Shown here: positions 1-64,000 of the stretch, in pieces
Layout of the letters: every line of letters begins with the position of its first letter
Position numbering within the stretch: position 1 is the stretch's first letter
NCBI GenBank assembly: GCA_021801565.1
Contig: JAJYXV010000003.1
Location: forward strand, 293-64,292
DNA length: 64,000 nucleotides
Source: a bacterium
GTDB lineage: Bacteria > Patescibacteriota > Minisyncoccia > UBA6257 > GWB1-50-10
Reading direction: 5' to 3'
Program-made: the position numbers and the translations under genes
Notes under the pieces: generated by a model
What the model was told of the DNA's origin: nothing
Databases searched by the model: none
The model's input: only the letters and a program-made list of their open reading frames with translations

Positions 1-2
1 TT

Positions 3-1964
3 ATTTTACCTATTCGTACATATCAGGAACTTGATACAGAAACATTCGCCCCTCTTCTTGGTGGACTTTCGAAAATACAAGAATTTGGTGAGGGGGGGGT
101 AATTCAATATGTTTTTAGACCGGCAAAAAAAGATGCAAAGAAGAATGTTTTTGAAACACTTATTGCGCTTAAAAAAGGAGCAAAGCTTAAAGATGTTATT
201 TCTCGTTCTATTTCCATTTCTGATATAAAAAAAGCAGCGGTTGAGGGAACAAATAAAAATGAGCACGCAGAAAAACTTATTGATGAAAACGCCGTTAAGG
301 CTCTTGAAATGAAGTTATCGAAACCACTTTTTGAAGCAAATGTTCGTGTTCTTTCTTCGGCTCCATCCCAAGAATATGCCGATTTGATTTTAGAGGGGGT
401 AAGCGCTGGATTTTCACAATTTGGAACACCGGAACGGAATGAGTTTAATATAATAAAACAAAAAGATCTAAAAAAATTAATTTATCTTTATTCATTTCGC
501 TTGTTTGATGAGAAACAAAAAATGATATTGAACACGGAAGAGCTTGTAAGTATTTTCCATTTTCCCACGCCGTTTACCGATATTCCGAAGGTAAGAGAAT
601 TAAAATATAAGGAGGTTTCCCCTCCGCCAAATCTTCCAAAAGAGGGGATAAAAATTGGGGAAAGTAGATATAGAAATGAAAAACGGGATATTCGTATGAT
701 GCGCGAAGATAGACGGAGGCACATATATGTTATTGGACAGACGGGTACTGGAAAGACGGTATTTTTGAATAATCTTGTGGGTCAAGATATGGAAAAGGGG
801 GAGGGTGTGTGTGTAATAGATCCCAATGGAGATTTATTTGAAGACCTCCTCGCACGCGTGCCAAAATCTCGACTGAAGGATGTTGTTGTGTTTGATCCTG
901 CAGATCTTGAGCGCCCATTGGGGCTGAATATGCTTGAATATGACCCGCGTTTTCCTGAGCAAAAGACGTTTATTATCAATGAGCTTATGGGGATTTTTGA
1001 TACATTATATGATTTGAAAACAACAGGAGGTCCTATGTTTGAACAATATACAAGAAACGCACTTTTGCTTCTTATGGATGATCCAGGTGACGGGTATACC
1101 ATTCTTGAAATTCCGCGGGTGCTTGCGGATACCGAGTTTAGAAAAAAACTTCTTGCGAAATGTAAAAATATTATTGCAAAAGATTTCTGGGAGAAAGAAG
1201 CGGAAAAAGCTGGGGGAGAAGCATCACTTGCAAATCTCGTTCCATATATCACAAGTAAGTTTAATACATTTATCGCTAATGATTATGTTCGTCCAATTAT
1301 TGCTCAGTCAAAGACTACATTGAAATTCAGAGAAATTATCGACGAGGGTAAAATTCTTCTTGTGAATTTGAGTAAGGGAAAGATAGGAGATTTGAATGCT
1401 GGACTCCTTGGAATGATTTTGGTGGGAAAGGTTACCATTGCTTCATTTTCGCGTGCGGATATTCCAATGGAAAAAAGAAGAGATTTTTATCTTTTTATCG
1501 ATGAGTTTCAAAATTTTACTACTCAAAGTATTGCGACAATTCTTTCTGAATCGAGAAAATATCGGCTGTGCCTTACTATTGCACATCAATTTATCGGTCA
1601 GTTATCTGAAAAAATAAGAGACGCGGTATTTGGAAATGTTGGTTCAATTGTAGCGTTTCGTATTGGTGCAGATGACGCCGAATATCTTGTAAAGCAGTTT
1701 GAGCCGGTATTTAATGTTAATAATCTATTAAACATTGATAATCTGAATGCACATGCGAAATTGATGATTAATAATCAGGTGACAGCCCCATTTAATATGT
1801 TTGAACCGTTTCCTCCAAAAGGGAATGTAGATGTTCCAGAACTTGTGAGAGATTATTCGCGGCTTACTTACGGACGACCGCGTGAAATTGTCGAACAGGA
1901 GATTTATGCGCGGTTGCGTGGGAAAGATTCGCAAATATCAGGAGAGATGAAAAAGCAATTTTGA
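3..1964 (+). CDS. P-loop NTPase resembling TraD/VirD4/HerA-type (T4SS coupling-protein-like, DUF87-like); 5'-partial, frame open to window start
   Basis: ORF 309..1964 (551 aa), with the same frame open without stops from nt 3. Walker A YVIGQTGTGKT, CVIDPNGD motif, Walker B-like LFIDEFQNF, AHQ motif. Confidence 0.5.
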   Translation: MLPIRTYQELDTETFAPLLGGLSKIQEFGEGGVIQYVFRPAKKDAKKNVFETLIALKKGAKLKDVISRSISISDIKKAAVEGTNKNEHAEKLIDENAVKALEMKLSKPLFEANVRVLSSAPSQEYADLILEGVSAGFSQFGTPERNEFNIIKQKDLKKLIYLYSFRLFDEKQKMILNTEELVSIFHFPTPFTDIPKVRELKYKEVSPPPNLPKEGIKIGESRYRNEKRDIRMMREDRRRHIYVIGQTGTGKTVFLNNLVGQDMEKGEGVCVIDPNGDLFEDLLARVPKSRLKDVVVFDPADLERPLGLNMLEYDPRFPEQKTFIINELMGIFDTLYDLKTTGGPMFEQYTRNALLLLMDDPGDGYTILEIPRVLADTEFRKKLLAKCKNIIAKDFWEKEAEKAGGEASLANLVPYITSKFNTFIANDYVRPIIAQSKTTLKFREIIDEGKILLVNLSKGKIGDLNAGLLGMILVGKVTIASFSRADIPMEKRRDFYLFIDEFQNFTTQSIATILSESRKYRLCLTIAHQFIGQLSEKIRDAVFGNVGSIVAFRIGADDAEYLVKQFEPVFNVNNLLNIDNLNAHAKLMINNQVTAPFNMFEPFPPKGNVDVPELVRDYSRLTYGRPREIVEQEIYARLRGKDSQISGEMKKQF

Positions 1965-1975
1965 ACATATAGATT

Positions 1976-2614
1976 ATGAATACATATAAAAATGATTTTT
2001 ATTTAGTTAGTATTATCGGTTTTTTAGTCGGGTGGCTTATGCTTCTCCCGGTAAAAAATCTAGGATTTACCGTAACCCCGCTTCTTATTGCGGGAATCGT
2101 TATTGGGTGTTCGGTTTTTGCCCCTGTTGCACTTGTGGTTTTGAAACTATTAGGAAAATTTTGGCCCGTGCTCGAACAGTTCGGAAAATTTGCTGCAGTA
2201 GGAACATTAAATACACTTCTTGATTTAGGAGTGCTGAATTTGTTTATTCTTCTTACTGATATTTCAGTGGGGGTGACATATTCTGGTTTTAAGGCGGTTT
2301 CTTTTCTTGTTGCAACAACAAACAGTTATTTTTGGAACAAATTTTGGACGTTTCAAAGTGCAACTTCCGTAACGGGAAAAGAATATGGACGATTCCTCCT
2401 TTTTACACTCATTGGAACGGCAGTAAATGTTTCAGTGGCCTCTCTTGTGGTGAATGTGGTTGGCGCTCCTCAGGGGGTAAATCCGAAATTATGGGCGAAC
2501 ATTGGTGCATTAATCGGCGTCTTAGTTTCTTTCATGTTGAATTTTCTTAACTATCGATTTGTGGTTTTTAAAGGTTTGGTTCAAAATTCTGAAACGAAGG
2601 GGAAAGAATTTTGA
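1976..2614 (+). CDS. GtrA-family polytopic membrane protein (polysaccharide synthesis/translocation)
   Basis: 212 aa, multi-TM, with GtrA-like C-terminal motif SYFWNKFWTF...NYRFVVFK. Immediately upstream of a GT2 glycosyltransferase. Confidence 0.55.
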   Translation: MNTYKNDFYLVSIIGFLVGWLMLLPVKNLGFTVTPLLIAGIVIGCSVFAPVALVVLKLLGKFWPVLEQFGKFAAVGTLNTLLDLGVLNLFILLTDISVGVTYSGFKAVSFLVATTNSYFWNKFWTFQSATSVTGKEYGRFLLFTLIGTAVNVSVASLVVNVVGAPQGVNPKLWANIGALIGVLVSFMLNFLNYRFVVFKGLVQNSETKGKEF

Positions 2615-2628
2615 GCACCAAATCTTTA

Positions 2629-2724
2629 CCCCGTTAGATAGAGATAAAATTAAATGTTATCGTATATTACAAATAAGGAAATGTTAAAAAACAAAAAGGT
2701 CAATCTAGAATTATATCTAACGGG
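2629..2724 (+). repeat. Intergenic palindromic element, CCCGTTAG...CTAACGGG family (divergent copy)
   Basis: CCCCGTTAGATAGAG ... TTATATCTAACGGGG inverted termini flank an AT-rich core. Right end abuts the GTG at 2725. Confidence 0.45.
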
Positions 2725-3534
2725 GTGCGCAATTTTATATTCTCGCCTCGCTCGAATAAAATTGACATGAGCAAACCATTTTTATCGGTTATTATTCCAG
2801 CATATAATGAATCAAAACGATTGCCACTTACGCTTATTGATATCGATCGAAAACTATCTCTGCGAGATTATGAATATGAAATATTCGTGGTAAGTGACGG
2901 GTCCCGTGATGAAACTGCGGATATCGCCGAACGATTTTCACATATGATAAAAAATCTTCATGTTATTGCAAATAAAGAAAATCATGGGAAAGGATGGGTG
3001 GTGCGGCAGGGAATGCTTGCGGCAAAAGGAAACTGGAGATTGTTTACCGATGCTGATAATTCAACCTCGATTGAACAATTTGATAAAATGGTTCCATATT
3101 TTTCCGCCGCTGGCGGATCTGCCTATAGCGGAAAAAAATCCTTTGATGTGGTGATAGGGTCAAGGGGAATAAAGGGAGCTGAATTACACCCTCCGCAACA
3201 ATGGTATAAGCAGATATTGGGAAAGATGGGAAATTTATTTATACAGATGGTGGTGCTTTGGGGAATACAGGATACACAATGTGGATTCAAATGTTTTTCT
3301 GAAGAGGTAACGGAAAAAGTATTTCCCCTTATGAAAATTGATCGTTGGGGGTTTGATGTGGAAGTGCTTGTGCTTGCAAAGCAGATGGGATATCGGATAA
3401 AAGAAATTCCGGTGCGTTGGGTGAATGATTTTCGTTCAAAAGTGAGCTTAAGCGCATATATTTCGACGCTTCTCGAGGTTATAAAAATCAGATGGTGGTT
3501 ATGGCGAAAACAGTATAAATTGGAAAAAAATTAA
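2725..3534 (+). CDS. Family 2 glycosyltransferase (dolichyl-phosphate-mannose synthase/GtrB-like)
   Basis: LSVIIPAYNES...VVSDGSRDET GT2 signature. Likely true start is the ATG at 2767 (MSKPFLSVII); the GTG at 2725 is in frame. Confidence 0.75.
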   Translation: MRNFIFSPRSNKIDMSKPFLSVIIPAYNESKRLPLTLIDIDRKLSLRDYEYEIFVVSDGSRDETADIAERFSHMIKNLHVIANKENHGKGWVVRQGMLAAKGNWRLFTDADNSTSIEQFDKMVPYFSAAGGSAYSGKKSFDVVIGSRGIKGAELHPPQQWYKQILGKMGNLFIQMVVLWGIQDTQCGFKCFSEEVTEKVFPLMKIDRWGFDVEVLVLAKQMGYRIKEIPVRWVNDFRSKVSLSAYISTLLEVIKIRWWLWRKQYKLEKN

Positions 3535-3539
3535 TTTTT

Positions 3540-4550
3540 ATGTGGCATTCTGAATTTAGGAGGGATACGGTGTCTGGCGATTGGATTCTTTTTGTTCCGG
3601 GGAGAGCGAAAAAACCTGGTGATTTCAAAAAAAAGAAAGAAAAAAGAAAAGTTGCGCCATTTCATACGTGTCGTTTTGAGCACCCATTTAAAAATATCGA
3701 CGAACATATCATTTTGGGATACACACGGACAAAAAAAGGAGACATAAAGATGGATTGGGATCTTTTAGTGCTTAAAAATAAATATCCTGCGGTGACGCAC
3801 TCCGAAAAAAAAGCATTCCATTATACATCGAAATTTTTTGAACTCATCCCGGGAGTAGGTCATCATGATCTTATTGTGACTCGTGATCATAAGAAAAATT
3901 TTCCGGAGCTTTCGAGTATGGAAGCGTTCAGAGTATTTTCTGCATTCCGTGATCGGTATCTTATGCTTTTTCAAGACAAAAATATTCAATACATTTCCAT
4001 GTTTCATAATTGGGGACATACTGCAGGCGCATCGATATTTCACCCCCATTATCAGATGATTGGTATTCCGGTTGTTTCTTCGCGTATTCTACAAACTCTT
4101 CATGGTGCGCGTAATTATTTTTTGCGGAATAAAAAATGCGTCTTCTGTGCAATGATTGCCGAAGAGAAAAAATACAAAAAAAGAATTATTGCTGAGAACG
4201 AATATGCAATTGCATTTACCCCATATGCATCGCGACATGAGTTTGAAGTAAAAATTTTCCCCAAGAAACATTCCGCATATTTTGAAAATACACTTGATGT
4301 GGAGATGGAATCAGTGACAAAACTTCTTCAGCAAGTACTTCGAAAAATGAAAAAAAATCTTGGGGATCCCGATTATAATTTTTTTATTCATACGGCCCCA
4401 GTGTCCGAAAAAACAGCGAATAAAAATTCATTTCATTGGCACGTGGAAGCACGTCCTGTATGGAATATTGCTGCAGGATTTGAGTTTGATACGGGCGTCG
4501 AGATAAATGTAGTAGACCCCGATTTTGCCGCACAAATTCTAAGAAAATAA
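3540..4550 (+). CDS. galT: Galactose-1-phosphate uridylyltransferase-like HIT-family nucleotidyltransferase
   Basis: N-terminus FRRDTVSGDWILFVPGRAKKP, FHPHYQMIG HIT motif, and a second half-site FHWHVEARP. Confidence 0.6.
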   Translation: MWHSEFRRDTVSGDWILFVPGRAKKPGDFKKKKEKRKVAPFHTCRFEHPFKNIDEHIILGYTRTKKGDIKMDWDLLVLKNKYPAVTHSEKKAFHYTSKFFELIPGVGHHDLIVTRDHKKNFPELSSMEAFRVFSAFRDRYLMLFQDKNIQYISMFHNWGHTAGASIFHPHYQMIGIPVVSSRILQTLHGARNYFLRNKKCVFCAMIAEEKKYKKRIIAENEYAIAFTPYASRHEFEVKIFPKKHSAYFENTLDVEMESVTKLLQQVLRKMKKNLGDPDYNFFIHTAPVSEKTANKNSFHWHVEARPVWNIAAGFEFDTGVEINVVDPDFAAQILRK

Positions 4551-4571
4551 GCTCATCCTGATGTGTATAAT

Positions 4572-4597
4572 CGGAGGACAGTTTCCTCCGTTTTTTT
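4572..4597 (+). terminator. Rho-independent terminator after galT-like gene
   Basis: CGGAGGACAGTTTCCTCCG hairpin followed by TTTTTTT. Confidence 0.55.
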
Positions 4598-4598
4598 A

Positions 4599-4627
4599 TT
4601 GACGTGCCTAGGGAAAGAGGATAATAA
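4599..4627 (+). promoter_or_regulatory. Candidate sigma70-like promoter for the 1041-aa gene
   Basis: TTGACG (4599-4604), 16-17 nt spacer, ATAATAAT -10-like. About 40 nt upstream of ATG 4667. Confidence 0.35.
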
Positions 4628-4666
4628 TGAAGACAGCAATTTATTAACAAAACATAGAGGTAGGTA

Positions 4667-7600
4667 ATGAAAAAGATCATCTTTGATGAAAAGGAATTAA
4701 TTCAAATATATGAGGGATCTCCTTCATATTTTGAGTTGATGAAAAAACTTTCTGCGCTTTACGAAAAACAAAAGAAGGCAAAAGAAATTCCAGAGCGTTT
4801 AGTAGAAAGAAAGTTTATTAATTCTGCAAAATCATTGGCAAAAAGACTTAAATTGGTGAAAGAACACCATCATGCCAAATACTCTTTCCGTTTATGGGAT
4901 GAAAATCGTCTTGCAGAGTTTACTCATGCGGTACGAAAAACAATCCGTGAGAGGAAAAAATATGACGTATTGCTCAAGGATTTTCCAGAGCTGGGAAGTA
5001 CAAATATTGTGTACTTTACGATTCAATCGGCAATCCCTGGCGGTATTAAAGGGATTCGCGATGCAATCGCTATGGTCGGGAGCGTCGAGCTTGATACGCT
5101 TCGTGACGCATTGAATGATGCCGAAAGAGGAGTTTTGGATTGTATGAATGAGCTCTACAAAACAAAACGTATGTTACGTGTCGGAGATGTTGCTGAAGTA
5201 ATCAAAAGCAGCAAAGATAGCATTCGTGGTATTATGGTAAAACTTGCTGCGCAGGGTTTCTTTGTGAATATTCCTGGCGAGCATCACTTGTTTTTCAACA
5301 ATTCTCCAAACTTCTACACCCCAAAGGAATTAATGAAGCTTATCTCGACCGAAGAGCAAAATAGGATTGCAAATGTTCTTCATATGGGTCCTATTACCAC
5401 GCGTCGTCTCGCACAACAGCTGTATGGTCAGGAAAAAGTAAGTAATGCATTTCTTTCTACGTATCTTACTAACCTTACCGAACGCGGATTATTGGAAATT
5501 GATCGAGACACCAGTGAATATTTATTGACTAAAAAGGGAAGTGAATTTGGTATTGATGCTACATCAATTCAAGCTCTTGATATCACCATACTTGAAAACA
5601 AATTTCTTATAAGAGACGAAGAACGTTCAAAGCCGTTTAAGAGTCTTTCAGAAGTAAGAAATGCGGTCATTCAAGACAATGAGGATAAGGAGATAAGGTT
5701 GATTGATATATCAAATCATCTTTCTAAGGATAGCTTCAAATTTCTCACTATCTCAGAAATTCTTTTTGGGAATCAAAATACCGATGTAGCCCTTTTGGAA
5801 AAGATCCTTCTCAAATCGGAACCTGATTTTGCGATTGTAAGCGGTCTTGTTCAAGGCACATTCACAGCGCGAAATGTAAAGCGTCAAAATGAGCTTGTTC
5901 AACCTCGAAAATTATATAAGATTGGATCTCAAATAAGCGCCGCATCGCAATTTCTTAATAAACTTGATGAGCGAACAAAAGGTCCGGTTTGTATTGCGCT
6001 TGGTGATGATGATCTTCGTATTGCTGAAGATTATGCAGATATTGCGCAATTGAATGAGGGAAAAACTTGGACATTTGGCGTGAATTACACAAGTCTTACT
6101 GCAGAATTGCAACGAAGGATTAATATTCGCGAATATCACACAAAACGGAAGATTCAGTTTGAAATAATTTTACCGTATCAATATCGAGTACGTCGCGCAT
6201 TAAAAAATGCGAAAGAAGTGTGGAAGGAAATCGGAGTTAAAAAGTCCGAATACCGTCTTATCATGGAAATTCTCATTTTGAATCGCGCAAAACAACCGTA
6301 TCCTGAAATTTATGAAAAAGTTGTTGATGTCAATGCGTTACTTGGTGGTTTAAAACATGGAATTGTTACACCCGATTCTCTGATTTTAAAAGTTGGCGAT
6401 CGTACTATACAGTTTGTGCATAACACGAATTTTAGTGATGTAACACAATATGTAGATCCGCTTTTTACCTCAGAGAAAATTATGCGACATTTCATGTCTC
6501 GTGATTATCAGAAACTACCATGGATGTTGCTTGATGGACATCAAGAGATGTTTTATGGAACATATTTCCAGAATCACTGGGTTATGTGTCTTCCTGGAAT
6601 GCAGAATTCACTTGATATGGCAATGCACCGCAAAAAAACCCTCGTGACACGAGTTCTTCAATCAAAGTCCTTAAGGCAAAATACATTCCGAAAAGATCCA
6701 TCAACACCAGGGGCTGTTGAAATTGAAGTTTGTACTGAAGGTGGAATTGAAAACGATGGAAGAATCCGTCTTAGATTCTTTAATGATAAGATTATGGATT
6801 TACTTGATCGGGAGAAGGGCAAAAAGCACAAACAAACTGTTATTGGAGTTCTCACTGATCTTCAGTTTGGCTCTCCAACAATGCAGCCCGAACTTGTAAT
6901 AAAATATCTTGATTATTTACTCTACACTCGTGGTGCAAGATTGTTACGCGGAAATGGTGATTGGCTTCAGGGGTTTATCTATCCAGGATTTCCAGCAGAA
7001 TCAAGAACATTGCGGATGGTATCGGTTGATGCTCAACAACGCTTTACAAATGAGTTGTTAGTTCCGCTAATTACCGATGCTCCACACCTGGAAGATGTTG
7101 CTTTCTGGCAGGGGAATCATGAATGGGGTATCTGGAGTAATGCACTAACTGGTCAAAATGCGTTGTATTTTATGGAGGCCGCACTTCAAAGATTTATTGA
7201 TGGAATGAGAAAGGCGGGAAAAAATCCAAAACTCAAAACTGCAAGTACGGTAAGTAGAATTATTATGGCTCGTACCACGAATCCGATGGGTGATAGAATT
7301 CTTTTTCCGTATTTTGCTGAGACGGTAGATGAGTGGTTCAAAATTGCGTACACGCACCAGTGGCTTCCATATGGAGGCGGACGAACACCCGTTGATCAAC
7401 CACGTCGCTGGGTAAGCAACATGGCAAATGCTGCGGGAGATATAAATGTGTTGATTGGTGGAGACAAGCATTCGCTGTGGTTGAATCAGGAAGCGGGAAA
7501 GATTCTTATTCAATTGCCTGCTGCCGCAACTCAAAGTGGATATGAACTTGCTCGAGGACTTATGTCTACTGTAATGTTCGCGCTTCTCGTTGTGGATAAT

Positions 7601-7792
7601 CGAAACGGTTTTACGGTTGAATTTATTCCATGGCAATTTCTTACAAACTATAAGTGTGTAAGTAAATTGTATAAAGGAAAAGACAATCAGTTGATTCTTC
7701 CTTCTGAAGATTCAGTTGATTATCGAAATGGAAAATATTCTCCGTATATCGAGAAAATGATTGATTCGCTTACATATTACAAAAAAATGTAA
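4667..7792 (+). CDS. Large orphan protein (1041 aa): winged-helix-like segments plus C-terminal divergent calcineurin-like metallophosphoesterase motifs
   Basis: Long uninterrupted ORF. wHTH-like segments (LTERGLLEIDRDTSEYLLTKKGSEFG; AEVIKSSKDSIRGIMVKLAAQGFF). Ordered motifs VIGVLTDLQFG / RGNGDWLQG / WQGNHEWG / LIGGDKH, resembling phosphoesterase motifs I-II-III-V with correct spacing. Confidence 0.6.
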   Translation: MKKIIFDEKELIQIYEGSPSYFELMKKLSALYEKQKKAKEIPERLVERKFINSAKSLAKRLKLVKEHHHAKYSFRLWDENRLAEFTHAVRKTIRERKKYDVLLKDFPELGSTNIVYFTIQSAIPGGIKGIRDAIAMVGSVELDTLRDALNDAERGVLDCMNELYKTKRMLRVGDVAEVIKSSKDSIRGIMVKLAAQGFFVNIPGEHHLFFNNSPNFYTPKELMKLISTEEQNRIANVLHMGPITTRRLAQQLYGQEKVSNAFLSTYLTNLTERGLLEIDRDTSEYLLTKKGSEFGIDATSIQALDITILENKFLIRDEERSKPFKSLSEVRNAVIQDNEDKEIRLIDISNHLSKDSFKFLTISEILFGNQNTDVALLEKILLKSEPDFAIVSGLVQGTFTARNVKRQNELVQPRKLYKIGSQISAASQFLNKLDERTKGPVCIALGDDDLRIAEDYADIAQLNEGKTWTFGVNYTSLTAELQRRINIREYHTKRKIQFEIILPYQYRVRRALKNAKEVWKEIGVKKSEYRLIMEILILNRAKQPYPEIYEKVVDVNALLGGLKHGIVTPDSLILKVGDRTIQFVHNTNFSDVTQYVDPLFTSEKIMRHFMSRDYQKLPWMLLDGHQEMFYGTYFQNHWVMCLPGMQNSLDMAMHRKKTLVTRVLQSKSLRQNTFRKDPSTPGAVEIEVCTEGGIENDGRIRLRFFNDKIMDLLDREKGKKHKQTVIGVLTDLQFGSPTMQPELVIKYLDYLLYTRGARLLRGNGDWLQGFIYPGFPAESRTLRMVSVDAQQRFTNELLVPLITDAPHLEDVAFWQGNHEWGIWSNALTGQNALYFMEAALQRFIDGMRKAGKNPKLKTASTVSRIIMARTTNPMGDRILFPYFAETVDEWFKIAYTHQWLPYGGGRTPVDQPRRWVSNMANAAGDINVLIGGDKHSLWLNQEAGKILIQLPAAATQSGYELARGLMSTVMFALLVVDNRNGFTVEFIPWQFLTNYKCVSKLYKGKDNQLILPSEDSVDYRNGKYSPYIEKMIDSLTYYKKM

Positions 7793-7794
7793 TC

Positions 7795-7830
7795 CAAAAT
7801 CCGCTTTTACAAAGGGCGGATTTTTATTTG
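7795..7830 (+). terminator. Rho-independent terminator after the 1041-aa gene
   Basis: AAATCCGC-loop-GCGGATTT followed by TTTATTT. Confidence 0.55.
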
Positions 7831-7857
7831 AACTGATATTGTGTAGAATGAGAGGAG

Positions 7858-8505
7858 ATGACAAAAGAAGAACTTATCGGGGAACTTGTGCATGATGGGT
7901 ATTTAAAAACACCGTCAATCATTGATGCATTCACCTATGTTGATCGTGTGGATTTCATCTCAGAAGATATGAAGCGATATACATACACAAATGAACCGCT
8001 TCCCATTGGGTTTGATCAGACAATTTCGCAACCGCTTACTGTAGCATTTATGCTTGAACTACTTTCTCCGAAAATCGGAGATGTAATTTTGGATATTGGT
8101 GTTGGTTCTGGGTGGCAGACCGCACTTCTCGCATTTATTATTTCGCGGGAATATGGAGAAGAAGAACACACTCCATCAGTCTTCGGTGTTGAGCGGATTC
8201 ATGAGTTGTTTGAATCAGCAAGACAAAATGTAGAGAAATATCATTACATAAGCAGAAATATTGTTTTACTTAAAGAAGGAGATGGAACGACGGGTTTTCT
8301 GGAACATGCCCCATATGACAAAATTGTCGCCGCTGCAGCAGCGCCTACAATTCCTCAAGCATGGAAGGATCAATTGAAAATAGGTGGCCGTATTGTAGCC
8401 CCGGTGGATGAATCAATTGTCGTTTTGGATAAAAAAGGAACAATGGATTTTGAAGAAAAACGATATTTCGGTTTTCATTTTGTTCCACTTATCTCGGTTA
8501 ATTAA
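7858..8505 (+). CDS. pcm: Protein-L-isoaspartate O-methyltransferase
   Basis: DQTISQPLTVAFMLELL and ILDIGVGSGWQTALLA SAM-binding motifs typical of PCMT. Confidence 0.8.
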   Translation: MTKEELIGELVHDGYLKTPSIIDAFTYVDRVDFISEDMKRYTYTNEPLPIGFDQTISQPLTVAFMLELLSPKIGDVILDIGVGSGWQTALLAFIISREYGEEEHTPSVFGVERIHELFESARQNVEKYHYISRNIVLLKEGDGTTGFLEHAPYDKIVAAAAAPTIPQAWKDQLKIGGRIVAPVDESIVVLDKKGTMDFEEKRYFGFHFVPLISVN

Positions 8506-8594
8506 TTTGTTTGCACTTATTAATGGAAATTTAATAAGCCATACCCTTATGGGAGACATTTTGGGGTTTTTGTTTTTTTATTTATACTGGATAT

Positions 8595-9752
8595 ATGGTC
8601 ACTTATATACGTAACACTTTGATAAAGAAAGGAACAACGTGCCTCTTGCGCATTGATTTAAATGTTGAATCATTGAAAGATTTATTCCGTGTGGAGTCGG
8701 TTGTTCCGACAATAAAGTTTCTGAGAAAGAAACATGTAAAAATAGTGATATTGAGTCATAGAGGAAGACCGCATCCCGAGGGACAGGGGATTCTGAATTT
8801 TAAATATAAAGTTTCTGACGAAGAGAAAAAGAGATATACATTGAGGCCATTTTCCAATATTGTTTCAAAAAAAATCGGGGAAAAAGTGAAGTTTATTGAC
8901 AGGTCGGATATTCAGGAGATAAGTGAGGAAATAAGAAATTCAAAAGATGAAGTTTTTATTCTTGAAAATATGCGCTTTTGGAGAGAAGAAGAAATGGATA
9001 GTATGGAATTTGGGAGACAACTTGCCTCACTGGGTGATTTTTATGTGAATGATGCGTTTGCGGTGAGTCACCGTGCGAACGCTTCGGTTTCCGCAATTAC
9101 TCGTTTTTTGCCTTCTTATGGCGGTTTGCTTCTCGAAAAAGAATTGGAGAATTTGGATACGGTAATACATAGTCCAAAACATCCATTTGTAATATTAATT
9201 GGGGGAATGAAAGTTTCAGACAAGGTTGGGGTGGTAAAATTCTTTTGGAAAAATGCAGATTCATTTCTTTTTGGCGGGGGAGCAGCAAACACATGTCTTG
9301 CGGCGCGAGGAGCATCAATTGGCACTTCTCTTGTGGATGAAAAAGCGTTTGAAGAAATACGGCCATACCTTGCGTCACTAAAAATACATCTTCCTGTTGA
9401 TACTGTAAATTCAGAAGGTAGAATCTTGGATATCGGGCAAAAAACTATTTCTGAATATACAAATATCATCGCAGATGCAAAAACTATTATATGGAGTGGA
9501 CCAATGGGATTCTTTGAAAAAAAGAAATTTTCTTCTGGAACGACGGAAATGTGGAAAACTATTATAAAATTAGCAAATAAAAACAAAAAAATTGTGATAA
9601 TAATTGGAGGAGGAGAGACCATAGCTTCGCTCAAATTATTAATTACCAACTACAAACTACCGAAAAACATATTTCTCTCGACGGGTGGCGGGGCAATGCT
9701 TGCGTATTTGTCCGGAGAAAAATTACCGGGAATTGAGGCGTTAAAAAAATAA
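8595..9752 (+). CDS. pgk: Phosphoglycerate kinase
   Basis: 385 aa. VNDAFAVSHRANASV signature. N-terminus LLRIDLNVE. Confidence 0.85.
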   Translation: MVTYIRNTLIKKGTTCLLRIDLNVESLKDLFRVESVVPTIKFLRKKHVKIVILSHRGRPHPEGQGILNFKYKVSDEEKKRYTLRPFSNIVSKKIGEKVKFIDRSDIQEISEEIRNSKDEVFILENMRFWREEEMDSMEFGRQLASLGDFYVNDAFAVSHRANASVSAITRFLPSYGGLLLEKELENLDTVIHSPKHPFVILIGGMKVSDKVGVVKFFWKNADSFLFGGGAANTCLAARGASIGTSLVDEKAFEEIRPYLASLKIHLPVDTVNSEGRILDIGQKTISEYTNIIADAKTIIWSGPMGFFEKKKFSSGTTEMWKTIIKLANKNKKIVIIIGGGETIASLKLLITNYKLPKNIFLSTGGGAMLAYLSGEKLPGIEALKK

Positions 9753-9760
9753 TTATAAAT

Positions 9761-9900
9761 CCCGTTAGAAACCCTGCTTACCGGCAGGCAGGCGCAATCG
9801 ATATATATAAAATAAAAAACAACTATGAGATATATAACAAAACAATTAGTCGCAATAAAGCCTATTATGGGTTGCTTGATCGCGATCTGTTTCTAATGGG
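9761..9900 (+). repeat. Intergenic palindromic element, CCCGTTAGAAAC...GATCGCGATCTGTTTCTAATGGG family
   Basis: Left end CCCGTTAGAAAC plus a CCTGCTTACCGGCAGGCAGG hairpin. AT-rich core with ATATATAAAATA. Right end abuts ATG 9901. Confidence 0.6.
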
Positions 9901-10764
9901 ATGAAAAAAATATTAGTGTTATATCACAAAAATTGTCCGGATGGGTTCGGAGGGGCATGGGCGGCATGGAAAAAATTTGGCAATAAAGCTGAATACGTTG
10001 CCGTTGATCCCGATACGCTTCCCGAAAAGTTTCCAAAGGGAAAAGAGATATATTCGGTTGATATAAGCTATCCGGTTTCAGTTCAAAAAAAATTACGGGA
10101 GAAAAACAAATCGCTTGTGATACTTGATCATCACGTGAGTAGAAAAAACGACACGGAGGCGTTTCCCGAAAATACATTTAATAATAATCATTCGGGTGCC
10201 GTGCTTGGATGGAGGTATTTTCATCCAAAAAAGAAGGTACCGAAATTTTTGGAATATATTGAGGATTATGATTTATGGAAATTTTCACTTCCAAAAACAA
10301 GAAGTATTATTCCATATCTCCATATGCAAAAAACTGATTTTATAACATGGGGGGAAATGGCGGATCAACTTGAAAAAAGAAATTGGGAAAAAATTTATTA
10401 TGAACGGGGGATGCTTTTACAAAAATATGAGGATAAAATAGTTGCCGACCTAATAAAAAAAGCAGACCTTGTTCTTTTTGAGAGAAAAAAGGTGTATGCA
10501 GTGAACTCTTCTCTAAGTAACATTGTGGATAAAATTGCTCACAATCTTTGTTTAAAAAAACAGCCGTTTTCAATTGTGTGGCATGAAAGAAGAGGAGAAT
10601 TAAAAGTATCTCTTCGTGCCGATGGGAAAATTGATGTATCGAAGATTGCACAAAAATACGGTGGAGGAGGGCATAAGAGCGCGTCGGGATTCGTAATAAA
10701 AAACGGGAAAAAACCATGGAAGATGGTAAAAACAAAAGACAAAAAACCGAAAACGAAAGATTAG
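9901..10764 (+). CDS. DHH/DHHA1 phosphoesterase (NrnA-like oligoribonuclease/pAp phosphatase)
   Basis: HKNCPDGFGGAWAAW, VILDHH and GGGHKSASGF motifs. Confidence 0.7.
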   Translation: MKKILVLYHKNCPDGFGGAWAAWKKFGNKAEYVAVDPDTLPEKFPKGKEIYSVDISYPVSVQKKLREKNKSLVILDHHVSRKNDTEAFPENTFNNNHSGAVLGWRYFHPKKKVPKFLEYIEDYDLWKFSLPKTRSIIPYLHMQKTDFITWGEMADQLEKRNWEKIYYERGMLLQKYEDKIVADLIKKADLVLFERKKVYAVNSSLSNIVDKIAHNLCLKKQPFSIVWHERRGELKVSLRADGKIDVSKIAQKYGGGGHKSASGFVIKNGKKPWKMVKTKDKKPKTKD

Positions 10765-10776
10765 AAATTTAAAACC

Positions 10777-11196
10777 ATGAAAAATAAAGAAAAAATCGTC
10801 ATTTATACGGACGGAGGGGCGCGAGGGAATCCTGGACCGGCAGCAATTGGGGTGGTATTTCCCAATTTTACAAAAGAATATGGGGAGCAAATTGGAATAA
10901 CGACAAATAATGTTGCTGAATACAAAGCGGTTATTTTTGGGTTAAAAAAAGCGAAGCAGTTACTCGGGGGTAATGAGTGTGAAAAAACGGAAATCGAAAT
11001 TCGGTCAGATAGCGAACTCGTAGTGAATCAAATAAGCGCAAAATATAAAATAAAGGATGAGGATTTGAAACCACTTTTTATCGATGTGTGGAATCTTATG
11101 CAAGATTTTAAAAAAGTGAGCTTTGTTCACGTTCCGAGAGAAAAAAATAAGGAAGCGGATACATTAGTGAATCAAGCACTTGACACACTCTTATAA
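10777..11196 (+). CDS. rnhA: Ribonuclease HI
   Basis: IYTDGGARGNPGPAAIGVV...EYKAVIFGL...IRSDSELVVNQ catalytic motifs. Confidence 0.8.
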   Translation: MKNKEKIVIYTDGGARGNPGPAAIGVVFPNFTKEYGEQIGITTNNVAEYKAVIFGLKKAKQLLGGNECEKTEIEIRSDSELVVNQISAKYKIKDEDLKPLFIDVWNLMQDFKKVSFVHVPREKNKEADTLVNQALDTLL

Positions 11197-11212
11197 GTCA
11201 ATTTTAATTATT

Positions 11213-11662
11213 TTGGTACATCAAACGATAGCTCCGATGTAACATCGGAGAGGAAAGTCCGGACACTCAACCCCGAATTTATTGAGGGGTACGTGTAGTG
11301 GGTAACACCCATCGAGGGAAACCTTAGAGGTGCGAGCAGTGACGCTCCAGCGCGCAAGAGTTGGAGAGACCCAATCCTAAGCTAGAAGGTCTAACTTCGC
11401 TATAGGGATAAAAAAGCGGAGGTGAAACGGCTAAATCCTTACATGAGTGCAAGATCGTGCTATCTTGTGCGGAGCACAAGTAACTGACAACAAACGACTA
11501 ACGACCAACAACGAAGATTTTTTCTATGTATTGTATGTTGTGGGTTGTAAGTTGTAAGTTACTCGCGCTCTGCGCGAGGTGGAGAATCGCTTGAGTCCGA
11601 GAGTAATCAAGGACCTAGATAAATTATCGTATAAACAGAATCCGGCTTATGATGTACCCAAT
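11213..11662 (+). ncRNA. rnpB: RNase P RNA (bacterial type A-like) with an ~85-nt inserted hairpin
   Basis: P4 strands GAGAGGAAAGTCCGGAC (11248-11264) and ACAGAATCCGGCTTAT (11634-11650). P1 GGTACATC / GATGTACC. P3 hairpin CTCCGATG-TAAC-CATCGGAG. Confidence 0.8.
11480..11563 (+). repeat. ACAAC-rich / GTTGT-rich hairpin element (copy A), inside rnpB
   Basis: GTAACTGACAACAAACGACTAACGACCAACAAC ... GTTGTGGGTTGTAAGTTGTAAGTTAC. The arms are complementary. Confidence 0.5.
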
Positions 11663-11880
11663 CCCGCCACTTTTTAAGCGGCGGGATTGACCCCGTGAGT
11701 AGAAACTCGATAAGCCACTTCGTGGCTGTATTTGTAGGCATTTCATTCTTTATGCATTGTATGCATTAACTAGATAAAATTCAGAAAATCCATCTTTTCA
11801 CAATCGAGTTTTCCTGCCTACCGCAGGCAGGCACTACGGGGTTGACTTTTCCCGCTGTTTTGTTAAAAATGTATCTGTTA

Positions 11881-12123
11881 ATGTCACACAATTCAAAATT
11901 CGTCCGGATTGATGGTATTGTCGTTGAGGCCTTACCCGGTCTCGTTTTTCGAGTAAAGATTCTGGTAAAAAATGAAGAAGGGAAAGAAGAAGAACGAGAA
12001 GTGCTTGGGCATCTCGCGGGGAAGTTAAAAATAAATTACATCCGCATTATTCCGGGAGATCGCGTATCGCTTGAGATGCCGAATGTAAATGATCGACGAG
12101 GAAGAATTGTGAGGAGATTATAA
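11881..12123 (+). CDS. infA: Translation initiation factor IF-1
   Basis: MSHNSKFVRIDGIVVEALPGLVFRVKI...NYIRIIPGDRVSLEM aligns to IF-1. The ORF track extends to a TTG at 11842, which is probably not the true start. Confidence 0.8.
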   Translation: MSHNSKFVRIDGIVVEALPGLVFRVKILVKNEEGKEEEREVLGHLAGKLKINYIRIIPGDRVSLEMPNVNDRRGRIVRRL

Positions 12124-12136
12124 TTGAGGTATGCAT

Positions 12137-12247
12137 CCCATTAGAAATCGCGATTGCTGATGGGATAAAAATAAAATGCAAAAAATACAAGTCGTAATTA
12201 AAGAAAGTATAAACCAGTTCGTTTAATCACGATCTGTTTCTCATAGA
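12137..12247 (+). repeat. Degenerate copy of the CCCGTTAGAAAC palindromic element
   Basis: CCCATTAGAAATCGCGAT ... ATCACGATCTGTTTCTCATAGA. Ends at rpmJ ATG 12248. Confidence 0.4.
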
Positions 12248-12364
12248 ATGAAAGTTCGTGCATCAGTAAAAAAGATTTGTCAGCATTGTAAAATCGTCCG
12301 AAGGAACGGCAAGTTGTATGTCATTTGTAAAAAAAATCCGAAACACAAACAAAGACAAGGATAA
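12248..12364 (+). CDS. rpmJ: 50S ribosomal protein L36
   Basis: 38-aa [41 protein letters not shown]. Below the ORF-track size cutoff. Confidence 0.8.
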
Positions 12365-12373
12365 ATAAACAAT

Positions 12374-12757
12374 ATGCGTGTAAGTGGAGTAAATATACCA
12401 GATAATAAAAAAATAGTTGTCTCATTGGCCTACCTTTATGGAATTGGTCCATTTTTATCGAAAAAAATTCTTGAGTCAGTAAAAATTGATCTAAATAAAC
12501 CGACAAAAAGTCTTACCACAGATGAAATTAGTAAGATTCAGGGAGCTATTGAAAAAAAATATAAAATCGAAGGAGAATTGCGCCAAGCAATTCGTCAGAA
12601 CGTGGGTCGATTACGAGATATAAAAGCATATCGCGGAATGCGACATGCGCGGCGTCTTCCGGTTCGCGGCCAGCGGACGAAAACAAATTCTCGGACTGTT
12701 CGGGGAAATGTAAGAAAAACCGCAGGAAGCGGAAAGAGGAAAGTTGAATTGAAGTAG
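12374..12757 (+). CDS. rpsM: 30S ribosomal protein S13
   Basis: MRVSGVNIPDNKKIVVSLAYLYGIG N-terminus. Confidence 0.9.
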   Translation: MRVSGVNIPDNKKIVVSLAYLYGIGPFLSKKILESVKIDLNKPTKSLTTDEISKIQGAIEKKYKIEGELRQAIRQNVGRLRDIKAYRGMRHARRLPVRGQRTKTNSRTVRGNVRKTAGSGKRKVELK

Positions 12758-12783
12758 TAATTACAATCAATACGGAATTTATT

Positions 12784-13236
12784 ATGGGAAAGAAAAAAGT
12801 TATACAAAAAACAAAAGAGCAGTTAATAGAAGAATCAGAAAAAGTTCAAGAAACGACCGAAAGAAAAGCGAGTCAGGGGGGGAAACATAAAATTGAACGA
12901 GGGAGGATTTACATTAATGCATCTTATAATAACACTATTATTACTGTGACGAATGAAGTTGGAAATGTCGTTGCATGGATGTCTTCTGGATCGATAGGAT
13001 TTTCTGGTCCTAAAAAAGCAACCCCATTTGCTGCATCAAAGGTTGCGGAAGCAATTTCAGCAAAGTTGGAGAAAACCGGTCCGTTTAATGTTGATGTATT
13101 CATATGTGGCGTTGGAAAAGGAAGAGATTCCGCGGTACGTACGTTTGCAGCGAAAAAGTTTAACATCCTTTCAATTAAGGATGTAACCCCAATTCCACAT
13201 AACGGTCCGCGTGCTCCGAAGGTAAGAAGAGTATAA
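12784..13236 (+). CDS. rpsK: 30S ribosomal protein S11
   Basis: GRIYINASYNNTIITVTNEVGNVVAWMSSGSIGFSGPKKATPFAA. Confidence 0.9.
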   Translation: MGKKKVIQKTKEQLIEESEKVQETTERKASQGGKHKIERGRIYINASYNNTIITVTNEVGNVVAWMSSGSIGFSGPKKATPFAASKVAEAISAKLEKTGPFNVDVFICGVGKGRDSAVRTFAAKKFNILSIKDVTPIPHNGPRAPKVRRV

Positions 13237-13251
13237 AATCTATTTATGAGT

Positions 13252-13382
13252 CCCGTTAATAATAGTTTTTATATCATTGACGGAATTATGAAATGACATT
13301 ATGTTAAATACACAAAAAACAAAAAAGACGAAATTTACAGAAAAAACGTACGGAAACGTAAACGTTTCCTATTATTAACGGG
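13252..13382 (+). repeat. Intergenic palindromic element, subfamily 2 (CCCGTTAATAATAG...CTATTATTAACGGG)
   Basis: Perfect 14-nt inverted termini. Internal hairpin GGAAACG-TAAA-CGTTTCC. Right end abuts ATG 13383. The preceding ATGAGT starts a tiny ORF. Confidence 0.55.
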
Positions 13383-13985
13383 ATGAAAAAAATTACGGAA
13401 AAAAAAGAACGATCACTCGGTGTAAGACTTTTCTTAAAAGCTGAACGGTGTAATTCTCCAAAATGTGTCATGGTGCGTCGTCCCACTCGTCCTGGTCAGC
13501 ATGGACAAAGACGGCACACGGTTTCTGAATATGGGAAGCAGCTACAAGAAAAACAAAAAATTCAGTTTTTATATGGGTTAACAAACCGCCAGATGACAAA
13601 ATTATTTCAGTCTTCAAATAGAAAAGAAAAGATTTTGCAGGTTCTTGAACATCGTCTTGATCGAGTCGTTTTTCTTCTTGGTTTCGCTGCATCTCCACGT
13701 ATTTCCCGTCAGCTTATTTCGCATGGCCATGTGTTGGTAAATGGAAGAAAAGTGACTATTCCATCGTTTCGTGTTAGGATAAAGGACATCATATCGATTC
13801 GTCCCGAATCTCGATCTCTTAAGCTCTTCGAAGAAATTCAGCTAAAGTTAAAGAAATATTCCTCTCCAGAATGGTTGAAGCTTTTTCCAGAGGAGTTAAA
13901 GGGGGAATGTGTAAAGAATTTTGATCCGGGGCAATCGCAGTTGCCATTTGATGTAAATATCGTCGGAGAATTTTATTCAAGATAA
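13383..13985 (+). CDS. rpsD: 30S ribosomal protein S4
   Basis: RQLISHGHVLVNGRKVTIPSFRV S4 domain. Confidence 0.9.
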   Translation: MKKITEKKERSLGVRLFLKAERCNSPKCVMVRRPTRPGQHGQRRHTVSEYGKQLQEKQKIQFLYGLTNRQMTKLFQSSNRKEKILQVLEHRLDRVVFLLGFAASPRISRQLISHGHVLVNGRKVTIPSFRVRIKDIISIRPESRSLKLFEEIQLKLKKYSSPEWLKLFPEELKGECVKNFDPGQSQLPFDVNIVGEFYSR

Positions 13986-13990
13986 ATTAT

Positions 13991-14743
13991 ATGCAATATT
14001 CACGCGTGAGTGAGTCAGTCGAGATTAAAAAAATCTCAGAAAAGGGAAATGTCGGTGTGTTTCATATTGAAGGGCTTTATACGGGATATGGAACAACAAT
14101 TGGGCATGCATTGCGTCGTGTGTTATTATCGTCGCTTCCTGGGGCTGCAATTACACAAATAAAAATAAAGGGAGTGAATCATGAATTTTCAACATTGCCT
14201 GGCATGACGGAGGACATTGTTGAATTTATGCTTAATTTGAAGAAAGTGAAATTTCATTTTTTTGCAGATGAGCCACAAACACTTTTGTTAAAGGTAAAAG
14301 GGGAGGAGAAAGTAACTGCAGGAGATATTCAATCAACTCCACTTGCAAAAGTAGTAAATCCAGAAGTGCATCTTGCAACGCTTACAAAAAAAAATGCGGA
14401 TCTTGAAGTGGAAGTTACTGTGGAAAAAGGACTTGGATATGTTCCTTCGGAAACAAGACGTTTAGAACGGTTACTTGTGGGAACGATTGTACTCGATGCA
14501 GCGTTTTCTCCGGTTGAACGCGTTTCATTCGAGGTGGAAAATATGCGTGTCGGCGATCGTACCGATTATAACCGACTAAAACTTGAAATCGAAACCGACG
14601 GATCAATTACTCCGTCAGAAGCAATACATAAAGCGGCAAGTATCTTGAAAGATCATTTTGAGAAGGTGTTAACCGTTGAGGTAACTCCGACCACGCTTGT
14701 AGATAATGAAGAAAAGAAGAAAGAAAAGAAAAGTAAGAAGTAG
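13991..14743 (+). CDS. rpoA: DNA-directed RNA polymerase alpha subunit (short form)
   Basis: N-terminal domain similarity (GYGTTIGHALRRVLLSSLPGAAIT). Sits in the ribosomal-protein block. 250 aa, and no HhH C-terminal domain motif was recognised. Confidence 0.75.
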   Translation: MQYSRVSESVEIKKISEKGNVGVFHIEGLYTGYGTTIGHALRRVLLSSLPGAAITQIKIKGVNHEFSTLPGMTEDIVEFMLNLKKVKFHFFADEPQTLLLKVKGEEKVTAGDIQSTPLAKVVNPEVHLATLTKKNADLEVEVTVEKGLGYVPSETRRLERLLVGTIVLDAAFSPVERVSFEVENMRVGDRTDYNRLKLEIETDGSITPSEAIHKAASILKDHFEKVLTVEVTPTTLVDNEEKKKEKKSKK

Positions 14744-14757
14744 ATTGATGTATTATT

Positions 14758-15108
14758 ATGAGGCATTTAAGTGAAACTAAAAAATTTGGCTTGAAACGTG
14801 GCCCGCGAAAGGCGTTTACGAAAATACTCGTGCAGAATTTGATTATGAAGGAACGAATTAAGACGACAGAAGCTCGTGCAAAAGCGATTCGTCCTCAAAT
14901 AGAGCGTTTTGTGAGTTATGGAAAGAAGCAAAACGTTTCGGCACTCCGTGCACTCATGCAAAAATTACCCAAAAAAGCGGCATATAAAATGTATCATGAA
15001 ATTGCTCCACGATATAAAGAAAGAAAAGGGGGATACACAAGAATTGTAAAACATCTTACACTTCGAAAGCATGATGCGGCAAAAATGGCAACTATTGAAT
15101 TTGTATAA
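14758..15108 (+). CDS. rplQ: 50S ribosomal protein L17
   Basis: ARAKAIRPQIERFVS...GGYTRIV. Confidence 0.85.
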   Translation: MRHLSETKKFGLKRGPRKAFTKILVQNLIMKERIKTTEARAKAIRPQIERFVSYGKKQNVSALRALMQKLPKKAAYKMYHEIAPRYKERKGGYTRIVKHLTLRKHDAAKMATIEFV

Positions 15109-15110
15109 TT

Positions 15111-15455
15111 ATGGCAGATCACATTATAGATGCAAAAACTAAAAAATTAGGAAGACTTTCTACTGAAGTAGCATCAATCTTGCAGGGGAAAATATATCCT
15201 TCATATAATCCGAAATTTTCAGGAAATGACAGGGTTATTGTAAAAAATATTAACGGGCTTTCCGTAAGTGGAAGAAAGGCGAATCAAAAGATATATTATA
15301 AACATTCAGGGCCGTTGGGACATTTGAAAGAAAAGAAATATGCTGATGTATTTAAAAAAGATCCAGCATGGATACTTCGCCATGCGGTGAATTTGATGCT
15401 TCCTAAAAATAAGCTTCGAGCAAAACGAATGAGGCGTCTTATTATAGAAAATTAA
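15111..15455 (+). CDS. rplM: 50S ribosomal protein L13
   Basis: LGRLSTEVASILQGK...VIVKNINGLSVSG...MLPKNKL aligns to L13. Confidence 0.85.
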   Translation: MADHIIDAKTKKLGRLSTEVASILQGKIYPSYNPKFSGNDRVIVKNINGLSVSGRKANQKIYYKHSGPLGHLKEKKYADVFKKDPAWILRHAVNLMLPKNKLRAKRMRRLIIEN

Positions 15456-15460
15456 TTATT

Positions 15461-15913
15461 ATGGAGAAAAAGACAGTTACAAAAGAAAAAAAAGAAGTAG
15501 TGAAAAAAGAAAAGGAGAGATATACCGAAACGGTGGGGCGAAGAAAAACGTCCATTGTGCGTGTTCGATTATATCAAACAAAAGAAAAACACGGAGGGAA
15601 ATATGATATTGTCATAAATGATATTCCGTTTACAAAATATTTTCCAATTGAAAAGCAGAGGAAAACAATCATTTCTCCGTTTATGAAGACTGAAGAAGTG
15701 TATCGTGTAACCGCATATGCAAAGGGTGGGGGTATTTTTTCTCAAGCGGAAGCACTTCGTCTGGGAATTACTCGTGCTCTTGTGTCCATGCATCCAGAAA
15801 CACGAAGCAAGTTGAAAGCGCTTGGGTATCTGAAACGTGATCCTCGTATGGTAGAGAGAAAGAAATTTGGAAGCAGAAAAGCTAGGAGACCACAACAGTG
15901 GAGAAAAAGATAG
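15461..15913 (+). CDS. rpsI: 30S ribosomal protein S9 (N-terminally extended)
   Basis: GGGIFSQAEALRLGITRALV...KARRPQQWRKR C-terminus. Confidence 0.85.
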   Translation: MEKKTVTKEKKEVVKKEKERYTETVGRRKTSIVRVRLYQTKEKHGGKYDIVINDIPFTKYFPIEKQRKTIISPFMKTEEVYRVTAYAKGGGIFSQAEALRLGITRALVSMHPETRSKLKALGYLKRDPRMVERKKFGSRKARRPQQWRKR

Positions 15914-15917
15914 TTTT

Positions 15918-15950
15918 AAAAACCCTCGATATACAATCGAGGGTTTTTAA
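15918..15950 (+). terminator. Rho-independent terminator after rpsI
   Basis: AAAACCCTCGAT-ATACA-ATCGAGGGTTTT stem followed by TAAAATTT. Confidence 0.6.
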
Positions 15951-16010
15951 AATTTATATTTGGATCTTTTTAGGAAGTATTTTATTTTTAAATAAGCTAG
16001 AATATATATA

Positions 16011-18500
16011 ATGGATTTTATTCTTGAGAAGAATATACACGGGCTTACCCTAGATGAAGTAGAAAGACGTTTTAAACAATATGGAAAAAACGTTTTTCTT
16101 AAAAAGAAACGCGCCCATGCTTTTACCCTTTTTATCGAAAAGTTTAAAAGTCCACTTCTTCTTATTCTTATTAGTGCAGCAATTATCTCGTTTTTTTTAG
16201 GAGAAAAAACAAACGGGTCTATTATACTCGTAATGGTAGTTATTTCCGGAGTCCTTGATTTTGTGAATACGTATAAATCTGAAAAGGCAATTGCGAAACT
16301 TATTTCGAAGGTAAAAACAACAGCGACAGTTATGCGTGAAGGGGAGAAGCAAGAAATCGAGATATCAGAAATAGTTCCCGGTGATATTATATTTCTTTCG
16401 GCGGGGGATATCATTCCAGCCGATGGTATAATAATTGAAGCAAATGATTTTTTTGTAAATCAATCAACTCTTACCGGTGAATCTCTTCCTATACAAAAAA
16501 TGAATAAGGGAAAAGAAGTGGAGAAGTCGATTTTTGAAGATGAAAAACGTGTTTTTTCTGGTTCAAGCGTGACGACTGGATATGCGGTGATTGAAGTTAC
16601 TGCGACGGGAAAATCAAGTGAGTTTGGAAAAATTGCGGAACATCTCCAAGCGCGCCAGCCGGAAACCGACTTCGAAAAAGGGATAAAACGATTCAGTTTT
16701 TTCATTCTTCGAATCACCACTGCCCTTGTGGTGCTTGTGTTTTTAGGAAATACACTTCTTGGACGCGGGGCGTTTAATTCTTTTGTATTTGCCATCGCAA
16801 TTGCAATAGGACTTACCCCGGAACTTCTTCCTATTATTATGACGGTTGCTTTAAGTAGGGGTTCAATCCGTATGGCAAAAAAAGATGTTGTGGTAAAGAC
16901 ACTATCATCCATACAAAGTTTTGGAGGAATGAATATTTTTTGTACGGATAAAACTGGGACGCTTACGGAAGATAAAATTGTACTTATGAAATATATGGAT
17001 GGATTTGGAAATCCAGAAGAGCACATATTTCTTTATTCATATTTGAGTAGCTATTTCCATACCGGCATTAAAAGTCCGCTTGATGCGGCTATAAAAATGT
17101 ATAAAGAAGTAAATATTGATACATTTAAAAAAATCGATGAAATTCCGTTTGATTTCGAAAGAAAAAGAGATTCGATTATTGTGGAAGAAAACAAGAAAAG
17201 GATATGTATTACGAAAGGTGCCCCAGAAGATATATTACACATTTCCGGTTCTTACGTTATAAATCAAGCATCACGCAAGATAGATGATGAGTCACAAAAA
17301 AGAATATTTGAGCAGTTTACAAAACTAAGCGGAGAGGGATTTCGTGTGCTTGCGGTTGCTGTAAAAGATGTTCAAAAAAAAGAAGAGTATAAAAAGGAAG
17401 ATGAATCGGATATGCAATTTCTCGGGTTTGCCGTATTTCTTGATCCTCCAAAACTTACCGCAAGGGAAGCGGTAAAAGACCTTTCAGCGCTTGGTGTGGA
17501 AATAAAAATTCTCACTGGTGATAGTGAAATATTGACACAAAAGATATGTCGCGATCTTGATATTCCGATGAAAGGAACGTGCACTGGTAGGGAGTTGGAA
17601 AAGATGGACGCTGATATGTTTCTCAAATGCGTCCATGGGAATACTATATTTGCTCGGATTTCTCCTATAGAAAAAGAGAAAATTATTTTAGCCCTTAAAA
17701 ACGATGGGAATTCGGTAGGATATTTAGGGGATGGAATCAATGATGCGCCGGCACTTCGTGCAGCCGATGTGGGTATTTCAGTAAATAATGCCGTCGATAT
17801 AGCAAAAGAGACAGCCGATATAATTTTGCTTCGCAAAAGTCTTCGGGTACTTCATGACGGGGTGATAGAGGGAAGGAAGACGTTCCAAAACACGATGAAG
17901 TATATCATGATGGGGCTCAGTTCGAATTTCGGAAATATGGTTTCGATGACAAGTGCTTCATTTTTTCTTCCATTTTTTCCCATGCTCCCAACGCAAATTT
18001 TACTGAATAATTTTCTTTATGATACGTCGCAATTTGGGCTCCCGACAGATTCTGTTGATAGAGTGGATATAGAAAAACCACAAAAGTGGGATATGCGCTT
18101 TGTTGAATGGTATATGGTGATATTTGGACTTCTCGGTTCTTTTTTTGATTTTGTTACTTTTGGCATACTCCTCTTTGTATTCCATTTTTCGGGATCGCAG
18201 TTCCAAACAGGATGGTTTTTAGCATCACTTGCCGAGCAAATATTTGTTATTTATATTATCCGTACGAAGAAAATTCCATTTTTTCAAAGTGCTCCGAGTA
18301 AGATTCTATTTTTGAATACATTTTTCCTTTTTATCCTTGCGTGGATATTACCGTATATTTCCATTGGTAAATTATTTTCTTTTTCTCCACTTCCCCTTAA
18401 TGTTCTTGTTACGTTGAGCGGGCTTGTTATTGCTTATCTTGTATGCGCCGAATTTTTGAAACACGCGTTCTATAAGAAATATAAAAAAACTTATCTTTAA
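16011..18500 (+). CDS. Cation-transporting P-type ATPase (MgtA / Ca2+-ATPase-like, P2/P3 type)
   Basis: CTDKTGTLT phosphorylation motif. TGES actuator motif (LTGESLP). GDGINDAPAL. About 10 TM segments. 829 aa. Confidence 0.8.
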   Translation: MDFILEKNIHGLTLDEVERRFKQYGKNVFLKKKRAHAFTLFIEKFKSPLLLILISAAIISFFLGEKTNGSIILVMVVISGVLDFVNTYKSEKAIAKLISKVKTTATVMREGEKQEIEISEIVPGDIIFLSAGDIIPADGIIIEANDFFVNQSTLTGESLPIQKMNKGKEVEKSIFEDEKRVFSGSSVTTGYAVIEVTATGKSSEFGKIAEHLQARQPETDFEKGIKRFSFFILRITTALVVLVFLGNTLLGRGAFNSFVFAIAIAIGLTPELLPIIMTVALSRGSIRMAKKDVVVKTLSSIQSFGGMNIFCTDKTGTLTEDKIVLMKYMDGFGNPEEHIFLYSYLSSYFHTGIKSPLDAAIKMYKEVNIDTFKKIDEIPFDFERKRDSIIVEENKKRICITKGAPEDILHISGSYVINQASRKIDDESQKRIFEQFTKLSGEGFRVLAVAVKDVQKKEEYKKEDESDMQFLGFAVFLDPPKLTAREAVKDLSALGVEIKILTGDSEILTQKICRDLDIPMKGTCTGRELEKMDADMFLKCVHGNTIFARISPIEKEKIILALKNDGNSVGYLGDGINDAPALRAADVGISVNNAVDIAKETADIILLRKSLRVLHDGVIEGRKTFQNTMKYIMMGLSSNFGNMVSMTSASFFLPFFPMLPTQILLNNFLYDTSQFGLPTDSVDRVDIEKPQKWDMRFVEWYMVIFGLLGSFFDFVTFGILLFVFHFSGSQFQTGWFLASLAEQIFVIYIIRTKKIPFFQSAPSKILFLNTFFLFILAWILPYISIGKLFSFSPLPLNVLVTLSGLVIAYLVCAEFLKHAFYKKYKKTYL

Positions 18501-18530
18501 CTATATATAAGGCTGTGATATTATTTTTAT

Positions 18531-19226
18531 ATGAATAATAAAATATCTTTTCTTATATTTAGTATTCTTTTGGTGTGTGTTGTTGTGCTTTTTGCATTGG
18601 GAGTGTTTAAAAACCCATTCTCTCAAGTTGAAGAGAAAAGCGACACAACCAAAACAGAGTTACTGGGGTCGACAAATATGGGAAACAAAGAAATTAATAT
18701 GGAACAAGAAACAAAAAAAGTAGGAATCCCAACAATGCAGATTGACATGCAGAAAAAATATACCGCCATACTCCACACCGATTCTGGGGATATAGCGATT
18801 CTCTTACGCACGAAAGAAACCCCAATAACCGCGAATAATTTTGTATATCTTGCAAGGAGAGGATTTTACAATGGAACCATTTTTCATCGGGTAATAAAGG
18901 GATTTATGATTCAGGGTGGAGATCCATTAGGAAACGGTACCGGGGGTCCCGGATATAAATTTAATGATGAGCCATTTCAAGGTGAATACACACGAGGGAC
19001 CGTGGCGATGGCAAATGCGGGACCGAACACGAACGGAAGTCAGTTTTTCATTATGCATAGTGATGTTTCACTTCCTAAGAACTATGTGATTTTTGGAAGT
19101 GTAGTGTCCGGGCTTGATGTGGTGGATAAGATTGCGGATGCAGAGGTTATTCCAAATACTGGTGGAGAACTCTCAAAGCCGAAAATGCCAGTCGTAGTGA
19201 AATCTGTTGATATTACTGAAGAATAA
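18531..19226 (+). CDS. Cyclophilin-type peptidyl-prolyl cis-trans isomerase with N-terminal signal/TM anchor
   Basis: FHRVIKGFMIQGGDPLGNGTGGPGY...MANAGPNTNGSQFFI. Confidence 0.8.
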   Translation: MNNKISFLIFSILLVCVVVLFALGVFKNPFSQVEEKSDTTKTELLGSTNMGNKEINMEQETKKVGIPTMQIDMQKKYTAILHTDSGDIAILLRTKETPITANNFVYLARRGFYNGTIFHRVIKGFMIQGGDPLGNGTGGPGYKFNDEPFQGEYTRGTVAMANAGPNTNGSQFFIMHSDVSLPKNYVIFGSVVSGLDVVDKIADAEVIPNTGGELSKPKMPVVVKSVDITEE

Positions 19227-19227
19227 C

Positions 19228-19419
19228 ATGTTTGATCAATTTAAAATGATGTCAGAAATGATGAAGGGGATGAATCCAGACCAATTGGGGGAGCTGATGA
19301 AAGAGGTGAGTGGAAACAAAAAAGCGATTGAAGACATGGTGCGTTCAATGATAAAAGAGGAAATACAAAAACAAGAACTCGTATCTAAAAAAGATTTGGA
19401 AAAATTTTTGAGGAATTAA
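19228..19419 (+). CDS. Small Met/Lys-rich hypothetical protein
   Basis: 63-70 aa ORF (MFDQFKMMSEMMKGMNPDQLGELMK...). No recognised domain. Overlaps the PPIase stop if started at 19207. Confidence 0.25.
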   Translation: MFDQFKMMSEMMKGMNPDQLGELMKEVSGNKKAIEDMVRSMIKEEIQKQELVSKKDLEKFLRN

Positions 19420-19782
19420 AAAATTTTCAAAAATCTTGAGTTATCCACAAAAAATTATTTTTTGTTTTGCTACACTGAAAGTAGGAAGTATTTTCTGCTT
19501 TGAATGAATGCGACACGTTACATAATTTTATATTGCGTATCATATGTCACCGCGGATGACATATGAAAAGGTCGAACATTAAAAAATTAATATAATTGAA
19601 ATGAAAAAGAAAGCCACGAAAGTAAAGAAAGTTGTAAAGAAGAAAAAGAAATAGAGGCGCCGCGCCGACTGCTGTTCGCGGATAGTACAAAGCCCCCACA
19701 TACATGGGGGCTTTGTGATATACTTACCAATATAAAAGGTCGTATCTATTAATTATTTGCATATCTCATAAATAAAACTTAT

Positions 19783-20016
19783 ATGAAAAAAAATATAGGA
19801 ACCGTAGATAAGATTGTCCGGGGTATTCTTGGACTCGTTCTTATTTATCTTGGGGTATCCCTCTATGCGACAAATCAAGTGTTATCTATTGTTCTCTTTA
19901 TTATAGGATTACTTCTTATTATTACTTCAATGACGGGATTTTGTTTTTTATACACTGTTTTTGGTGTTAGTACGAAAAAAAATGTAATAGAACCTCCGAT
20001 TATTCCACAATCATAG
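19783..20016 (+). CDS. Small inner-membrane protein (YgaP/DUF2892-like)
   Basis: MKKNIGTVDKIVRGILGLVLIYLG, two TM helices. Confidence 0.4.
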   Translation: MKKNIGTVDKIVRGILGLVLIYLGVSLYATNQVLSIVLFIIGLLLIITSMTGFCFLYTVFGVSTKKNVIEPPIIPQS

Positions 20017-20073
20017 AGCTCATATGTTCTCTATGCTACTCTAAAGAGGTCGGCGTATCCGATCTCTTTTATT

Positions 20074-20868
20074 ATGGACACAATAAAGAAGAAAGATATA
20101 GATTTATTTAGGAAAAAAATTTGGGAGTTTTATAGAAAGAACAAAAGAGATTTTTCATGGAGAAAAACGAAAAATCCATATTTTATTCTTGTATCGGAAA
20201 TGATGCTCCAACAAACGCAGACAGAACGGGTCAGGGGAAAATATGAAAAATTTATTTCTTTATTTCCTACAATACATATTCTCGCCAATGCGCCAATAGC
20301 AAGTATATTGTGTGCGTGGCAGGGACTGGGATATAACCGCCGTGCATTATTTTTAAAACGTACAAGTGAAATTATTGCGAAGAAATATAACGGTCATTTT
20401 CCCCGCGATGTGAAAACGTTGGAGAAATTTCCTGGGATCGGTCAGGCAACGGCAGGAGCCATCTCTGCCTTTGCATTTAATATTCCTACAATATTTATAG
20501 AAACGAATATACGGAGGGTATATATCCATTGTTTTTTTGCCTTACGAGACAAGGTTTCAGACAAAGAAATATTGGCATATATAGAAGCAACAATCGATAA
20601 AAAAAATCCAAGAGAATGGTATTATGCACTCATGGATTATGGGGCATTTTTAGGGAAGGTTGAAAGAGAAAATCCAAACACAAGAAGCAGGCATTATAAA
20701 AAACAGAATATTTTTAAAGGATCGGAACGCGAACTTCGCGGGAAGATTTTGAAAGCCGTGCTTTTATATGGAAAGACCATATCATCTTTTATTTCAAAAA
20801 AAACGAACATTGATGAGAAAACGGTAAAAAGAATTTTAAATTTACTGAGATTGGAGGGATTCTTATGA
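20074..20868 (+). CDS. HhH-GPD base-excision DNA glycosylase (MutY/Nth-like, no Fe-S cysteine cluster seen)
   Basis: ILVSEMMLQQTQTERV...FPGIGQATAGAI helix-hairpin-helix GPD motif. C-terminal HTH-like tail. Confidence 0.6.
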   Translation: MDTIKKKDIDLFRKKIWEFYRKNKRDFSWRKTKNPYFILVSEMMLQQTQTERVRGKYEKFISLFPTIHILANAPIASILCAWQGLGYNRRALFLKRTSEIIAKKYNGHFPRDVKTLEKFPGIGQATAGAISAFAFNIPTIFIETNIRRVYIHCFFALRDKVSDKEILAYIEATIDKKNPREWYYALMDYGAFLGKVERENPNTRSRHYKKQNIFKGSERELRGKILKAVLLYGKTISSFISKKTNIDEKTVKRILNLLRLEGFL

Positions 20869-20911
20869 TTGTATCTGGTAAAAATGTGCGATATACTGAT
20901 GAAAATAATTT

Positions 20912-21256
20912 ATGGATAATAACGGACAAAAACAGAATATTACGTATTCGGATTTTGAAAAACTGGATTTACGTATTGCCAAAATAGTAGCCGCCGAAGC
21001 AATACCCACATCCGAAAAGCTTATAAAACTTTCTTTGGATGTAGGAGGAGAATCGCGTCAGATTGTGGCGGGTATCAAAAAACAATATACTCCCGAAGAA
21101 ATTGTGGGGAAATACATCGTTATTGTGGCGAATCTTGAGCCAAGGAAACTTATGGGAGAAGAAAGCAGGGGGATGTTGCTTGCTGCAGGAGATGATGAAC
21201 GTTTTGCGCTTATTATTCCCGAAAAGGAAGTAAATTCGGGTACTTGTGTAAGATAG
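20912..21256 (+). CDS. tRNA-binding protein (CsaA/Trbp111-type EMAP domain)
   Basis: LDLRIAKIVAAEAIP...IVANLEPRKLMGEESRGMLLAA. Confidence 0.7.
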   Translation: MDNNGQKQNITYSDFEKLDLRIAKIVAAEAIPTSEKLIKLSLDVGGESRQIVAGIKKQYTPEEIVGKYIVIVANLEPRKLMGEESRGMLLAAGDDERFALIIPEKEVNSGTCVR

Positions 21257-21257
21257 T

Positions 21258-22616
21258 TTAATACGTAACTCTTCTTAACTCTCCATTTATATCAAGAAAG
21301 TAGAAATTGTCTTGTATAATGTATTTTTTTATATTTTGAGATAGTAACACAGCATTTTGTAGATTTTTTTCGTCCGTCTCAATGGCCCATACGCTGTCTT
21401 TTGCGAGTGCAACAATATAGTTCTGGAAACCCCGAAGCCATTCAAGTGAATCGAATTTTATATTTTTTGCGCTGCCATTTAATAGAAGTGGAATAAACAT
21501 TCCCTTTTTTATTTGTATATTACCGGAGTAATCAGTGATATATGCTATTCCGAGTGTCCCGTTTTCAAATACAACACCCACCCTTTTTTCTTCAGGACTG
21601 AGAGAAAAATATTTTACATTTTTTGCAATCGTCGAAATATCTTTGGTGACGCGGTTGTATATAAAAAGAGTGTTTTGTTCCCCTATAAATAGTAAATATG
21701 AATTGTTTAACACGGGAATATGCATTTCAGTTGAAGAGGCATACATTATTTCCGGTTCGTTTTTGATAAGAAGGTTTACCATAGCGATGTTTCCTTGTGC
21801 ATCTTTTATAAATACGCGAGTATCATCTGAAAAAACTTCATCAATATGTTCCACTCCAAGTATCTTTTCAATAGATATTTTTTTTAGATCAATGATATAA
21901 AGCGATGTTTTTGTTGCAACAATTATTTTGGAGTGGCTGAACGGATGGGGAAGTGCAGTCAGAATCTTTACCGTTCCGGGAAGTTTTAGCTCGCGTTGTT
22001 TTAGGGAATTAAATAATTCTTGAATGTTTATCGCAGTATTCGGATCGGCAATATCAACAAAAAAAAGAGTGTTATTCTTGTCTTTTGTTATTATCCCCCC
22101 CGTTGTTATTGAATAACTGATCACATTAATTCCCCTTATAATGTTGTTATCTATACGTATATCACCTGTGTTATCTTGTAGAATGATACCTTCGCTAGTA
22201 ACCCAAAAGTTTTTTATTGAACTTGAAGCGATTTTTTCTGTCTCTGGATCCGTTTTCCAGAGTCTTATGAAACTTTCAGAAGAAACTACGCCTTTTTCCA
22301 CCGTGATATTTTTTATCCATGGAGAAAATCCGTCTTTTTTGACAACAACCTCATATGTTCCCGACTTTAGGTTTTTTATAAGCGTTCCCTTGTTTATAAT
22401 TCCATCCTCAGATTTATATTGTTTGTTATCGACATAAATTTCCGCGTCTGATGGAGTTGAGCGGATGTATACCGCTCCGGTTTTAGTTATCGTGAGTTTT
22501 TTCCAATCAATAGTGAGTCCCTGCGTGATGATGATAAGATATGCACTTCCTAATATAAATATAGCAATGAACGTGTAATATAATATTTTTCTTCTTTTCT
22601 TTTCCATTTTTCGCAA
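21258..22616 (-). CDS. Membrane-anchored PEGA-domain protein, otherwise uncharacterised
   Basis: N-terminal TM (ILYYTFIAIFILGSAYLIII). PEGA-like SDAEIYVDNK...TYEVVVKKDGFSPW. One of only two clear − strand genes. Confidence 0.55.
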   Translation of the reverse strand: MRKMEKKRRKILYYTFIAIFILGSAYLIIITQGLTIDWKKLTITKTGAVYIRSTPSDAEIYVDNKQYKSEDGIINKGTLIKNLKSGTYEVVVKKDGFSPWIKNITVEKGVVSSESFIRLWKTDPETEKIASSSIKNFWVTSEGIILQDNTGDIRIDNNIIRGINVISYSITTGGIITKDKNNTLFFVDIADPNTAINIQELFNSLKQRELKLPGTVKILTALPHPFSHSKIIVATKTSLYIIDLKKISIEKILGVEHIDEVFSDDTRVFIKDAQGNIAMVNLLIKNEPEIMYASSTEMHIPVLNNSYLLFIGEQNTLFIYNRVTKDISTIAKNVKYFSLSPEEKRVGVVFENGTLGIAYITDYSGNIQIKKGMFIPLLLNGSAKNIKFDSLEWLRGFQNYIVALAKDSVWAIETDEKNLQNAVLLSQNIKKYIIQDNFYFLDINGELRRVTY

Positions 22617-22796
22617 TAATGATCCTTATCGGTATATCATGTTAAAGATGGATCTGCAAATCCTGCACCTTTTCTCAATCATATAAAAGATTTATTTTGG
22701 TATATACGGTCTGAAAATTGTGATCACACAATTAAACTTCTACTATGGGGTTGATTTTACTCCGTTTCGATATTAGAGTATTGAAGAAGAGAAACA

Positions 22797-23813
22797 TTGA
22801 ACATGTTTGTAAGAAAAATAGGTATAGATCTTGGCACAACAAATACCCTCGTTTTTTTACCCGACAAGGGAATTGTTATTAATGAGCCGACGGTTGTCGC
22901 GCTTCGAAAACCCGATAATGCCGTGCTTGCAGTTGGCGCGGAGGCGAAGGAAATGGTGGGACGAACGCCCGATGATATTGTGACATATAAGCCATTAAAA
23001 GATGGAGTAATCGCCGAGTATTATGTGACGCAAGCAATGCTCCATTATTTTATTTCAAGAAGCATTGGGAATTTTAATATTTTTCATCCAGAAGTGGTTA
23101 TCTCGGTTCCTGCGGGAATTACTTCAACTGAATATCGCGCGGTCATGAATGCCGCAAAAGAAGCAGGAGCAAAAGATGTCTATTTGGTAAAAGAACCCCT
23201 TCTTGCATCACTTGGTGCTGGAATTCCAATTCATTCGTCAGAAGGCAATATGATTGTAAATATCGGAGGAGGAACCACGGAGGTTGCGGTTATCTCATTG
23301 GGAGGAATCGTGGCATGGGCAAGTCTTCGTGTTGCGGGAAATAGATTTGACCAATCAATTACTGAATATATAAAGAAAAAATATGGATTGGCAATTGGAG
23401 AAGGAACTGCGGAAAATATAAAAATCAACATTGGTACTGCCATTCCTAATCGCACAAAAACAGAAATGAAAATACGTGGGCGGGACCTTTCATCTGGGTT
23501 GCCAAAAGACTTAAATATAAATTCGAACGAGGTGGCAGAGGCAATTAATGCTCATCTTGTGGATATTGTGAATTCCATACAGTCCGTTTTTAATGTAACC
23601 CCACCAGAACTTGCCGCTGATATTATGGAAAAAGGAATTATTCTTTCTGGAGGAAGTTCACAGTTAAGAGACTTAGATGAATTTTTGAAACGTTCCCTTG
23701 GTGTCTCCGCATATGTTGCAGAAGAACCGATTTTTTGTGTTGCAAAGGGAACAGCAATTATTTTGAATCATTTGGATGTCTATAAGAGAACGCTCTTAAA
23801 TAAGAGATCGTAA
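22797..23813 (+). CDS. mreB: Rod shape-determining protein MreB
   Basis: [13 protein letters not shown] phosphate-1 motif. Actin-like ATPase over its full length. Confidence 0.85.
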   Translation: MNMFVRKIGIDLGTTNTLVFLPDKGIVINEPTVVALRKPDNAVLAVGAEAKEMVGRTPDDIVTYKPLKDGVIAEYYVTQAMLHYFISRSIGNFNIFHPEVVISVPAGITSTEYRAVMNAAKEAGAKDVYLVKEPLLASLGAGIPIHSSEGNMIVNIGGGTTEVAVISLGGIVAWASLRVAGNRFDQSITEYIKKKYGLAIGEGTAENIKINIGTAIPNRTKTEMKIRGRDLSSGLPKDLNINSNEVAEAINAHLVDIVNSIQSVFNVTPPELAADIMEKGIILSGGSSQLRDLDEFLKRSLGVSAYVAEEPIFCVAKGTAIILNHLDVYKRTLLNKRS

Positions 23814-23819
23814 TTTTTT

Positions 23820-24596
23820 ATGTTTTTTGGATATGAAGATAAGCGCGATCGATTTATGACTCTTGCGCAAGATCATGTGCTGAGGCATGCATATCTTTTT
23901 TTTGGAGATGAGGGAGTAGGGAAGAAGACGTTTGCGCTTATGTTTGCAAATTTTCTCGAGTCTGGAGAATTCGCTGTTTCAGAAAAACCCCTTATTGATT
24001 CGACTGTCTTTTCTCCGAACGAAAAAGGGGTTATTGGAATTGATGAAATGAGAATAGTGAAGAAGTTTTTATTTCAGAAACCGTTTGTTTCTTCGAAACG
24101 CATTGCGGTTATTGATCGCGCTGAGGAGCTTACCGAGGAGGCGGCAAGCGCTCTCTTGAAAATTGTGGAGGAACCACCACTGCACGCATTGCTTATTTTT
24201 ATTGCGCAAAATACCGAATCTTTTTTTCCTCCTCTCCTTTCGCGGTTTACCAAAGAATATTTTCCACGTCTTTCAGATGAAGAAGTGGAACATATAGTAA
24301 TGGAGCAATATAAAGTTTCGGAAAAACGCGCAAAAGAAATAGCGGCAGAATCATTTGGGAGGATTGGGAGGGCAGTGAATTTGATTGAAAAGAAAAGAAC
24401 AAAAAAGAAAGAGGAAGAGACGGTGGAGGATATAATTGAACGTAATATTTTTGAACTTCGAGCAAAAGACCGAATAAGGAATTCAAAAAAGATTTCTTGG
24501 CTTCTTAATCGGCTTTCGCTTGTAAAGCGGTATAATACGAATCCCAAACTCCAGTTAAAAAGTGTACAATATATAATTGATAAGAAATATGATTGA
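23820..24596 (+). CDS. holB: DNA polymerase III delta' subunit-like AAA+ protein
   Basis: HAYLFFGDEGVGKKTFALMFANFL, clamp-loader delta'-like. Confidence 0.6.
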   Translation: MFFGYEDKRDRFMTLAQDHVLRHAYLFFGDEGVGKKTFALMFANFLESGEFAVSEKPLIDSTVFSPNEKGVIGIDEMRIVKKFLFQKPFVSSKRIAVIDRAEELTEEAASALLKIVEEPPLHALLIFIAQNTESFFPPLLSRFTKEYFPRLSDEEVEHIVMEQYKVSEKRAKEIAAESFGRIGRAVNLIEKKRTKKKEEETVEDIIERNIFELRAKDRIRNSKKISWLLNRLSLVKRYNTNPKLQLKSVQYIIDKKYD

Positions 24597-25131
24597 AGAA
24601 TTTAAAAAACAGGCAGAAGAAATCGTTCAAACATTCAAAAAAGAAATAGCGGGGATTCGCACTAATCGTCCTAGTGCCGGGCTTATTGAAGATATTAAAG
24701 TATTGTATTATGGCCAGTCTGTTCCAATTAAACATGTTGGATCGGTGGGGGTGACCCCTCCGCGCGAATTACACGTTCAGGTGTGGGATTCATCGGCAGT
24801 GGGTCTTGTTTCGAAAGCTATTGAATCTTCACAATTAGGATTGTCTCCACAGGTTGAGGGGAATACCGTGCGGGTATTCCTTCCAGAACTCAGTAAGGAG
24901 CGGAGGGATGAATTTATAAAACACGTGAAAAAAATATCGGAACAATATCGTATAGAACTTCGCCACACGCGAGATGAGGCGAATAAAGATGTTGAAAGGC
25001 GTCTTGATGAAAAAGAAATCACCGAAGATGAGAAATTTAAGGAACGCGAAGATATTCAAAAAATAACCGACAGGGTAAATGGGGAAATAGAGGGGTTACT
25101 TGAAGAGAAAATAAAGGAAATACAAGAATAA
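24577..25131 (+). CDS. frr: Ribosome recycling factor
   Basis: RTNRPSAGLIEDIKV...LSKERRDEFIKHVKK. Confidence 0.85.
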   Translation: MIRNMIEEFKKQAEEIVQTFKKEIAGIRTNRPSAGLIEDIKVLYYGQSVPIKHVGSVGVTPPRELHVQVWDSSAVGLVSKAIESSQLGLSPQVEGNTVRVFLPELSKERRDEFIKHVKKISEQYRIELRHTRDEANKDVERRLDEKEITEDEKFKEREDIQKITDRVNGEIEGLLEEKIKEIQE

Positions 25132-25140
25132 CATATGGAT

Positions 25141-25273
25141 CCCGTTAATGATAACTTTTTTCAGAAGATGGGAATTTTATGATTACATTTAATTATGAAG
25201 AATAAAAAAGAAAGGTACGACACATACAGACAAAAAGTGTACAGAAACGATTGCGTTTCTTATCATTAACGGG
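25141..25273 (+). repeat. Intergenic palindromic element, subfamily 2 (CCCGTTAATGATAA...TTATCATTAACGGG)
   Basis: Perfect 14-nt inverted termini. Internal hairpin AGAAACG-ATTG-CGTTTCT. Flanked by ATGGAT on both sides. Right end abuts ATG 25274. Confidence 0.55.
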
Positions 25274-26338
25274 ATGGATATTGTACTCATTATTGTGGGC
25301 CTTTCGGTGCTCATACTTGTGCATGAGATTGGACATTTTGTGAGTGCTAAATTTTTCGGAATCGGTGTCGAAGAATTTGGCATAGGGTTTCCCCCCCGGA
25401 TTTTTGGCAAAAAATATAAAGGAACACTCTATAGTGTGAATGCACTTCCATTTGGCGGATTTGTAAAAATAATTGGCGAAGATGGGGATGAGAATGAAAA
25501 GGGTAATGAAATAAAAAAAGATTCGTTAAATTTTTCTTCTCAGAAAATATGGAAGAGAGTAATTGTTCTGGTGGCAGGCGTTTCAATGAACATCATTGCC
25601 GGATGGATTATTTTTAGTGCTGTGTTTATGGTGGGGGTGCCGACAAAACTTACCATTATTGATGTATCTTCAAATTCTCCAGCGGCAATAGCAGATATAA
25701 AAGCAAATGATTTTATTGTAAAAGCTACCTATAGCACAAAAACACTTGAGGATCCCATTCAAACTAAAGATTTTATCAGCCTTGTAAAAGAAGCGGGGGA
25801 AAACAACATAACACTTACCCTACAAAGGGGAAAGGAGGTGATAGAAAAAACGCTTCAAGGAAGAATACATCCTCCTGAAGGACAGGGTTCGCTTGGATTG
25901 GGATTGGGGGAATCGGGCGTTGAACGAAAAAGTTTTTTTGGAAGTTTGTGGTATGGAGCAACGTACACATGGGATATCATACGAATGACGACCATTGGAT
26001 TTTTTGATCTCATTGTAAAAATATTTTCTGCACCAGGAATGGTAAAAAATGTTGCGGGTCCCGTGGGGATTGTGGTGATTGCAAAACAAGCGGCCGATAT
26101 CGGTTTTGTATATTTTCTTCAATTGCTCGCGCTTATTTCGATAAATTTGGCGGTATTAAATTTATTGCCGTTTCCCGCACTCGATGGGGGACGCGTGCTT
26201 CTCCTTGCAATTGAAAAAATAAAAGGGAGTCCCGTTTCACTTCGTGTACAATCATATATAAATATGGCGGGTTTCTTTCTTCTAATTGCACTTATGCTTT
26301 TTGTGACGTTTCAGGATGTGACAAAACTGTTTAAGTAG
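25274..26338 (+). CDS. rseP: RseP/site-2 zinc metalloprotease (PDZ-containing)
   Basis: LVHEIGHFVSAKFFG HExxH. Polytopic membrane protein. LDGG motif. Confidence 0.75.
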   Translation: MDIVLIIVGLSVLILVHEIGHFVSAKFFGIGVEEFGIGFPPRIFGKKYKGTLYSVNALPFGGFVKIIGEDGDENEKGNEIKKDSLNFSSQKIWKRVIVLVAGVSMNIIAGWIIFSAVFMVGVPTKLTIIDVSSNSPAAIADIKANDFIVKATYSTKTLEDPIQTKDFISLVKEAGENNITLTLQRGKEVIEKTLQGRIHPPEGQGSLGLGLGESGVERKSFFGSLWYGATYTWDIIRMTTIGFFDLIVKIFSAPGMVKNVAGPVGIVVIAKQAADIGFVYFLQLLALISINLAVLNLLPFPALDGGRVLLLAIEKIKGSPVSLRVQSYINMAGFFLLIALMLFVTFQDVTKLFK

Positions 26339-26366
26339 TAATCTCACGACTTGCGATGTTGTAATA

Positions 26367-26394
26367 TTGACATTTTTGTGGTTTGTGCTATAAT
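26367..26394 (+). promoter_or_regulatory. Strong sigma70-like promoter candidate
   Basis: TTGACA (26367-26372), 16-nt spacer, TATAAT (26389-26394). About 55 nt upstream of ATG 26449. Confidence 0.45.
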
Positions 26395-26448
26395 AGAAGA
26401 GCAAATTAATAACGGTTATTTGATGTTTTTGGGATAGTCCCAGAAGCG

Positions 26449-27081
26449 ATGAATGACCACAAATATGAGAGGTATATCATGGGACGTAGTAAAAAATCTA
26501 GTATTGCAATTATTTCCGCACTTACCTTGTTTATTGAATTTTTATCTAATGTATTCAAATTTTTGAAAAAGATCGGTGGAAATGAGGAAATGACATACAG
26601 TTTCATTTCTTCTCCTGATGGAGCAAAGGAGTTTGCAGAACTTATCTTTTCCAAAACAAAAATAGTTGTTGATGAAACGAAAAAAATAATTCGATCTCTT
26701 TCTGATCTCATCACCTCATTAAAACTCGACTGGGTAAACGAAAACATCAACGAAACAAACTTCCCCGTTCAACCAGAAGACTTGATCGAAACCGAAAAGG
26801 AATACAAAGAATTCCACTTCAGAAAGACCATGTCTTCAGAAAGTGTCATTGCGGAGATGAATAAAGAAAACTTTCGCCCCGCAACCACACGAGAGCAATT
26901 AAAGTGGGCTCTCAAGAACTGGGATGGGAAATCTATTATTGTTGCTCTCGGACAATCTTGGCTTAATTCCTATGGCAATCGTCACGTGTCTGTGCTCTGC
27001 TTTGGTTTGCGTGAGCTGGATCTGTTTTGGTTCGGCGATGACTGGTCTGTCAATTCTCGTTTCCTTGGTGTTCGCAAGTAG
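26449..27081 (+). CDS. Hypothetical protein (N-terminal TM, no recognised domain)
   Basis: 210-aa ORF preceded by a consensus promoter and followed by a terminator. Confidence 0.35.
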   Translation: MNDHKYERYIMGRSKKSSIAIISALTLFIEFLSNVFKFLKKIGGNEEMTYSFISSPDGAKEFAELIFSKTKIVVDETKKIIRSLSDLITSLKLDWVNENINETNFPVQPEDLIETEKEYKEFHFRKTMSSESVIAEMNKENFRPATTREQLKWALKNWDGKSIIVALGQSWLNSYGNRHVSVLCFGLRELDLFWFGDDWSVNSRFLGVRK

Positions 27082-27091
27082 TATTAATTTT

Positions 27092-27128
27092 GGGACTGGA
27101 ATTTTTAATTTCCGGTCCCTTTGTTTTT
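27092..27128 (+). terminator. Rho-independent terminator
   Basis: GGGAC-TGGAATTTTTAATTTCC-GGTCCC followed by TTTGTTTTT. Confidence 0.5.
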
Positions 27129-27197
27129 AATTTTTGTTGATTTAGGGCACAAGTTGTCACGGGGGCCTGGTTTTGGTAGGATACAAATGATAAATAC

Positions 27198-28901
27198 ATG
27201 CGCCAATCACGTTATTTTTTGAAGACCACAAAGACCTTTTCCGAAGAGGATAAGGTTATTTCTGCGCGTTTTTTGAAGCAGGCGGGATATATTCAAGAGT
27301 CTGTTGCGGGGCGCTATTATTTTCTTCCTATCGGACAGAGAGTGCAGCAGAAGATAATGGCAATAATTAGAGATGAGATGGATAAGGGAGGAGCACAAGA
27401 AATGGTTTCACCAATTTTACATCCGGTGGAATTATGGAAAGAAACAAACCGCACAAACACAACTGGGTTTGAACTTATGAAAGTGAAAGATCGACGGGGG
27501 TCAGAGTTTGCGCTCGGTGGCACTGCCGAAGAAATGTTTGTCGACTTAGTTCGAAAATATGAGTTGAGTTATAAAGACCTCCCATTTCATTTATATCAAT
27601 TTTCTCCAAAATTTCGCGATGAGCTTCGCGCACGCGGGGGGCTATTGCGTGTTCGCGAATTTATTATGAAAGATGGGTACTCATTTCATAGAGATGAAGG
27701 AAATTTTAAGAGTGAATACGAAAAAATGAAACAGATGTACACGAGAATTTTCGAACGCATGGAACTTTCAACTACAGTTGTCGAGGCAGATAATGGGTAT
27801 ATCGGAGGGGAATATTGCCATGAATTTATTTCAGAATCAGATATTGGCGAGAGTAAATATTTTATTACCGAAGATAAGACGTACGCCGCGCATGAGGATG
27901 TTGCAAAATTCAAGAGAAATCCAGCAAATATGGGGGCAGCGATGCTGCCGTTTCAGATTATTGGCCAGCCGGAGTGGGTGCAGACGATGGATGATAATGT
28001 AAAACACTATAAAAAAGAGAAGAATAATTTTTTGAAGAATGTAGTGTATAAAAATCGTGTAAACGGAGAAATTATTATTGCTGTTGTAACCGGTGATTTA
28101 GAAGTGAATCAAAATAAACTCGAGCACGTGTTGCATGCGGTGGGACAACTGGAACCGGCGGAAGATGCTGATCTTATCGCATTAGGAACAAAGCACGGAT
28201 ATGTACATTGTTGGGGACACAAGGGAGCGCGATATATTGGAGATATTATTTTAAAAGATGCAAAAAATTTGATTGGAGGGCAGAAGGAAGAAATGACCGA
28301 TTCTGTAAATGTAAATTATGGAAGGGACTTTACATGTGAACTACTTGCAGATATTACTACGGCAAAATCAGGAGATTATGCAGAACATGGTGGCCGTCTC
28401 ATAGAAGGACGAGGAATTGAAGTGGGAAACACATTTCAACTTGGATATCACTACACTGATCTTATGAAAGGGGCAGTGTATCGCGATGAAGATGGAACTG
28501 AAAAGCCATATTACATGGGATGTTATGGAATTGGTGTGGGACGTACAATGGCAGCGATTGTAGAGAAGTTTCATGATGAGAAAGGAATTATATGGCCGGA
28601 ACAAGTAGCTCCGTTTTATGCACATCTGCTCGCCATTGGTGAAATAAACGAAAAACTTGAAAAATTTGCCGATGAGGTGTATGAAAAGCTTAGTGCATCT
28701 GGTATTGAAGTGTTATATGATGATCGAAAAAAGATGTCCGCAGGAGAAAAATTTTCCGATGCTGACCTCATTGGAATTCCATGGCGCATTATTGTAAGTG
28801 AGAAGACAACGAAGGAGGGGAAAATTGAAGTAAAAAAGAGATCTGGAAAAGAATCAAAGATGATGACGGTAGAAGATTTCATAACACACACAAAAAAATA
28901 A
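27198..28901 (+). CDS. proS: Prolyl-tRNA synthetase
   Basis: N-terminus MRQSRYFLKTTKTFSEEDKVISARFLKQAGYI aligns to bacterial ProRS. Class II motifs. Confidence 0.85.
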   Translation: MRQSRYFLKTTKTFSEEDKVISARFLKQAGYIQESVAGRYYFLPIGQRVQQKIMAIIRDEMDKGGAQEMVSPILHPVELWKETNRTNTTGFELMKVKDRRGSEFALGGTAEEMFVDLVRKYELSYKDLPFHLYQFSPKFRDELRARGGLLRVREFIMKDGYSFHRDEGNFKSEYEKMKQMYTRIFERMELSTTVVEADNGYIGGEYCHEFISESDIGESKYFITEDKTYAAHEDVAKFKRNPANMGAAMLPFQIIGQPEWVQTMDDNVKHYKKEKNNFLKNVVYKNRVNGEIIIAVVTGDLEVNQNKLEHVLHAVGQLEPAEDADLIALGTKHGYVHCWGHKGARYIGDIILKDAKNLIGGQKEEMTDSVNVNYGRDFTCELLADITTAKSGDYAEHGGRLIEGRGIEVGNTFQLGYHYTDLMKGAVYRDEDGTEKPYYMGCYGIGVGRTMAAIVEKFHDEKGIIWPEQVAPFYAHLLAIGEINEKLEKFADEVYEKLSASGIEVLYDDRKKMSAGEKFSDADLIGIPWRIIVSEKTTKEGKIEVKKRSGKESKMMTVEDFITHTKK

Positions 28902-28903
28902 TT

Positions 28904-29932
28904 ATGGTAATCAAAAAAAATATAGGTATTGATTTAGGAACGGACACCACACAAATTTATCTGGAGAAGAGAGGAATTATGGTGAATGAACCATCAATTG
29001 TTGCGTTTAATAACCGCACCAATAGGGTAGTTGCACACGGGGCGGAAGCAAAGACTATGCTTTCAAGAACTCCTGCACACATCACTGCACTCCGTCCGAT
29101 TGTACATGGAGTTATCGCTGATTTTGATATGGCACGCGAAATGATCCAACGTTTTTTGAAAAATGAGAAATTTCCATATTCACTTATCACAAGAATGATT
29201 GTGAGTATTCCCACGAATCTTACTGAGGTAGAACGAAAATCGGTAGAGGATCTTTTGAAAGAATCTGGAGCATCGCGTGTGTATCTTATCGAGCAACCGC
29301 TTGCAGCTGCGTTTGGAAGTCAGCTTGATATTAATCGTCCAACCGCATTTCTTATTGTCGATATGGGCGCCGGAACGACTGATATGGCAATTATCTCAAT
29401 GAATGGCATTGTCGTTTCAAAACGGCTTAAAATCGGTGGTGATTATCTCAATCAGGAAATTATAAGGGCGGTCAGAGAAGAATTAAAATTAAACATCGGT
29501 GAACCGACTGCTGAAGATATAAAAATCGGACTTGGATCTGCTGTGCCGCTTGGAGAGCGCTTGGAGATTACTATACGGGGAAGAGATGTGTTGTCGGGTT
29601 TACCAAGGGAAATATCGCTACGCGATACGCAAGTGCGTTTATGGATATCACGTCCACTAAAAGCAATCACCGAAGCGCTTAAAGATTTAATTGAAAGTGC
29701 TCCTCCGGAACTCGTGGGTGATATTTATCGAAATGGAATTTATCTTTGTGGAGGAGGAAGTTTGCTTCGCGGGATTAATCAGTTATTTGAAAAGGAAATT
29801 GGAGTATCTGTATGGATTGTCGATGAGCCGCTTACGAGTATCGCTCGTGGAACTGGGTTAGTCGCAGAAAATTTTGAAAAATACGAGCACGTTCTTAATA
29901 ATTTTTCCAATATAAAATTAGGAAATATATAG
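28904..29932 (+). CDS. MreB-like actin homologue (second paralog)
   Basis: IGIDLGTDTTQIY, DMGAGTTD, CGGGSLLRGI actin-fold motifs. Heads a mreC-mreD-mrdA cluster. Confidence 0.7.
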   Translation: MVIKKNIGIDLGTDTTQIYLEKRGIMVNEPSIVAFNNRTNRVVAHGAEAKTMLSRTPAHITALRPIVHGVIADFDMAREMIQRFLKNEKFPYSLITRMIVSIPTNLTEVERKSVEDLLKESGASRVYLIEQPLAAAFGSQLDINRPTAFLIVDMGAGTTDMAIISMNGIVVSKRLKIGGDYLNQEIIRAVREELKLNIGEPTAEDIKIGLGSAVPLGERLEITIRGRDVLSGLPREISLRDTQVRLWISRPLKAITEALKDLIESAPPELVGDIYRNGIYLCGGGSLLRGINQLFEKEIGVSVWIVDEPLTSIARGTGLVAENFEKYEHVLNNFSNIKLGNI

Positions 29933-29962
29933 AGCGATGATGAGAGAGGATATATATACACT

Positions 29963-30652
29963 ATGAAAAACTTTTTCAAGTTTTTTCTTTTTTTTATCTT
30001 TATTATATGTACGCTTACCGTGCTTATCGTGGCACATCGTGATATTGCTTCATTTTTGCATGATGGAAGTGCATTTTTAAGTTCGCTATTTTCTAGACAA
30101 TATACCATTCAGGAACTTACGCTCGAAAATGAAAGTTTAAAACAACAACTTGAGTCTCTTCATATCCCCCGCGAAAAGAAAGAGCGGTATCACTATAAGA
30201 TCGCTCGCGTATATTCACAATATCCATTCAACGATGCAGCATCGATTATTGTAGATCTTGGATCAGATGATGGTATTACAGTGGGAATGCCGGTGATGGT
30301 GAAAGAAGGGATTTTTCTTGGAAAAGTAAAAAATGTGAAAAGAACACAAAGTGAAATTGAAACAATTTTCAGTCCGGAATGGAAAATGAGTGTAAATATC
30401 GGAAAAAACATGATAAAAGCGGTATTAAATGGAGCCCCCACTCCAGGCATAGATCTCATTCCTATAGACGAAAATGTTTCATTTGGAGATAAGGTAACAA
30501 ATAATACTTCAGATTTTCCAATGGGTGCACTTTTGGGAACTATTTCAGAAATAAATAAAAATGCGAATGATGTGTGGAAAAGATCCTCTCTTAAAACTCC
30601 TTATAAAATTGAATTCCTCAACACGGTACTTATTATTGTAGACTTTCCATAA
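29963..30652 (+). CDS. mreC: Rod shape-determining protein MreC-like
   Basis: N-terminal TM, coiled-coil (ESLKQQLESL), beta-rich C-terminus. Position between the mreB paralog and mreD/PBP2. Confidence 0.5.
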   Translation: MKNFFKFFLFFIFIICTLTVLIVAHRDIASFLHDGSAFLSSLFSRQYTIQELTLENESLKQQLESLHIPREKKERYHYKIARVYSQYPFNDAASIIVDLGSDDGITVGMPVMVKEGIFLGKVKNVKRTQSEIETIFSPEWKMSVNIGKNMIKAVLNGAPTPGIDLIPIDENVSFGDKVTNNTSDFPMGALLGTISEINKNANDVWKRSSLKTPYKIEFLNTVLIIVDFP

Positions 30653-30654
30653 TA

Positions 30655-31167
30655 ATGAAAAGAAATTTTGAAGAACATATAAAGACGTTTCTTATTTTGT
30701 TTTTTTGTTTTACAGTGCTTTTTATTGTCCAATATTTCAGAATAATAACGATATTTGGGATTATTCCTAATTTTATCCTCTTGTTTTTTCTTCTCTTTCC
30801 ATTTCTACAATTCCATTTCTTATTTTTTATTTTTTGTTCAGTTCTTTATTGCGTGTTCACTTTTTTTTATGCACCATTTTGGCTTATTTCCAGCATTGCA
30901 CTTCTCCTCCCTGTTTTATTTATCTATGTAGTAAAAAAATTTCTTACCGGCAATTCTTTTATTGATTTTCTTTTCTCTGTTGCGTGTTCTACAATTCTTT
31001 TTTACATAATTTCTTTTTTACTTGCTCACACAGAATCATATCAAAACATGGTTGCTCAGTTTGTTTCTTCATTGTTGAAAATAAGTGTTGTTGAACTGTG
31101 TATCAATATGGTTTTGGGAGTCGTTATATGGATATTTTTTAAAAGAGTAGGAAAAGCACTTCGATAA
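30655..31167 (+). CDS. mreD: MreD-like polytopic membrane protein
   Basis: 170 aa, 5-6 TM. Conserved position; the call is by context only. Confidence 0.4.
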   Translation: MKRNFEEHIKTFLILFFCFTVLFIVQYFRIITIFGIIPNFILLFFLLFPFLQFHFLFFIFCSVLYCVFTFFYAPFWLISSIALLLPVLFIYVVKKFLTGNSFIDFLFSVACSTILFYIISFLLAHTESYQNMVAQFVSSLLKISVVELCINMVLGVVIWIFFKRVGKALR

Positions 31168-31179
31168 TATACAAACAAC

Positions 31180-33036
31180 ATGTCACGCAGAAATTTAAAT
31201 CTAGAAGACATACTTACCGATCGTGTAACCGAGGAGGATTTTTTAGAGGTTCCCCTGACCGATAAAGTGTTTCGATGGATATTTTTTTGTATTGTTTTGG
31301 TTTTTTTAGCTATCCTTGGACAATTTATTTATATCAACATTGGAGAGGGAAGTTTCTATAAAAATCGCGCAGTGGTAAATATGAGTGATATAAAGATACA
31401 CCCAGCTCCGCGCGGTATTATTTTTGATCGGTTTGGAACTCCACTGCTAAGAAATGAACCCGCGGTTCGCGTATTTCTTTCTCCACATGATTTCCCCGAA
31501 GATTATTCACTTCGGTCGAAAGCACTAGAAGATATTGCATCGGTTGCGAACATTGATTTTTTTGAGTTAAAGAAGATGATCGGGGAAAAAGATTGGGGCC
31601 AAGGAGAAAATTTATTGCTTCTTGATGACGCATCGCACGATCAGGTTATTGCACTTTCTGCGCTTGATCTGAAGGGTGTGTATATTGAACCCACGTTTAA
31701 GAGAGTATATGAATACCCGCTTATTTTTTCTCATGTGCTTGGATATACAGGTCTTGTGAATGCAAACGATTTGAAAAACGATATAAATCTTTCTGTTGAT
31801 GACAAAATAGGACGTTCTGGCCTTGAAGCATTTTATGATGAATATTTGAGAGGAAATAATGGAAAAGAAGTGTTTTTTAGAAATGCGCAGGGAAAAGTGG
31901 AAGAAAAACGTTCTGTACAAGAACCACAATCTGGTTTTGCGCTCCATACGTTTATAGATGCAGAACTTCAAAAATACATGTATACACGTCTTACGGATGC
32001 ACTTACCTCCCTTGGGCGAGATAGTGGTGCTGCAATTGCGATGAATCCGAAAAACGGTGAAATTCTTGGATTGGTAAGCATACCCGGATTTGATGCAATG
32101 AATTTAAAAGAAGCACTTATAAATCAGAGAAAACCGCTTTTTAATCGTGCTGTGAGCGGTATATATAATCCAGGTTCGACAATAAAACCGCTCGTTGCTA
32201 TTGCTGCGCTCACAGAGGGAGTGATTGATCCAAAAAAACAAATTTATTCGGCGGGGTACATAGAAATTCCAAATCCGTATAATCCATCACAACCGGGACG
32301 TTTTTTGGATTGGAAGCCGAATGGATGGGTCGACGTACATTCCGCACTTTCGAAGTCGAGTAATATTTATTTTTATGAAGTGACTGGTGGATTTGAAAAC
32401 CAGAAAGGTATTGGAATAATGAAATTGAAAGAATGGTGGCAAAAATTTGATCTTGATAAGAAGACAAATATAGACCTTGTAGGAGAGCAACAAGGTTTTC
32501 TTCCTGATCCCACGTGGAAAGAAAATGAGCGAGGAGAACCGTGGCGTTTGGGAGATACGTATAATGTTGCAATTGGGCAGGGTGATTTTATGATCACTCC
32601 AATGGAACTTCTGAACTATATTTCCGCAGTTGCAAATGGCGGGATTTTATACAAACCTCGTATCGTGAAGGAAATAGTCGATGACAAGGGAAATAAGACA
32701 CAAGAAATGCCTGTAGAGATCTTGAGTGATTTAAGAAAAGAAATTTCGACGTTCTTACCCGATGCACAGAATGGGATGCGTGGGGTTGTAGCGGAATCAT
32801 ATGGTACCGCGCACTCTTTAAACTCATTGCCATTTGAAGTTGCGGCAAAAACAGGGACTGCACAAATACAAAACAATGCAAAAGTAAATGCATTTTTTGT
32901 CGGATATGCGCCGTTCAAAGATCCTCAAATTGCGCTCCTCATTCTTGTCGAAAATGCAAAAGAGGGAAGTTTGAATACTATACCGGTAGCAAAGGACATT
33001 TTCCTGTGGTATTATGAAAATCGAATAAAAAAATAA
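31180..33036 (+). CDS. mrdA: Penicillin-binding protein 2 (class B transpeptidase)
   Basis: SxxK (GSTIKP), SSN and KTGTA motifs. N-terminal TM and dimerisation domain. Confidence 0.8.
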   Translation: MSRRNLNLEDILTDRVTEEDFLEVPLTDKVFRWIFFCIVLVFLAILGQFIYINIGEGSFYKNRAVVNMSDIKIHPAPRGIIFDRFGTPLLRNEPAVRVFLSPHDFPEDYSLRSKALEDIASVANIDFFELKKMIGEKDWGQGENLLLLDDASHDQVIALSALDLKGVYIEPTFKRVYEYPLIFSHVLGYTGLVNANDLKNDINLSVDDKIGRSGLEAFYDEYLRGNNGKEVFFRNAQGKVEEKRSVQEPQSGFALHTFIDAELQKYMYTRLTDALTSLGRDSGAAIAMNPKNGEILGLVSIPGFDAMNLKEALINQRKPLFNRAVSGIYNPGSTIKPLVAIAALTEGVIDPKKQIYSAGYIEIPNPYNPSQPGRFLDWKPNGWVDVHSALSKSSNIYFYEVTGGFENQKGIGIMKLKEWWQKFDLDKKTNIDLVGEQQGFLPDPTWKENERGEPWRLGDTYNVAIGQGDFMITPMELLNYISAVANGGILYKPRIVKEIVDDKGNKTQEMPVEILSDLRKEISTFLPDAQNGMRGVVAESYGTAHSLNSLPFEVAAKTGTAQIQNNAKVNAFFVGYAPFKDPQIALLILVENAKEGSLNTIPVAKDIFLWYYENRIKK

Positions 33037-33045
33037 ATATAATAT

Positions 33046-33504
33046 ATGGAAATAGTATATCTCACAAAAGATAGGTATGAAGAGCTTCAAAAGGAGCTTG
33101 ATGAGCTAAAAACGGCAGGAAGAAGACAGGTTGCTGACCGCCTAAAACACGCCAAAGAACTTGGCGATTTGTCTGAAAATTCGGAATACCAAGAGGCTCG
33201 AGAAGAACAATCAAGACTCGAGCAGAAAATCAATCAACTCGACGAACTCCTTCGTCACTCATCAATTATTAAAAAATCAAGCGGAATTGACTCTGTGCGT
33301 ATTGGTTCGAAAGTAAAAGTACAGAAGAACAAGGAGGTTACAATGTATACTATTGTTGGATCAAATGAAGCTGATCCTTCAAACGGATTTATTTCAAACG
33401 AGTCTCCCATTGGACGCAGTCTCCTTGGAAAGAAGGTGGGAGATACCACAACATTTATCACCCCAAAGGGGGAGATTTCATGTCGTATATTAGGTATAGA
33501 ATAA
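33046..33504 (+). CDS. greA: Transcription elongation factor GreA
   Basis: LGDLSENSEYQEAREEQSRLEQKINQL coiled-coil, FKBP-like C-terminus. Confidence 0.85.
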   Translation: MEIVYLTKDRYEELQKELDELKTAGRRQVADRLKHAKELGDLSENSEYQEAREEQSRLEQKINQLDELLRHSSIIKKSSGIDSVRIGSKVKVQKNKEVTMYTIVGSNEADPSNGFISNESPIGRSLLGKKVGDTTTFITPKGEISCRILGIE

Positions 33505-33666
33505 TATTTTCTTTACACTGAGTAGTTCCACCTGCCGCGAGCAGGGAAAACTCAATCGACATAGTGTGTGGATATTTACGGAAACGTTATTGTATTATAT
33601 GGACAACATACAAGATAAAAAGTCGGTGGATACAAAGGAAACACAATTGAGTTTCTACTACTCGAT

Positions 33667-35112
33667 ATGCTTGAAGAAATAATACATGATCGCAGAAAGA
33701 AATGTTCAGAATATGAAACAAAAGCTTCAGCCTTTCCTGCGGTTGTGGAGCGTTCGCATCATATTGGAGAGGTTATAAAAAATTTTGATTCGTTTCTCGA
33801 ACAAGAAAAAAAACTTTCACTTGTGGGGAGAATATTCACGCTTAGAGATCAAGGGGGTATTCTTTTTGCTGATATAAACGATGAGTCAGGGAAATTGCAA
33901 TTTGTGTTTAGCGACACGGAAACAAAGGATTTCTCTTTTATCCAAAAAACATTTGATAATGGAGATTTGATTGAGGCGCATGGAATTCCATACAAAACAA
34001 AAAGAGGTGAGAATAGTTTGTTGGTAAAAAATGCGCGTATTGTCGCAAAATCGTTGCGACCTGTACCGACAACATGGTACGGACTTGAAGACACGGAGAT
34101 GCTTTTACGAGATCGTTATCTTGACCTCCTTCTTCACGAGGATACAAAAGAGTTGTTTAGAAAAAAAGCATTATTTTGGGAAACGATCCGCGATTACTTA
34201 AAAAAAGAAAAATATCTTGAGGTTGAAATGCCGGTGCTTGAACCAGTTCCAGGAGGGGCTGAGGCACGTCCATTTATTACTCACCACAATGCCCTTGATG
34301 AAGATTTTTATCTGCGCATTTCTCTTGAACTCCCGCTGAAAAAAGTGCTCGTGGGGGGTATTGAAAAGGTTTTTGAAATTGGCAGGATCTTCAGAAATGA
34401 GGGAATTGATCGGGAGCACCTTCAGGATTATACGCAGATGGAGTGTTATAGCGCATATGAAAACTATGATGATATGATGCGATTCATTGAAGGAATGTAT
34501 AAAGAGGTGGTGAAAAAACTTTTTGGAGCACTTAAGGTGAGAATTCAAGACGCTGATATTGACTGGGGAGAAAAATGGCCCAAAGTAGATTATTATGAAA
34601 TCTTCAAAAAAGAAACAGGGATTAATCTTTCAAGTGCTACTGAAGAGCAGTTACAGAAAAAGGCGCGCGAGTTGAATATTTCTATTAAGCCTTTCTATAA
34701 GAAAGGAAGACTTATTGATCTTATCTATAAGAAGGCTGTCCGTCCAAATTTGATACAACCATGCTTTCTTGTTGATCCACCAGTCGAGATAGAACCACTC
34801 GCAAAACGCTTGGATTCCGATAAAGGACGCGTTGCCCGCTTTCAAATTCTTGCACTTGGTACAGAGCTTGGGAAAGGATTTTCCGAATTAAATGATCCGC
34901 GCGATCAGCGCGAGCGTTTTGAAGATCAGATGAAATTACGCGAAGAGGGAGATGTTGAAGCACAGATAATTGATGAAGAATTTATTGAGGCATTGGAATA
35001 TGGAATGCCTCCAGCTGCTGGGTTTGGCATGTCCGAACGTTTGTTTGCGGTGCTTATGGGGCGTCCAATACGGGAAACTGTCGTTTTTCCGCTTATGAAG
35101 AAAAAAGAGTAA
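33667..35112 (+). CDS. lysS: Lysyl-tRNA synthetase (class II)
   Basis: OB-fold N-terminus, FRNEGIDREH motif 2 region, GGIGIDR-like motif 3 (GFGMSERL). Confidence 0.85.
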   Translation: MLEEIIHDRRKKCSEYETKASAFPAVVERSHHIGEVIKNFDSFLEQEKKLSLVGRIFTLRDQGGILFADINDESGKLQFVFSDTETKDFSFIQKTFDNGDLIEAHGIPYKTKRGENSLLVKNARIVAKSLRPVPTTWYGLEDTEMLLRDRYLDLLLHEDTKELFRKKALFWETIRDYLKKEKYLEVEMPVLEPVPGGAEARPFITHHNALDEDFYLRISLELPLKKVLVGGIEKVFEIGRIFRNEGIDREHLQDYTQMECYSAYENYDDMMRFIEGMYKEVVKKLFGALKVRIQDADIDWGEKWPKVDYYEIFKKETGINLSSATEEQLQKKARELNISIKPFYKKGRLIDLIYKKAVRPNLIQPCFLVDPPVEIEPLAKRLDSDKGRVARFQILALGTELGKGFSELNDPRDQRERFEDQMKLREEGDVEAQIIDEEFIEALEYGMPPAAGFGMSERLFAVLMGRPIRETVVFPLMKKKE

Positions 35113-35115
35113 TCT

Positions 35116-36375
35116 ATGCTAGATATAAATTTTATTCGGGAAAATATCGAGGAAGCAAAAAAAATTCTTGGAAAAAAAAATGTCGATCCGAAACTTATTG
35201 ATAAATTTTTACGTCTTGATACTGAATGGAGAACCAAGACTGCTGCGCTTGATCAGTTGAAGTCGGAACAAAATGTGGTAAGTAAAGAATTGGGGAAAAC
35301 ACAGGGTGAAGACCTCCTTTCAAAAGCACAAATTTTAAAAAAACGTATTGCTGAAATTACTATAGAACGTGATGAACTTGAAAAAAAACGTAATGAAATA
35401 TTCCGAAAATTTCCAAACCCTCCGCTTGATGATGTGCCGGTATTTCCAGATGAATCTGGAAATAAAGTGTTGAGGGAGGTTGGTACGATACCGAAATTTG
35501 ATTTTGAACCAAAGGATTATCTTGTGCTTGGAGAGAAACTTGGACTCATCAATGTAAAAAAGGCAGGAGAAGTATCAGGATCTCGTTTTGGATATTTAAT
35601 GGGTGATGTAGCACTTCTCGAATTTGCACTTGTAAAACTTGCTATGGACACACTTATTCCTCATGGATTTATCCCAGTGATCCCCCCTGTGTTTGTAAAA
35701 GAAAAAACAATGCAGGCGATGGGATATGTGGATCGACGTGAAGATATGGAAGAAACGTATTTTTTTGAAAAAGATGGATTATATCTCGTTGGAACGTCGG
35801 AACAATCAGTGGGACCGTTTCATATGGGAGATATATTAAATGAGGAAGAACTACCAAAGCGTTACGTGTCATTTTCAACATGTTTTCGTCGGGAAGCGGG
35901 AAGTTATGGAAAAGACACAAAAGGAATTCTTCGTGTGCATCAGTTTGATAAGATAGAGATGTTTAGTTTTTGTAAACCGGAAAATTCTCAGGCAGAACAT
36001 GAGTTTCTTCTTTCACTTGAAGAAAAACTTATGCAAGCCTTAAAACTTCCATATCGTGTAATTCAGATGTGCACTGGTGATCTTGGGAATGTTGCTGCCG
36101 CAAAATATGATATTGAAGCATGGTTTCCTTCACAGAATACGTATCGCGAAACACATTCGACATCGAATTGCACCGACTTTCAGGCGCGAAGGTTAAATAT
36201 AAAATATCGACCAAAAGGAAAAGGTGAGAAGCCGAAATTTATACATACATTGAATGGTACCGCATTTTCACAGCGCCCCATTCTCGCGATTATGGAAAAC
36301 TATCAAACAAAAGAGGGAACGATACGGGTTCCAGAAGCATTGCAACCGTATATAGGAAAGAAGGAAATAAAATAG
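35116..36375 (+). CDS. serS: Seryl-tRNA synthetase
   Basis: MLDINFIRENIEEAKK N-terminal coiled-coil. Class II core FRREAGS...GTAFS. Confidence 0.85.
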   Translation: MLDINFIRENIEEAKKILGKKNVDPKLIDKFLRLDTEWRTKTAALDQLKSEQNVVSKELGKTQGEDLLSKAQILKKRIAEITIERDELEKKRNEIFRKFPNPPLDDVPVFPDESGNKVLREVGTIPKFDFEPKDYLVLGEKLGLINVKKAGEVSGSRFGYLMGDVALLEFALVKLAMDTLIPHGFIPVIPPVFVKEKTMQAMGYVDRREDMEETYFFEKDGLYLVGTSEQSVGPFHMGDILNEEELPKRYVSFSTCFRREAGSYGKDTKGILRVHQFDKIEMFSFCKPENSQAEHEFLLSLEEKLMQALKLPYRVIQMCTGDLGNVAAAKYDIEAWFPSQNTYRETHSTSNCTDFQARRLNIKYRPKGKGEKPKFIHTLNGTAFSQRPILAIMENYQTKEGTIRVPEALQPYIGKKEIK

Positions 36376-36400
36376 GAGTTGGCTACTCACGAGCTAATTA

Positions 36401-36440
36401 CATTCCAATATTCTGTAGAATATTGGAATGTTGTTTTTTT
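36401..36440 (+). terminator. Rho-independent terminator after serS
   Basis: Perfect 14-bp stem CATTCCAATATTCT / AGAATATTGGAATG followed by TTGTTTTTTT. Confidence 0.6.
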
Positions 36441-36480
36441 AAATTACTTTGATTTCTTATTTTTGCTACAATGAGCATAT

Positions 36481-37146
36481 ATGGGGAATTTTGGAAAGAT
36501 TTTAATTGGAGTTGCGATTATTGGGTTGCTTATCTATGGAGCATATTATGCATATACAAATTGGTGGGGGAATGGAAATGCCGATAGTGCGGTAGGAAAA
36601 GTAAAGGGTATTGCGGTTGAAGCGGTGCAGAGCACAAAAGAAAAAATATCGGAAGCACAAACAACGACAGGAGAAAAAATTGGGACATTTATAAAGGAAA
36701 AAACCGGATCGGTAATTTCCTCTATTGGAAACTCAATTTCAAGTTTTGGGGATTCTATAGTTGGCGAAAAGGTAACTACTAATCAAAATACTTCTGGAGG
36801 AAATTCAAGTATTAATTCTTCTCCACAGACAGTCGTACTATCAGGTGGTGTGAATAGTACCACCACGGAAGCTGCAACAGGATCAAATTTTGTTTTACCA
36901 CCTCCCTTTACTGCAATTATTACAAAAATAAATACACCGCTTGCGTTTTCAATAAATAGAGAGGTAAATTATTCGATTGATTGGGCAGATGGAACTACAG
37001 AAAAAGGAAAAGTTTTGGCCGGAGAAAGTATGTTAGTTTCACATGAGTGGAAAAAACAGGGGGATTATACTATTGTGTTCACTATTGTTGACTCTACAGA
37101 AAGTCACACCTATTCATTTCCTATAAGGGTATATGAGTCCCGTTAG
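36481..37146 (+). CDS. Hypothetical membrane-anchored, Ser/Thr/Gly-rich protein
   Basis: N-terminal TM, low-complexity middle. Its stop codon TAG lies inside the left terminus of the next palindromic element. Confidence 0.35.
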   Translation: MGNFGKILIGVAIIGLLIYGAYYAYTNWWGNGNADSAVGKVKGIAVEAVQSTKEKISEAQTTTGEKIGTFIKEKTGSVISSIGNSISSFGDSIVGEKVTTNQNTSGGNSSINSSPQTVVLSGGVNSTTTEAATGSNFVLPPPFTAIITKINTPLAFSINREVNYSIDWADGTTEKGKVLAGESMLVSHEWKKQGDYTIVFTIVDSTESHTYSFPIRVYESR

Positions 37147-37257
37147 AAACAGCGATCGCGCGCATAAACTATAAATTTTAGAGATATATATACTATGGTC
37201 GGATATATAAAATATACGTACACTTCGCATTTTTGATCGCGATCTGTTTCTAACGGG
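37139..37257 (+). repeat. Intergenic palindromic element, subfamily 1 (canonical copy)
   Basis: CCCGTTAGAAACAGCGATCGCG ... GATCGCGATCTGTTTCTAACGGG with an AT-rich core (GGATATATAAAATATAC). Right end abuts ATG 37258. Confidence 0.6.
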
Positions 37258-38073
37258 ATGAATAAATTTAAAAAAACTGAAATTCTTTCTGCACAACGCT
37301 CGCATAAACCGAGAAAAAAAATTCGCGTTTGGGGAATTGCGCTTATTATATTTTTTGTTGTTGGAATTCTTATCGGATTGTCTTATCTTATTTTGAATAT
37401 GCAGATGCTTAAGGTACAGAGTATAAAAGTATCGGGAGTCCGCCTTACAAATCAGAATACTATCATTTCTTCTTTTTTTGCAGAGTCGGTAAAGCAAAAA
37501 GCGTGGTTGGTGCTCCTTGGTCCCGATAACCTTCTTTTTTGGAAATTTGCCCCAGAAGAAATTTCTCCTCTGTATGTTTCTACAGTGCAAGATATAAAAA
37601 AAGACGTTAGTTTTGGAGAGAAGAAAGTTCTTTTGGATGTAACAGAACGTTCAGTGGTGAACGTACTTTGTGAATATAATGGAGGAAAGTGTTATGGAAT
37701 GGATGAAAACGGGTTTGTTTTTTCTTCTGTACCGGAAGTGCATGGTGCACTTATTTTGCGGTTTGAGGCGGGTCCAGGAGAGAAAATAATGGTGGGGAAA
37801 CAATACCTTGATTCCCCCGAGTGGACGAAAAATATTATGGAAACAATTTCGATTATGGAATCTGAAGGGTTTACTCCTAAATTAATAAAGGTAAAAGGGG
37901 TTGGACTCGAAGAGTGGGAAGCGGTAATGCCTGAAGGATTTTCTTTTTATTTTAGCCTTCACTTTATTCCTGAAAATTTCCGTTCAATCTTAAACGATAT
38001 TTCTTCAAAGACTCGTCTCGATACGCTCCAATATTTCGATTTTCGAGTGCAGAACAGAGTGTATTATAAATGA
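37258..38073 (+). CDS. ftsQ: FtsQ/DivIB-like cell-division protein (POTRA)
   Basis: Basic N-terminus, single TM, POTRA-like region (LKVQSIKVSGVRLTNQNTI). Confidence 0.45.
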   Translation: MNKFKKTEILSAQRSHKPRKKIRVWGIALIIFFVVGILIGLSYLILNMQMLKVQSIKVSGVRLTNQNTIISSFFAESVKQKAWLVLLGPDNLLFWKFAPEEISPLYVSTVQDIKKDVSFGEKKVLLDVTERSVVNVLCEYNGGKCYGMDENGFVFSSVPEVHGALILRFEAGPGEKIMVGKQYLDSPEWTKNIMETISIMESEGFTPKLIKVKGVGLEEWEAVMPEGFSFYFSLHFIPENFRSILNDISSKTRLDTLQYFDFRVQNRVYYK

Positions 38074-40091
38074 TAAATAAAAATTGATGTTCCAATACGA
38101 GCATCAGGGGTTGGAATCGGAGCATACTCTGCTTGTGTTGGTTTTAATTCGTGTAACCATAGATATCTTTCGTCGTCTTTTTGTGGAAATGTTCCCATTT
38201 TTTTCCCTGAGGCTTGCACAAGTACATTTCCGGAAACAGCAAGCCATTCGATATTTTCAGCTCTTGGGTTTCCTTTTATAGATTTCCATTCAACGACGCG
38301 ATCATTTCCGAGATAATATTTTGGATCTCCACCTCCAAAATAATCAACCGCAATTTTTTTAATGTCGTTATTTGGATCACCATCGTTATTTTTTTCCTCT
38401 ACCCAACTTTTTAGACGTTTTAAATCTTGTCCCCAATCATAATTTGAATCCGCTACATAGCGAAATCCTCCAAGTGTTCCACCGCCCATTTGATTGAAAT
38501 AAGAAAGAAAATAAGGAGATGCAGCAAACGTTTCTCCGATAAACCATAATATAAGAATTCCAAGTCCGATTCTCCTTATGGTAATTTTTTTTGTATCCGC
38601 GTGTTCATATGAATAGGTAGATACGCTGTAATTTTTTGATGGAATATTCTGTGTTCCTTGTTTATTTCCAGAAAACAGAGTGTTAAATGCTGTTTTTAAT
38701 GCACTTGTGGCAAGGATATATAAAAAGGGAAGTGTTGGAATAAGATGGCGCATTCCGATATTGAGAGGGCTTTTCATGCTGTATACCCAATATATAACGA
38801 CAAAAATAAACATTGAAAACTCTGCAAAATTTGTTCCGAGGTAGTCAGAAAATCTTTTTATCACCGATTTTTCCTTTTTCATCCCCCTTATGATGTGCAT
38901 ACACGAAAACAATATTCCAAAGAAAATAATGAGAAGTGAAGGGATGGTTTCTTTAAGGAGAAATACAATTGGGAAATAATACCACCATCCAAGATTTGAT
39001 ACTTCACCCAAAAAATATCCAGTATTCCCTCCAGCTGCTCGCTGGAACGTCATTAAAAGTCCCAAGGAATATTCTCCAAGCGGTCGAAGTAGCGTTGACT
39101 CAGTAAGGAGAAGAGAAATTTTTGCGATCCATTGAGGAGAAAAAGATTGAAGTATTTTTTGAGAGTCTTCTATTTGTCGTTCGTGGGGGTAATGAAGGGT
39201 AAAGAGGGTGTAAACCGCAAAAATAATGAGAAAAGCAATTATGAGAATTATGAAAAATTGTACTATATATTTTTTTACGTTTTTTGTTTTTGTATATACT
39301 TCTTTTTCTTCCTCTCTAAGATTTTTTATTCTCATTTTTTCAAAAATGAGAAATATAATTCCAATGATGACAAAATAGGGAAGAAGGAGCACATTTGAAA
39401 ATTTCATAAGTTCCGCAATACCGAGCGTGATTCCTGCAAAAATTATATTTCCTTTTTTGGGAGAAAGGAGAAACTTGATGAATGCATACGTTGCAAGAAA
39501 TGTTCCGAGCGCTGCCCCTATATCAGTGGTCACATAATGACCATGCGCGATAACTGTCGGAGAAAATCCAAAGAGAAGCGTTGGAAGAAGTGCCCACCAT
39601 CGTCCCATAAGTTCATTTGCCCATACATAGATAAGGATAATAAAAAAGAGTGTAAGGATAATTGGAAATATACGCGATGCAAATAGGATATTATCTGCAT
39701 TATTTCCTGATCCATAGAGAAATTTTTTCCCCGCATCCCACTGTCCGTTCAAACTATCTTTCCAACTTTTATCATCGGTAGGAAATTTTATCTCTTGAAA
39801 TAAGAGAGGAATAGCCGCAAGCGCCTTTATAAGCGGGGGATGTTCAGGATTTAGGCGATAATCAAGCAGTTTTATATATCCATATCCCGCAGGGATATGA
39901 GCTAATTCATCCATTGTTGCAGATTCTTGATATGCGCCCCGTAGCATAAAGAATGCTGAGACAACAACAAGGATACTAAGGAATACAAACGGGATTTTTG
40001 AGTGGTTCTGAAAAGTCATATGAGAGTATGCTATTATAATAATATAAAATAGGATATTCATGAACTCCCTCAGAAACAAACAAAAAATCAT
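38064..40091 (-). CDS. GT-C fold lipid-carrier-dependent glycosyltransferase (PMT/ArnT-like family)
   Basis: 675 aa, more than 10 TM. First loop motif MDELAHIPAGYGY...NPEHPPLIK. Confidence 0.65.
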   Translation of the reverse strand: MIFCLFLREFMNILFYIIIIAYSHMTFQNHSKIPFVFLSILVVVSAFFMLRGAYQESATMDELAHIPAGYGYIKLLDYRLNPEHPPLIKALAAIPLLFQEIKFPTDDKSWKDSLNGQWDAGKKFLYGSGNNADNILFASRIFPIILTLFFIILIYVWANELMGRWWALLPTLLFGFSPTVIAHGHYVTTDIGAALGTFLATYAFIKFLLSPKKGNIIFAGITLGIAELMKFSNVLLLPYFVIIGIIFLIFEKMRIKNLREEEKEVYTKTKNVKKYIVQFFIILIIAFLIIFAVYTLFTLHYPHERQIEDSQKILQSFSPQWIAKISLLLTESTLLRPLGEYSLGLLMTFQRAAGGNTGYFLGEVSNLGWWYYFPIVFLLKETIPSLLIIFFGILFSCMHIIRGMKKEKSVIKRFSDYLGTNFAEFSMFIFVVIYWVYSMKSPLNIGMRHLIPTLPFLYILATSALKTAFNTLFSGNKQGTQNIPSKNYSVSTYSYEHADTKKITIRRIGLGILILWFIGETFAASPYFLSYFNQMGGGTLGGFRYVADSNYDWGQDLKRLKSWVEEKNNDGDPNNDIKKIAVDYFGGGDPKYYLGNDRVVEWKSIKGNPRAENIEWLAVSGNVLVQASGKKMGTFPQKDDERYLWLHELKPTQAEYAPIPTPDARIGTSIFIYHL

Positions 40092-40884
40092 AACACCAAA
40101 AAAAGGAATATATGGGTTTTCTCTTGTGGAACTTATGATTTATATCGGTATATTTGCCGTAAGTGCCGTGTTCCTTGTGAGTATTTTAACGGTAGTAACT
40201 CAAATTCAAGTGAGACAGACCTCTGTACACGAACTAAATCAACAAATTTCGTTTGTTCGTGCAGTCGTCGAACGTTTTGTCCAAACGTCAAGTCTGGTGG
40301 ATATGACGACAGCGGTCACGACCTCGACAATAAAGCTCCGCATGTCTTCCTCGACGAATGATGTGGTGTTGGTCTATCCATTAAATTCAATTCTTTATCT
40401 TGAAGAGAGAGACGCATCGGGCAATTCAACCGTGAAACCCCTCACCGATTCAAATGTGGTGGTAGATAATTTTTCTGCAACAAAATACCAGACTCCAAAC
40501 GGATTTTCATTGGTGCAAATTGATATGTCTCTTAGTTATAATGCGACAAATCCTCGTGCAATGGCGACACGAACACTCAAAACTGCAATCGCGAGAATTT
40601 CTGCCGCCGAGTTTGATTCGTCGGTGTATCCAAATACGAGTGGAAGTTTTGATATTGGAACGGCGACAAAAAATTGGAATAATGCTTATTTTGCCGGGGT
40701 GGTAGGAATTGGTGCAACAAGTTTTAGCCCTGGATATAAGGCGGTAATTAGTGGGGGAGATTTAGGTATCCGTGATGTAAATACCGGGCTTATTGTAAAA
40801 ACACCTGATGGTTCGGCGTGCTATCGCCTCGGGGTCACGAACTCTGGAGGGGTGACGACGACGCTTGTGGGAACGTGCCCGTAG
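40060..40884 (+). CDS. Type IV pilin / pseudopilin (prepilin N-terminal methylation domain)
   Basis: KKGIYG|FSLVELMIYIGIFAVSAVFLVSIL class III signal peptide. Confidence 0.6.
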   Translation: MNSLRNKQKIITPKKGIYGFSLVELMIYIGIFAVSAVFLVSILTVVTQIQVRQTSVHELNQQISFVRAVVERFVQTSSLVDMTTAVTTSTIKLRMSSSTNDVVLVYPLNSILYLEERDASGNSTVKPLTDSNVVVDNFSATKYQTPNGFSLVQIDMSLSYNATNPRAMATRTLKTAIARISAAEFDSSVYPNTSGSFDIGTATKNWNNAYFAGVVGIGATSFSPGYKAVISGGDLGIRDVNTGLIVKTPDGSACYRLGVTNSGGVTTTLVGTCP

Positions 40885-40968
40885 GCATCTATGGTGGGGT
40901 ATTTTAGTATAAATCAGCACTTGACATGGTTGAGTGCTGATTTATAATGGAGACATATTCTTATAAGC

Positions 40969-41682
40969 ATGAGGGAACGGACAAGGGATATTCTTAAAGC
41001 GGGAATTCAATATTTTATAAAGACCGGCATTCCCATTACTTCGGAGCGTCTCTATGAAGAATATGATTTTGGTATTAAACCCGCGATGATTCGGTGTGAA
41101 TTAAATGCACTTGATGATGCGGGGTATCTTGAACAAAATCATCCGTCGGGAGGACGTTGGCCGACGCATAAAGGATATAAGTTTTTTGTTGACAATCTTC
41201 TTTTGATAGGAGAAGAAAAAAATTCTGATTCTCTTGATCGGACATTTGGTCATTTGGTGGATGATTTACTTCGCGGTGATAAACGTTCGTTCGTAAAACA
41301 AATATCTGATTCAACAAACATGTTGAGTGTTGGGTATGAACCCGAGCATGATGAATTTTATAACAGCGGACTTCACGATTTGTTTAATCGATTGGAAATG
41401 AACGTGAAAGAAGATTTTTTGAAAGTAGTTGAGGATTTTGAATTAATTACAAAACGACTTGAAGAGGATAGAGAATGGTGGGAGAGGTCTTCAACATGGC
41501 CGCAGGTGTTTATTGGGCACAGCCCAGTGACGAAAAGCAAGCATATTTCGGTAATTGCCGAACGTTTAAATTTGCCTGAGGGAGATTTTCTTTTGTTTCT
41601 TGTAGGACCAAACCGAATGGATTACGAGCGATCAATACATATGATTCGCTTTCTTCAAAGGTCAATTGATGAAAAAATTTAA
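40969..41682 (+). CDS. hrcA: Heat-inducible transcription repressor HrcA (short form)
   Basis: N-terminal wHTH RTRDILKAGIQYFIKTGIPITSERL...GGRWPTHKGYKFFV. Upstream of grpE-dnaK-dnaJ. Confidence 0.6.
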   Translation: MRERTRDILKAGIQYFIKTGIPITSERLYEEYDFGIKPAMIRCELNALDDAGYLEQNHPSGGRWPTHKGYKFFVDNLLLIGEEKNSDSLDRTFGHLVDDLLRGDKRSFVKQISDSTNMLSVGYEPEHDEFYNSGLHDLFNRLEMNVKEDFLKVVEDFELITKRLEEDREWWERSSTWPQVFIGHSPVTKSKHISVIAERLNLPEGDFLLFLVGPNRMDYERSIHMIRFLQRSIDEKI

Positions 41683-41684
41683 TT

Positions 41685-42191
41685 ATGGAAGAAGATATAA
41701 AAAACAATAAACAAGAAGAAGAAAAATCAGAAGAAAAAAATGGAAATGAATTGGAATTGTGTATGAAAAAATGTGATGAATATCTTGATGGATGGAAACG
41801 GGCGAAAGCAGATTTTTTGAACTATAAAAAAGAAGAGGGAGAACGCATTTCTGAGCTTATAAAATTTGGCAATGAATCAATTATGTCCGATCTCATCACT
41901 GTTCTTGATAGTTTTAACCTCGGAATTTCTTTAAGCAATGATGAAACGGCGAAGAAAGGGATGATGCTTATTAAGGTGCAAATGGAGGATATTCTAAAAC
42001 GATACGGACTTGAAAAGATTTCAGTAGAACATGGGGGAAGTTTTGATCCGAAGATGCAAGAGGCGGTTGATGAGATTGTTTCGGAATATCCAGAGGGATC
42101 GGTAGCTGAAGAAATAGAGAAGGGATATGTATTAAATGGGAAGGTAATACGGCCGATAAAAGTGAAATTATCAAAAGGCAATGGGGGATAA
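41685..42191 (+). CDS. grpE: Nucleotide exchange factor GrpE
   Basis: Coiled-coil followed by GrpE C-terminal beta domain (GYVLNGKVIRPIKV). Confidence 0.8.
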   Translation: MEEDIKNNKQEEEKSEEKNGNELELCMKKCDEYLDGWKRAKADFLNYKKEEGERISELIKFGNESIMSDLITVLDSFNLGISLSNDETAKKGMMLIKVQMEDILKRYGLEKISVEHGGSFDPKMQEAVDEIVSEYPEGSVAEEIEKGYVLNGKVIRPIKVKLSKGNGG

Positions 42192-42269
42192 GGTAAAAAT
42201 TACAAATTAAAATAACAAACAAATTTAAAACAAAGGGTCAAATATAAAAATATTAATATTATAAAAAAT

Positions 42270-44180
42270 ATGGCAAAAATTTTAGGAATTGATTTAGGAA
42301 CAACAAACTCTGCAATGGCGATTATGGAAGGTGGAGAACCACGTGTTCTTGAAAATCAAGAAGGAAACAGAACCACCCCATCTATTGTGGCATTTAGCAA
42401 GTCGGGAGAACGCCTTGCTGGCCTTCTTGCAAAGCGTCAGGCAGTCGTAAATCCGAAAAATACGATTTTTTCAGTAAAGCGTTTAATTGGAAGAAAATTT
42501 TCTGATCCAGAAGTGCAGCGTGACAAACAGTGGTTACCGTATGATCTTAAAGAATCGAGTCAGGGAGGGGTTGAAATCAAAATGGGAGAGAAGTGGTATA
42601 CCGCTGAAGAAATCTCCGCAATGATCCTACAGAAACTAAAATTGGACGCAGAAGCGAAATTGGGAGAAAAAATTGATGAAGCGGTTATCACTGTTCCTGC
42701 ATATTTTGATGATAGTCAGCGCCAAGCAACAAAAACTGCGGGGGAAATTGCGGGATTTAAAGTACGGAGAATTATCAATGAACCAACGGCAGCAGCACTG
42801 GCATACGGGTTAAACAGAAAGAAGAACGAGCAAATTGTGGTATATGATTTTGGTGGAGGAACGTTTGATATTTCAATTCTCGAGGTAGGAGATGATACTG
42901 TTGAAGTAAAAGCAACTGGAGGTGATACACATTTGGGAGGAGATGATTTTGATAAACGTATTATTGAATATCTTGTGCAGGAATACAAAAAACAGGATGG
43001 AATTGATATTTCAAAAGATTCACTCGCACTCCAACGCTTACGGGAAGCGGCAGAGCGTGCAAAACACGAACTCTCAACGGCACTCGAAACAGAAATTAAC
43101 CTTCCTTATATCACATCAGATGCGTCAGGTCCAAAACATTTTGTAATAAAACTTACGCGTGCAAAACTTGAGGATCTGGTCAGTGATTTTATTACTCGAT
43201 CAATTGATCTTGTTCGTGAGGCGGTAACAAATCTTTCACCAAAGGGTGCTGGAATGAAATTAGAAGACATAGATGAAGTAGTGCTTGTGGGAGGACAGAC
43301 ACGAATGCCCGCAATACAAGAGGCTGTGAAAAAATTATTTGGAAAAGAAGCACATAAAGGAATTAATCCGGATGAAGTAGTTGCAATTGGTGCCGGTATA
43401 CAGGCGGGAGTGCTTCAGGGAGACGTGAAAGATATCCTCCTTCTTGATGTGACACCGCTTACATTGAGTATTGAAACACTTGGGGGTGTGGCAACGCCAA
43501 TGATTCAAAAAAATACAACTGTGCCGACCTCAAAGAGCCAGGTCTTTTCTACAGCAGCCGATAGTCAAACTTCGGTGGAAATTCACATTGGTCAAGGTGA
43601 ACGTCCGATGATGGCAGATAATAAAACACTTGGACGATTTATTCTTGATGGTATTCCACCTTCACCTCGTGGTATTCCACAGATTGAAGTGACGTTTGAT
43701 ATTGATGCAAACGGGATATTGAATGTTTCTGCAAAAGATAAAGCGAGTGGAAAAACGCAGTCAGTGCGTATTGAAGCATCGACGAGTTTAAGCAAAGACG
43801 AAGTTGAAAAATTAAAAAAGGAAGCAGAAATGTATGCAGCTGATGATCAAAAGAAAAAAGAAATGATTGAAGTGAAAAACCAGGCGGAATCAGCGGTATA
43901 TCTTGCCGAAAAGAGTTTGCGTGATGCCGGCGATAAAATTCCTGCGGATATAAAAACTGGTGTTGAACAAAAAATCGCGCGCTTAAAAGAAGTAAAAGAG
44001 GGAACAGATGTCCAAGTGATTCAAACAGCAACACAAGAACTTTCACAAGAATTACAAAAGGTTGGTCAATTCATGTATAATAATACCAATCAACCTTCTC
44101 AAGAAGGAGGAGAAAAGAATCCTGAGGGGGGTGAGGAACAACATGACACCGGGTCCGACAGTAACAGCACAAGCAGTTGA
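42270..44180 (+). CDS. dnaK: Chaperone DnaK (Hsp70)
   Basis: [18 protein letters not shown] and [12 protein letters not shown] signatures. Confidence 0.9.
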
Positions 44181-45192
44181 GGCGGAAATAGATCGAAGTA
44201 TCCTGAAAATTATTTTTCTGGCGCTTTTTGGCGCGGGTCTTTCCGTGTTGTCGGTGAAGCTCTTTCTTAATTTCTTATTGGATATCCAAAGTGGGTTTTT
44301 CTTCCTTTGGCTTGCTGCTGCGATTGGGTTTCTTGTGGTAATTCTTTTGGAAACAATTTTTATCAAAAGCAGAATGAAATTAATTGGGATTATGTTTCTT
44401 CAGGGAATCGTTCCACTTGCGCTTTTTATCGATCAGTTATATCCGATCATTTCAGTTCCATTAATAACTGGCGCGGGCCTTTTTGTATTGTTTCTCATAC
44501 TTGGTTCGCATAAGGGATGGAGATTTTTGGGGGAAAGTCTCACTATCCGATTTTCATTTATGGCAAAAATTGTTTTGCCAAAAGTAGTGATGGGGATGAT
44601 TTTCTTGCTTCTTTCGGTCATGTATATCCAATATTTTGAACTAAACAAGTTCACTGATACACTGGGAAGATCTGTTGTTTCGGAGATGCTTATTGCCAGC
44701 GAACCTGTGGTGAAATTGTGGTTTCCAAATGTAAATTTTGACCAGAATACACAGTCATTTTTTGAATCGGTCGCTGAGGCGCAGTTGAAAAATATTCGTG
44801 TTGAAACGACACGAGGTGACGGAGCTCGTGTTTCCGTCGAGTTCAAGACACTTACCGATGATATGAAAAAGAAAATTATAAGCGATGTAGGTGAAAAGAT
44901 AAGGATAATATTTGAAGAAAAATCAAATTCTTCATTTTCTCCAAATACATTAATAAAAGAATCGATATTTCTTGCAACAAAAAAATATATTCAAAACAGT
45001 TCTGAAAAAATGGGAAGCTTATTTTCTATTATCGTAATTATTATTGCGTTTTTTACCTTCAAAGGAGTTTTTTCCCTTATTCATTGGCTTATTAGTCTTA
45101 TCGCATTTCTCATATATAAGTTTCTTGTAGTCGTGGGGTTTGCCTATATTAATCTTGAAAGCAGAAGTAGGGAATTTATATTATTGTCGTGA
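44143..45192 (+). CDS. Hypothetical polytopic membrane protein
   Basis: ORF 44062..45192 overlaps the dnaK 3' end. The true start is uncertain; it may be at ATG 44143 (overlap 38 nt) or at a GTG/TTG further downstream. Multiple TM segments. Confidence 0.3.
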
Positions 45193-45298
45193 TAAAAATA
45201 AAAACTAAAATCTTATCTCTTTTGAATGAATTTTTGAGATTTCTAGCCTATGGCTGGTCTGCCTCGGGTGGAGATTTTTGAAGTTCAAAATTTTTTGT

Positions 45299-46417
45299 AT
45301 GTCTAAAGATTTCTATTCGATCTTAGGAGTAGCACGCGGTGCTTCCGAGGAAGAAATAAAAAAAGCATATCGGAAACTTGCACATCAATATCATCCCGAT
45401 AAAGCGGGTGGTGATGAAAAGAAATTTAAGGAAATTAATGAGGCATATCAAGTGCTCTCGAATAAGGAAAAACGTGCACAGTATGATCAATTTGGGACAA
45501 CATTTTCTTCTCAAGGCGGATCCGCTTATGGCGGAGACGGATCACCATTTGGTTTTGGTGGATTCAATCAAAACGATTTTCAAAACTGGAATTTTCAAAG
45601 TGGATTTGAGGGTGGGGATTTTGGCGATATTTTTGAGACGATATTTGAACAATTTGGTGGCGGAGGTGGACGGAAGCGTCAAACATACAAACACGGGTCT
45701 GATATAGAAACACGAATTGAGCTTACACTTGAAGAAGCATTTTTTGGGAAGAAACACGAATTGGGATTCAAAACGTATGTGGCATGTAAAGATTGTGGAG
45801 GAGTAGGACATGATGCGTCAAGGGGATTTTCCACATGTGCGAAATGTAACGGGAAAGGAGAAATACGTGTTGAGAAAAAAACATTTTTTGGAAATTTCGC
45901 TCAAGTGAAAGCGTGTGATACGTGTTCCGGTCGCGGACAGATTCCAAATAAAATTTGTAGCACGTGTAAAGGAGTAGGGAGAGTCGCTGATATAAAAGAA
46001 GTAACGGTAGATATTGCACCGGGAGTTGAAGACGGGCAAGTAGTAAAAATAAAAGGTGGAGGAGAAGCGGGAGAACGTGGGGGTGGATCGGGTGACTTGT
46101 ATGTAAATATTCGAATAAAACCACACGCAGTGTTTAAGAGAAAGAAAAGTGACTTATATATAAATAAAGAAATAAAAATTGTGGATGCTATTTTAGGAAA
46201 AAAGATTAAGATGCAAGAAATTAATGGAACAATATTTGAGTTCTCGGTTCCGCCAGATTTTAATTTTGATGGACCATTTAAGGTTTCAGGAAGAGGAATG
46301 CCACACCTCGGATCTCCATCACGTGGGGATTTGTATATTCATTTTTCTCTTAAAATGCCGAAAAAACTTTCTAAGAAAGCAAAGGAGTTATTGGAGGAAT
46401 TAGAGAGGGAATTATAG
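45299..46417 (+). CDS. dnaJ: Chaperone DnaJ
   Basis: J-domain (HPD in HQYHPDKA), G/F-rich linker, four CxxCxGxG repeats. True start is probably [11 protein letters not shown]. Confidence 0.85.
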
Positions 46418-46722
46418 ATTGACCTAAATCGTATTTTGTGTATTATATACACAAGCCCGTAGATAGTCCCGATTTTATATGCGCGAAGCGAATTAATAAA
46501 ATCGTGGATCCCGATCAGGAAAATGTATTGGGATAGGCAGCCAGAAATGGCAGAAGTCCTGCTGAGGAAACAAAAATAGGTGTTAGCAAGTTAGGTATTA
46601 GGTGTTTAGGAAATTTCTAAATTACTAATGGTCTAGCCGTCTAACTTTCTGATTTAAGAGTCTGCGGCGAAAGGTCGGAGATTTTTTTGTTTTGTTTGAG
46701 CGAAGCGAAATTACAAAACAAA

Positions 46723-46887
46723 CCCCGTTAGATACATATGTATTTTGTCTATGTGTTGAAAAGTAGGAAAGATTCAAATTTTTATGTTGGAAAGACTAAA
46801 AATTTGAAAGAGTGTCTTGAAAACATAAAGGGGGAAGAGATGTCTAAAGAACAGGCTTAAGTATGATCTTTATGGTATCTAATAGGG
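46723..46887 (+). repeat. Degenerate palindromic element (CCCCGTTAGATAC ... GTATCTAATAGGG)
   Basis: Inverted termini, 11 of 13 matching, about 165 bp apart in the long rplJ leader. Confidence 0.3.
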
Positions 46888-46932
46888 TACTGAATTTTGT
46901 GTTTATTCGCGAAGCTTATAAACAAAATTCGT

Positions 46933-47430
46933 ATGAAAACAAAAGCACAAAAGATAAAAAAAGTTGAGGAAGGAGGAAAAATCGTTGATGAAAAAAATAC
47001 GTTGATCTTTGCCGATTTTACTGGAACAAAAGTGAATGATATGAATTCACTCAGAAAAAGTCTTTATGCACTTGAATCAAAATTTGAAGTATTCAAAAAG
47101 CGTTTGTTCCGTGTGGTTTTACAACAAAAGGGATTTGAATTTAATCCAGAAACACTTGTGGGTCAACTTGGTGTTATTCACACCAATAAGAGATTAGATG
47201 AAATTGCGGGACCAGTGTACAAGTTTGCAAAACAATTCAAGACATTCAAAATTCTCGGAAGTGTTGATTTGAAGAGTAAGATATTTGTTTCAGGAACGGA
47301 GGTTGAAGCAATTGGACAATTACCTTCACGTGAAGTACTTATTGCGCAAGTGGTGGGTACAATCGCAGCGCCAATGAGTGCCTTTCTCTATGTGTTAAGT
47401 GAGAGATCAAAACAATTACAGTCGAAATAA
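46933..47430 (+). CDS. rplJ: 50S ribosomal protein L10
   Basis: MKTKAQKIKKVEEGGKIVDEKNTLIFADFTGTKVNDMNSLRK. The ORF track gives a longer N-terminus starting at 46897. Confidence 0.8.
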   Translation: MKTKAQKIKKVEEGGKIVDEKNTLIFADFTGTKVNDMNSLRKSLYALESKFEVFKKRLFRVVLQQKGFEFNPETLVGQLGVIHTNKRLDEIAGPVYKFAKQFKTFKILGSVDLKSKIFVSGTEVEAIGQLPSREVLIAQVVGTIAAPMSAFLYVLSERSKQLQSK

Positions 47431-47435
47431 AAATA

Positions 47436-47507
47436 ACTAACAACAAACAACAAACGACCAACAACAGGATATAAAAAGTTGTATGTTGTAAGTCGTAGGT
47501 TGTGGGT
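47436..47507 (+). repeat. ACAAC-rich / GTTGT-rich hairpin element (copy B), between rplJ and rplL
   Basis: AACTAACAACAAACAACAAACGACCAACAACAGG ... GTTGTATGTTGTAAGTCGTAGGTTGTGGGT. Confidence 0.5.
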
Positions 47508-47515
47508 AAAATATT

Positions 47516-47881
47516 ATGGAAAAATTTAATGATATCATTGAGAAAATCGAGAAAATGACCGTTGTAGAACTTGCGGAGCTCGTAAAAGTTCTCGAAGAAA
47601 AGTTTGGAGTAACCGCATCAATGCCATCAACTGGAGGAGCGGGAGTGGCAGGAGCGGAAGTTGTTGAGAAAACGGAATTTAACGTAGTCCTAAAAGTGGC
47701 GGGTGATCAGAAAATCAATGTGATCAAGGCCATCAGAGAAGCAACCGGATTGGGACTGAAAGAAGCAAAGGATATTGCTGATGCAGCTCCAAAGACGGTG
47801 AAAGAAGGAATGAAGAAGGAAGATGCGGAAGAGTTGAAGAAGAAACTCGAAGCAGCAGGTGCAACAGTGGCGTTAGAATAA
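47516..47881 (+). CDS. rplL: 50S ribosomal protein L7/L12
   Basis: [15 protein letters not shown]...[30 protein letters not shown]. Confidence 0.9.
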
Positions 47882-48120
47882 AATAAACGTTTTGTAGTGC
47901 CGACGGTTTGTTTGTTCCAGCGATAAACAACCGTCTGCACTCTCGTTTTGAAAATCCGCTCAGTAGCGGAACCAAGCTTTTCAAAACTCCGAGAGCCACC
48001 ACAAAATGTTTATTTTATTCTTTTTTAATTTGGTTTAAAATACAAAATATGGGCGCTTACCCGCCCATCCTGCCTACCAGTGGCAGGCGGTAGGCAGAAC
48101 TCAGATAGTTTTAAATATTT

Positions 48121-48192
48121 GCGCGCATAGCTCAGTGGTAGAGCGTTCCGTTCACATCGGAGAGGTCGTAGGTTCGATCCCTACTGCGCGCA
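48121..48192 (+). tRNA. tRNA-Val (anticodon CAC)
   Basis: Manual cloverleaf. Acceptor GCGCGCA / TGCGCGC, D-stem GCTC / GAGC, anticodon stem TTCCG / CGGAG, loop TTCACAT, T-loop TTCGATC. CCA not encoded. Confidence 0.85.
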
Positions 48193-48271
48193 CAAAAATA
48201 CGGCTGGTTGTTAGGTTCCCTGCCCGCCGTAATCTGACGAAGGAGGGGATCCCTACACTACAAGGCGCACT

Positions 48272-48907
48272 ATGAAAATTACTAAATTCGGACATTGTTG
48301 TTTTTTAATCGAGGAACAAGGTTTGAGGATTTTAACTGATCCTGGAACATATTCAACAGGACAGAACGATGTAAAAGATATTGATGTAGTTCTTATCACA
48401 CATGATCATAACGATCATTTACACATGGATTCATTAAAAACGATTTTAAAAAATAATCCTCAGGCGAAAGTTATTACTAATAAGAGTGTTGGTATTTTAC
48501 TGGAAAAGGAGGGAATCATTTTTTCTATTATTGAAGATAATCAGAGTTTATTGAAGAATAATGTGTTAATTGAAGGATTTGGAAAAAGTCATGCTGTCAT
48601 GTATTCCTCGATTCCTCAAATACAAAATACTGGCTATTTTATCGCAAATAAACTTTTTTATCCTGGCGATGCGTTTACTAATCCAAAAAAACAAATTGAA
48701 ATTTTAGCATTACCGGTGGCTGGTCCTTGGATGAAATTATCAGAGGCAATTGATTATGCGCTTGAGTTGAAACCAAAAGTTTGTTTTCCCGTGCATGAAG
48801 GTATTTTGAAATCGCCTGGTTCTACACATCGAATACCACCACAAATATTGGAACCAGAGGGAATAAAATTCATTATTTTAGAATTCAAAAAGGAATACAC
48901 ATTTTAG
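48272..48907 (+). CDS. MBL-fold metallo-hydrolase
   Basis: VVLITHDHNDHLH (HxHxDH) motif. Confidence 0.7.
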   Translation: MKITKFGHCCFLIEEQGLRILTDPGTYSTGQNDVKDIDVVLITHDHNDHLHMDSLKTILKNNPQAKVITNKSVGILLEKEGIIFSIIEDNQSLLKNNVLIEGFGKSHAVMYSSIPQIQNTGYFIANKLFYPGDAFTNPKKQIEILALPVAGPWMKLSEAIDYALELKPKVCFPVHEGILKSPGSTHRIPPQILEPEGIKFIILEFKKEYTF

Positions 48908-48912
48908 GAAGA

Positions 48913-48954
48913 AAAAATACAAAATCGCCCAGGTAGGCGATTTTGTATTTTTTG
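48913..48954 (+). terminator. Rho-independent terminator
   Basis: AATACAAAATCGCC-CAGGTAG-GCGATTTTGTATT followed by TTTT. Confidence 0.6.
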
Positions 48955-49009
48955 GTAGAAGAGTTATCTTTATAGATAGAAATGTTTTCAATTTAATAAG
49001 GATAGGAAA

Positions 49010-49321
49010 GTGAATAACGATAAAAGAATTCTGAAAAAGTCCGAGTTGAAAGAGAATATTACATACATCGTCTGTCCTGATCCAACGTGTAAATTGTTTT
49101 TTTGTGAAACACGTGCATGTCCATGTATTTTAGAGTGTCCAATGAGGGAGAAAGAAAAACTTATATTTCTTTGCCCATTGTGTAGGGAACCTATTATTCA
49201 TGATGGATATTTTAATCCATATTTTCAACATATAACCCATGAGTGTACTGATACAGGAAGACACCCGATTATTTTTGCTACTGATAATCCATTTCGCCTT
49301 TTATATAAAATACCGACATAA
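49010..49321 (+). CDS. Small cysteine-rich hypothetical protein (zinc-ribbon-like)
   Basis: CPDPTC...CETRACPC...CPLCREP. No recognised family. Confidence 0.3.
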   Translation: MNNDKRILKKSELKENITYIVCPDPTCKLFFCETRACPCILECPMREKEKLIFLCPLCREPIIHDGYFNPYFQHITHECTDTGRHPIIFATDNPFRLLYKIPT

Positions 49322-49395
49322 TGTTGGTATTTTTTGTTTTAGAACAGTTATTTTCTAGAGTGAGAAGTTAGAAGAATATAAGGTATAATAAAATC

Positions 49396-49680
49396 ATGGA
49401 ACAAATAAAAGAAAAAATAGTAAAAATAAAAGAAAATGGACAAAGCGTGCGAAGAGAGGTAAGAAAACAAACTCTTAATTATATTCTTGCAGCGTTGGGA
49501 CTTGTTGCTGGTCTTTCATGGAATGATACAATTAAGGCGCTTATTGAATATTTTTTTCCACTTCAGGAAAATTCCCTTTTGGCAAAAGTGATTTATTCCA
49601 TTTTCATTACTTTTGTTGTTGTGTTTGTGAGTTACTATATTACAAAGGCGTTTAGAAAAGAAAGAAGCGAAGGAGAATGA
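49396..49680 (+). CDS. Small hypothetical membrane protein
   Basis: 94 aa, two predicted TM helices, followed by a terminator. Confidence 0.3.
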   Translation: MEQIKEKIVKIKENGQSVRREVRKQTLNYILAALGLVAGLSWNDTIKALIEYFFPLQENSLLAKVIYSIFITFVVVFVSYYITKAFRKERSEGE

Positions 49681-49708
49681 TTTTTTTCTTGATTTACTAA
49701 AATTAAAA

Positions 49709-49730
49709 GCCGCTCAAAGAGCGGTTTTTA
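49709..49730 (+). terminator. Rho-independent terminator
   Basis: GCCGCTC-AAA-GAGCGGT followed by TTTTT. Confidence 0.55.
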
Positions 49731-49887
49731 ATTTGGGGGGAATTAGTATGTTTTTACATTTTCATATGTAAATTTAGTGGAGTGAATAACCTGTTGATAA
49801 ATGAAAAATAGAATATAGATTTATGTAGAAAAATGCTGATTTTTTTGATATTCGTCTCCTATGTAAAATGGTTTTTGTTTTTTATGA

Positions 49888-49960
49888 TGTGTGGTGTATT
49901 ATGAAATGGAAGTGGGGAATTGTGGATAAGAGTGTGGATAAGTACCCATTGTGGGGGATA
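49888..49960 (+). promoter_or_regulatory. Array of GTGG(G/A) repeats with two perfect TGTGGATAA nonamers upstream of mraZ; candidate MraZ operator, also DnaA-box-like
   Basis: TGTGGTGTA, GTGGGG, TGTGGATAA (49921), TGTGGATAA (49934) and TGTGGGGGA at roughly 10-16 bp spacing. 11-80 nt upstream of mraZ ATG 49971. Confidence 0.4.
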
Positions 49961-49970
49961 ACTCAAAAAT

Positions 49971-50402
49971 ATGCTTCTTGGTGAATATAAACATACAATA
50001 GATCCAAAAGGAAGAGTTGCTATTCCTGCGAAGTTTCGAGAGAAATTTACTGCAGGTGCAATCGTTACTCGCGGTTTGGATCACTGTCTTTTTGTGTTTA
50101 GTAAATCCGAGTGGGAGATACTGGCACAGAAAATTATTTCACTTCCGCTTGCACAAGCCGACTCCCGTGCGTTTGCTCGTCTTATGCTTTCGGGCGCAAC
50201 CGATGTTGAGCTTGATGTGCAGGGAAGAATTTTGATTCCGGACTCACTTCGAAATTATGCGCAGATGAAGAAGCAGGTGGTGGTGACCGGAATGTATACA
50301 CGCGTTGAATTGTGGGATACGGATGCATGGGAAGCGTACAAGAAAAAAACCGAAAGTGCAGCAGATGAAATTGCCGAGAAATTGAGTGAGTTGGGAATCT
50401 AA
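49971..50402 (+). CDS. mraZ: Transcriptional regulator MraZ
   Basis: MLLGEYKHTIDPKGRVAIPAKFR and a second DxxGR repeat (ELDVQGRILIP). Confidence 0.8.
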   Translation: MLLGEYKHTIDPKGRVAIPAKFREKFTAGAIVTRGLDHCLFVFSKSEWEILAQKIISLPLAQADSRAFARLMLSGATDVELDVQGRILIPDSLRNYAQMKKQVVVTGMYTRVELWDTDAWEAYKKKTESAADEIAEKLSELGI

Positions 50403-50405
50403 TTT

Positions 50406-50499
50406 ACCAACAACAAACAACATACAACTAACAACATGAAAAACACAGAGATATATAAAAGTCCGCCAGTCGTTCGTTGTTGGTTGTGGGTTGTATGTT
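50406..50499 (+). repeat. ACAAC-rich / GTTGT-rich hairpin element (copy C), overlapping the rsmH start
   Basis: ACCAACAACAAACAACATACAACTAACAACATG ... CAGTCGTTCGTTGTTGGTTGTGGGTTGTATGTT. The right arm contains the rsmH ATG (50495). Confidence 0.5.
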
Positions 50500-51376
50500 A
50501 ATACATGAGCCAGTTCTTTTAAATGAAGTAATACAAGTTCTTAATCCAAAGTCTGGAGAATTTTTTATCGATGGTACGGTGGGAGGAGGGGGACATGCTG
50601 CGGCGATTGAAAAATATTTGGGGTCAGATGGAAGAATTCTTGCGGTTGATGTTGATGATGAAGCAGTAGAACGTACGACCGCGGAATTTAAAATTTCGAA
50701 TTTAAAATTTAAAATTTTCCATGCGAACTATACTGAAATCCCGGAGATACTAAAAAAAGAAAAATTGCCGAAGGCAGATGGATTAATTCTTGATTTTGGA
50801 TTTTCTTCTTTCCAAATTGACGATTCAAAAAGAGGATTCAGTTTTCTTCACGCCGCACCACTTGATATGCGATATGATATTCATTCAAAAAATGTTTCTG
50901 CAGAAGATGTGGTAAATGGAGTAAGCGAAAAAGATCTTGCTCTTATCTTTTGGAAATATGGAGAGGAGCGATGGAGTAGGGTGATTGCAAAGAAAATTAT
51001 TAATGAACGAAAAAAGAAAAGGATAAAGACAACTATTGAATTGGCACATATTGTAGAAAAAGCGATTTCACGAAAAGGACGCACCCACCCAGCGACAAAA
51101 ATCTTTCAAGCGCTCCGCATTTATGTAAACAAAGAACTTGAAAACGTAGAGACAATCATGAGGGAGATTTCGGATATTGTCGGCAACAATGGACGGGTCG
51201 CTGTGATTTCGTTCCATTCATTGGAAGATAGAATTGTGAAGAATGCATTTCGGGATCTTGTGAAGTCAAAAAAAGCAATATTTATAAACAAAAAACCAAT
51301 TATTCCCACTCGGACGGAAATTTTAAAAAATCCACGAAGCCGTTCCGCAAAACTCAGGGCAATACAAATTATTTAA
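50495..51376 (+). CDS. rsmH: 16S rRNA m4C1402 methyltransferase RsmH (MraW)
   Basis: MLIHEPVLLNEVIQVL...FIDGTVGGGGHA. The ORF track starts at the TTG at 50477. Confidence 0.8.
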   Translation: MLIHEPVLLNEVIQVLNPKSGEFFIDGTVGGGGHAAAIEKYLGSDGRILAVDVDDEAVERTTAEFKISNLKFKIFHANYTEIPEILKKEKLPKADGLILDFGFSSFQIDDSKRGFSFLHAAPLDMRYDIHSKNVSAEDVVNGVSEKDLALIFWKYGEERWSRVIAKKIINERKKKRIKTTIELAHIVEKAISRKGRTHPATKIFQALRIYVNKELENVETIMREISDIVGNNGRVAVISFHSLEDRIVKNAFRDLVKSKKAIFINKKPIIPTRTEILKNPRSRSAKLRAIQII

Positions 51377-51385
51377 TTTTTATAT

Positions 51386-51676
51386 ATGACCATTATTAAT
51401 CCAGCCAAAAATAGAGATTATATACGATTTTTGATAATGTTTTTTGGCATGATCTTTATCGCGGGTGTTATTTATATTTCAGAATATAACGCGTTTGTTG
51501 ATGCGAGGTATGAATCAAAAATATTGAAGCAGGATATTGTAAAACTACAGGAGCAAAATGCAGAACTGAAGAATTCATATTATCAAATGACGGATCCTAC
51601 GCGTTTAGAAAAATTAGCTACTGATTACGAACTTATTCTTGATCGACAACCAAAGTATTTAGGATCCGCGCAATGA
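51386..51676 (+). CDS. ftsL: FtsL-like small cell-division protein
   Basis: 96 aa, single TM plus coiled-coil. Conserved position between rsmH and ftsI; the call is by context only. Confidence 0.4.
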   Translation: MTIINPAKNRDYIRFLIMFFGMIFIAGVIYISEYNAFVDARYESKILKQDIVKLQEQNAELKNSYYQMTDPTRLEKLATDYELILDRQPKYLGSAQ

Positions 51677-53283
51677 AAAATTTTCGATTCTACGCACTCT
51701 TTTTTATTTTTGTCATATTATATAGCGCACTTGGCGCCAATCTTTACAAACTGCAGATCAGTAAGGGTGCAGAATTTTCGGCAAAAGCAGATGTAGTAAA
51801 AGAGATAGAAAAAGAACTTACTTTGCGTCGTGGTCAAATATTTTTTACAGATAAATTTGATACGAGTATTCCTATTGCTCTTAATAAAGATGAACCTATT
51901 ATTTTTATTGCACCAAATGAAATAAAAAGTCCGAAAAAGACAAGTGAGGAACTCAGCAAAATTTTCGGAATAGATGCTTTGAAGTTAGAAGAAGTGATTA
52001 ATTCAAATCCAGAGAGCTATTTTTTTCCGTTAGTTGATAGAGCGACTGAAGAGCAGGTAAACTTTGTAAGCGAAAAAAAACTTGAGGGTGTGCATGTAGA
52101 ACAAAAACAGTATCGTTCGTATCCATACGATAACCTTGCATCGCAAGTGATTGGATATGTTGGAAAGAATGATAAGAATCCAGAACCCACCGGGATTTAT
52201 GGTATTGAACGTTTTTATGATAAAGAACTTTCCGGTGGAGAAGATATTCATCTTACCATTGATAGAAATATACAATCGCATGCGGAACAGCTTCTCAATA
52301 GGTACATTGAAAAATTTAAGGCGACTGGGGGAACGATGATCGTGGAGAATCCAAAAACGGGAAAAATTATTGCACTTACTAGCAAACCAGATTTCAATCC
52401 AAATGAATATGGGAAATCAAATATAAAGAATTTTATAAATCCAGCGGTTCAGTATCAGTATGAACCTGGATCGGTATTTAAGCCGCTTACCATGTCGGCG
52501 GGGATTGATACGGGGGCGTTTACTCCTAATACAACGTTTGTCGATAAGGGATTTGTAACACTGAATGGGAGAACAATTCATAATGCGGAAAATAAAGTAT
52601 ATGGAAGGATCACTATGACGAGTGTGATTGAAAATTCTGTAAATACGGGAGCGGTATATGCAGAGCAACTTATTGGACATAAAAATTTTTATGAATATTT
52701 AAAGAAGTTCGGTTTTACAGAAAAAACAGGGATTAATTTACCAGAAGAAATTGCTGGAAATATACGGAATCTTGAACGAAAAGATGCGCGTGCCATTGAT
52801 TTCGCAACTGTTGCATTCGGACAGGGAGCTGCAGTAACACCGCTTCAGCTTGTGAATGCATTTTCGGTATTAGCAAATGGGGGATTGCTTATGAAGCCAT
52901 ATATTAATGAAGATGAAGCTCCGTATGTGGTACGGCGCGTGATAAGTGATGACACGGCGAAAAAAGTAACCTCAATGATTGAAACAACAGTTGAAAAAGC
53001 GAAAATAGCGGCAATTCCACAATATAGAGTTGCGGGAAAAACTGGGACAGCATACATTCCTGAAAATGGGAAGTATACAGAGGAAATGATTCATACATTT
53101 GTCGGATTTGCGCCAGTAAGCGATCCGCAGTTTGTCGTGTTAGTAAAACTTGATCGTCCACAGATCGGCGAGCTTGCGGGTCTCACTGTTGTTCCGGCTT
53201 TTCGTGAGTTATCCGAATTTATATTGAATTATTACAACATTCCTCCCGATAAGGTAAGCGCTGCACAGAATTCATCCCGTTAG
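51673..53283 (+). CDS. ftsI: Penicillin-binding protein (class B, FtsI-like transpeptidase)
   Basis: SVFKP (SxxK), SxN and KTGTA motifs. Its stop codon TAG lies inside the next palindromic element. Confidence 0.8.
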   Translation: MKNFRFYALFFIFVILYSALGANLYKLQISKGAEFSAKADVVKEIEKELTLRRGQIFFTDKFDTSIPIALNKDEPIIFIAPNEIKSPKKTSEELSKIFGIDALKLEEVINSNPESYFFPLVDRATEEQVNFVSEKKLEGVHVEQKQYRSYPYDNLASQVIGYVGKNDKNPEPTGIYGIERFYDKELSGGEDIHLTIDRNIQSHAEQLLNRYIEKFKATGGTMIVENPKTGKIIALTSKPDFNPNEYGKSNIKNFINPAVQYQYEPGSVFKPLTMSAGIDTGAFTPNTTFVDKGFVTLNGRTIHNAENKVYGRITMTSVIENSVNTGAVYAEQLIGHKNFYEYLKKFGFTEKTGINLPEEIAGNIRNLERKDARAIDFATVAFGQGAAVTPLQLVNAFSVLANGGLLMKPYINEDEAPYVVRRVISDDTAKKVTSMIETTVEKAKIAAIPQYRVAGKTGTAYIPENGKYTEEMIHTFVGFAPVSDPQFVVLVKLDRPQIGELAGLTVVPAFRELSEFILNYYNIPPDKVSAAQNSSR

Positions 53284-53413
53284 AAACCCTGCCCGCCGGT
53301 AGGCAGGTGCGATTGCGCCTAGAAGATATTAATTTAAAAAACATGCATACCATCGTCGAATATATAAAATATACACATATCGCACTCATCGATCGCGATC
53401 TGTTTCTAACTGG
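53276..53413 (+). repeat. Intergenic palindromic element, subfamily 1
   Basis: CCCGTTAGAAAC plus a CCTGCCCGCCGGTAGGCAGG hairpin ... GAATATATAAAATATAC ... GATCGCGATCTGTTTCTAACTGG. Abuts murF ATG 53414. Confidence 0.6.
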
Positions 53414-54718
53414 ATGAAAAACTTTTTTCTTTCGATTCTTAAAAAAAAGGTAAAATTTCTTGCAAAACTTACGCTGAAGCGCTACAACCCGGGTATTGTA
53501 GGTATTACGGGAAATATTGGAAAAACATCCACAAAAGAGGCAGTTGGAGTTGTACTTTCGCAAGCACGAAGAGTACGCGCATCATCAAAAAATTTTAATA
53601 ACGAATTGGGGTTACCACTTTCTATTCTTGGAGATTGGAATGTAACAGAAGGAATCTTTTTTTGGATGAAGGTATTTTTTAAATCGATATACCAGCTTGT
53701 CATTAAAAACAAAAAATACCCTGAAATAATTGTATTAGAATATGGAGTTGATCGGGCGGGGGACATGAAATATTTACTTGATATTGCACGTCCGCATATT
53801 GGTATTTTTACTGCAATGGGAGATGAAATGCCCGTACATATCGAATTCTTTAGCGGTATTGAAGCAATTGTGAAAGAGAAATCTAGACTTATACAACAAC
53901 TTCCTACAACGGGGTTTGCAATTTTGAATGCAGATGACATTCGTGTGATGGCAACGAGGGAATATACACATGCAAATGTAGTGACATTTGGATTTTCTGA
54001 AAAGGCAAATATGCGGATTAGTGGTTTTTCGAGCTATGTTTCTGAGGATGGTGGGGGGGTGACGTTTAAGCTTACGTATGGAGGAAGTGTGGTGCCGGTG
54101 CGGATTGATGGAGGACTAGGAAGGGCACCTGCATATGCCGCTGCGATAGGTGCTGTGGTTGGATTGGTGTTTGGAATGAATTTGGTAAAAATTGCAGAAG
54201 CGCTTTCTCATTATATTCCTCCAAGTGGACGAGAGCGTGTCATTCGTGGAGTGCGCCACTCAATTATTATTGATGATACATATAATGCGTCTCCAAGTGC
54301 TACAAAGGAGGCCCTCTCTACACTGAAGAGTTTAAGTGCAAAAAGAAAAATTGCTGTGTTGGGGGATATGCTTGAGTTAGGGAAATATACGTTTGACGAA
54401 CATCAAGCAATCGGACGCCTTATTCCTGAAAGTGCGGATTTATTATTTACTGTCGGTATCCGTGCAAAAATTATTGCCGAGACTGCTGAAAAAATTGGAT
54501 TTTCAAAGAAAAAAATATTTGTATTTACCAATATTCATGAAGCGGCAATGCAACTACAACAAAAAGTATTGCGCGGAGATCTTATTTTGATAAAGGGATC
54601 ACAAGGAGTCCGCATGGAACGGGTGGTAAAAGAAATTATGGCTGAACCGCTTCGAGCAAAAGAATTTTTAGTGAGACAAAGTAGATCATGGTTACGAAGG
54701 GCGGGATTGTATGATTAA
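53414..54718 (+). CDS. murF: UDP-N-acetylmuramoyl-tripeptide--D-alanyl-D-alanine ligase
   Basis: GITGNIGKTSTKE P-loop, GNFNNELGLP motif, Mur ligase middle and C-terminal domains. Confidence 0.7.
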   Translation: MKNFFLSILKKKVKFLAKLTLKRYNPGIVGITGNIGKTSTKEAVGVVLSQARRVRASSKNFNNELGLPLSILGDWNVTEGIFFWMKVFFKSIYQLVIKNKKYPEIIVLEYGVDRAGDMKYLLDIARPHIGIFTAMGDEMPVHIEFFSGIEAIVKEKSRLIQQLPTTGFAILNADDIRVMATREYTHANVVTFGFSEKANMRISGFSSYVSEDGGGVTFKLTYGGSVVPVRIDGGLGRAPAYAAAIGAVVGLVFGMNLVKIAEALSHYIPPSGRERVIRGVRHSIIIDDTYNASPSATKEALSTLKSLSAKRKIAVLGDMLELGKYTFDEHQAIGRLIPESADLLFTVGIRAKIIAETAEKIGFSKKKIFVFTNIHEAAMQLQQKVLRGDLILIKGSQGVRMERVVKEIMAEPLRAKEFLVRQSRSWLRRAGLYD

Positions 54719-54929
54719 AGCTCTACGAAATACGTTAGTTAGCGAAACAAATATATAAAAATCTCGTTATTCTTGCGCCCGGTATTTAATTTCGCTATAG
54801 TGATGGACGTTATTGGCCCTGTCGTTCCCGATTTCTCATCTGACATTTCAGATATGAGAAATCGAGGACTCTCGATTTATTTCCAATGGGATTGGAAATA
54901 AATCGGAGCTAACGACTCATTGACGGAGT

Positions 54930-55187
54930 ATGATATACACCCTTTATATCCTCAAATCGAACAAGAGTGGAAGATATTATGTAGGATCAACCAGTAATAT
55001 TATTCATCGTCTTGCAGAACATAATGGTGGTAGGGTAAAATCAACAAGAGCATATATACCATGGAGTGTGGCATATACGAAGACATTTCACTCACTTTCT
55101 GAGGCAAGAAGAAGAGAGTTGCAAGCGAAATCTTGGAAAAGTAGGGATGCTATTGAAAAATTATTGGCCTCATCGTCTAACGGCTAG
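54930..55187 (+). CDS. Small GIY-YIG (URI) domain protein (COG2827/YhbQ-like)
   Basis: YTLYILKSNKSGRYYVGSTSNIIHRLAEHN. Its last ~22 nt overlap the 5' end of tRNA-Glu. Confidence 0.6.
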   Translation: MIYTLYILKSNKSGRYYVGSTSNIIHRLAEHNGGRVKSTRAYIPWSVAYTKTFHSLSEARRRELQAKSWKSRDAIEKLLASSSNG

Positions 55188-55237
55188 GACAATGCCCTCT
55201 CACGGCATAAATAGGAGTTCGATTCTCCTTGGGGCTG
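55166..55237 (+). tRNA. tRNA-Glu (anticodon CUC)
   Basis: Manual cloverleaf. Acceptor GGCCTCA / TGGGGCT (two G-U pairs), D-stem GTCT / GGAC, anticodon stem ATGCC / GGCAT, loop CTCTCAC, T-loop TTCGATT. Discriminator G. Confidence 0.7.
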
Positions 55238-55314
55238 CACTTAGAAAATCATATCGAGATTTTGAGGTATAGATTTTCAAGTGCTCCGATCGTAGTATTG
55301 GAGCAAAAAATATT

Positions 55315-55920
55315 ATGAATATTCGCGCTATTGGTTTTGATTATGGTGGTGTCATCGAAGGGGATTCTGGAAGTGTATTTGAAAAGGGAGTGGGAGACCT
55401 TCTTGGTATAGATAAAGAAACTTTTAAAAAAGTATATTTTGAAAACAATTTTCTCGTAAATACTGGGCAGTTAAGTTGGGAGGAATTTTGGAAAAAAGTT
55501 TTGATTGAACTTGGAAAAACGGAAAAAACTTCCGAATTTTTTGAATTTCTCAAAAATCAGCCCAAACCAAGAATTAATGAGAATATAGTGCAACTTATCA
55601 GTAAATTAAAATCCAGGGGATATAAAGTTGGTATTTTGAGTAACAATTCAATCGAAAAAGCACAAAAAATTCGTTCTTCGGAAATTGCAAAATATTTTGA
55701 CACGATGGTTTTTTCCGAAGAGGTGGGGTATATGAAACCACAGCCCGGGATATTTGAAATATTCATAAAAAATCTCAATATAAAAATAGAAGAACTTGCC
55801 TTTGTCGATGATACTGAACAAAGCTTAAAGACAGCCAAGGAAGTTGGATTTCATCCTATCCTTTTCACCGATTATGAAAATCTAGTAAAGGATCTTCAAT
55901 TTATTGGAATTGAGTTATAA
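55315..55920 (+). CDS. HAD-superfamily hydrolase (subfamily IA-like)
   Basis: GFDYGGVI motif I, SNNS motif II region, K...VDD motif III/IV. Confidence 0.65.
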   Translation: MNIRAIGFDYGGVIEGDSGSVFEKGVGDLLGIDKETFKKVYFENNFLVNTGQLSWEEFWKKVLIELGKTEKTSEFFEFLKNQPKPRINENIVQLISKLKSRGYKVGILSNNSIEKAQKIRSSEIAKYFDTMVFSEEVGYMKPQPGIFEIFIKNLNIKIEELAFVDDTEQSLKTAKEVGFHPILFTDYENLVKDLQFIGIEL

Positions 55921-55929
55921 TTTTTATAT

Positions 55930-56826
55930 ATGAAAATGTTTGAGTCGGATGTGAATAAAAAAGAAGCGTTGGATAAACGTTTTGAAAATCCAGAAGTTTT
56001 GGAACTTGATGAATTTCCAAAGGGGAGAGTGGAAATAATTGACTTAGATCCGCGGGAGAAAAAAACAGAGATACCTCTCATGATAGTTCCTGGGTGGGCC
56101 GCAACTGCGGAGGTGTGTAAAGAAAACAGTCAGATTTTTTCAGAAGAACTAGGGCGTAGAACAATAACTCTTAATGCGCCACATGGAATCGAAACAGATC
56201 CACAAGAGGATATTCCACTTGCGGAATTACGAAAGGCGGCCGCGATAACAAGGGTTATGGAAGAGAAGAATATTGAAAAGGTTGATATACTCACACATTC
56301 TGAAGGAGCGCTTTTTACGACTATTGCGGCAATGCAAAATCCGGAAAAATTCAGAAGTATTGTATATTTTTCTCCTGCCGGGTTAGTTGGTGAAGATACT
56401 TTTTGGAAGCTTATATCCAGGTTTGGTTCTGATTTATTGCAACAGTGGAAAGATCGTAAAAAAAGTCCCGAACGTGAATCAAAAATAAATGCCGCACTTA
56501 TTGAAGCACTTAAAACATTTAAAAATCCTAAAATGTCGATTGATGAAATAATGGCTATTGCGGATTTGCAAATACAGGAAAATTTGCGGGAATTGAAACA
56601 ATTTGGTATAAAAATTGTTATTATGCACCCCGTGGGAGATAAGGCTTTTCCGATGGAAAAAATGCAAAAAATGGTAGATGGAGAAATGGTGAATGGATTT
56701 ATTTCTGTGGGAGATGCAAGAAAGACTGGGGAAGTTGCCGAAACCCATAATGCATGGTATTTGACTCCACGGAAATATACTCTTGCAATTGATTCGATAT
56801 TGAAGAATTTTGATGAAAAGAAGTAA
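55930..56826 (+). CDS. Alpha/beta-hydrolase fold protein
   Basis: THSEGA nucleophile-elbow-like motif and alternating beta/alpha pattern. Substrate unknown. Confidence 0.5.
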   Translation: MKMFESDVNKKEALDKRFENPEVLELDEFPKGRVEIIDLDPREKKTEIPLMIVPGWAATAEVCKENSQIFSEELGRRTITLNAPHGIETDPQEDIPLAELRKAAAITRVMEEKNIEKVDILTHSEGALFTTIAAMQNPEKFRSIVYFSPAGLVGEDTFWKLISRFGSDLLQQWKDRKKSPERESKINAALIEALKTFKNPKMSIDEIMAIADLQIQENLRELKQFGIKIVIMHPVGDKAFPMEKMQKMVDGEMVNGFISVGDARKTGEVAETHNAWYLTPRKYTLAIDSILKNFDEKK

Positions 56827-56916
56827 TAAACTAACCCAATATGAATATAGAAAAAAGAAATTGTCAGAATTGTCCGCCCGAGGCGGATCAGCCTTGGGCT
56901 GATAAATATTAAACTT

Positions 56917-58617
56917 ATGAAAGAAGAACGAACATGTCAAAACTGTAAAAACCGATTTGTTATCGAGTCGGAAGACTTTGATTTTTATAAAAAAATTAGT
57001 GTTCCACCCCCAACATGGTGTCCGGAATGCAGACTTATTCGGCGATTTTCGTTTATGAATTTGTGGAGTCTGTATAAACGGAAATGCTCAAAGTGTGGTA
57101 AATCAATGGTAAGTATCCATGCAGAAGATACCGAATTTCCAGTCTACTGTCAGCCATGTTGGTGGGCCGACGATTGGGATGGAACCGAATATGCTATGGA
57201 ATATAACCAAAATCGGCCATTTCTTGAGCAGGTACGGGAGTTGGTTAATAAAACTCCATACATGGGTCTTGAGAGTGCATATCTCACCAATACAAACAGT
57301 GATTATACAAACGGAACGGCATATTCAAAAAATTGTTATATGACGTTTTGGGCAGATTATTGTGAAAATGTTTATTATTCGATATTTCTTTTTAATCTTC
57401 GTGATTCGTTAAATTGTTATAGAATGAAAGATAGTGAGCTTTGTTATGAAGATGTTGGATGTTATAAGTGCTACACGACGTATTATTCTGAAGAATGTGA
57501 TTCATGTACCGATGTATGGTTTTCACGCTCTTGTACTGGATGCACAAATTGTTTTGGGTGTATTAATTTGCGGAATAAAAGCTATTGTATTTTTAATGAG
57601 CAATATACAAAAGAAAAATATTTTGAAAAATTGAAAGAATTTAATCTTTCATCATATTTTGCATTGGAGAATATAAGAAGGAAGGTTTATGAATTTTGGT
57701 TGAAATATCCTCGCAGAGCATATATAGGGAATAGTTTGAATGTAAATGTGACGGGTGACTATGTATATGAGTCGAAGAATTCACGCGACACCTACATGGC
57801 AAGTGGTGTTGAGGATTCGCGGTTTACTCAATTTATCTCAGTTGCAAAAGCGCATGATTCTTATGATTATACCGGATGGGGAAATGGCGCAGAACGTATT
57901 TATGAGTCATGTGTTGTTGGAGAGGGGGCAAATAATATAAAGTTCTCAAATGAGTGCTGGCCCGATGTATTGAATATTGAATATTCAATTTATGCAATTA
58001 CGTGCAAAAATGTTATGGGTTGTGTGAATCTAAAGCGCAAGGAATATTGTATTTTAAATAAACAATATACAAAAGAAGAATATGAAAAATTATCAACGCA
58101 TATCCGCGAAGAGATGATTCGAAATCCCTATGTTGATTCTTTGGGTCGCACATGGAAATATGGTGAATTTTTACCGTATGAACTTTCTCCTTTCACATAT
58201 AATCAAACAATAGCGTTGGCTTTTTTCCCAAAAAATAAGGAAGAAATTTTAAAAGAAGGAATACGGTGGCATGAGGCAGAAGAAAACGAATATATAATTA
58301 CCATACAAGCGAAAGATCTTCCGGATTCCATTCAAAATACAGATGAATCTATTTTGAAGGAAGTTATTGCGTGTGAAACTTGTGGAAAGGCGTATAAAAT
58401 TCTTCAGGGAGAATTAGACCTCCTAAGGAGATTTTCATTGCCGATATATCACCATTGTTCAACGTGTCGAAGAAATGCATTATTTTTTAGAACAAATTTA
58501 CCGCGTTTATACAATAGAAATTGTATGAAGTGTAATAAACAAATAAATACTTCATATGCACCCGACAGACCAGAAATTGTGTATTGCGAACAATGCTATC
58601 AAGCGGAAATGGTGTAG
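56917..58617 (+). CDS. Large cysteine-rich protein with terminal zinc-ribbon domains and internal Cys repeats (uncharacterised)
   Basis: N-terminal CQNC-x21-CPECRLIRR is mirrored at the C-terminus as CETC...CSTCRRN. Internal repeats GC[IV]NL[RK]xKxYCI[FL]N[EK]QYTKE[KE]Y occur twice. 566 aa. Confidence 0.5.
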   Translation: MKEERTCQNCKNRFVIESEDFDFYKKISVPPPTWCPECRLIRRFSFMNLWSLYKRKCSKCGKSMVSIHAEDTEFPVYCQPCWWADDWDGTEYAMEYNQNRPFLEQVRELVNKTPYMGLESAYLTNTNSDYTNGTAYSKNCYMTFWADYCENVYYSIFLFNLRDSLNCYRMKDSELCYEDVGCYKCYTTYYSEECDSCTDVWFSRSCTGCTNCFGCINLRNKSYCIFNEQYTKEKYFEKLKEFNLSSYFALENIRRKVYEFWLKYPRRAYIGNSLNVNVTGDYVYESKNSRDTYMASGVEDSRFTQFISVAKAHDSYDYTGWGNGAERIYESCVVGEGANNIKFSNECWPDVLNIEYSIYAITCKNVMGCVNLKRKEYCILNKQYTKEEYEKLSTHIREEMIRNPYVDSLGRTWKYGEFLPYELSPFTYNQTIALAFFPKNKEEILKEGIRWHEAEENEYIITIQAKDLPDSIQNTDESILKEVIACETCGKAYKILQGELDLLRRFSLPIYHHCSTCRRNALFFRTNLPRLYNRNCMKCNKQINTSYAPDRPEIVYCEQCYQAEMV

Positions 58618-58652
58618 TCTATAAAGTTAAAAGTCCATAAAATTTTTAAAAT

Positions 58653-58901
58653 ATGAAAGAAGAACGAACGTGTCAAAACTGTGAATCTGTTTTCATTATT
58701 GAAGATGAGGATTTTCAGTTTTACAAAAAAATTGATGTACCCCCACCGACGTTTTGTTGGAAGTGTAGATTACAAAGAAGGATGATGTGGAGAAATACGA
58801 GGGTGGTATATAAACGCGCCGATCTTGGAAATCTTACTCTTTTTTCAGCATTTTCACCGGATTCTCCATTAAAGATTGAAATATATTATAATATTGGTTA
58901 G
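58653..58901 (+). CDS. Truncated paralog of the N-terminal zinc-ribbon domain of the preceding gene (possible gene fragment)
   Basis: The first 30 nt are identical to the 56917 start in 29 of 30 positions. Protein MKEERTCQNCESVFIIEDEDFQFYKKIDVPPPTFCWKCRLQRR, after which homology is lost. Confidence 0.4.
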   Translation: MKEERTCQNCESVFIIEDEDFQFYKKIDVPPPTFCWKCRLQRRMMWRNTRVVYKRADLGNLTLFSAFSPDSPLKIEIYYNIG

Positions 58902-58906
58902 GTTGC

Positions 58907-59683
58907 ATGTTTATGGAAAGCGAATCAATAAAATTTCTCAAAAATATTGAAGATAACACAGGTTTTCTACCTGATGTTTTTATTAAGAAGAAAATAATTG
59001 GTAGAGGAGCTTTTGGGACTGTTTATGAAGCAGAAATTGAAAAAAATTCTCATAAAAAATCGTTCGCGATTAAGGATTATAGATTAGGGTCTGGGATAAC
59101 AGAACGAATGCCAGAAGAACAAATTAAGAGGTTTGTATTAAGAGCATTTAGTGCTTACGAGGAAGCAAAAAAGGTAGGACTCAAGGTTTTTCCCACTGTA
59201 AGAATTAGTCAAGATCACTACCAATTATTGATGTCTTTGAAAGAAAATGATAAATATTCTTTGTTAAGTAAGGGGAATGCAGATGATTTATTTTCTGACA
59301 GAGATAATAAAAGAATGGAGCGGGTAGAGAATATTACAAACATTCAAGAATTAGTTGCTGATATTGAAAGCAATTTACTGAAAGCATCAGAACACAAAAT
59401 TTATCTTCCTTGGGATTCATATTTTTTTGTTGTAGAAAAATCTAATCCTACACATCTTGATTTTGTGATAGGGGATTATGATTATGTTGCAGATAAAGAC
59501 TATAGAGAAAGAGAATATAAACAAAAAGAATTTTTTGATATGAATATAAATGAAGCAAAAAGCTCACTAAAAAACCTATTCTATTCTTATCTCAAAAAAG
59601 AAAAAGAAGAAGAATTTGATATCTCAGTAGCAGGATTATTAGATAAATTTCGGGTAGAAAATATTGATAAATTTAACCAATAG
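58907..59683 (+). CDS. Protein-kinase-like protein (Gly-rich loop + AIK lysine present; HRD/DFG not evident), possible pseudokinase
   Basis: IGRGAFGTVYEA...SFAIKDY matches kinase subdomains I-II. No HRDLKxxN catalytic loop was found. Acidic, Lys/Glu-rich C-terminus. Confidence 0.45.
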   Translation: MFMESESIKFLKNIEDNTGFLPDVFIKKKIIGRGAFGTVYEAEIEKNSHKKSFAIKDYRLGSGITERMPEEQIKRFVLRAFSAYEEAKKVGLKVFPTVRISQDHYQLLMSLKENDKYSLLSKGNADDLFSDRDNKRMERVENITNIQELVADIESNLLKASEHKIYLPWDSYFFVVEKSNPTHLDFVIGDYDYVADKDYREREYKQKEFFDMNINEAKSSLKNLFYSYLKKEKEEEFDISVAGLLDKFRVENIDKFNQ

Positions 59684-59750
59684 GCAATTATTATTAAACT
59701 AACATTTTCTCAAATCTACCTTCCTGTATAAGTAGCGTAGGAATATAAAG

Positions 59751-60764
59751 ATGAAAACGAAAGTCATAAAAATAAGTTCAAAAAAACCGGAAGTAAAAAT
59801 AATCCAAAACGCTGCAGTAATTATAAAGAACGGCGGACTTGTGGCATTCCCGACAGAGACGGTATATGGACTTGGTGCAAATGCATTTAATGCAAGCGCA
59901 GTAAGAAAAATTTTTAAAGCGAAAAGACGTCCAGCGGACAATCCATTTATTGTGCATGTGAGTGATGAGAAAATGTTGAAGTTAGTAGCGAAAGAAATTC
60001 CAGAAAAAGCAATTCCGCTTATGAAGAAATTTTGGCCAGGGCCCCTTACGATTGTATTCAGAAAGAAAAAACGAATTCCAAACGTAGTAACCGCCGGAGG
60101 GGACACGGTTGCAGTGAGAATTCCTTCACATCCAGTGGCGCTCGCGCTTATAAGGGAAGCGGGGATTCCAATAGCCGCACCATCGGCAAATACCTCAACG
60201 CGTCCGAGTCCAACGGAAGCAAAGCATGTGTATGAGGATTTTAACGGAAAAATTCCACTTATCCTTAATGGAGGAAAAACAAATATTGGTGTTGAATCGA
60301 CTGTGCTTGATTTGACGATAAATGTCCCTACATTATTGCGGAAAGGAAAAGTAACAAAAAAAGATATTGAGAAAGTTATCGGTGTTATAAAGGTTCATGT
60401 GAAAAAAACAAAGGGGGTGGTGAAGTCTCCCGGTCAAAAATATAAACACTATGCTCCAAAAGCATCTCTCGTCCTTGTTTATGGTGGGATAAAAGCGGTA
60501 AAGAAAATTATTTCAAAATATAGTAAGAAAAAGATTTTTGTCATTACTTTTTCGGAACATATGGATAAATACCCAAAGACATGTGAAATATATGTTCTTG
60601 GAAAAAAACAAAATACAATTGCGGCAGCAAAAAACTTTTTTTCGCTACTTCGAAAATGTGACAAAAATGGGGCTGATGTGATTATAGTCGAAGCGGTTGT
60701 TGAAAAGGGAGTTGGGGAGGCACTTATGGATAGAATTTCCCGTGCGGCCTCAATGATTGTATAA
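59751..60764 (+). CDS. tsaC: L-threonylcarbamoyladenylate synthase (Sua5/YrdC/TsaC family with Sua5 C-terminal domain)
   Basis: GGLVAFPTETVYGLGANAFN and RPAPSANTSTRPSPT motifs. 337 aa. Confidence 0.8.
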   Translation: MKTKVIKISSKKPEVKIIQNAAVIIKNGGLVAFPTETVYGLGANAFNASAVRKIFKAKRRPADNPFIVHVSDEKMLKLVAKEIPEKAIPLMKKFWPGPLTIVFRKKKRIPNVVTAGGDTVAVRIPSHPVALALIREAGIPIAAPSANTSTRPSPTEAKHVYEDFNGKIPLILNGGKTNIGVESTVLDLTINVPTLLRKGKVTKKDIEKVIGVIKVHVKKTKGVVKSPGQKYKHYAPKASLVLVYGGIKAVKKIISKYSKKKIFVITFSEHMDKYPKTCEIYVLGKKQNTIAAAKNFFSLLRKCDKNGADVIIVEAVVEKGVGEALMDRISRAASMIV

Positions 60765-60772
60765 TCTAAATT

Positions 60773-61666
60773 ATGATAGAAAACATAGCAGTTATAGGGG
60801 CGGGGAGAATTGGAAATGCCTTTGCGAGGATTTTTAAGAAAAAGGGATATACTGTTGAATTATGGGATAAAGAAGAGGGGAGAGTTCGTGGACAAAAAAG
60901 CCTTTTTGAAGTAGTGTCGAGTGCCGATGTTATTTTTTTATGTGTTCCCTCATGGGCGCTTCGTGAAGTATGTGGGCTTATAAAAAGCGCGGTAAGAAGT
61001 GGTGTATATGTTATTTCAACTGCAAAAGGCATTGAGAGAGAAACATTAAAAACACCAGATGAAACTATTGATGAATTTTTTTTGAAAAAAGAATTTGGAA
61101 TGTTAGGGGGGCCAATGCTTGCCGAGGAAATTGATTTAGATCACGTTGGTATTGGGGTTATTGGTTCTGCAGGTGAAGATGTATATAAGACAGTACATGG
61201 AATATTTCATGGCACGCCAGTACATATGCTGTATTCAAAAGATGTGCATGGTGTGGCACTTGGGGGAATATTAAAAAATGTATATGCACTTGCATTTGGC
61301 ATTGCTGACGGGCTCAAATGGAGCGGGAATGCAAAAGGATGGTTTCTTGTGAAATCAATGAATGAAATTGCGCGTCTCGCGCGCATACTAGGGGGGAGAA
61401 AGAAAACTATACTTGATGTTGCGGGACTTGGAGATTTAGCAACATGCGGATTTAGTGAATATTCAAGAAATAGGAGAGCAGGACAGGATGTATTAGAAGA
61501 TGGAAAATTTGACATAAAAAGTGAAGGAGTGGTATCAGCGCCATCTCTATTTATACTTGCAGGACGACGCGTAAAGAAATTTGAGATTTTGTTTGCATTG
61601 AAAGAAATAATAGATGAGAAAAAAGATCCAAGAATGGTATTTCAAAATTTATTAGAAAAGGTATAA
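60773..61666 (+). CDS. gpsA: NAD(P)H-dependent glycerol-3-phosphate dehydrogenase
   Basis: IAVIGAGRIGNAFA Rossmann motif. GGILKNVYALAFGIADGL...GLGDLATCGFSEYSRNRRAG aligns to GpsA. Confidence 0.75.
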   Translation: MIENIAVIGAGRIGNAFARIFKKKGYTVELWDKEEGRVRGQKSLFEVVSSADVIFLCVPSWALREVCGLIKSAVRSGVYVISTAKGIERETLKTPDETIDEFFLKKEFGMLGGPMLAEEIDLDHVGIGVIGSAGEDVYKTVHGIFHGTPVHMLYSKDVHGVALGGILKNVYALAFGIADGLKWSGNAKGWFLVKSMNEIARLARILGGRKKTILDVAGLGDLATCGFSEYSRNRRAGQDVLEDGKFDIKSEGVVSAPSLFILAGRRVKKFEILFALKEIIDEKKDPRMVFQNLLEKV

Positions 61667-61677
61667 TCAGAAGCTCT

Positions 61678-62490
61678 ATGGATGAATTAAAAACAAAAAA
61701 AATAAAGAAGTTTAGATCAGAATTTATCTGGTTTGGATTATTGGGACTTATTGTGTTGCTTATTGTTGCGTCTTTTATATTAAAAGGTTCAAATTATCTT
61801 TCAGTAACACATATAAAAGATACGAATTTGTTTTTTCCGCTTATTACCATTTCTTCGCTTCTTGATAGTGTAAACCCATGTGCATTTTCTGTTCTTCTGC
61901 TTACCATTGCATTTCTTTTTAATATTGGTCGCTCTCGAGGACATATTTTAAAAGTCGGGGGACTTTATATACTTGGGATTTTTCTTACGTATATTCTTAT
62001 TGGATATGGAGTATTGAGTGTTCTTAATGTATTCAGTATTCCACGCCTCATGTCGAAAGTGGGGGCGACAATTATTATTTTGTTTGGGATAATAAATCTT
62101 TTGGGGGGAATTTTTCCACGTTTTCCAATTAAACTTGGAATTCCGAAAAGCGCACATGGACGACTTGCGGTGTTCATTGAAAAGGCATCATATCCTGCCG
62201 GATTAATTCTCGGTGTGCTTGTTGGTCTTTTTGAATTCCCATGTACCGGAGGCCCGTACCTTTTTGTATTGGGGTTACTTCATGATCAGGGTTCATTTTG
62301 GTCTGGGTTCTGGTATCTCTTGTGGTACAACTTTGTATTTGTTTCACCGCTTATCATCATGCTTTTTCTCGCAGCAAATAATTTTGCCTTAGAAAAACTC
62401 TCCACGTGGAGAAAAGAAAGTGCACATAATATGAAAATATGGGGGGCACTCGCGATGATTTTACTTGGAGTCTTTATCTTTCTTTTTTAG
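61678..62490 (+). CDS. ccdA: CcdA/DsbD-family thiol-disulfide transporter (cytochrome c biogenesis-type membrane protein)
   Basis: LDSVNPCAFSVLLLTIAFL and FEFPCTGGPY paired-cysteine TM motifs. Confidence 0.65.
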   Translation: MDELKTKKIKKFRSEFIWFGLLGLIVLLIVASFILKGSNYLSVTHIKDTNLFFPLITISSLLDSVNPCAFSVLLLTIAFLFNIGRSRGHILKVGGLYILGIFLTYILIGYGVLSVLNVFSIPRLMSKVGATIIILFGIINLLGGIFPRFPIKLGIPKSAHGRLAVFIEKASYPAGLILGVLVGLFEFPCTGGPYLFVLGLLHDQGSFWSGFWYLLWYNFVFVSPLIIMLFLAANNFALEKLSTWRKESAHNMKIWGALAMILLGVFIFLF

Positions 62491-62512
62491 CGGTGTACAC
62501 TAAAATTCACTT

Positions 62513-63040
62513 ATGGATCAAGAAAAATTTAAACAATTATTATCACGGGTAGATGAGTTAAGGCGAGGAGGAAGTTTTGATCTTTCTCTTGAAGAGGATT
62601 TGAGTATTGCGGTTATGAATCTTGTAAGTCTTGAAGAGCACTTTTTCTTTACGGGAGAAAAAACAGAAAAGTCAGAATATTTTAGCTTACTTCAAGAGAC
62701 GCGAGAGATCAGAAAATCTTTACTTGGACGAATGATTCCGGCGCATGAGGGAGAAACGTGGTGTATTTCAAAACATCTTCTTGCGGCAAGTATGCGGGTG
62801 ATGGAGGTGGGGACAAAGCTTCTTGGAGATGGAAAGAAGGAAGAGGCGGAAGAGATGTTTAAGAAAGCGTACAAGATATATGCAATGTTTTGGGGATTAC
62901 GTTTGAAACTTATTGATGTCGCGGGAGTGAAAAAGATAAAAGATGGTCAATTGAATGTCCATGATAAGAGTTCAGATGAAAAAAAACAATGGACGGTTGA
63001 AGATATAGTCGAAAAATTAGTTGATTGTTGCGATGAATAA
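62513..63040 (+). CDS. Hypothetical protein
   Basis: 175-aa ORF, no recognised motif. Its stop overlaps the next start (ATGAATAA). Confidence 0.3.
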   Translation: MDQEKFKQLLSRVDELRRGGSFDLSLEEDLSIAVMNLVSLEEHFFFTGEKTEKSEYFSLLQETREIRKSLLGRMIPAHEGETWCISKHLLAASMRVMEVGTKLLGDGKKEEAEEMFKKAYKIYAMFWGLRLKLIDVAGVKKIKDGQLNVHDKSSDEKKQWTVEDIVEKLVDCCDE

Positions 63041-63416
63041 AAATATTATTCCGGTCATAGCAATTGGCATTGTGCTTGTTGCGATCCTTGTGGTTATTGT
63101 CATAACTACCAATGCGGGAGGAGGAAAAAATACGGTAAACCTTGATGTATTTGCACAGTGTCTCGCATCAAAGAATATTACGATGTATGGCGCTGAATGG
63201 TGCACCCATTGTAAGGACGAAAAAGCGGGATTTGGCAGTTCGTTTAAATACGTGCCGTATGTTGAGTGTACAGTTGAGACTCAGAAGTGTATTGATAAGG
63301 GAGTTGATTCATATCCTACGTGGATTTTTCCTGATGGAAAGAAATTAGTGGGAACACAAGGGGTACAGAAGTTATCCGAAGAAAGTGGATGCCCACTTCC
63401 CCAGGGAGCAAAATAG
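63033..63416 (+). CDS. Membrane-anchored thioredoxin-fold protein (CxxC)
   Basis: N-terminal TM, YGAEWCTHCKDEK active-site-like motif. Adjacent to ccdA. Confidence 0.55.
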   Translation: MNKNIIPVIAIGIVLVAILVVIVITTNAGGGKNTVNLDVFAQCLASKNITMYGAEWCTHCKDEKAGFGSSFKYVPYVECTVETQKCIDKGVDSYPTWIFPDGKKLVGTQGVQKLSEESGCPLPQGAK

Positions 63417-63420
63417 AATA

Positions 63421-63446
63421 AAAAACCGCCATGTGCGGTTTTTTTG
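63421..63446 (+). terminator. Rho-independent terminator
   Basis: ACCGC-CATGT-GCGGT followed by TTTTTT. Confidence 0.6.
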
Positions 63447-63486
63447 TATATGCAAAATAAATAGTATAATAAAGGCGAATTAATCT

Positions 63487-64000
63487 ATGAATAGAAAAAT
63501 AAGAAATCTTGATGAACTTGCAGTGACACAAGAACGGAGGCACGTACTTGAGTTATTTGAGTATGGTCTCCAATCAATTGATACCGAGGCGGCGGTGAAA
63601 CGAAATGTAAGTTTTGATGGGCGGATACTTATAGTTGCTGGCGAATCCTACGTCATTGCTGATATAAAAAAAATTTTTGTTGTAGGAATAGGAAAATGTG
63701 CACTTGAAGCGGTTCAGGCACTTGAAGATGTGCTGGGTGATCAGATTTATGGAGGAATAGTGGTGGATGTGCACGATGGAAAACTAAAAACCGGAAAGAT
63801 TCAGATGTTTGTTGGTGACCACCCTTTTCCTAGTGAAAGAAATATTTCTGCAACAAAAGCAATTATTGATTTGCTAAGAGGTGCAGAAGAAAAAGATTTA
63901 GTAATTACAGTGATTTCGGGTGGCGGATCATCGCTTCTCTGCCAACCGGAGAATCTCACGTGCTATGACGAAAGGAAAATAGATGAATGTTTATTTCGCG
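63487..64000 (+). CDS. Glycerate kinase (MOFRL/TtuD family), 3'-partial (runs off window)
   Basis: ATG at 63487. ILIVAGESYVIADIKKIFVVGIGKCA...MFVGDHPFPSE...VISGGGSSLL. No stop before nt 64000. Confidence 0.6.
   Translation, partial: MNRKIRNLDELAVTQERRHVLELFEYGLQSIDTEAAVKRNVSFDGRILIVAGESYVIADIKKIFVVGIGKCALEAVQALEDVLGDQIYGGIVVDVHDGKLKTGKIQMFVGDHPFPSERNISATKAIIDLLRGAEEKDLVITVISGGGSSLLCQPENLTCYDERKIDECLFR

Follow-up and report, generated by a model that had tools for sequence, protein, structure and literature searches.

Among the calcineurin-like metallophosphoesterases (MPEs), Mre11/SbcD act on DNA ends with a pair of MPE domains, which is formed as a homodimer. The superfamily also has nucleotides, lipids, sugars and phosphoproteins among its substrates, and the substrate of a given member is not fixed by similarity of fold. 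DP1, the small subunit of archaeal family D DNA polymerase (PolD), is a proofreading 3'-5' exonuclease (PDB 5IHE, 6KNB), and its inactive eukaryotic descendants are the B-subunits of Pol alpha, delta and epsilon (PF04042); to our knowledge, this lineage has until now been considered one of archaea and eukaryotes. The PolD structure paper of 2019 reported that the PDE domain of DP1 has an OB-fold insertion in its N-terminal part, that all DP1 hydrolase active-site residues have been lost in the eukaryotic polymerases, and that PDE domains dedicated to polymerase proofreading are specific to PolD (PMC6355029).

In this study, we analysed a 1041-aa protein that is encoded in a window of 64,000 nucleotides from a bacterial contig. 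We found that the nearest known relative of its C-terminal domain, by sequence and fold, is the DP1 proofreading exonuclease of PolD. This domain keeps the binuclear-metal catalytic residues and is apparently an active MPE, and it is preceded in the same chain by a degenerate MPE copy and two winged-helix domains.

Gene structure

The gene and its flanking signals are as follows.

4572..4598, + strand: terminator-like hairpin (4572-4590) and T-run (TTTTTTT) closing the upstream GalT-like gene
4599..4628, + strand: sigma-70-like promoter match, TTGACG-N18-AATAAT (or N17-TAATAA), 10/12 positions, a consensus match only
4667..7792, + strand: uninterrupted, complete ORF of 1041 aa plus stop codon
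7796..7829, + strand: terminator-like hairpin (7796-7824, by folding) and U-rich tract 3' of the stop codon

The ORF is real and intact, with 1041 codons read without interruption, and a Shine-Dalgarno sequence (GAGG, 4657-4660) lies 6 nt 5' of the ATG. The initial annotation had described a unit bracketed by terminators and a promoter-like sequence. Hairpins do stand on both sides. The upstream one has a 7-bp stem with 5 G-C pairs (dG -11.1 kcal/mol, z -2.2), and the downstream one, which was missed by a simple scan and found by folding against shuffled sequences, has a 13-bp stem (dG -13.6 kcal/mol, z -4.2) that was equalled by 0 of 200 shuffles. As for the promoter, such matches are not enriched in the region, where 8 were seen and 11.4 were expected from shuffled sequence.

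Family size and hosts

The protein had been regarded as an orphan, and this holds for close relatives only. A word-indexed search with the 1041-aa protein found 6 of them, and the same search with alignments as query returned the same 6 proteins and nothing further; full-length homologues share 49-94% identity with it. With an exhaustive profile search, the family grew to 163 clusters at 50% identity, of which 130 have E <= 1e-10. All named members come from CPR bacteria (Paceibacterota, Jorgensenbacteria, Yanofskybacteria, Levybacteria and 'Saccharibacteria' MAGs), and none is annotated. Meanwhile, the window itself contains bacterial genes for PBPs, a Mur ligase and DnaK.

Searches of Pfam, NCBIfam and PDB sequences with the single 1041-aa protein gave winged-helix matches only, all of them below threshold, and the corresponding PHROG search gave one weak match to a phage exonuclease (phrog_284, E 0.005). 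In addition, neither Pfam nor NCBIfam has a model for the middle domain, for the winged-helix pair or for the architecture as a whole. In the literature on CPR together with MPE or DP1, and on tandem or pseudo-dimeric MPEs, we found nothing about this family.

Domain organization

The structure was modelled with AlphaFold from a deep alignment (pLDDT 91.6, pTM 0.79), and fold relatives were sought among PDB structures. Conservation was counted in a family alignment of 123 sequences, the members of which are 15-50% identical overall. In the model, the chain begins with helices and continues with two winged-helix domains; a helical linker then leads to a degenerate MPE copy, which carries a helical insert, and a C-terminal MPE domain follows.

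4667..5107, + strand: N-terminal all-helical region, residues 1-147 (helices only, pLDDT about 85-90; close clade only)
5117..5299, + strand: winged-helix domain 1, residues 151-211
5348..5548, + strand: winged-helix domain 2, residues 228-294
5714..6784, + strand: middle domain, a pseudo-MPE, residues 350-706 (from hhalign self-comparison and model topology)
6095..6340, + strand: helical insertion in the middle domain, residues 477-558 (model helices 477-508, 515-522, 528-540, 547-551 and 555-558)
6824..7630, + strand: C-terminal MPE domain, DP1-like, residues 720-988
7631..7789, + strand: C-terminal tail, residues 989-1041 (short helices in the model; kept in the close clade)

These regions are not equally widespread. 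With per-region HMMs run against 155 family proteins, the C-terminal domain was found in 144 and the middle domain in 106, and the HMM of residues 1-344 matched 33, in many of them only from about position 140 on. Residues 1-147 gave no fold or family match, and the tail gave no family match.

That winged-helix domains are combined here with a divergent calcineurin-like phosphoesterase, as had been proposed from motifs, is supported by PF00149 matches in 13 of 45 relatives, by profile-to-PDB matches and by fold searches on the model. The number of winged-helix segments needs correction. Two of the three proposed are supported, the second domain including the segment LTNLTERGLLEIDRDTSEYLLTKKGSEFG, and the third (527-552) falls in the helical insertion of the middle domain and has no winged-helix match. 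Near and far clades share a homologous winged-helix region, and the known family models all stay below their cut-offs (HTH_45, 17.5 against 25.5 bits; Lrs14, 18.4 against 90). Winged-helix proteins of the MarR, TrmB, ArsR, Lrs14 and Sso10a kinds are small dimeric regulators, whereas the domains here are parts of a putative enzyme of 1041 aa. Furthermore, winged-helix domains may serve protein contacts instead of DNA binding.

A degenerate MPE copy in the middle of the protein

What the initial annotation overlooked is a second MPE copy, a degenerate one, which takes up the middle 350 residues. When residues 345-700 were compared with residues 715-1010 by hhalign on the 123-sequence alignment, 246 colinear columns were aligned (E 1.4e-4), with a score of 37.8 against 7-15 for shuffled and reversed controls; on a 7-sequence alignment the same comparison gave no signal. 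In the model, the middle domain also follows the beta-alpha-beta-alpha-alpha-beta order of the C-terminal domain. At the positions that correspond to the metal ligands, conservation is poor (E364 in 63/120, H585 in 70/122 and H625 in 51/123 sequences). The acidic GDDD motif that had been noticed near residue 445 is present at 446-449, and it can now be placed, since it aligns with GNHE and is the motif III counterpart of the degenerate copy.

The helical insertion carries two conserved stretches, PYxxRxGRxL and KSEYRLIMEIL, the latter being the supposed third winged helix. Y504 is found in 95 and R507 in 94 of 123 sequences, and position 509 is Gly in 111 of 123 (Arg in the 1041-aa protein).

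The C-terminal MPE domain

The catalytic motifs of the C-terminal domain are as follows.

6857..6874, + strand: motif I, D731-L-Q733-F-G-S, DxQxGS for DxHxG (D 123/123; Q 115/123, H in 8; G735 117/123; S736 114/123)
6956..6961, + strand: motif II, G764-D765, with the bridging Asp (G 122/123, D 123/123)
7112..7123, + strand: motif III, G816-N-H-E819 (G, N and H each 122/122; E 115/122)
7355..7357, + strand: motif IV, H897 (121/122)
7460..7471, + strand: motif V, G932-D933-K-H935, GHxH in most members (H935 118/121)

All of the peptide motifs quoted in the initial annotation, namely DLQFG (731-735), NGDWLQG (763-769), GNHE (816-819) and GGDKH (931-935), are present and are the most conserved columns of the family; motif IV was absent from that list. 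Motifs II-V occur in canonical order, with a family-wide conservation of 97.5-100%. Both profile and structure searches found the MPE fold, and the model shows its beta-sandwich in the C-terminal domain. PF00149 was matched by 13 of 45 diverged family members (best E 1.6e-6). The 1041-aa protein itself gave no PF00149 match even at E <= 10, and no MPE model matched it at threshold. Thus, the assignment of this protein to the MPEs is transitive and structural.

The domain had been described as possibly inactivated, and the family alignment speaks against this. The catalytic residues are invariant or nearly so in 123 diverged sequences, and the Gln of motif I is a hallmark of the family (115/123) rather than a sign of decay. 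Since the MPE catalytic set is kept family-wide and only the motif I His differs, the data argue for an active enzyme and not a pseudo-enzyme. Position 933 is His in 111 sequences and Asp in 10, the 1041-aa protein being among the latter. With Gln in motif I and Asp at 933, its metal site is therefore atypical.

Comparison with DP1 and other MPEs

In the fold searches, the lead of DP1 was 4 Z units, and its Foldseek E-value was better by about 3 orders of magnitude; the structural relatives that come next include inactive MPEs, namely the B-subunits of Pol delta, epsilon and alpha, and Vps29. In alignments, the likeness to DP1 extends past the generic MPE motifs. It includes DxxxGS at motif I, a stretch GD-(I/V)-(I/V)-x-G...YP....E following motif II, and a conserved Gln ahead of motif III. 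NF003118 was matched by 2 of 45 members (E about 3e-4), far below its cut-off and thus not at equivalog level, and PF04042 was matched by 0 of 45 at E <= 0.01.

There are also differences. DP1 has DxH at motif I, whereas this family has DxQ. Here, two winged-helix domains are fused N-terminally in a single chain of about 1000 aa, and neither a DP2-like nor a B-family polymerase gene lies close by. No search gave an OB-fold match, and the residues that precede the PDE domain align to the second MPE copy; a small OB-like element might nevertheless be present. In addition, the hosts of DP1 are archaea and eukaryotes, whereas this family is bacterial (CPR).

The similarity to Mre11/SbcD is lower than that to DP1, and neither an adjacent Rad50/SbcC gene nor a capping-domain match was found. 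The tandem of dead and live MPE copies could nevertheless imitate the Mre11/SbcD dimer, in which case the pairing would be intramolecular and asymmetric. With the generic calcineurin-like MPEs (PF00149/CL0163), the protein shares motifs II-V and the beta-sandwich fold, but it differs in the Gln of motif I and lies below PF00149 detection.

Gene neighbourhood and inheritance

The order Ddl or GalT, 1041-aa gene, PCMT is kept in nine species loci, with PCMT found in all 8 that have downstream DNA. In the close clade, the gene adjoins envelope genes, with either Ddl upstream (five species) or GtrA-GT2-GalT; past this clade, no conservation of the neighbourhood was seen. The identity between orthologues (49%) is about that of the neighbouring PGK (49%) and PCMT (46%). 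Together with the conserved local synteny, this housekeeping-like divergence argues for vertical inheritance under strong constraint.

The gene had also been described as standing alone without obvious partners, and we agree that no functional partner is conserved across the family. Apart from the lineage-level synteny with PCMT and Ddl/GalT, no conserved partner (Rad50/SbcC-like ATPase, polymerase, helicase or ligase) is adjacent, and polymerase genes are absent from its surroundings in the window and in 17 fetched loci. A distant member (P0079, locus L013) sits within a ribosomal-protein operon, beside an IS30-like transposase. The two 261-aa ORFs of equal length on either side of it were considered as repeats, and they are unrelated to each other.

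Discussion

What is the function of this protein? We hold it to be slightly better than an even bet that it is a stand-alone, chromosomal and vertically inherited phosphodiesterase or nuclease, with nucleic acid as the putative substrate and with an intramolecular pseudo-dimer. Judging from its residues, the C-terminal domain would be an active metal-dependent phosphodiesterase. The change from His to Gln in motif I probably alters the metal preference of site 1 and would not abolish catalysis; Gln is able to ligate metal via its amide oxygen, and DxQ is not a canonical motif. By analogy with Mre11/SbcD, the dead copy may pack on the C-terminal domain as a pseudo-dimer within one chain and replace their homodimer. 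Meanwhile, the winged-helix pair may tether the enzyme to DNA or to a partner bound to nucleic acid. The most likely substrate would be a nucleic-acid end, and the protein might act as a 3'-5' exonuclease or a single-strand endonuclease, in repair or in processing associated with replication.

Other readings have to be weighed. The protein could hydrolyse a small molecule or an envelope precursor (a nucleotide, cyclic nucleotide, Ap4A, UDP-sugar or lipid pyrophosphate), with the winged-helix domains serving regulation or protein contacts. One relative matches YfcE, and envelope genes adjoin in the close clade. However, that neighbourhood is not kept outside the close clade, the nuclease DP1 leads the fold comparison, and a length of about 1000 aa with two family-wide winged-helix domains is unusual for small-molecule MPEs; we regard this reading as rather unlikely. 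That the protein has no catalytic activity and serves as a scaffold or DNA-binding regulator, like the inactivated eukaryotic polymerase B-subunits or Vps29, seems decidedly improbable. It is true that Gln replaces the motif I His, that inactive MPEs are among the nearest structural relatives after DP1, and that degeneration is clear in one of the two MPE copies. But dead MPEs lose their ligand set, as DP1 residues were lost in eukaryotic polymerases (PMC6355029), whereas 97.5-100% of the 121-123 diverged sequences retain D731, D765, N817, H818, H897 and H935, and all have His or Asp at position 933. How such residues fare under relaxed constraint can be seen in the degenerate copy of the same protein.

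An anti-phage defence or toxin effector, which had been among the options first suggested, or cargo of a mobile element, is highly improbable. A large, stand-alone and unannotated protein that combines nuclease-like and DNA-binding domains would suit such a role, and one distant member lies beside a transposase. Against this, 0 defence families of PADLOC-DB were matched at E <= 10, no relatives were found in viral contigs (searched with the close-clade alignment), phage records or plasmids, the composition of the locus shows no anomaly, the gene order is conserved, and the divergence equals that of the housekeeping neighbours.

A wider reading of the DP1 likeness, which we consider unlikely, is that the family is a bacterial branch of the DP1/polymerase B-subunit lineage. 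It would then supply the exonuclease of a polymerase assembly for replication or repair that has gone unrecognised in CPR bacteria, or be the record of an ancient exchange of a replisome component between archaea and CPR. If so, the fusion of a dead and a live MPE with a DxQ metal site would be a new build of exonuclease. A bacterial relative of the PolD proofreading exonuclease bears on the evolution of that module, and the fused inactive and active pair and the conserved DxQ are testable structural oddities in a heavily studied superfamily.

The CPR bacteria, or Patescibacteria, are ultrasmall bacteria with tiny genomes, in which many conserved genes have little known function. The protein described here is large and constrained like its housekeeping neighbours, with no curated family model or described function, and if it is a nuclease, it would be an additional component of CPR DNA maintenance. 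The family is unnamed, and we class it as a new family and a new architecture inside a known superfamily. In UniRef, a fragment of one relative already carries the name 'Calcineurin-like phosphoesterase domain-containing protein'.

A conserved metallophosphoesterase site in the C-terminal domain

By its fold and its motifs II-V, the 1041-aa window protein is a member of the metallophosphoesterase (MPE) superfamily, with a non-canonical motif I. The protein alone matched none of the MPE models searched, and PF00149 was matched by 13 of 45 diverged relatives (best E 1.6e-6). The C domain (residues 720-988) carries all five motifs (I-V) of the binuclear MPE superfamily in their usual order but departs from them systematically at one position: the motif I His is replaced by a Gln that is itself conserved family-wide.

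Catalytic columns counted on the 123-sequence alignment (mean column identity 12%)
D731, motif I: 123/123
Q733, motif I: 115/123, His in 8
G764, motif II: 122/123
D765, motif II: 123/123
G816, N817 and H818, motif III: 122/122 each
E819, motif III: 115/122
H897, motif IV: 121/122
Position 933, motif V: His 111, Asp 10 (Asp in the window protein)
H935, motif V: 118/121

The initial annotation had called the phosphoesterase possibly inactivated, which these near-invariant columns do not support. In the eukaryotic polymerase B-subunits, which are inactive MPEs, these active-site residues have been lost (PMC6355029), whereas the ligands are conserved here. This difference argues for catalysis, and the C-terminal domain looks like an active metallophosphoesterase.

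Middle and winged-helix domains

The middle domain (residues 350-706) resembles the C domain. Residues 345-700 and 715-1010 were colinear over 246 columns (hhalign, 123-sequence alignment, score 37.8, E 1.4e-4), against scores of 11.0 for a reversed middle-domain profile and 7.3-14.5 for twenty column-shuffled profiles. Both are predicted to have their secondary-structure elements in one common order (beta-alpha-beta-alpha-alpha-beta-alpha...), and motif parallels are visible by eye.

Motif parallels, middle domain / C domain
LTISEILFGNQ / VLTDLQFGS
SGLVQG / NGDWLQG
GDDD / GNHE
VHNT / YTHQ
DGHQE / GGDKH

From these comparisons we conclude that the middle domain is a second MPE copy that has degenerated. 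Conservation is poor at the positions matching the metal ligands (E364 63/120, D447 60/122, H585 70/122, H625 51/123) and the bridging Asp is missing, so the copy is most likely non-catalytic. The acidic GDDD motif pointed out earlier is present, and we now read it as the degenerate motif III of this copy. A helical insertion occupies residues 477-558, in which Y504, R507 and a Gly at 509 are well conserved (R at 509 in the window protein).

There are two winged-helix domains, not the three of the initial annotation, the third proposed segment lying within this insertion.

Winged-helix domains
Residues ~151-211
Residues ~228-294

Both are supported by sub-threshold matches to the HrcA, Rrf2, Lrs14, HTH_45, Sso10a and RosR models and by the topology of the AlphaFold model, and they would bind DNA. 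A classical winged-helix regulator was rejected as a classification of the protein.

Structure model and nearest relatives

AlphaFold did not resolve residues 309-686 from 7 sequences (pLDDT 54); with a 78-sequence alignment, mean pLDDT was 91.6 and pTM 0.79.

Structural relatives and scores
Pol delta B-subunit: 13.5
Vps29: 13.1
Pol epsilon B-subunit: 12.6
Purple acid phosphatase: 12.5
Mre11: 12.3, with many other MPEs below

The closest known likeness is to DP1, the small subunit and proofreading 3'-5' exonuclease of archaeal family D DNA polymerase. Against the PDB sequence set, the family profile matched T. kodakarensis DP1 with E 1.4e-4 when built from 78 sequences and 2.8e-6 when built from 123. 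All further MPE-fold matches had E-values of 0.1 or worse, among them P. abyssi DP1 at 0.18. Furthermore, two relatives touched the NCBIfam DP1 model. Beyond the generic motifs, the HMM alignments share DxxxGS at motif I, GD-(I/V)-(I/V)-x-G...YP....E after motif II and a conserved Gln before GNHE, matching S736, Y772, E778 and Q790, which are near-invariant in the family. However, we kept the protein out of the DP1/B-subunit family because its family falls short of the curated models, an OB domain was not recognised, the host is bacterial and there is no known polymerase partner. The Mre11/SbcD system was also rejected, since no SbcC/Rad50 partner gene adjoins it.

Proposed function

We are highly confident that this is an MPE-fold protein with the layout described and a conserved, probably functional site. 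What the site acts on is less certain, and we lean modestly towards a nucleic-acid nuclease or phosphodiesterase. The closest active relatives (DP1, then Mre11/SbcD) are DNA nucleases and a winged-helix pair is fused to the domain, so a nucleic acid is the likeliest substrate, probably an end or a single strand. The C-terminal domain would be the binuclear-metal phosphodiesterase, with Gln733 probably tuning the site 1 metal. With the degenerate middle copy as its other half, the protein would form a dimer-like platform, and the conserved helical insert of that copy may function as a cap or in substrate selection.

We consider a phosphoesterase acting on small molecules or the envelope possible but rather unlikely beside a nucleic-acid enzyme. 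A dead scaffold or regulator, which the degenerate middle copy and the altered motif I might recall, is improbable given the conserved ligands. The least probable reading is that of an effector in defence or of a mobile element; searches of PADLOC, IMG/VR contigs, phage records and plasmids gave no match. The core observation of the initial annotation stands and its interpretation was right in part.

The gene and its family

Features of the gene and its flanks
4572-4598: G+C-rich hairpin with a T7 run, 3' of the preceding gene
4599-4628: promoter-like consensus match TTGACG-N17/18-(T)AATAA(T), 3' of that hairpin
4667-7792, + strand: uninterrupted ORF of 1041 codons
7796-7824: 13-bp hairpin, then a U-rich tract (dG -13.6, z -4.2)

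A GAGG lies 6 nt 5' of the ATG. The hairpins and promoter-like match proposed earlier are present, as is every peptide motif quoted, and from these consensus matches a self-contained transcription unit is a reasonable reading. However, shuffled sequence shows such promoter-like matches at least as often as the region around the gene.

Only six full-length homologues (49-94% identity) came out of a word-indexed search, and an exhaustive profile search gave 163 clusters at 50% identity (E<=1e-3), 130 of them at E<=1e-10. When three sub-profiles were mapped onto 155 family proteins, the C-terminal profile (715-1010) was present in 144, the middle profile (345-700) in 106 and the close-clade N-terminal model (1-344) in 33. 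Despite this last count, the winged-helix region 151-344 is homologous between near and far clades (profile-profile comparison, Prob 96.6%, E 6e-10), which argues that the whole family shares one core architecture, with two winged-helix domains followed by the middle and C domains. Members are named 'hypothetical protein', except for one fragment named calcineurin-like phosphoesterase domain protein in UniRef, and Pfam and NCBIfam hold no model spanning the architecture. The family is real, uncharacterised and fairly widespread, a new architecture with a DP1-like catalytic domain in CPR bacteria.

Orthologous loci came from MAGs named Paceibacterota, Jorgensenbacteria, 'Saccharibacteria' and 'Patescibacteria group', and more distant members from Levybacteria and Yanofskybacteria. 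A 'Post_transc_reg' gene (ComN-like, L016:3921-4208) adjoins the distant member P0109, and an SLH-domain protein (L013:17159-18472) lies near another, P0079. We take both to be types associated with non-CPR bacteria, and the family may therefore extend beyond Patescibacteria.

P0079 (1283 aa, L013:8001-11852) lies inside a ribosomal-protein operon with L24 and L14 on either side (L013:3604-13320), accompanied by an IS30-like transposase (HTH_38+rve) and by several ORFs lacking annotation, which suggests an insertion. The two 261-aa ORFs flanking P0079 are mutually unrelated. A 55-nt direct repeat at L013:7492-8001 ends exactly at the P0079 start codon (two identical copies, one 78% identical and a weaker fourth at 4855), perhaps with a regulatory or leader role.

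Genomic context

The window is part of a CPR/Patescibacteria chromosome, with GC ~37% throughout and no local anomaly. Upstream of the gene are a VirD4/TraG-like coupling protein, GtrA, a GT2 glycosyltransferase and a GalT-like gene; downstream are PCMT (protein-L-isoaspartate O-methyltransferase), PGK, a DHH/DHHA1 protein and RNase H, and farther along PBPs, Mur ligase, DnaK, aminoacyl-tRNA synthetases and a P-type ATPase. Among nine distinct species loci, Ddl is upstream of the family gene in five and GalT in four, as also in the window. PCMT directly follows it in the window (7858-8505) and in 8/8 species loci having downstream DNA (L001-L008, including the high-GC lineage L007), even where the big protein is only 43% identical. 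This adjacency may reflect lineage synteny or a functional link. Beyond the close clade, the neighbourhoods of distant members differ and no partner gene recurs among the loci compared. Identity to the Jorgensenbacteria orthologue is 49% for the big protein, and in that pair of loci 49% for PGK and 46% for PCMT, indicative of vertical inheritance under a constraint like that on housekeeping genes.

GC skew is positive in each 2-kb bin of window 1-64000, the cumulative skew climbs monotonically and almost all ORFs of at least 200 aa are on the + strand, a pattern that fits a single replichore with strongly co-oriented genes. A 566-aa ORF at 56917-58617 has no Pfam match at E<=1e-5. The P-type cation ATPase (16011-18500) lies ~8 kb downstream of the big gene, and another (L010:4493-7015) immediately precedes P0047, the distant homologue from Levybacteria, probably by coincidence. 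The type IV coupling protein, GtrA, GT2 glycosyltransferase and GalT/HIT-like gene form a conserved block in four CPR lineages (window 309-4550; L002, L004, L009). The coupling protein may be related to the Patescibacteria T4SS of bioRxiv 10.1101/2025.01.22.634366. The L002 coupling protein is a full-length version and also carries DUF8128.

Follow-up and report, generated by a model that had tools for sequence, protein, structure and literature searches.

Three imperfect hairpins in a Patescibacteria genome fragment are inverted tandem arrays of a heptamer, and one of them lies within rnpB, the gene for RNase P RNA. We see about an even chance that these hairpins are repeats of the STRR or heptameric-SSR kind, with the rnpB copy (copy 1) being a tolerated, recent helix extension and the copies in the rplJ–rplL and mraZ–rsmH spacers (copies 2 and 3, respectively) being older and constrained. 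The arrays would then arise at the DNA level, by insertion and subsequent gain or loss of units, in the few non-coding sites of a very compact genome, and would be transcribed as part of whichever RNA hosts them. Hereafter, the window means the whole stretch of DNA analysed (64,000 nt).

The host is one of the groundwater Patescibacteria (CPR) with tiny genomes. In the window, nearly all genes are on one strand, the G+C content is ca. 37%, and genes are tightly spaced. A Shine-Dalgarno motif is missing at 46 of the 56 gene starts. The same locus was found in the MAG GCA_027423605.1 and several other assemblies. The RNase H-like protein encoded next to rnpB has its best named relatives in Jorgensenbacteria, Minisyncoccia, Patescibacteria. 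The positions of the features are given in Table 1.

Table 1 Positions of the rnpB, spacer, and hairpin features in the window.
Feature	Positions	Strand	Description
rnpB, bacterial type A RNase P RNA	11213-11664	+	Rfam RF00010, full model 1-367; hosts copy 1
P16/17-arm extension, lineage-specific	11460-11582	+	between anchors GTGCAAGATCGTG and GGAGAATCGCTTGAG; relatives have 10-30 nt there
Hairpin copy 1	11480-11563	+	5' array 11487-11512; loop ca. 11513-11529; 3' array 11530-11562
rplJ and rplL	46897-47881	+	rplJ to 47430, rplL 47516-47881; Pfam Ribosomal_L10, Ribosomal_L12_N, Ribosomal_L12; flank copy 2
Hairpin copy 2	47431-47507	+	fills rplJ–rplL spacer; 5' array 47433-47465; loop 47466-47477 (AGGATATAAAAA); 3' array 47478-47503
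mraZ and rsmH	49971-50402 (mraZ), 50495-51376 (rsmH)	+	Pfam MraZ, Methyltransf_5; flank copy 3
Hairpin copy 3	50405-50501	+	fills mraZ–rsmH spacer; 5' array 50410-50435; 40-nt loop 50436-50475; 3' array 50469-50501
21-codon ORF inside copy 3	50436-50501	+	peptide MKNTEIYKSPPVVRCWLWVVC*; stop overlaps rsmH start; significance uncertain

Heptamer architecture and wider occurrence

The first-pass annotation had described one family of three imperfect hairpins at 11480-11563, 47436-47507, and 50406-50499. All three are present at these positions, and they fold better than dinucleotide-shuffled sequences on the + strand (z = −4.85, −4.06, and −3.93 for copies 1, 2, and 3, respectively). Every arm is a tandem array with a period of 7, consisting of ACAAC+NN in the 5' arm and GTTGT+NN in the 3' arm. 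With TRF, the 7-nt period was recovered for five of the six arms (all except the 5' arm of copy 1), and a phased-unit scan found heptamer arrays on every one of the six. The grouping as one family is upheld. Since each unit has five fixed and two variable (NN) bases, the RNA is predicted to fold into a chain of 5-bp helices separated by 2×2 internal loops. A relaxed two-unit motif, AACNAACAACNAAC, matched the window 29 times (8.9 ± 3.2 expected), and its multi-hit clusters were confined to the three hairpin sites. Motif and phased-unit scans of the 64-kb window revealed no fourth copy.

Two details of the earlier description needed correction. The 16-mer ACAAACGACCAACAAC that the hairpins were said to share is exact in copy 2 (47450-47465), whereas copies 1 and 3 have no exact match; copy 1 matches in two registers with 1–2 mismatches, and copy 3 does not match within 2 mismatches. 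An A/C-rich arm coming first is no mark of orientation, since the reverse complement of such a hairpin also opens with an ACAAC arm. Apart from the 5-nt core, the hairpins follow no common consensus. Between paralogous copies, the loops are unrelated and similarity is low (scores of 21–69 versus 101–107 for the orthologs described below). As an exception, the 5' arm of copy 1 is identical to that of copy 2 at 24 of 26 positions, among them the rare units ACGAC-CA-ACAAC. In their loops, copies 2 and 3 have GATATA(TA)AAAAG in common.

The first-pass annotation had anticipated further copies, and these were found outside the window. A hairpin of the same design fills the rpmJ–rpsM spacer of a Nealsonbacteria MAG, and a metagenome scan returned at least 120 stretches with an ACAAC-type hairpin; this was a single scan for one core (ACAAC), with a two-arm pattern that did not demand phased units. 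Among the matches listed, phased units were present on both arms in 37 of the 81 analysed, and 17 of the 26 classifiable hairpins lie between co-directional genes. Family hairpins usually fill the spacer, starting 3–4 nt past the stop codon and ending 0–14 nt before the next start codon, and are carried on contigs with a G+C content of 0.32 to 0.67 (matches listed). The flanking genes among the matches listed are unrelated, diverse housekeeping genes, and a gene-specific association, for example with ribosomal operons, was rejected for these matches. Across the family, the number of units in the 5' arm correlates with that in the 3' arm (rho 0.53, p = 8e-4). An unbiased scan of RNase H loci detected period-7 inverted arrays of other units, namely TAGGGAT, AGAACTT, AATTTCT, and GGGAATC (the last in locus L066). 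The wide occurrence of ACAAC is no proof of sequence specificity, because the search itself used this core. In Rfam searches with the window copy and 11 strong family loci, only sub-threshold look-alikes of plant miRNA precursors were obtained. This hairpin design is common in metagenomes and has no entry in Rfam.

The copy in rnpB

With permissive filters, rnpB matched RF00010 over model positions 1-367 with 96.3 bits (E = 6.2e-30). This score is below the gathering score of 100 bits, and the gene is not reported at that threshold, plausibly because of an insert of ca. 120 nt together with a reduced P12–P14 region. Default Rfam annotation therefore misses this essential gene. The conserved core is intact: both P4 strands (GAGGAAAGUCCGG ... 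ACAGAAnCCGGCUUA), the J5/15 CAAG, and P18 with its GUAA loop align at high posterior probability, and a GGU is found in the 3' strand of L15. Strain L001 has compensatory double changes in rnpB, CTCCAGCG/AGTTGGAG versus CTCCGATG/GATCGGAG and TCGCT/AGCGG versus TCGTT/AACGA, which indicate that rnpB as a whole is under structural selection.

Copy 1 had been placed inside rnpB, between the two P4 strands and in the variable P12 region. The gene boundaries from the Rfam alignment (Table 1) agree with the first part of this placement. P12 is ruled out by the same alignment, in which copy 1 follows model position 245, in the P15–P16/17 arm, and P12 is a short helix near 11345-11370. Copy 1 lies between the J5/15 CAAG and the P18 GCUUGAG, upstream of the 3' strand of P4. 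The assignment to the P15–P16/17 arm is based on the established secondary structure of E. coli M1 RNA.

The extension of this arm folded with an MFE of −62.1 kcal/mol (z = −6.69; fold of 11448-11600). The predicted structure is a rod of ca. 120 nt, in which a 16-bp proximal helix with several G-U pairs is followed by a 7-bp helix and then by the heptamer hairpin, so that copy 1 forms the tip. Three separate hairpins (A, B, and C) were considered and are less probable, since the MFE structure is a single continuous rod. The 5' array of copy 1 reads ACAAC AA ACGAC TA ACGAC CA ACAAC, and its ACGAC units pair with GUUGU via G-U. Since the 3' strand of L15 still has GGU (GAG-GUGGA-GAAUC), the extension starts beyond the binding site for the tRNA CCA.

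The age of copy 1 was assessed using 20 relatives fetched around the RNase H gene, in which rnpB was found via the P4 strands, and using closer relatives fetched by exact protein look-up. Between the anchors GTGCAAGRYCGTG and GGAGARYCGCTTGAG, eight relatives have 10–30 nt, while the window and L207 have ca. 120 nt; in an alignment of 10 relatives, ca. 100 extra nt at the site of copy 1 occurred only in these two. Copy 1 is restricted to genomes whose neighbouring protein has an identity of 91% or higher (L207, L208, and L001–L005). At 80% identity or less (L209, L211, L212, L009, and L015), it is absent and a short stem-loop occupies its position. In L207, two uncompensated G>A changes break pairs in the 3' arm of copy 1, whereas the changes of L207 and L001 in other rnpB helices are compensated. 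The first-pass annotation had proposed an insertion or expansion tolerated in a structural RNA and a comparison with close relatives, and the confinement of copy 1 to the closest lineage accords with that proposal. Given this restricted distribution, copy 1 is recent, and the uncompensated changes make it appear weakly constrained. The rnpB copy extends the P16/17 arm at the level of the species. It lies past L15, the loop holding the tRNA 3'-CCA, and the predicted rod would point away from the catalytic core, be retained in the RNA, and be functionally neutral. Several further CPR rnpB genes (L211, L013, L034, and L059) are expanded as well, by large segments elsewhere in the RNA. These lineage-specific expansions suggest that RNase P RNA may be under-annotated in CPR bacteria.

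History and possible roles of the spacer copies

In the outgroup (L228; RsmH 59% identical to that of the window), the rplJ–rplL and mraZ–rsmH spacers are 7 nt and 1 nt, respectively. In L224–226 (RsmH 77–84% identical), rplJ and rplL are separated by 13 nt, and mraZ and rsmH overlap by 4 nt. L227, from the same MAG as L209 (RsmH 68% identical), has an orthologous hairpin at both junctions. The outgroup junctions indicate that both spacer copies are a derived state, having been inserted between genes that had been coupled; as the ancestral junctions were already tight, the inserts disrupted coupling and did not create it. The rsmH junction of the outgroup reads T-ATG-TCG-ATA-CAC-AAG (MSIHKP), from which copy 3 appears to have been inserted directly against the ancestral rsmH ATG. 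By eight genes, L224–226 are closer to the window than L227 is (pooled fourfold identity of 0.55–0.57 versus 0.375). The presence of the hairpins in the window and L227 and their absence from the closer L224–226 require either two clean losses or lateral movement. In L224–226, the N-terminus of RsmH is remodelled (MTDVKHIP), which would fit a secondary loss. Among the assemblies, GCA_027423605.1, GCA_027423585.1, and GCA_964630035.1 have hairpins, and GCA_040757555.1 and the genomes of L224 and L225 have none.

Between the window and L227, identity is 88% for copy 2, 83% for copy 3, and ca. 85% for the non-repetitive 40-nt loop of copy 3, while fourfold sites are near saturation (0.375). Conservation of the spacer copies is about on a par with that of the adjacent ribosomal-protein genes. 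A recent transfer by recombination between the two lineages was rejected: third-position identity in the 40 codons beside each hairpin (0.47–0.65) is not raised above that in the rest of the gene, and the immediate flanks of the hairpins in the window are L224-like, not L227-like. A mosaic genome, suspected from the RNase H identities, was also rejected, with fourfold identity around rnpB (0.40) similar to that of the other block (0.375). Counted from the alignment, most substitutions affect NN positions; the cores have hardly changed, and the loops fall in between. This pattern fits old constrained elements better than recent transfer. The spacer copies are clearly constrained and, since their conservation extends far beyond that of neutral sites, a cis role for them is likely. 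They represent conserved non-coding inserts in formerly coupled junctions of a streamlined genome.

Unit number varies between related genomes at copy 3: the window has 4+3 units, and L227, with one fewer per arm, has 3+2. Among close strains, no unit-number polymorphism was found: copy 2 is identical in 5 other assemblies, copy 3 is identical in 6 other assemblies, and in near-identical assemblies encoding an identical RplL or MraZ the spacers are all identical. In this respect, the arrays are unlike an actively slipping SSR.

Both positions that had been reported relative to the downstream start codons are accurate. The rplL ATG (47516) is 9 nt past the last paired base of copy 2, and the rsmH ATG (50495-50497) falls in GTTGTATGTT, the unit that closes the 3' arm of copy 3. 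Gene calls on identical contigs give rsmH the same start, at ATG 50495, and a length of 293 aa. In the window as well as in L227, the rsmH ATG is part of the basal helix of this hairpin. In gene-dense genomes, any insert into a spacer of 1–13 nt must abut the start codon, and therefore this position is no evidence of function. In L227, an ORF with the same start as the ORF of copy 3 is open. The differences between the two fall on codon positions 1 and 2 and are not biased towards synonymous changes; conservation of a peptide was thus rejected.

Folding, covariation, and motif scans were then used to weigh mechanisms. The sense strand had no folding advantage, with 14 of 23 hairpins folding better on sense (p = 0.64). 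Permuting NN in one arm of 28 hairpins gave no sign of NN covariation between the arms (mean z ca. 0, p = 0.66). Only two cases spoke for covariation, namely ACGAC:GTCGT in copy 2 and, in copy 3, the parallel change in unit number on both arms. The first-pass annotation had named arms that do not co-vary as a refuting outcome, and this outcome was partly obtained. Without a sense-strand advantage and NN covariation, RNA-level selection on pairing finds no support. A promoter scan gave no sigma-70 promoter-like site coinciding with the hairpins, and no terminator-like site was found at any of the three hairpins, none of which is followed by a T run. No mechanism tested accounts for the conservation of the loops of the spacer copies.

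A purely neutral or selfish origin, in which heptamer slippage and palindrome formation yield the hairpins as by-products without function even in mRNA spacers, agrees with the lack of strand asymmetry and of NN covariation, with the unrelated flanking genes, with the absence of the hairpins from the nearest relatives and the outgroup, and with the uncompensated changes in the rnpB copy. We consider it rather unlikely: the orthologs and their loops are conserved well above the fourfold sites, the adjacent third positions show no transfer tract, and concerted evolution could keep the repeated cores constant, but not the loops. A role of the mRNA hairpins in controlling downstream translation initiation, by sequestering or positioning the start codon and possibly with the 21-codon ORF as a relay for rsmH, is unlikely, because the sense strand is not preferred, coupling already existed at the ancestral junctions, family members sit beside unrelated genes, NN positions do not covary, and the differences in the ORF are not synonymous-biased; nor does such control apply to the rnpB copy. 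What speaks for it is the rsmH ATG in the basal helix in both genomes, the short distances to rplL and, among the matches listed, from family hairpins to the next start, the conserved start of the ORF in L227, and the many starts lacking a Shine-Dalgarno motif, at which local structure should matter for initiation. It is quite unlikely, in our estimate, that the hairpin is a conserved cis-element read by a dedicated trans-acting factor, for example an RNA-binding protein or nuclease recognising the 7-nt-periodic helix. If so, the hairpins of a lineage would be acquired or lost together, and this would account both for the 83–88% identity of the two spacer copies between two distant lineages and for the lack of both in the lineage between; the rnpB copy would put the ribozyme under the same factor (localisation, turnover, or assembly), and CPR bacteria, like other phyla in which the motif is frequent, would have an undescribed post-transcriptional system.

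We regard a mobile, non-autonomous element of the MITE or REP type, moved by a transposase or RAYT and recently transposed into rnpB, as very unlikely. A new copy did appear in rnpB in a genome already holding two others, its 5' arm nearly matches that of copy 2, and there are many copies in metagenomes. Against this, the loops of paralogs are unrelated and their scores are low, neither conserved termini nor target-site duplications are evident at the junctions of the three copies, and the 64-kb window contains no near-identical copies; the hairpins thus differ from MITEs in loops, paralog scores, and target sites. Internal promoters in the loops (a TATAAA-like −10) for rplL and rsmH, with the inverted arrays as DNA-level promoter flanks, would account for both the conservation of the loops and the missing strand bias, and copies 2 and 3 share the loop motif described above and an ACAACA 17 nt upstream of TATAAA. 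We find this highly improbable, as the sigma-70 scan was empty in both spacer hairpins, the −35 matches at only 3 of 6 positions, and the loop motif is absent from both L020 and the rnpB copy. Under the reading that we prefer, inverted heptamer arrays of the STRR or heptameric-SSR kind, the spacer copies were inserted into tightly coupled junctions, up against the downstream start codon, and their cores and loops have since been kept by purifying selection; they may now act as intercistronic RNA or DNA structures that set the expression of rplL and rsmH.

Comparison with known repeats and RNase P RNA expansions

A literature search on RNase P insertions and palindromic repeats in CPR bacteria found nothing relevant. 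REP/BIME, ERIC, RPE, and Correia elements are short imperfect palindromes that are transcribed in operons between co-directional genes and may affect mRNA stability or translation, and RPEs of Rickettsia are tolerated inside genes. The ACAAC hairpins are similar to these repeats in being imperfect palindromes between co-directional genes, some of which are tolerated inside genes. In contrast, the ACAAC hairpins have no conserved full-length consensus, no GTAG-type head, and no known RAYT partner, are few in number, and have period-7 arms, which REPs do not have.

In heterocyst-forming cyanobacteria, STRR units include CCCCAGT, TTGGTCA, and CAACAGT, and complementary STRR arrays reportedly lengthen a peripheral helix of rnpB, P12, leaving the catalytic core untouched. 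The arrays described here resemble that account in being heptanucleotide tandem repeats that are found both between genes and inside a variable peripheral helix of rnpB; they occupy two intercistronic spacers and the P16/17 arm, a helix other than that in cyanobacteria. They differ in their host (Patescibacteria), their unit (ACAAC-NN), of which only 5 of 7 positions are fixed, and their copy number (ca. 3 per 64 kb versus hundreds for cyanobacterial STRRs). Since the unit is neither a rotation nor a complement of these STRR units and the host belongs to Patescibacteria, the ACAAC hairpins are an analogue of STRRs and not a member. The title of a paper cited in PMC2858038 (Vioque 1997, Nucleic Acids Res 25:3471) places STRR sequences within rnpB of heterocystous cyanobacteria. 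A ribozyme helix made from a dispersed heptamer repeat has so far been reported for that group, and the case in Patescibacteria is independent and concerns a different helix.

Heptameric SSRs are over-represented in bacterial intergenic DNA and include the GGGAATC arrays of Xanthomonas, whose inverted pairs have the potential to fold into stem-loops (PMC4692102). These arrays share with the ACAAC hairpins the period of 7, the intergenic location, the inverted pairs, and the variation in length and sequence between related species (PMC4692102). The Xanthomonas arrays differ in being rich in G and have drawn study as G-quadruplex formers; no occurrence within structural RNA genes is reported, and no strongly conserved orthologous loops are described for them (PMC4692102).

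The helix table of PMC2858038 gives P16.1, P19, and the variable P12 and P3 as lineage-specific expansion segments of bacterial RNase P RNA. The extension in the window is similar to such segments in adding peripheral helix length while the core is kept. It differs from them in that its helix is built from a dispersed repeat that is also present in the mRNA spacers of the same genome.

Heptamer arrays with other units

Inverted arrays of period 7 are also built from units other than ACAAC, namely TAGGGAT, TAGCGTT/TAGGGTA, AGAACTT, AATTTCT, and GGGAATC, at the loci of other genomes listed in the table. Therefore, heptamer-array hairpins are a general class, of which the ACAAC hairpins are one type. 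A further repeat-built hairpin, with arms of AGCTTCTT-type units (AGCTTCTTAGCTTCTTAG ... CCAAGAAGCTACAAGCTA), was found in the infA–rpmJ spacer of a Nealsonbacteria MAG (L020). In the same locus, a region over the hairpin just 5′ of rpsM gave a weak, sub-threshold match (25.8 bits, E = 0.05) to RF00140, the Alpha-operon ribosome binding site, which is probably due to the hairpin alone.

Coordinates of repeat elements, rnpB features, and the small ORF
Feature	Locus	Position	Remark
Period-7 inverted array, other unit	L008	6237-6269	
Period-7 inverted array, other unit	L036	15577-15615	
Period-7 inverted arrays, other units	L048	5435-5468, 5962-5984, 9854-9878	
Period-7 inverted array, other unit	L066	7538-7582	
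Repeat-built hairpin	L020	14575-14640	infA–rpmJ spacer
RF00140 match	L020	14768-14869	sub-threshold
Second-family element	window	9761-9900	copy
Second-family element	window	37139-37257	copy
Second-family element	window	53276-53413	copy
Second-family element	window	46724-46735	possible partial copy
Second-family element	window	about 11690-11850	possible inverted and diverged copy, just 3′ of rnpB
Small ORF	window	50436-50501	in mraZ–rsmH hairpin
rnpB	window	11213-11664	
rnpB expansion	L211	4362-4761	positions are of the rnpB gene; expansion of about 120 nt, after P4/P5
rnpB expansions	L013, L034		AT-rich blocks >100 nt, 5′ of 3′ P4 strand
rnpB expansion	L059		AT-rich insert, P12-like region

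Start codons and a second repeat family

The mraZ–rsmH hairpin contains a 21-codon ORF (peptide MKNTEIYKSPPVVRCWLWVVC*), whose TAA stop overlaps the rsmH ATG, and a translational relay through it into rsmH is conceivable. The version in L227, which carries the orthologous hairpin, shares the start and has 15 codons. The two ORFs differ at the first and second positions of codons, so they do not encode a conserved peptide. No GGAG, GAGG, or AGGA motif was present within 20 nt 5′ of the start in 46 of the 56 window genes, many of which begin with ATGAAAAA preceded by A/T-rich sequence. These sequence contexts suggest that initiation in this genome is largely Shine-Dalgarno-independent.

The window also holds a repeat family unrelated to the ACAAC hairpins, with elements of ~120–140 nt. 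Terminal inverted repeats (CCCGTTAGAAAC ... GTTTCTAACGGG) enclose an inner palindrome (GATCGCGATC) and an AT-rich centre, and two copies carry a CCTGC...GCAGG mini-hairpin. The 20-mer GATCGCGATCTGTTTCTAAC occurs three times against 0 expected. Each element is directly abutted by the ATG of the following gene (those of a DHHA1 protein and MurE, and the gene at 37258).

RNase H homologues

The genomes of L224 and L226, the closest to the window in the rplJ–murE block, seem to encode RNase H homologues 67–70% identical to that of the window, whereas in the L209/L227 genome, which is more distant, the corresponding identity is 78–81% (protein-table entries P0082/P0122 and P0068/P0128). Although a mosaic genome was considered, fourfold-site identity (0.40 versus 0.375) does not support it; therefore, the discordant identities probably reflect rate variation or paralogy.

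rnpB in this and other Patescibacteria

The window rnpB scored 96.3 bits versus the Rfam gathering score of 100, and RNase P RNA is therefore missed in this genome by default annotation. In L209, whose rnpB lacks the insert, P16/17 is a short stem-loop (TCCGCTAACATCTACAAAGTTGTGGCGGA) tipped by ACAA-AG-TTGT, which could represent either the seed or the remnant of an ACAAC/GTTGT unit. Large lineage-specific rnpB expansions occur at other positions in other Patescibacteria, as represented by four of the loci in the table.

Follow-up and report, generated by a model that had tools for sequence, protein, structure and literature searches.

Two short stretches of DNA in this Patescibacteria (CPR) genome, one ahead of rpsD and one ahead of an rseP-like gene, carry the same set of parts: inverted termini, a hairpin just upstream of the start codon and a tiny open reading frame. 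This raises the question of whether each stretch is a leader that regulates the gene below it, as the original prediction had raised, as a second option, in the form of a leader-peptide attenuator, perhaps one that binds the ribosomal protein S4, or whether the hairpin and the open reading frame belong to something else that has come to lie there. We analysed both stretches within the window (the whole 64-kb stretch of DNA under study), together with orthologous loci in relatives and matches in metagenomes. Our results argue that the hairpin and the tiny open reading frame are very probably parts or by-products of a MITE-like element of CPR bacteria that inserts at start codons.

Two copies with the same anatomy

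The first copy lies on the plus strand at 13246-13387, between rpsK and rpsD and within the operon. It begins with an ATG (13246-13248) that forms, with the two bases that follow, ATGAG (13246-13250), an orphan start plus left target-site duplicate, that is, the original A and then TGAG. The left terminal inverted repeat is TCCCGTTAATAATAG (13251-13265), a subfamily-2 variant of TCCCGTTAGAGAY, and the right one is ATTATTAACGGGA (13371-13383), whose last A (13383) opens the rebuilt rpsD ATG. The right target-site duplicate, TGAA (13384-13387), falls within codons 1-2 of rpsD and differs from the left one, TGAG. The subterminal hairpin P2, GGAAACG-TAAA-CGTTTCC (13352-13369, plus strand), stops 1 nt short of the right repeat and 13 nt short of the ATG, and the right repeat contains a -10-like TATTAT that ends 7 nt before the same ATG. 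Reading from the orphan ATG into the left repeat gives a mini-ORF, MSPVNNSFYIIDGIMK followed by a stop (13246-13296), as a by-product. This copy folds as a terminal stem plus the hairpin (z = -3.6 against shuffles), scores 77.6 bits with the covariance model of the family and is identical in 6/6 MAGs or contigs of the species that span the full element.

The second copy (25135-25278, plus strand, also of subfamily 2) is located between RRF and the M50 protease gene, again within the operon. Its orphan ATG stands at 25135 and its target-site duplication, TGGA, at 25136-25139 and 25275-25278; the left repeat occupies 25140-25154, the right repeat 25262-25274, and the hairpin, AGAAACG-ATTG-CGTTTCT, 25243-25260, with the rebuilt ATG of the Peptidase_M50 (rseP-like) gene at 25274. 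The mini-ORF (25135-25182) reads MDPVNDNFFQKMGIL and then a stop. Folding likewise gives a terminal stem plus the hairpin (z = -4.8 against shuffles), and the family covariance model assigns it 75.1 bits.

Everything that had first been noted for these two copies is present in the sequence, with two small corrections. Both have perfect 14-nt inverted termini (CCCGTTAATAATAG at 13252-13265 and CTATTATTAACGGG at 13369-13382, with the rpsD ATG at 13383 directly after the right terminus; CCCGTTAATGATAA at 25141-25154 and TTATCATTAACGGG at 25260-25273), the orphan ATGs and mini-ORFs translate as described, and the GAAACG/CGTTTC hairpin is there in both as a 7-bp stem that turns out to be a shared feature of the family. 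The hairpin had been placed about 12 nt before the ATG; its location is right, and the exact distance is 13 nt. Moreover, the inverted repeat is longer than first noted by one base on each side (T...A), so that the element closes with what is also the A of the downstream ATG.

A dispersed family in CPR genomes

The element had been predicted to be a repeated one with inverted termini, and repeat finding and the covariance model identify at least seven copies in the window, five beyond the rpsD and M50 ones. These five, all on the plus strand, are a subfamily-1 copy of the long-stem type at the start of a DHHA1 gene (9755-9903), the left duplicate of which has decayed to ATAAA; a degenerate long-stem copy at the rpmJ start (12131-12250; 25.6 bits with the covariance model); a subfamily-1 copy with an orphan ATGAG (37133-37260; 55.9 bits); a subfamily-1 copy whose right repeat has one mismatch and whose left flank is ATTCA (53270-53416; 30.5 bits); and a variant copy with the termini CCCCGTTAGA...TCTAACGGGG (2624-2727), which is intergenic and adjoins no start codon. 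Subfamily 1, as seen in the window, represents a second architecture, having no local hairpin and an extended terminal stem instead. All six main-type window copies (6/6) end ...(G)GGA/TG at gene starts, the slash marking the end of the element. The genes of the window are almost all on the same strand, with tiny spacers, and the Shine-Dalgarno signal is essentially absent. More generally, a median of 10% of genes have a Shine-Dalgarno motif, and nearly every locus that carries the element is Shine-Dalgarno-poor. Two Logan contigs terminate within the element.

Across the family, the terminal inverted repeats are 13 bp long, TCCCGTTA(GAGAY)...(RTCTC)TAACGGGA, the ends also being written TCCCGTTAGA / TCTAACGGGA. 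The element is about 120-135 nt long, with copies that measure 118-148 nt, its sole open reading frame is the variable mini-ORF, without conserved coding capacity, and its interior is AT-rich and weakly conserved, with no conserved unpaired core. In 60 aligned copies the terminal stem is 99.6% paired, with four compensated positions, and the repeats are perfect (13/13) in 146 of the 171 relaxed matches, a conservation that is inflated in appearance because the scans required intact termini. A separate set of 14 subfamily-2 copies comprises the two window copies and 12 from a metagenome scan for subfamily-2 termini; here the R/Y position of the repeat is complementary in 14/14 copies, seven times as A:T and seven times as G:C.

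The family amounts to at least about 150 copies in roughly 100 or more Patescibacteria (CPR) MAGs. A terminus scan that took one genome per species, allowed degenerate termini and did not require an ATG returned at least 120 stretches, and the copy-level statistics below (n = 130, of which 122 adjoin a start codon) were taken among the matches listed. Every named record among the matches listed is a CPR/Patescibacteria MAG, the others being labelled just 'bacterium', and the lineages represented there include Saccharibacteria, Paceibacterota, Kazan, Wolfe-, Lloyd-, Nomura-, Jorgensen- and Levyibacteria, and others. Since matches occur in many CPR MAGs, the element is not private to this genome, and in many lineages it reaches a density of about one copy per 6-10 kb. 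The viral contigs searched gave no element match, and thus no sign of a phage vector.

The downstream genes are as diverse as the hosts: 115 downstream proteins fall into 141 Pfam families, none of which occurs more than four times, and S4 appears in the window only. This diversity rules out a gene-specific regulator and a feedback site for S4. In agreement, Rfam searches of the window at the gathering threshold and of 13200-13420 at E<=10 retrieved only tRNAs and noise, so the S4-binding leader that had been suggested finds no counterpart among the Rfam ribosomal-protein leaders.

The start codon as the target

What sets the family apart is where its copies lie. Among the matches listed, 122 of 130 copies with exact termini (about 94%) adjoin an ATG on exactly one side, and the open reading frame that follows has a median length of 251 aa and is shorter than 40 aa in only five cases. 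The four bases after the terminal A of the element are the same as the four directly before its first T, and this TGNN duplication is an exact 4 bp in 83 of the 122 start-adjoining copies among the matches listed (5 bp in five, 3 bp in five). The two variable bases of the duplication agree between the two sides in 83 of 97 copies among the matches listed; 38 agreements would be expected, and none of 1000 shuffles gave more than 51. Upstream of the left repeat, 80 copies have an A and three a G (again among the matches listed); this base opened the original ATG or GTG of the gene, and the three G-preceded copies are former GTG starts. The target is also selective beyond the start codon itself, with A in 73% and T in 0% at position +4 (45% and 15% in neighbouring genes, p = 8e-9) and A in 81% at +5 (38% in neighbouring genes, p = 9e-19). 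A few copies occupy non-start sites; one of them duplicates TCAA and lies 8 nt ahead of an ATG.

The simplest reading of these junctions would be a 4-bp staggered insertion into A/TGRR, the slash marking the point of entry. We also considered a 5-bp duplication (ATGNN), in which case the two ends of the element would differ by one base. The three GTG cases disfavour this option, and a CCCC...GGGG variant flanked by TTGA or TCAA also favours 4 bp. Two known classes of element were rejected on similar grounds. An IS200/IS605-type element is excluded because the flanks are true duplications, and an integron attC site because the core order is reversed, GTTAGAG...CTCTAAC as against R''(RYYYAAC)...R'(GTTRRRY); in addition, our elements lie at the 5' ends of ordinary genes, with duplications, whereas attC sites lie downstream of cassette open reading frames.

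The junctions, together with the empty and filled sites described below, show a non-autonomous MITE-like element that enters the start codon at A/TGRR and duplicates 4 bp (TGNN). As the element ends in A, this A and the duplicated TG make a new ATG, and the gene stays intact. The original A of the gene stays with the left duplicate, and the resulting orphan ATG opens a frame that runs into the left repeat as far as a chance stop. Movement would depend on a transposase that acts in trans, cuts with a 4-bp stagger and prefers (A)TGRR. Insertions within genes would presumably be purged by selection, and in compact genomes such purging would leave the start codon as nearly the sole tolerated target, which by this argument would account for the 94% occupancy. 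The rare use of Shine-Dalgarno sequences in these lineages may in turn explain why insertion ahead of a gene is tolerated.

Matching ATGNN...ATGNN flanks around a structured insert could also bring to mind programmed translational bypass, in which ribosomes would initiate at the orphan ATG and then skip to the landing site that the duplication provides. Bypass has precedents in gene 60 of T4 and in the mobile 'byp' elements of Magnusiomyces mitochondria. Here, however, between a quarter and a third of copies have lost the left match and still have intact genes, the gap of about 125 nt far exceeds known hops, the downstream ATG can initiate alone, and a nascent-peptide signal is impossible after two codons. 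We regard this explanation as almost certainly wrong.

Gains and losses at orthologous loci

A mobile element should leave empty and filled sites, and orthologous loci fetched from relatives (L129-L133, with an S4 identity of 70-86%) provide both. At the PGK-DHHA1 junction, L129 is empty, with a single ATGAA (...AATAATTATGAAAAAAATATT), while the window has ...ATAAA, the element and TGAAAAAAATATT, and L130 has ATGAA, the element and TGAAAAAAAAT. The S11-S4 junction, where copy 1 lies in the window, is 3-22 nt long and empty in L130 and L132, and in L129 it carries TTATTATTAAAGGGATG alone, which looks like a remnant of a right end. Between RRF and the M50 gene, L132 is empty, the window and L133 have one element each, and L130 has two in tandem with a common TGGA. 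The flanks of the L133 ortholog of copy 2 are 82% identical to ours and the element itself 75%. Finally, at the rpmJ start, the decayed long-stem copy of the window is replaced in L129 by an intact subfamily-2 copy. Decay is thus seen both at 12131-12250 and in the L129 remnant. Orthologous sites show gains, losses and repeated insertions at start codons, and these are not conserved leaders. The proposal of a dedicated rpsD or rseP leader finds no support in this comparison, as the element is missing at rpsD in three relatives and at rseP in one.

The same data bear on a conserved, structured cis-regulatory RNA, such as a riboswitch or a protein-binding leader, that would not be mobile. Such an RNA would explain the strong covariation and the significant folding, and also a position that, as counted for this alternative, is always in 5' leaders and in one clade only. 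It would not explain the copy-specific duplications, the unrelated downstream genes, the empty and filled orthologous sites, the tandem copies or the subfamily swap at one site. Neither does it fit with a variable interior that has no conserved unpaired core, with eight inverted copies and with the lack of an Rfam family. We consider a cis-regulatory RNA of this kind very improbable.

Size, lack of coding capacity, inverted repeats, duplication, dispersed copies and empty and filled sites are, taken together, those of a MITE.

The tiny open reading frame

The upstream ATG represents the gene's own first start codon, orphaned by the insertion. The residues shared by the two window peptides, M-x-P-V-N-(N/D), are the duplication and the repeat translated (ATG NNT CCC GTT AAT reads M-x-P-V-N), so the suspicion that the peptide similarity reflects nucleotide conservation proved right. 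The tiny open reading frame had also been called conserved, which is true of the two window copies and untrue of the family, even of subfamily 2.

The alternative that gives the mini-ORF a function is an attenuator based on an upstream open reading frame (uORF), in which translation of the mini-ORF would steer the hairpin or the terminal stem and, with it, expression of rpsD and rseP, at rpsD perhaps through S4. Several observations are consistent with it. The orphan ATG has the native upstream context of the gene, and among the matches listed the left ATG is kept in 76% of copies. The left stem arm is located within the mini-ORF, and a ribosome there would open this side of the 13-bp stem; in foldings, the arm is otherwise paired as far as the A of the real ATG. 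Among the matches listed, 25 mini-ORFs end at a TAA 7 nt before the real ATG or overlap it as ATGA, and interiors free of stops are slightly commoner in the frame of the ATG (32 of 122) than in the two others (19 and 14), an excess that is weak and comes from copies that are not independent. An internal CGGGA that could pair with the left arm occurs in 20 of 122 copies against about four, also among the matches listed.

Nevertheless, the frame of the mini-ORF is not kept intact. The left ATG is missing in 29 of the 122 copies among the matches listed and in 5 of the 14 subfamily-2 copies. Mini-ORF lengths range from 6 to 47 codons among the matches listed, where 67 stop within the element and only one of 93 continues in frame into the downstream gene, and the subfamily-2 ones are 8, 8, 15, 16, 19, 29, 39, 43 and 46 codons long. 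In subfamily 2 the repeat is followed by a poly-T run of anything between T4 and T7, so indels ignore the frame. In the L133 ortholog of the M50 copy the mini-ORF has 8 codons, with a stop at codon 9, as compared to 15 here. When the left and right duplicates are compared, mismatches affect the ATG and the next two bases about equally, a pattern that looks like neutral decay. The peptides are also devoid of regulatory codon runs, and the absence of the element from orthologous rpsD and rseP genes, the 141 downstream gene families and the lack of an S4 or ribosomal-protein leader in Rfam speak against the attenuator as well. The idea of a leader-peptide attenuator, as first put forward, consequently fails on frame intactness, and we judge it highly unlikely. 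Judged from the sequence, the mini-ORF is best regarded as a by-product of insertion. The uORF leaders of trp and ermC and the S4 leaders similarly have a short upstream open reading frame that overlaps an arm of a start-occluding stem; unlike in those systems, the open reading frame of the CPR element is unconserved in presence, length and frame, shows no gene specificity and is absent from orthologs.

The gene-proximal hairpin

The hairpin behaves differently from the mini-ORF. In the 60 aligned copies, a 7-bp stem stands exactly 1 nt inside the gene-side repeat and is preceded by a nearly invariant AC. All seven pairs covary (7/7), and 98.6% of positions are paired, against 37-49% when the partner is slid by 1-3 columns; as these copies were picked for having the hairpin, the paired fraction is partly built in, while the position and the variety of stems are not. 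The subfamily-2 stems include GGAAACG/CGTTTCC, GGAAATA/TATTTCC, AGAAAC/GTTTCT and GAAAACAT/ATGTTTTC, and the GAAACG-N4-CGTTTC hairpin noted at the outset is the subfamily-2 version of the family hairpin. It is gene-proximal in 60 copies and gene-distal in eight (p = 6e-11). Within the MITE-like model, this orientation bias would reflect either selection for downstream expression or an asymmetric insertion complex. A role as intrinsic terminator is unlikely, as the hairpin is terminator-like on both strands, and this through weak T-richness only.

It is tempting to speculate that the element, although mobile, has been exapted as a leader whose gene-proximal end has a host-level function. This could take three forms: the right repeat may act as a -10 box and give a leaderless mRNA from the rebuilt ATG, especially in subfamily 2; the stem and the stacked hairpin (about 20 bp) may form an RNase III-type site that frees a 5'-proximal AUG; or the hairpin may stabilise or insulate the new 5' end. 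The orientation bias, the Shine-Dalgarno-poor loci and a hairpin maintained by compensatory change, also between orthologs, would all fit. So would the -10-like hexamers: in this clade 48 of 286 genes have one 6-9 nt before the ATG, where about 14 would be expected, and in subfamily 2 a TATTAT or TATCAT stops exactly 7 nt short of the rebuilt ATG in 14/14 copies. In copy 2, a promoter-like TGTACA-17-TATCAT is called at 25238-25266. Given a -10-like site at the rebuilt ATG, the element might therefore drive leaderless transcripts.

On the other hand, promoter-like sites overall are not commoner than in shuffles, no strong -35 region accompanies them, and the corresponding hexamer of the main family, TATCTC, is not -10-like. 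The pairing itself points neither to RNA nor to DNA as the form that is maintained: non-Watson-Crick pairs are G.T and A.C in nearly equal numbers (10 and 9 in the terminal stem, 10 and 7 in the hairpin), and with no excess of G.T over A.C on the sense strand there is no RNA-specific signal. Furthermore, copies decay, as at 12131-12250, and are lost in relatives. We therefore hold exaptation as a possibility of low probability. In its broadest version, and with the same reserve, the element would be a mobile 'start-codon cassette' of Shine-Dalgarno-poor CPR bacteria, providing a new 5' end of the message and replacing the native leader at about one in ten genes, with the covarying hairpin and the paired termini kept by host-level selection.

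Discussion

We describe a MITE-like family with an unusual start-codon target that was not found described in Rfam or in the literature searched with keywords and with the repeat sequence. Several bacterial families offer a comparison. The Correia elements of Neisseria (CREE/NEMIS), RUP of Streptococcus pneumoniae and ERIC/IRU of enterobacteria are also about 100-150 nt long, with terminal repeats and a short duplication, and they likewise occur as many intergenic, non-coding copies, form subfamilies, are co-transcribed and fold into long hairpins. In contrast, the CPR element targets the start codon at (A)TGRR, with a 4-bp duplication and a terminal A that rebuilds the ATG, shows a strong orientation bias and a covarying subterminal hairpin, and is spread superphylum-wide rather than within a genus. 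The duplication made by Correia elements is TA, and they are not known to be specific to start codons. The Rickettsia palindromic elements (RPE) are small, palindromic and mobile, and they persist in compact genomes by function-preserving insertion. RPE lie in frame within coding sequences and become part of the protein, whereas the CPR element stays outside the open reading frame and restores its start.

Two points weigh against a simple MITE-like element. Firstly, no transposase or autonomous element bounded by the repeats was found: about 1.3 Mb of fetched CPR DNA was covered, no solitary ends or end pairs 0.7-3 kb apart flank an open reading frame in about 1 Mb, and a tblastn search with an ISEcp1 transposase query that may be inaccurate, a weak test, gave no match. 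To our knowledge, no transposase is known for the Correia elements either. Secondly, repeats that are near-invariant across distant CPR lineages, and compensatory changes that occur even between orthologs, go beyond what a selfish element in decay would require, and both hint at a pairing constraint or at arm-to-arm conversion.

As to the origin of the missing transposase, the ends offer a lead and nothing beyond a lead. Like piggyBac/IS1380, the CPR element combines a 4-bp duplication, CCC...GGG repeats of about 13-14 bp and asymmetric subterminal repeats. piggyBac elements have TTAA duplications, 14-bp terminal repeats with CCC/GGG as first bases and 19-bp asymmetric subterminal inverted repeats, and the IS1380 transposases are their distant prokaryotic relatives (PMC10140906). 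The CPR element differs from piggyBac in its target, TGRR instead of TTAA, and in having an extra T/A pair outside the CCC/GGG. A weak test, the search for a piggyBac/IS1380-related transposase near any copy, was negative. At the level of sequence, the piggyBac end, which we take to be CCCTAGAAAGATA, resembles CCCGTTAGAGATA, again as a lead only.

CPR genomes are usually considered poor in mobile elements. The copy density of this family and its near-identical ends across distant lineages imply an unrecognised shared transposition system or horizontal spread. For annotation, we suggest that these leaders of roughly 130 nt, mini-ORFs included, be masked as a repeat family and not taken for riboregulators or small proteins; short-read assemblies, too, are broken by them. 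A MITE that targets the start codon and restores it with its own last base represents an unusual route to persistence where intergenic space is scarce, and its copies are natural experiments on Shine-Dalgarno-independent initiation with a structured leader. Moreover, if the cassette reading were true, a transposon would serve as a general vehicle for the start signals of translation and transcription across the superphylum.

Internal motifs of the elements

A CGGGA/ACGGGA-like motif is enriched within the start-codon elements, being found in 20 of the 122 copies that have exact termini and abut an ATG on exactly one side, against approximately 4 expected, and on one strand only. Family-wide, the motif is positioned 27-59 nt from the left end of the element, as in the two subfamily 2 (local-hairpin) copies of the window, which precede rpsD and the rseP-like M50 gene (13281-13286 and 25168-25173, respectively). 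The presence of this motif in both copies accounts for the 'GI' common to the two mini-peptides, which are read from an orphan ATG at the left flank into the left repeat. The motif could provide the left terminus with an alternative pairing partner, in place of the right terminus, or it could act as a subterminal binding site.

A mini-hairpin motif rich in GC, CCTGCYNACCGGYAGGCAGG, occurs at 9773-9792, 53288-53307 and 48069-48097 of the window, and also in locus L022. It sits within two subfamily 1 (long-stem) copies and once more shortly upstream of the tRNA at 48121, and may represent a smaller repeat nested within the elements.

Tandem copies, an apparent remnant and a copy between divergent ORFs

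Other CPR loci carry further arrangements of the family. The rseP start of L130 (14232-14481) carries a tandem pair of elements from different subfamilies with one TGGA common to both, as if the second had inserted into the start codon that the first had rebuilt. Immediately 5' of rpsD in L129 (5490-5510) stands TTATTATTAAAGGGATG, apparently some 16 nt that survive from a subfamily 2 right end, the rest having been deleted. A single element in L136 (8998-9130) has ATTCAT at its left flank and ATGAAT at its right, and these flanks form an inverted repeat, not a direct one. With long ORFs leading away from it on both strands, each end of this element would adjoin the start codon of a divergent gene. 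The TTCA at its left is also found at the left of the window copy at 53270.

Variant family and two further stretches

A variant family with termini CCCCGTTAGA...TCTAACGGGG has one copy at 2624-2727 of the window and a second, degenerate copy at 46722-46886, both intergenic with no start codon adjoining. Comparable variants from other genomes have 4-nt TTGA or TCAA repeats at their flanks (L072, L076), and longer forms of about 280 nt occur in L040, L074, L076 and L112.

The interval separating the end of a gene from a tRNA includes a 147-nt region (47875-48021) with a GC-containing interior and 25-nt arms of 92% complementarity. This region had no match in Rfam and may represent a further palindromic element or an RNA that has escaped annotation. 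Rfam likewise returned no match for 46420-46720, some 300 nt in which there are no long ORFs; this stretch has repeats of GCGAAGCGAA, which lie about 210 nt apart at 46473, 46690 and 46899.

Possible expression signals and assembly breakage

Shine-Dalgarno motifs are largely absent from the genes throughout the window and L129-L145. In the same set, a -10-like hexamer ends 6-9 nt upstream of the ATG in about 17% of genes, which suggests that leaderless mRNAs are frequent in this clade. A/C-rich tracts with ACAACAAAC repeats lie upstream of genes at 11473-11525, 47426-47478 and 50396-50448. The ribosomal-protein operon appears to be closed directly 3' of rpsI by a bidirectional intrinsic terminator: a perfect 19-bp stem there (15912-15954) has T-runs on both strands.

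Two Logan contigs, L005 and L008, both start 24 nt upstream of rpsD, within the right end of the element; short-read assemblies are broken by this family.
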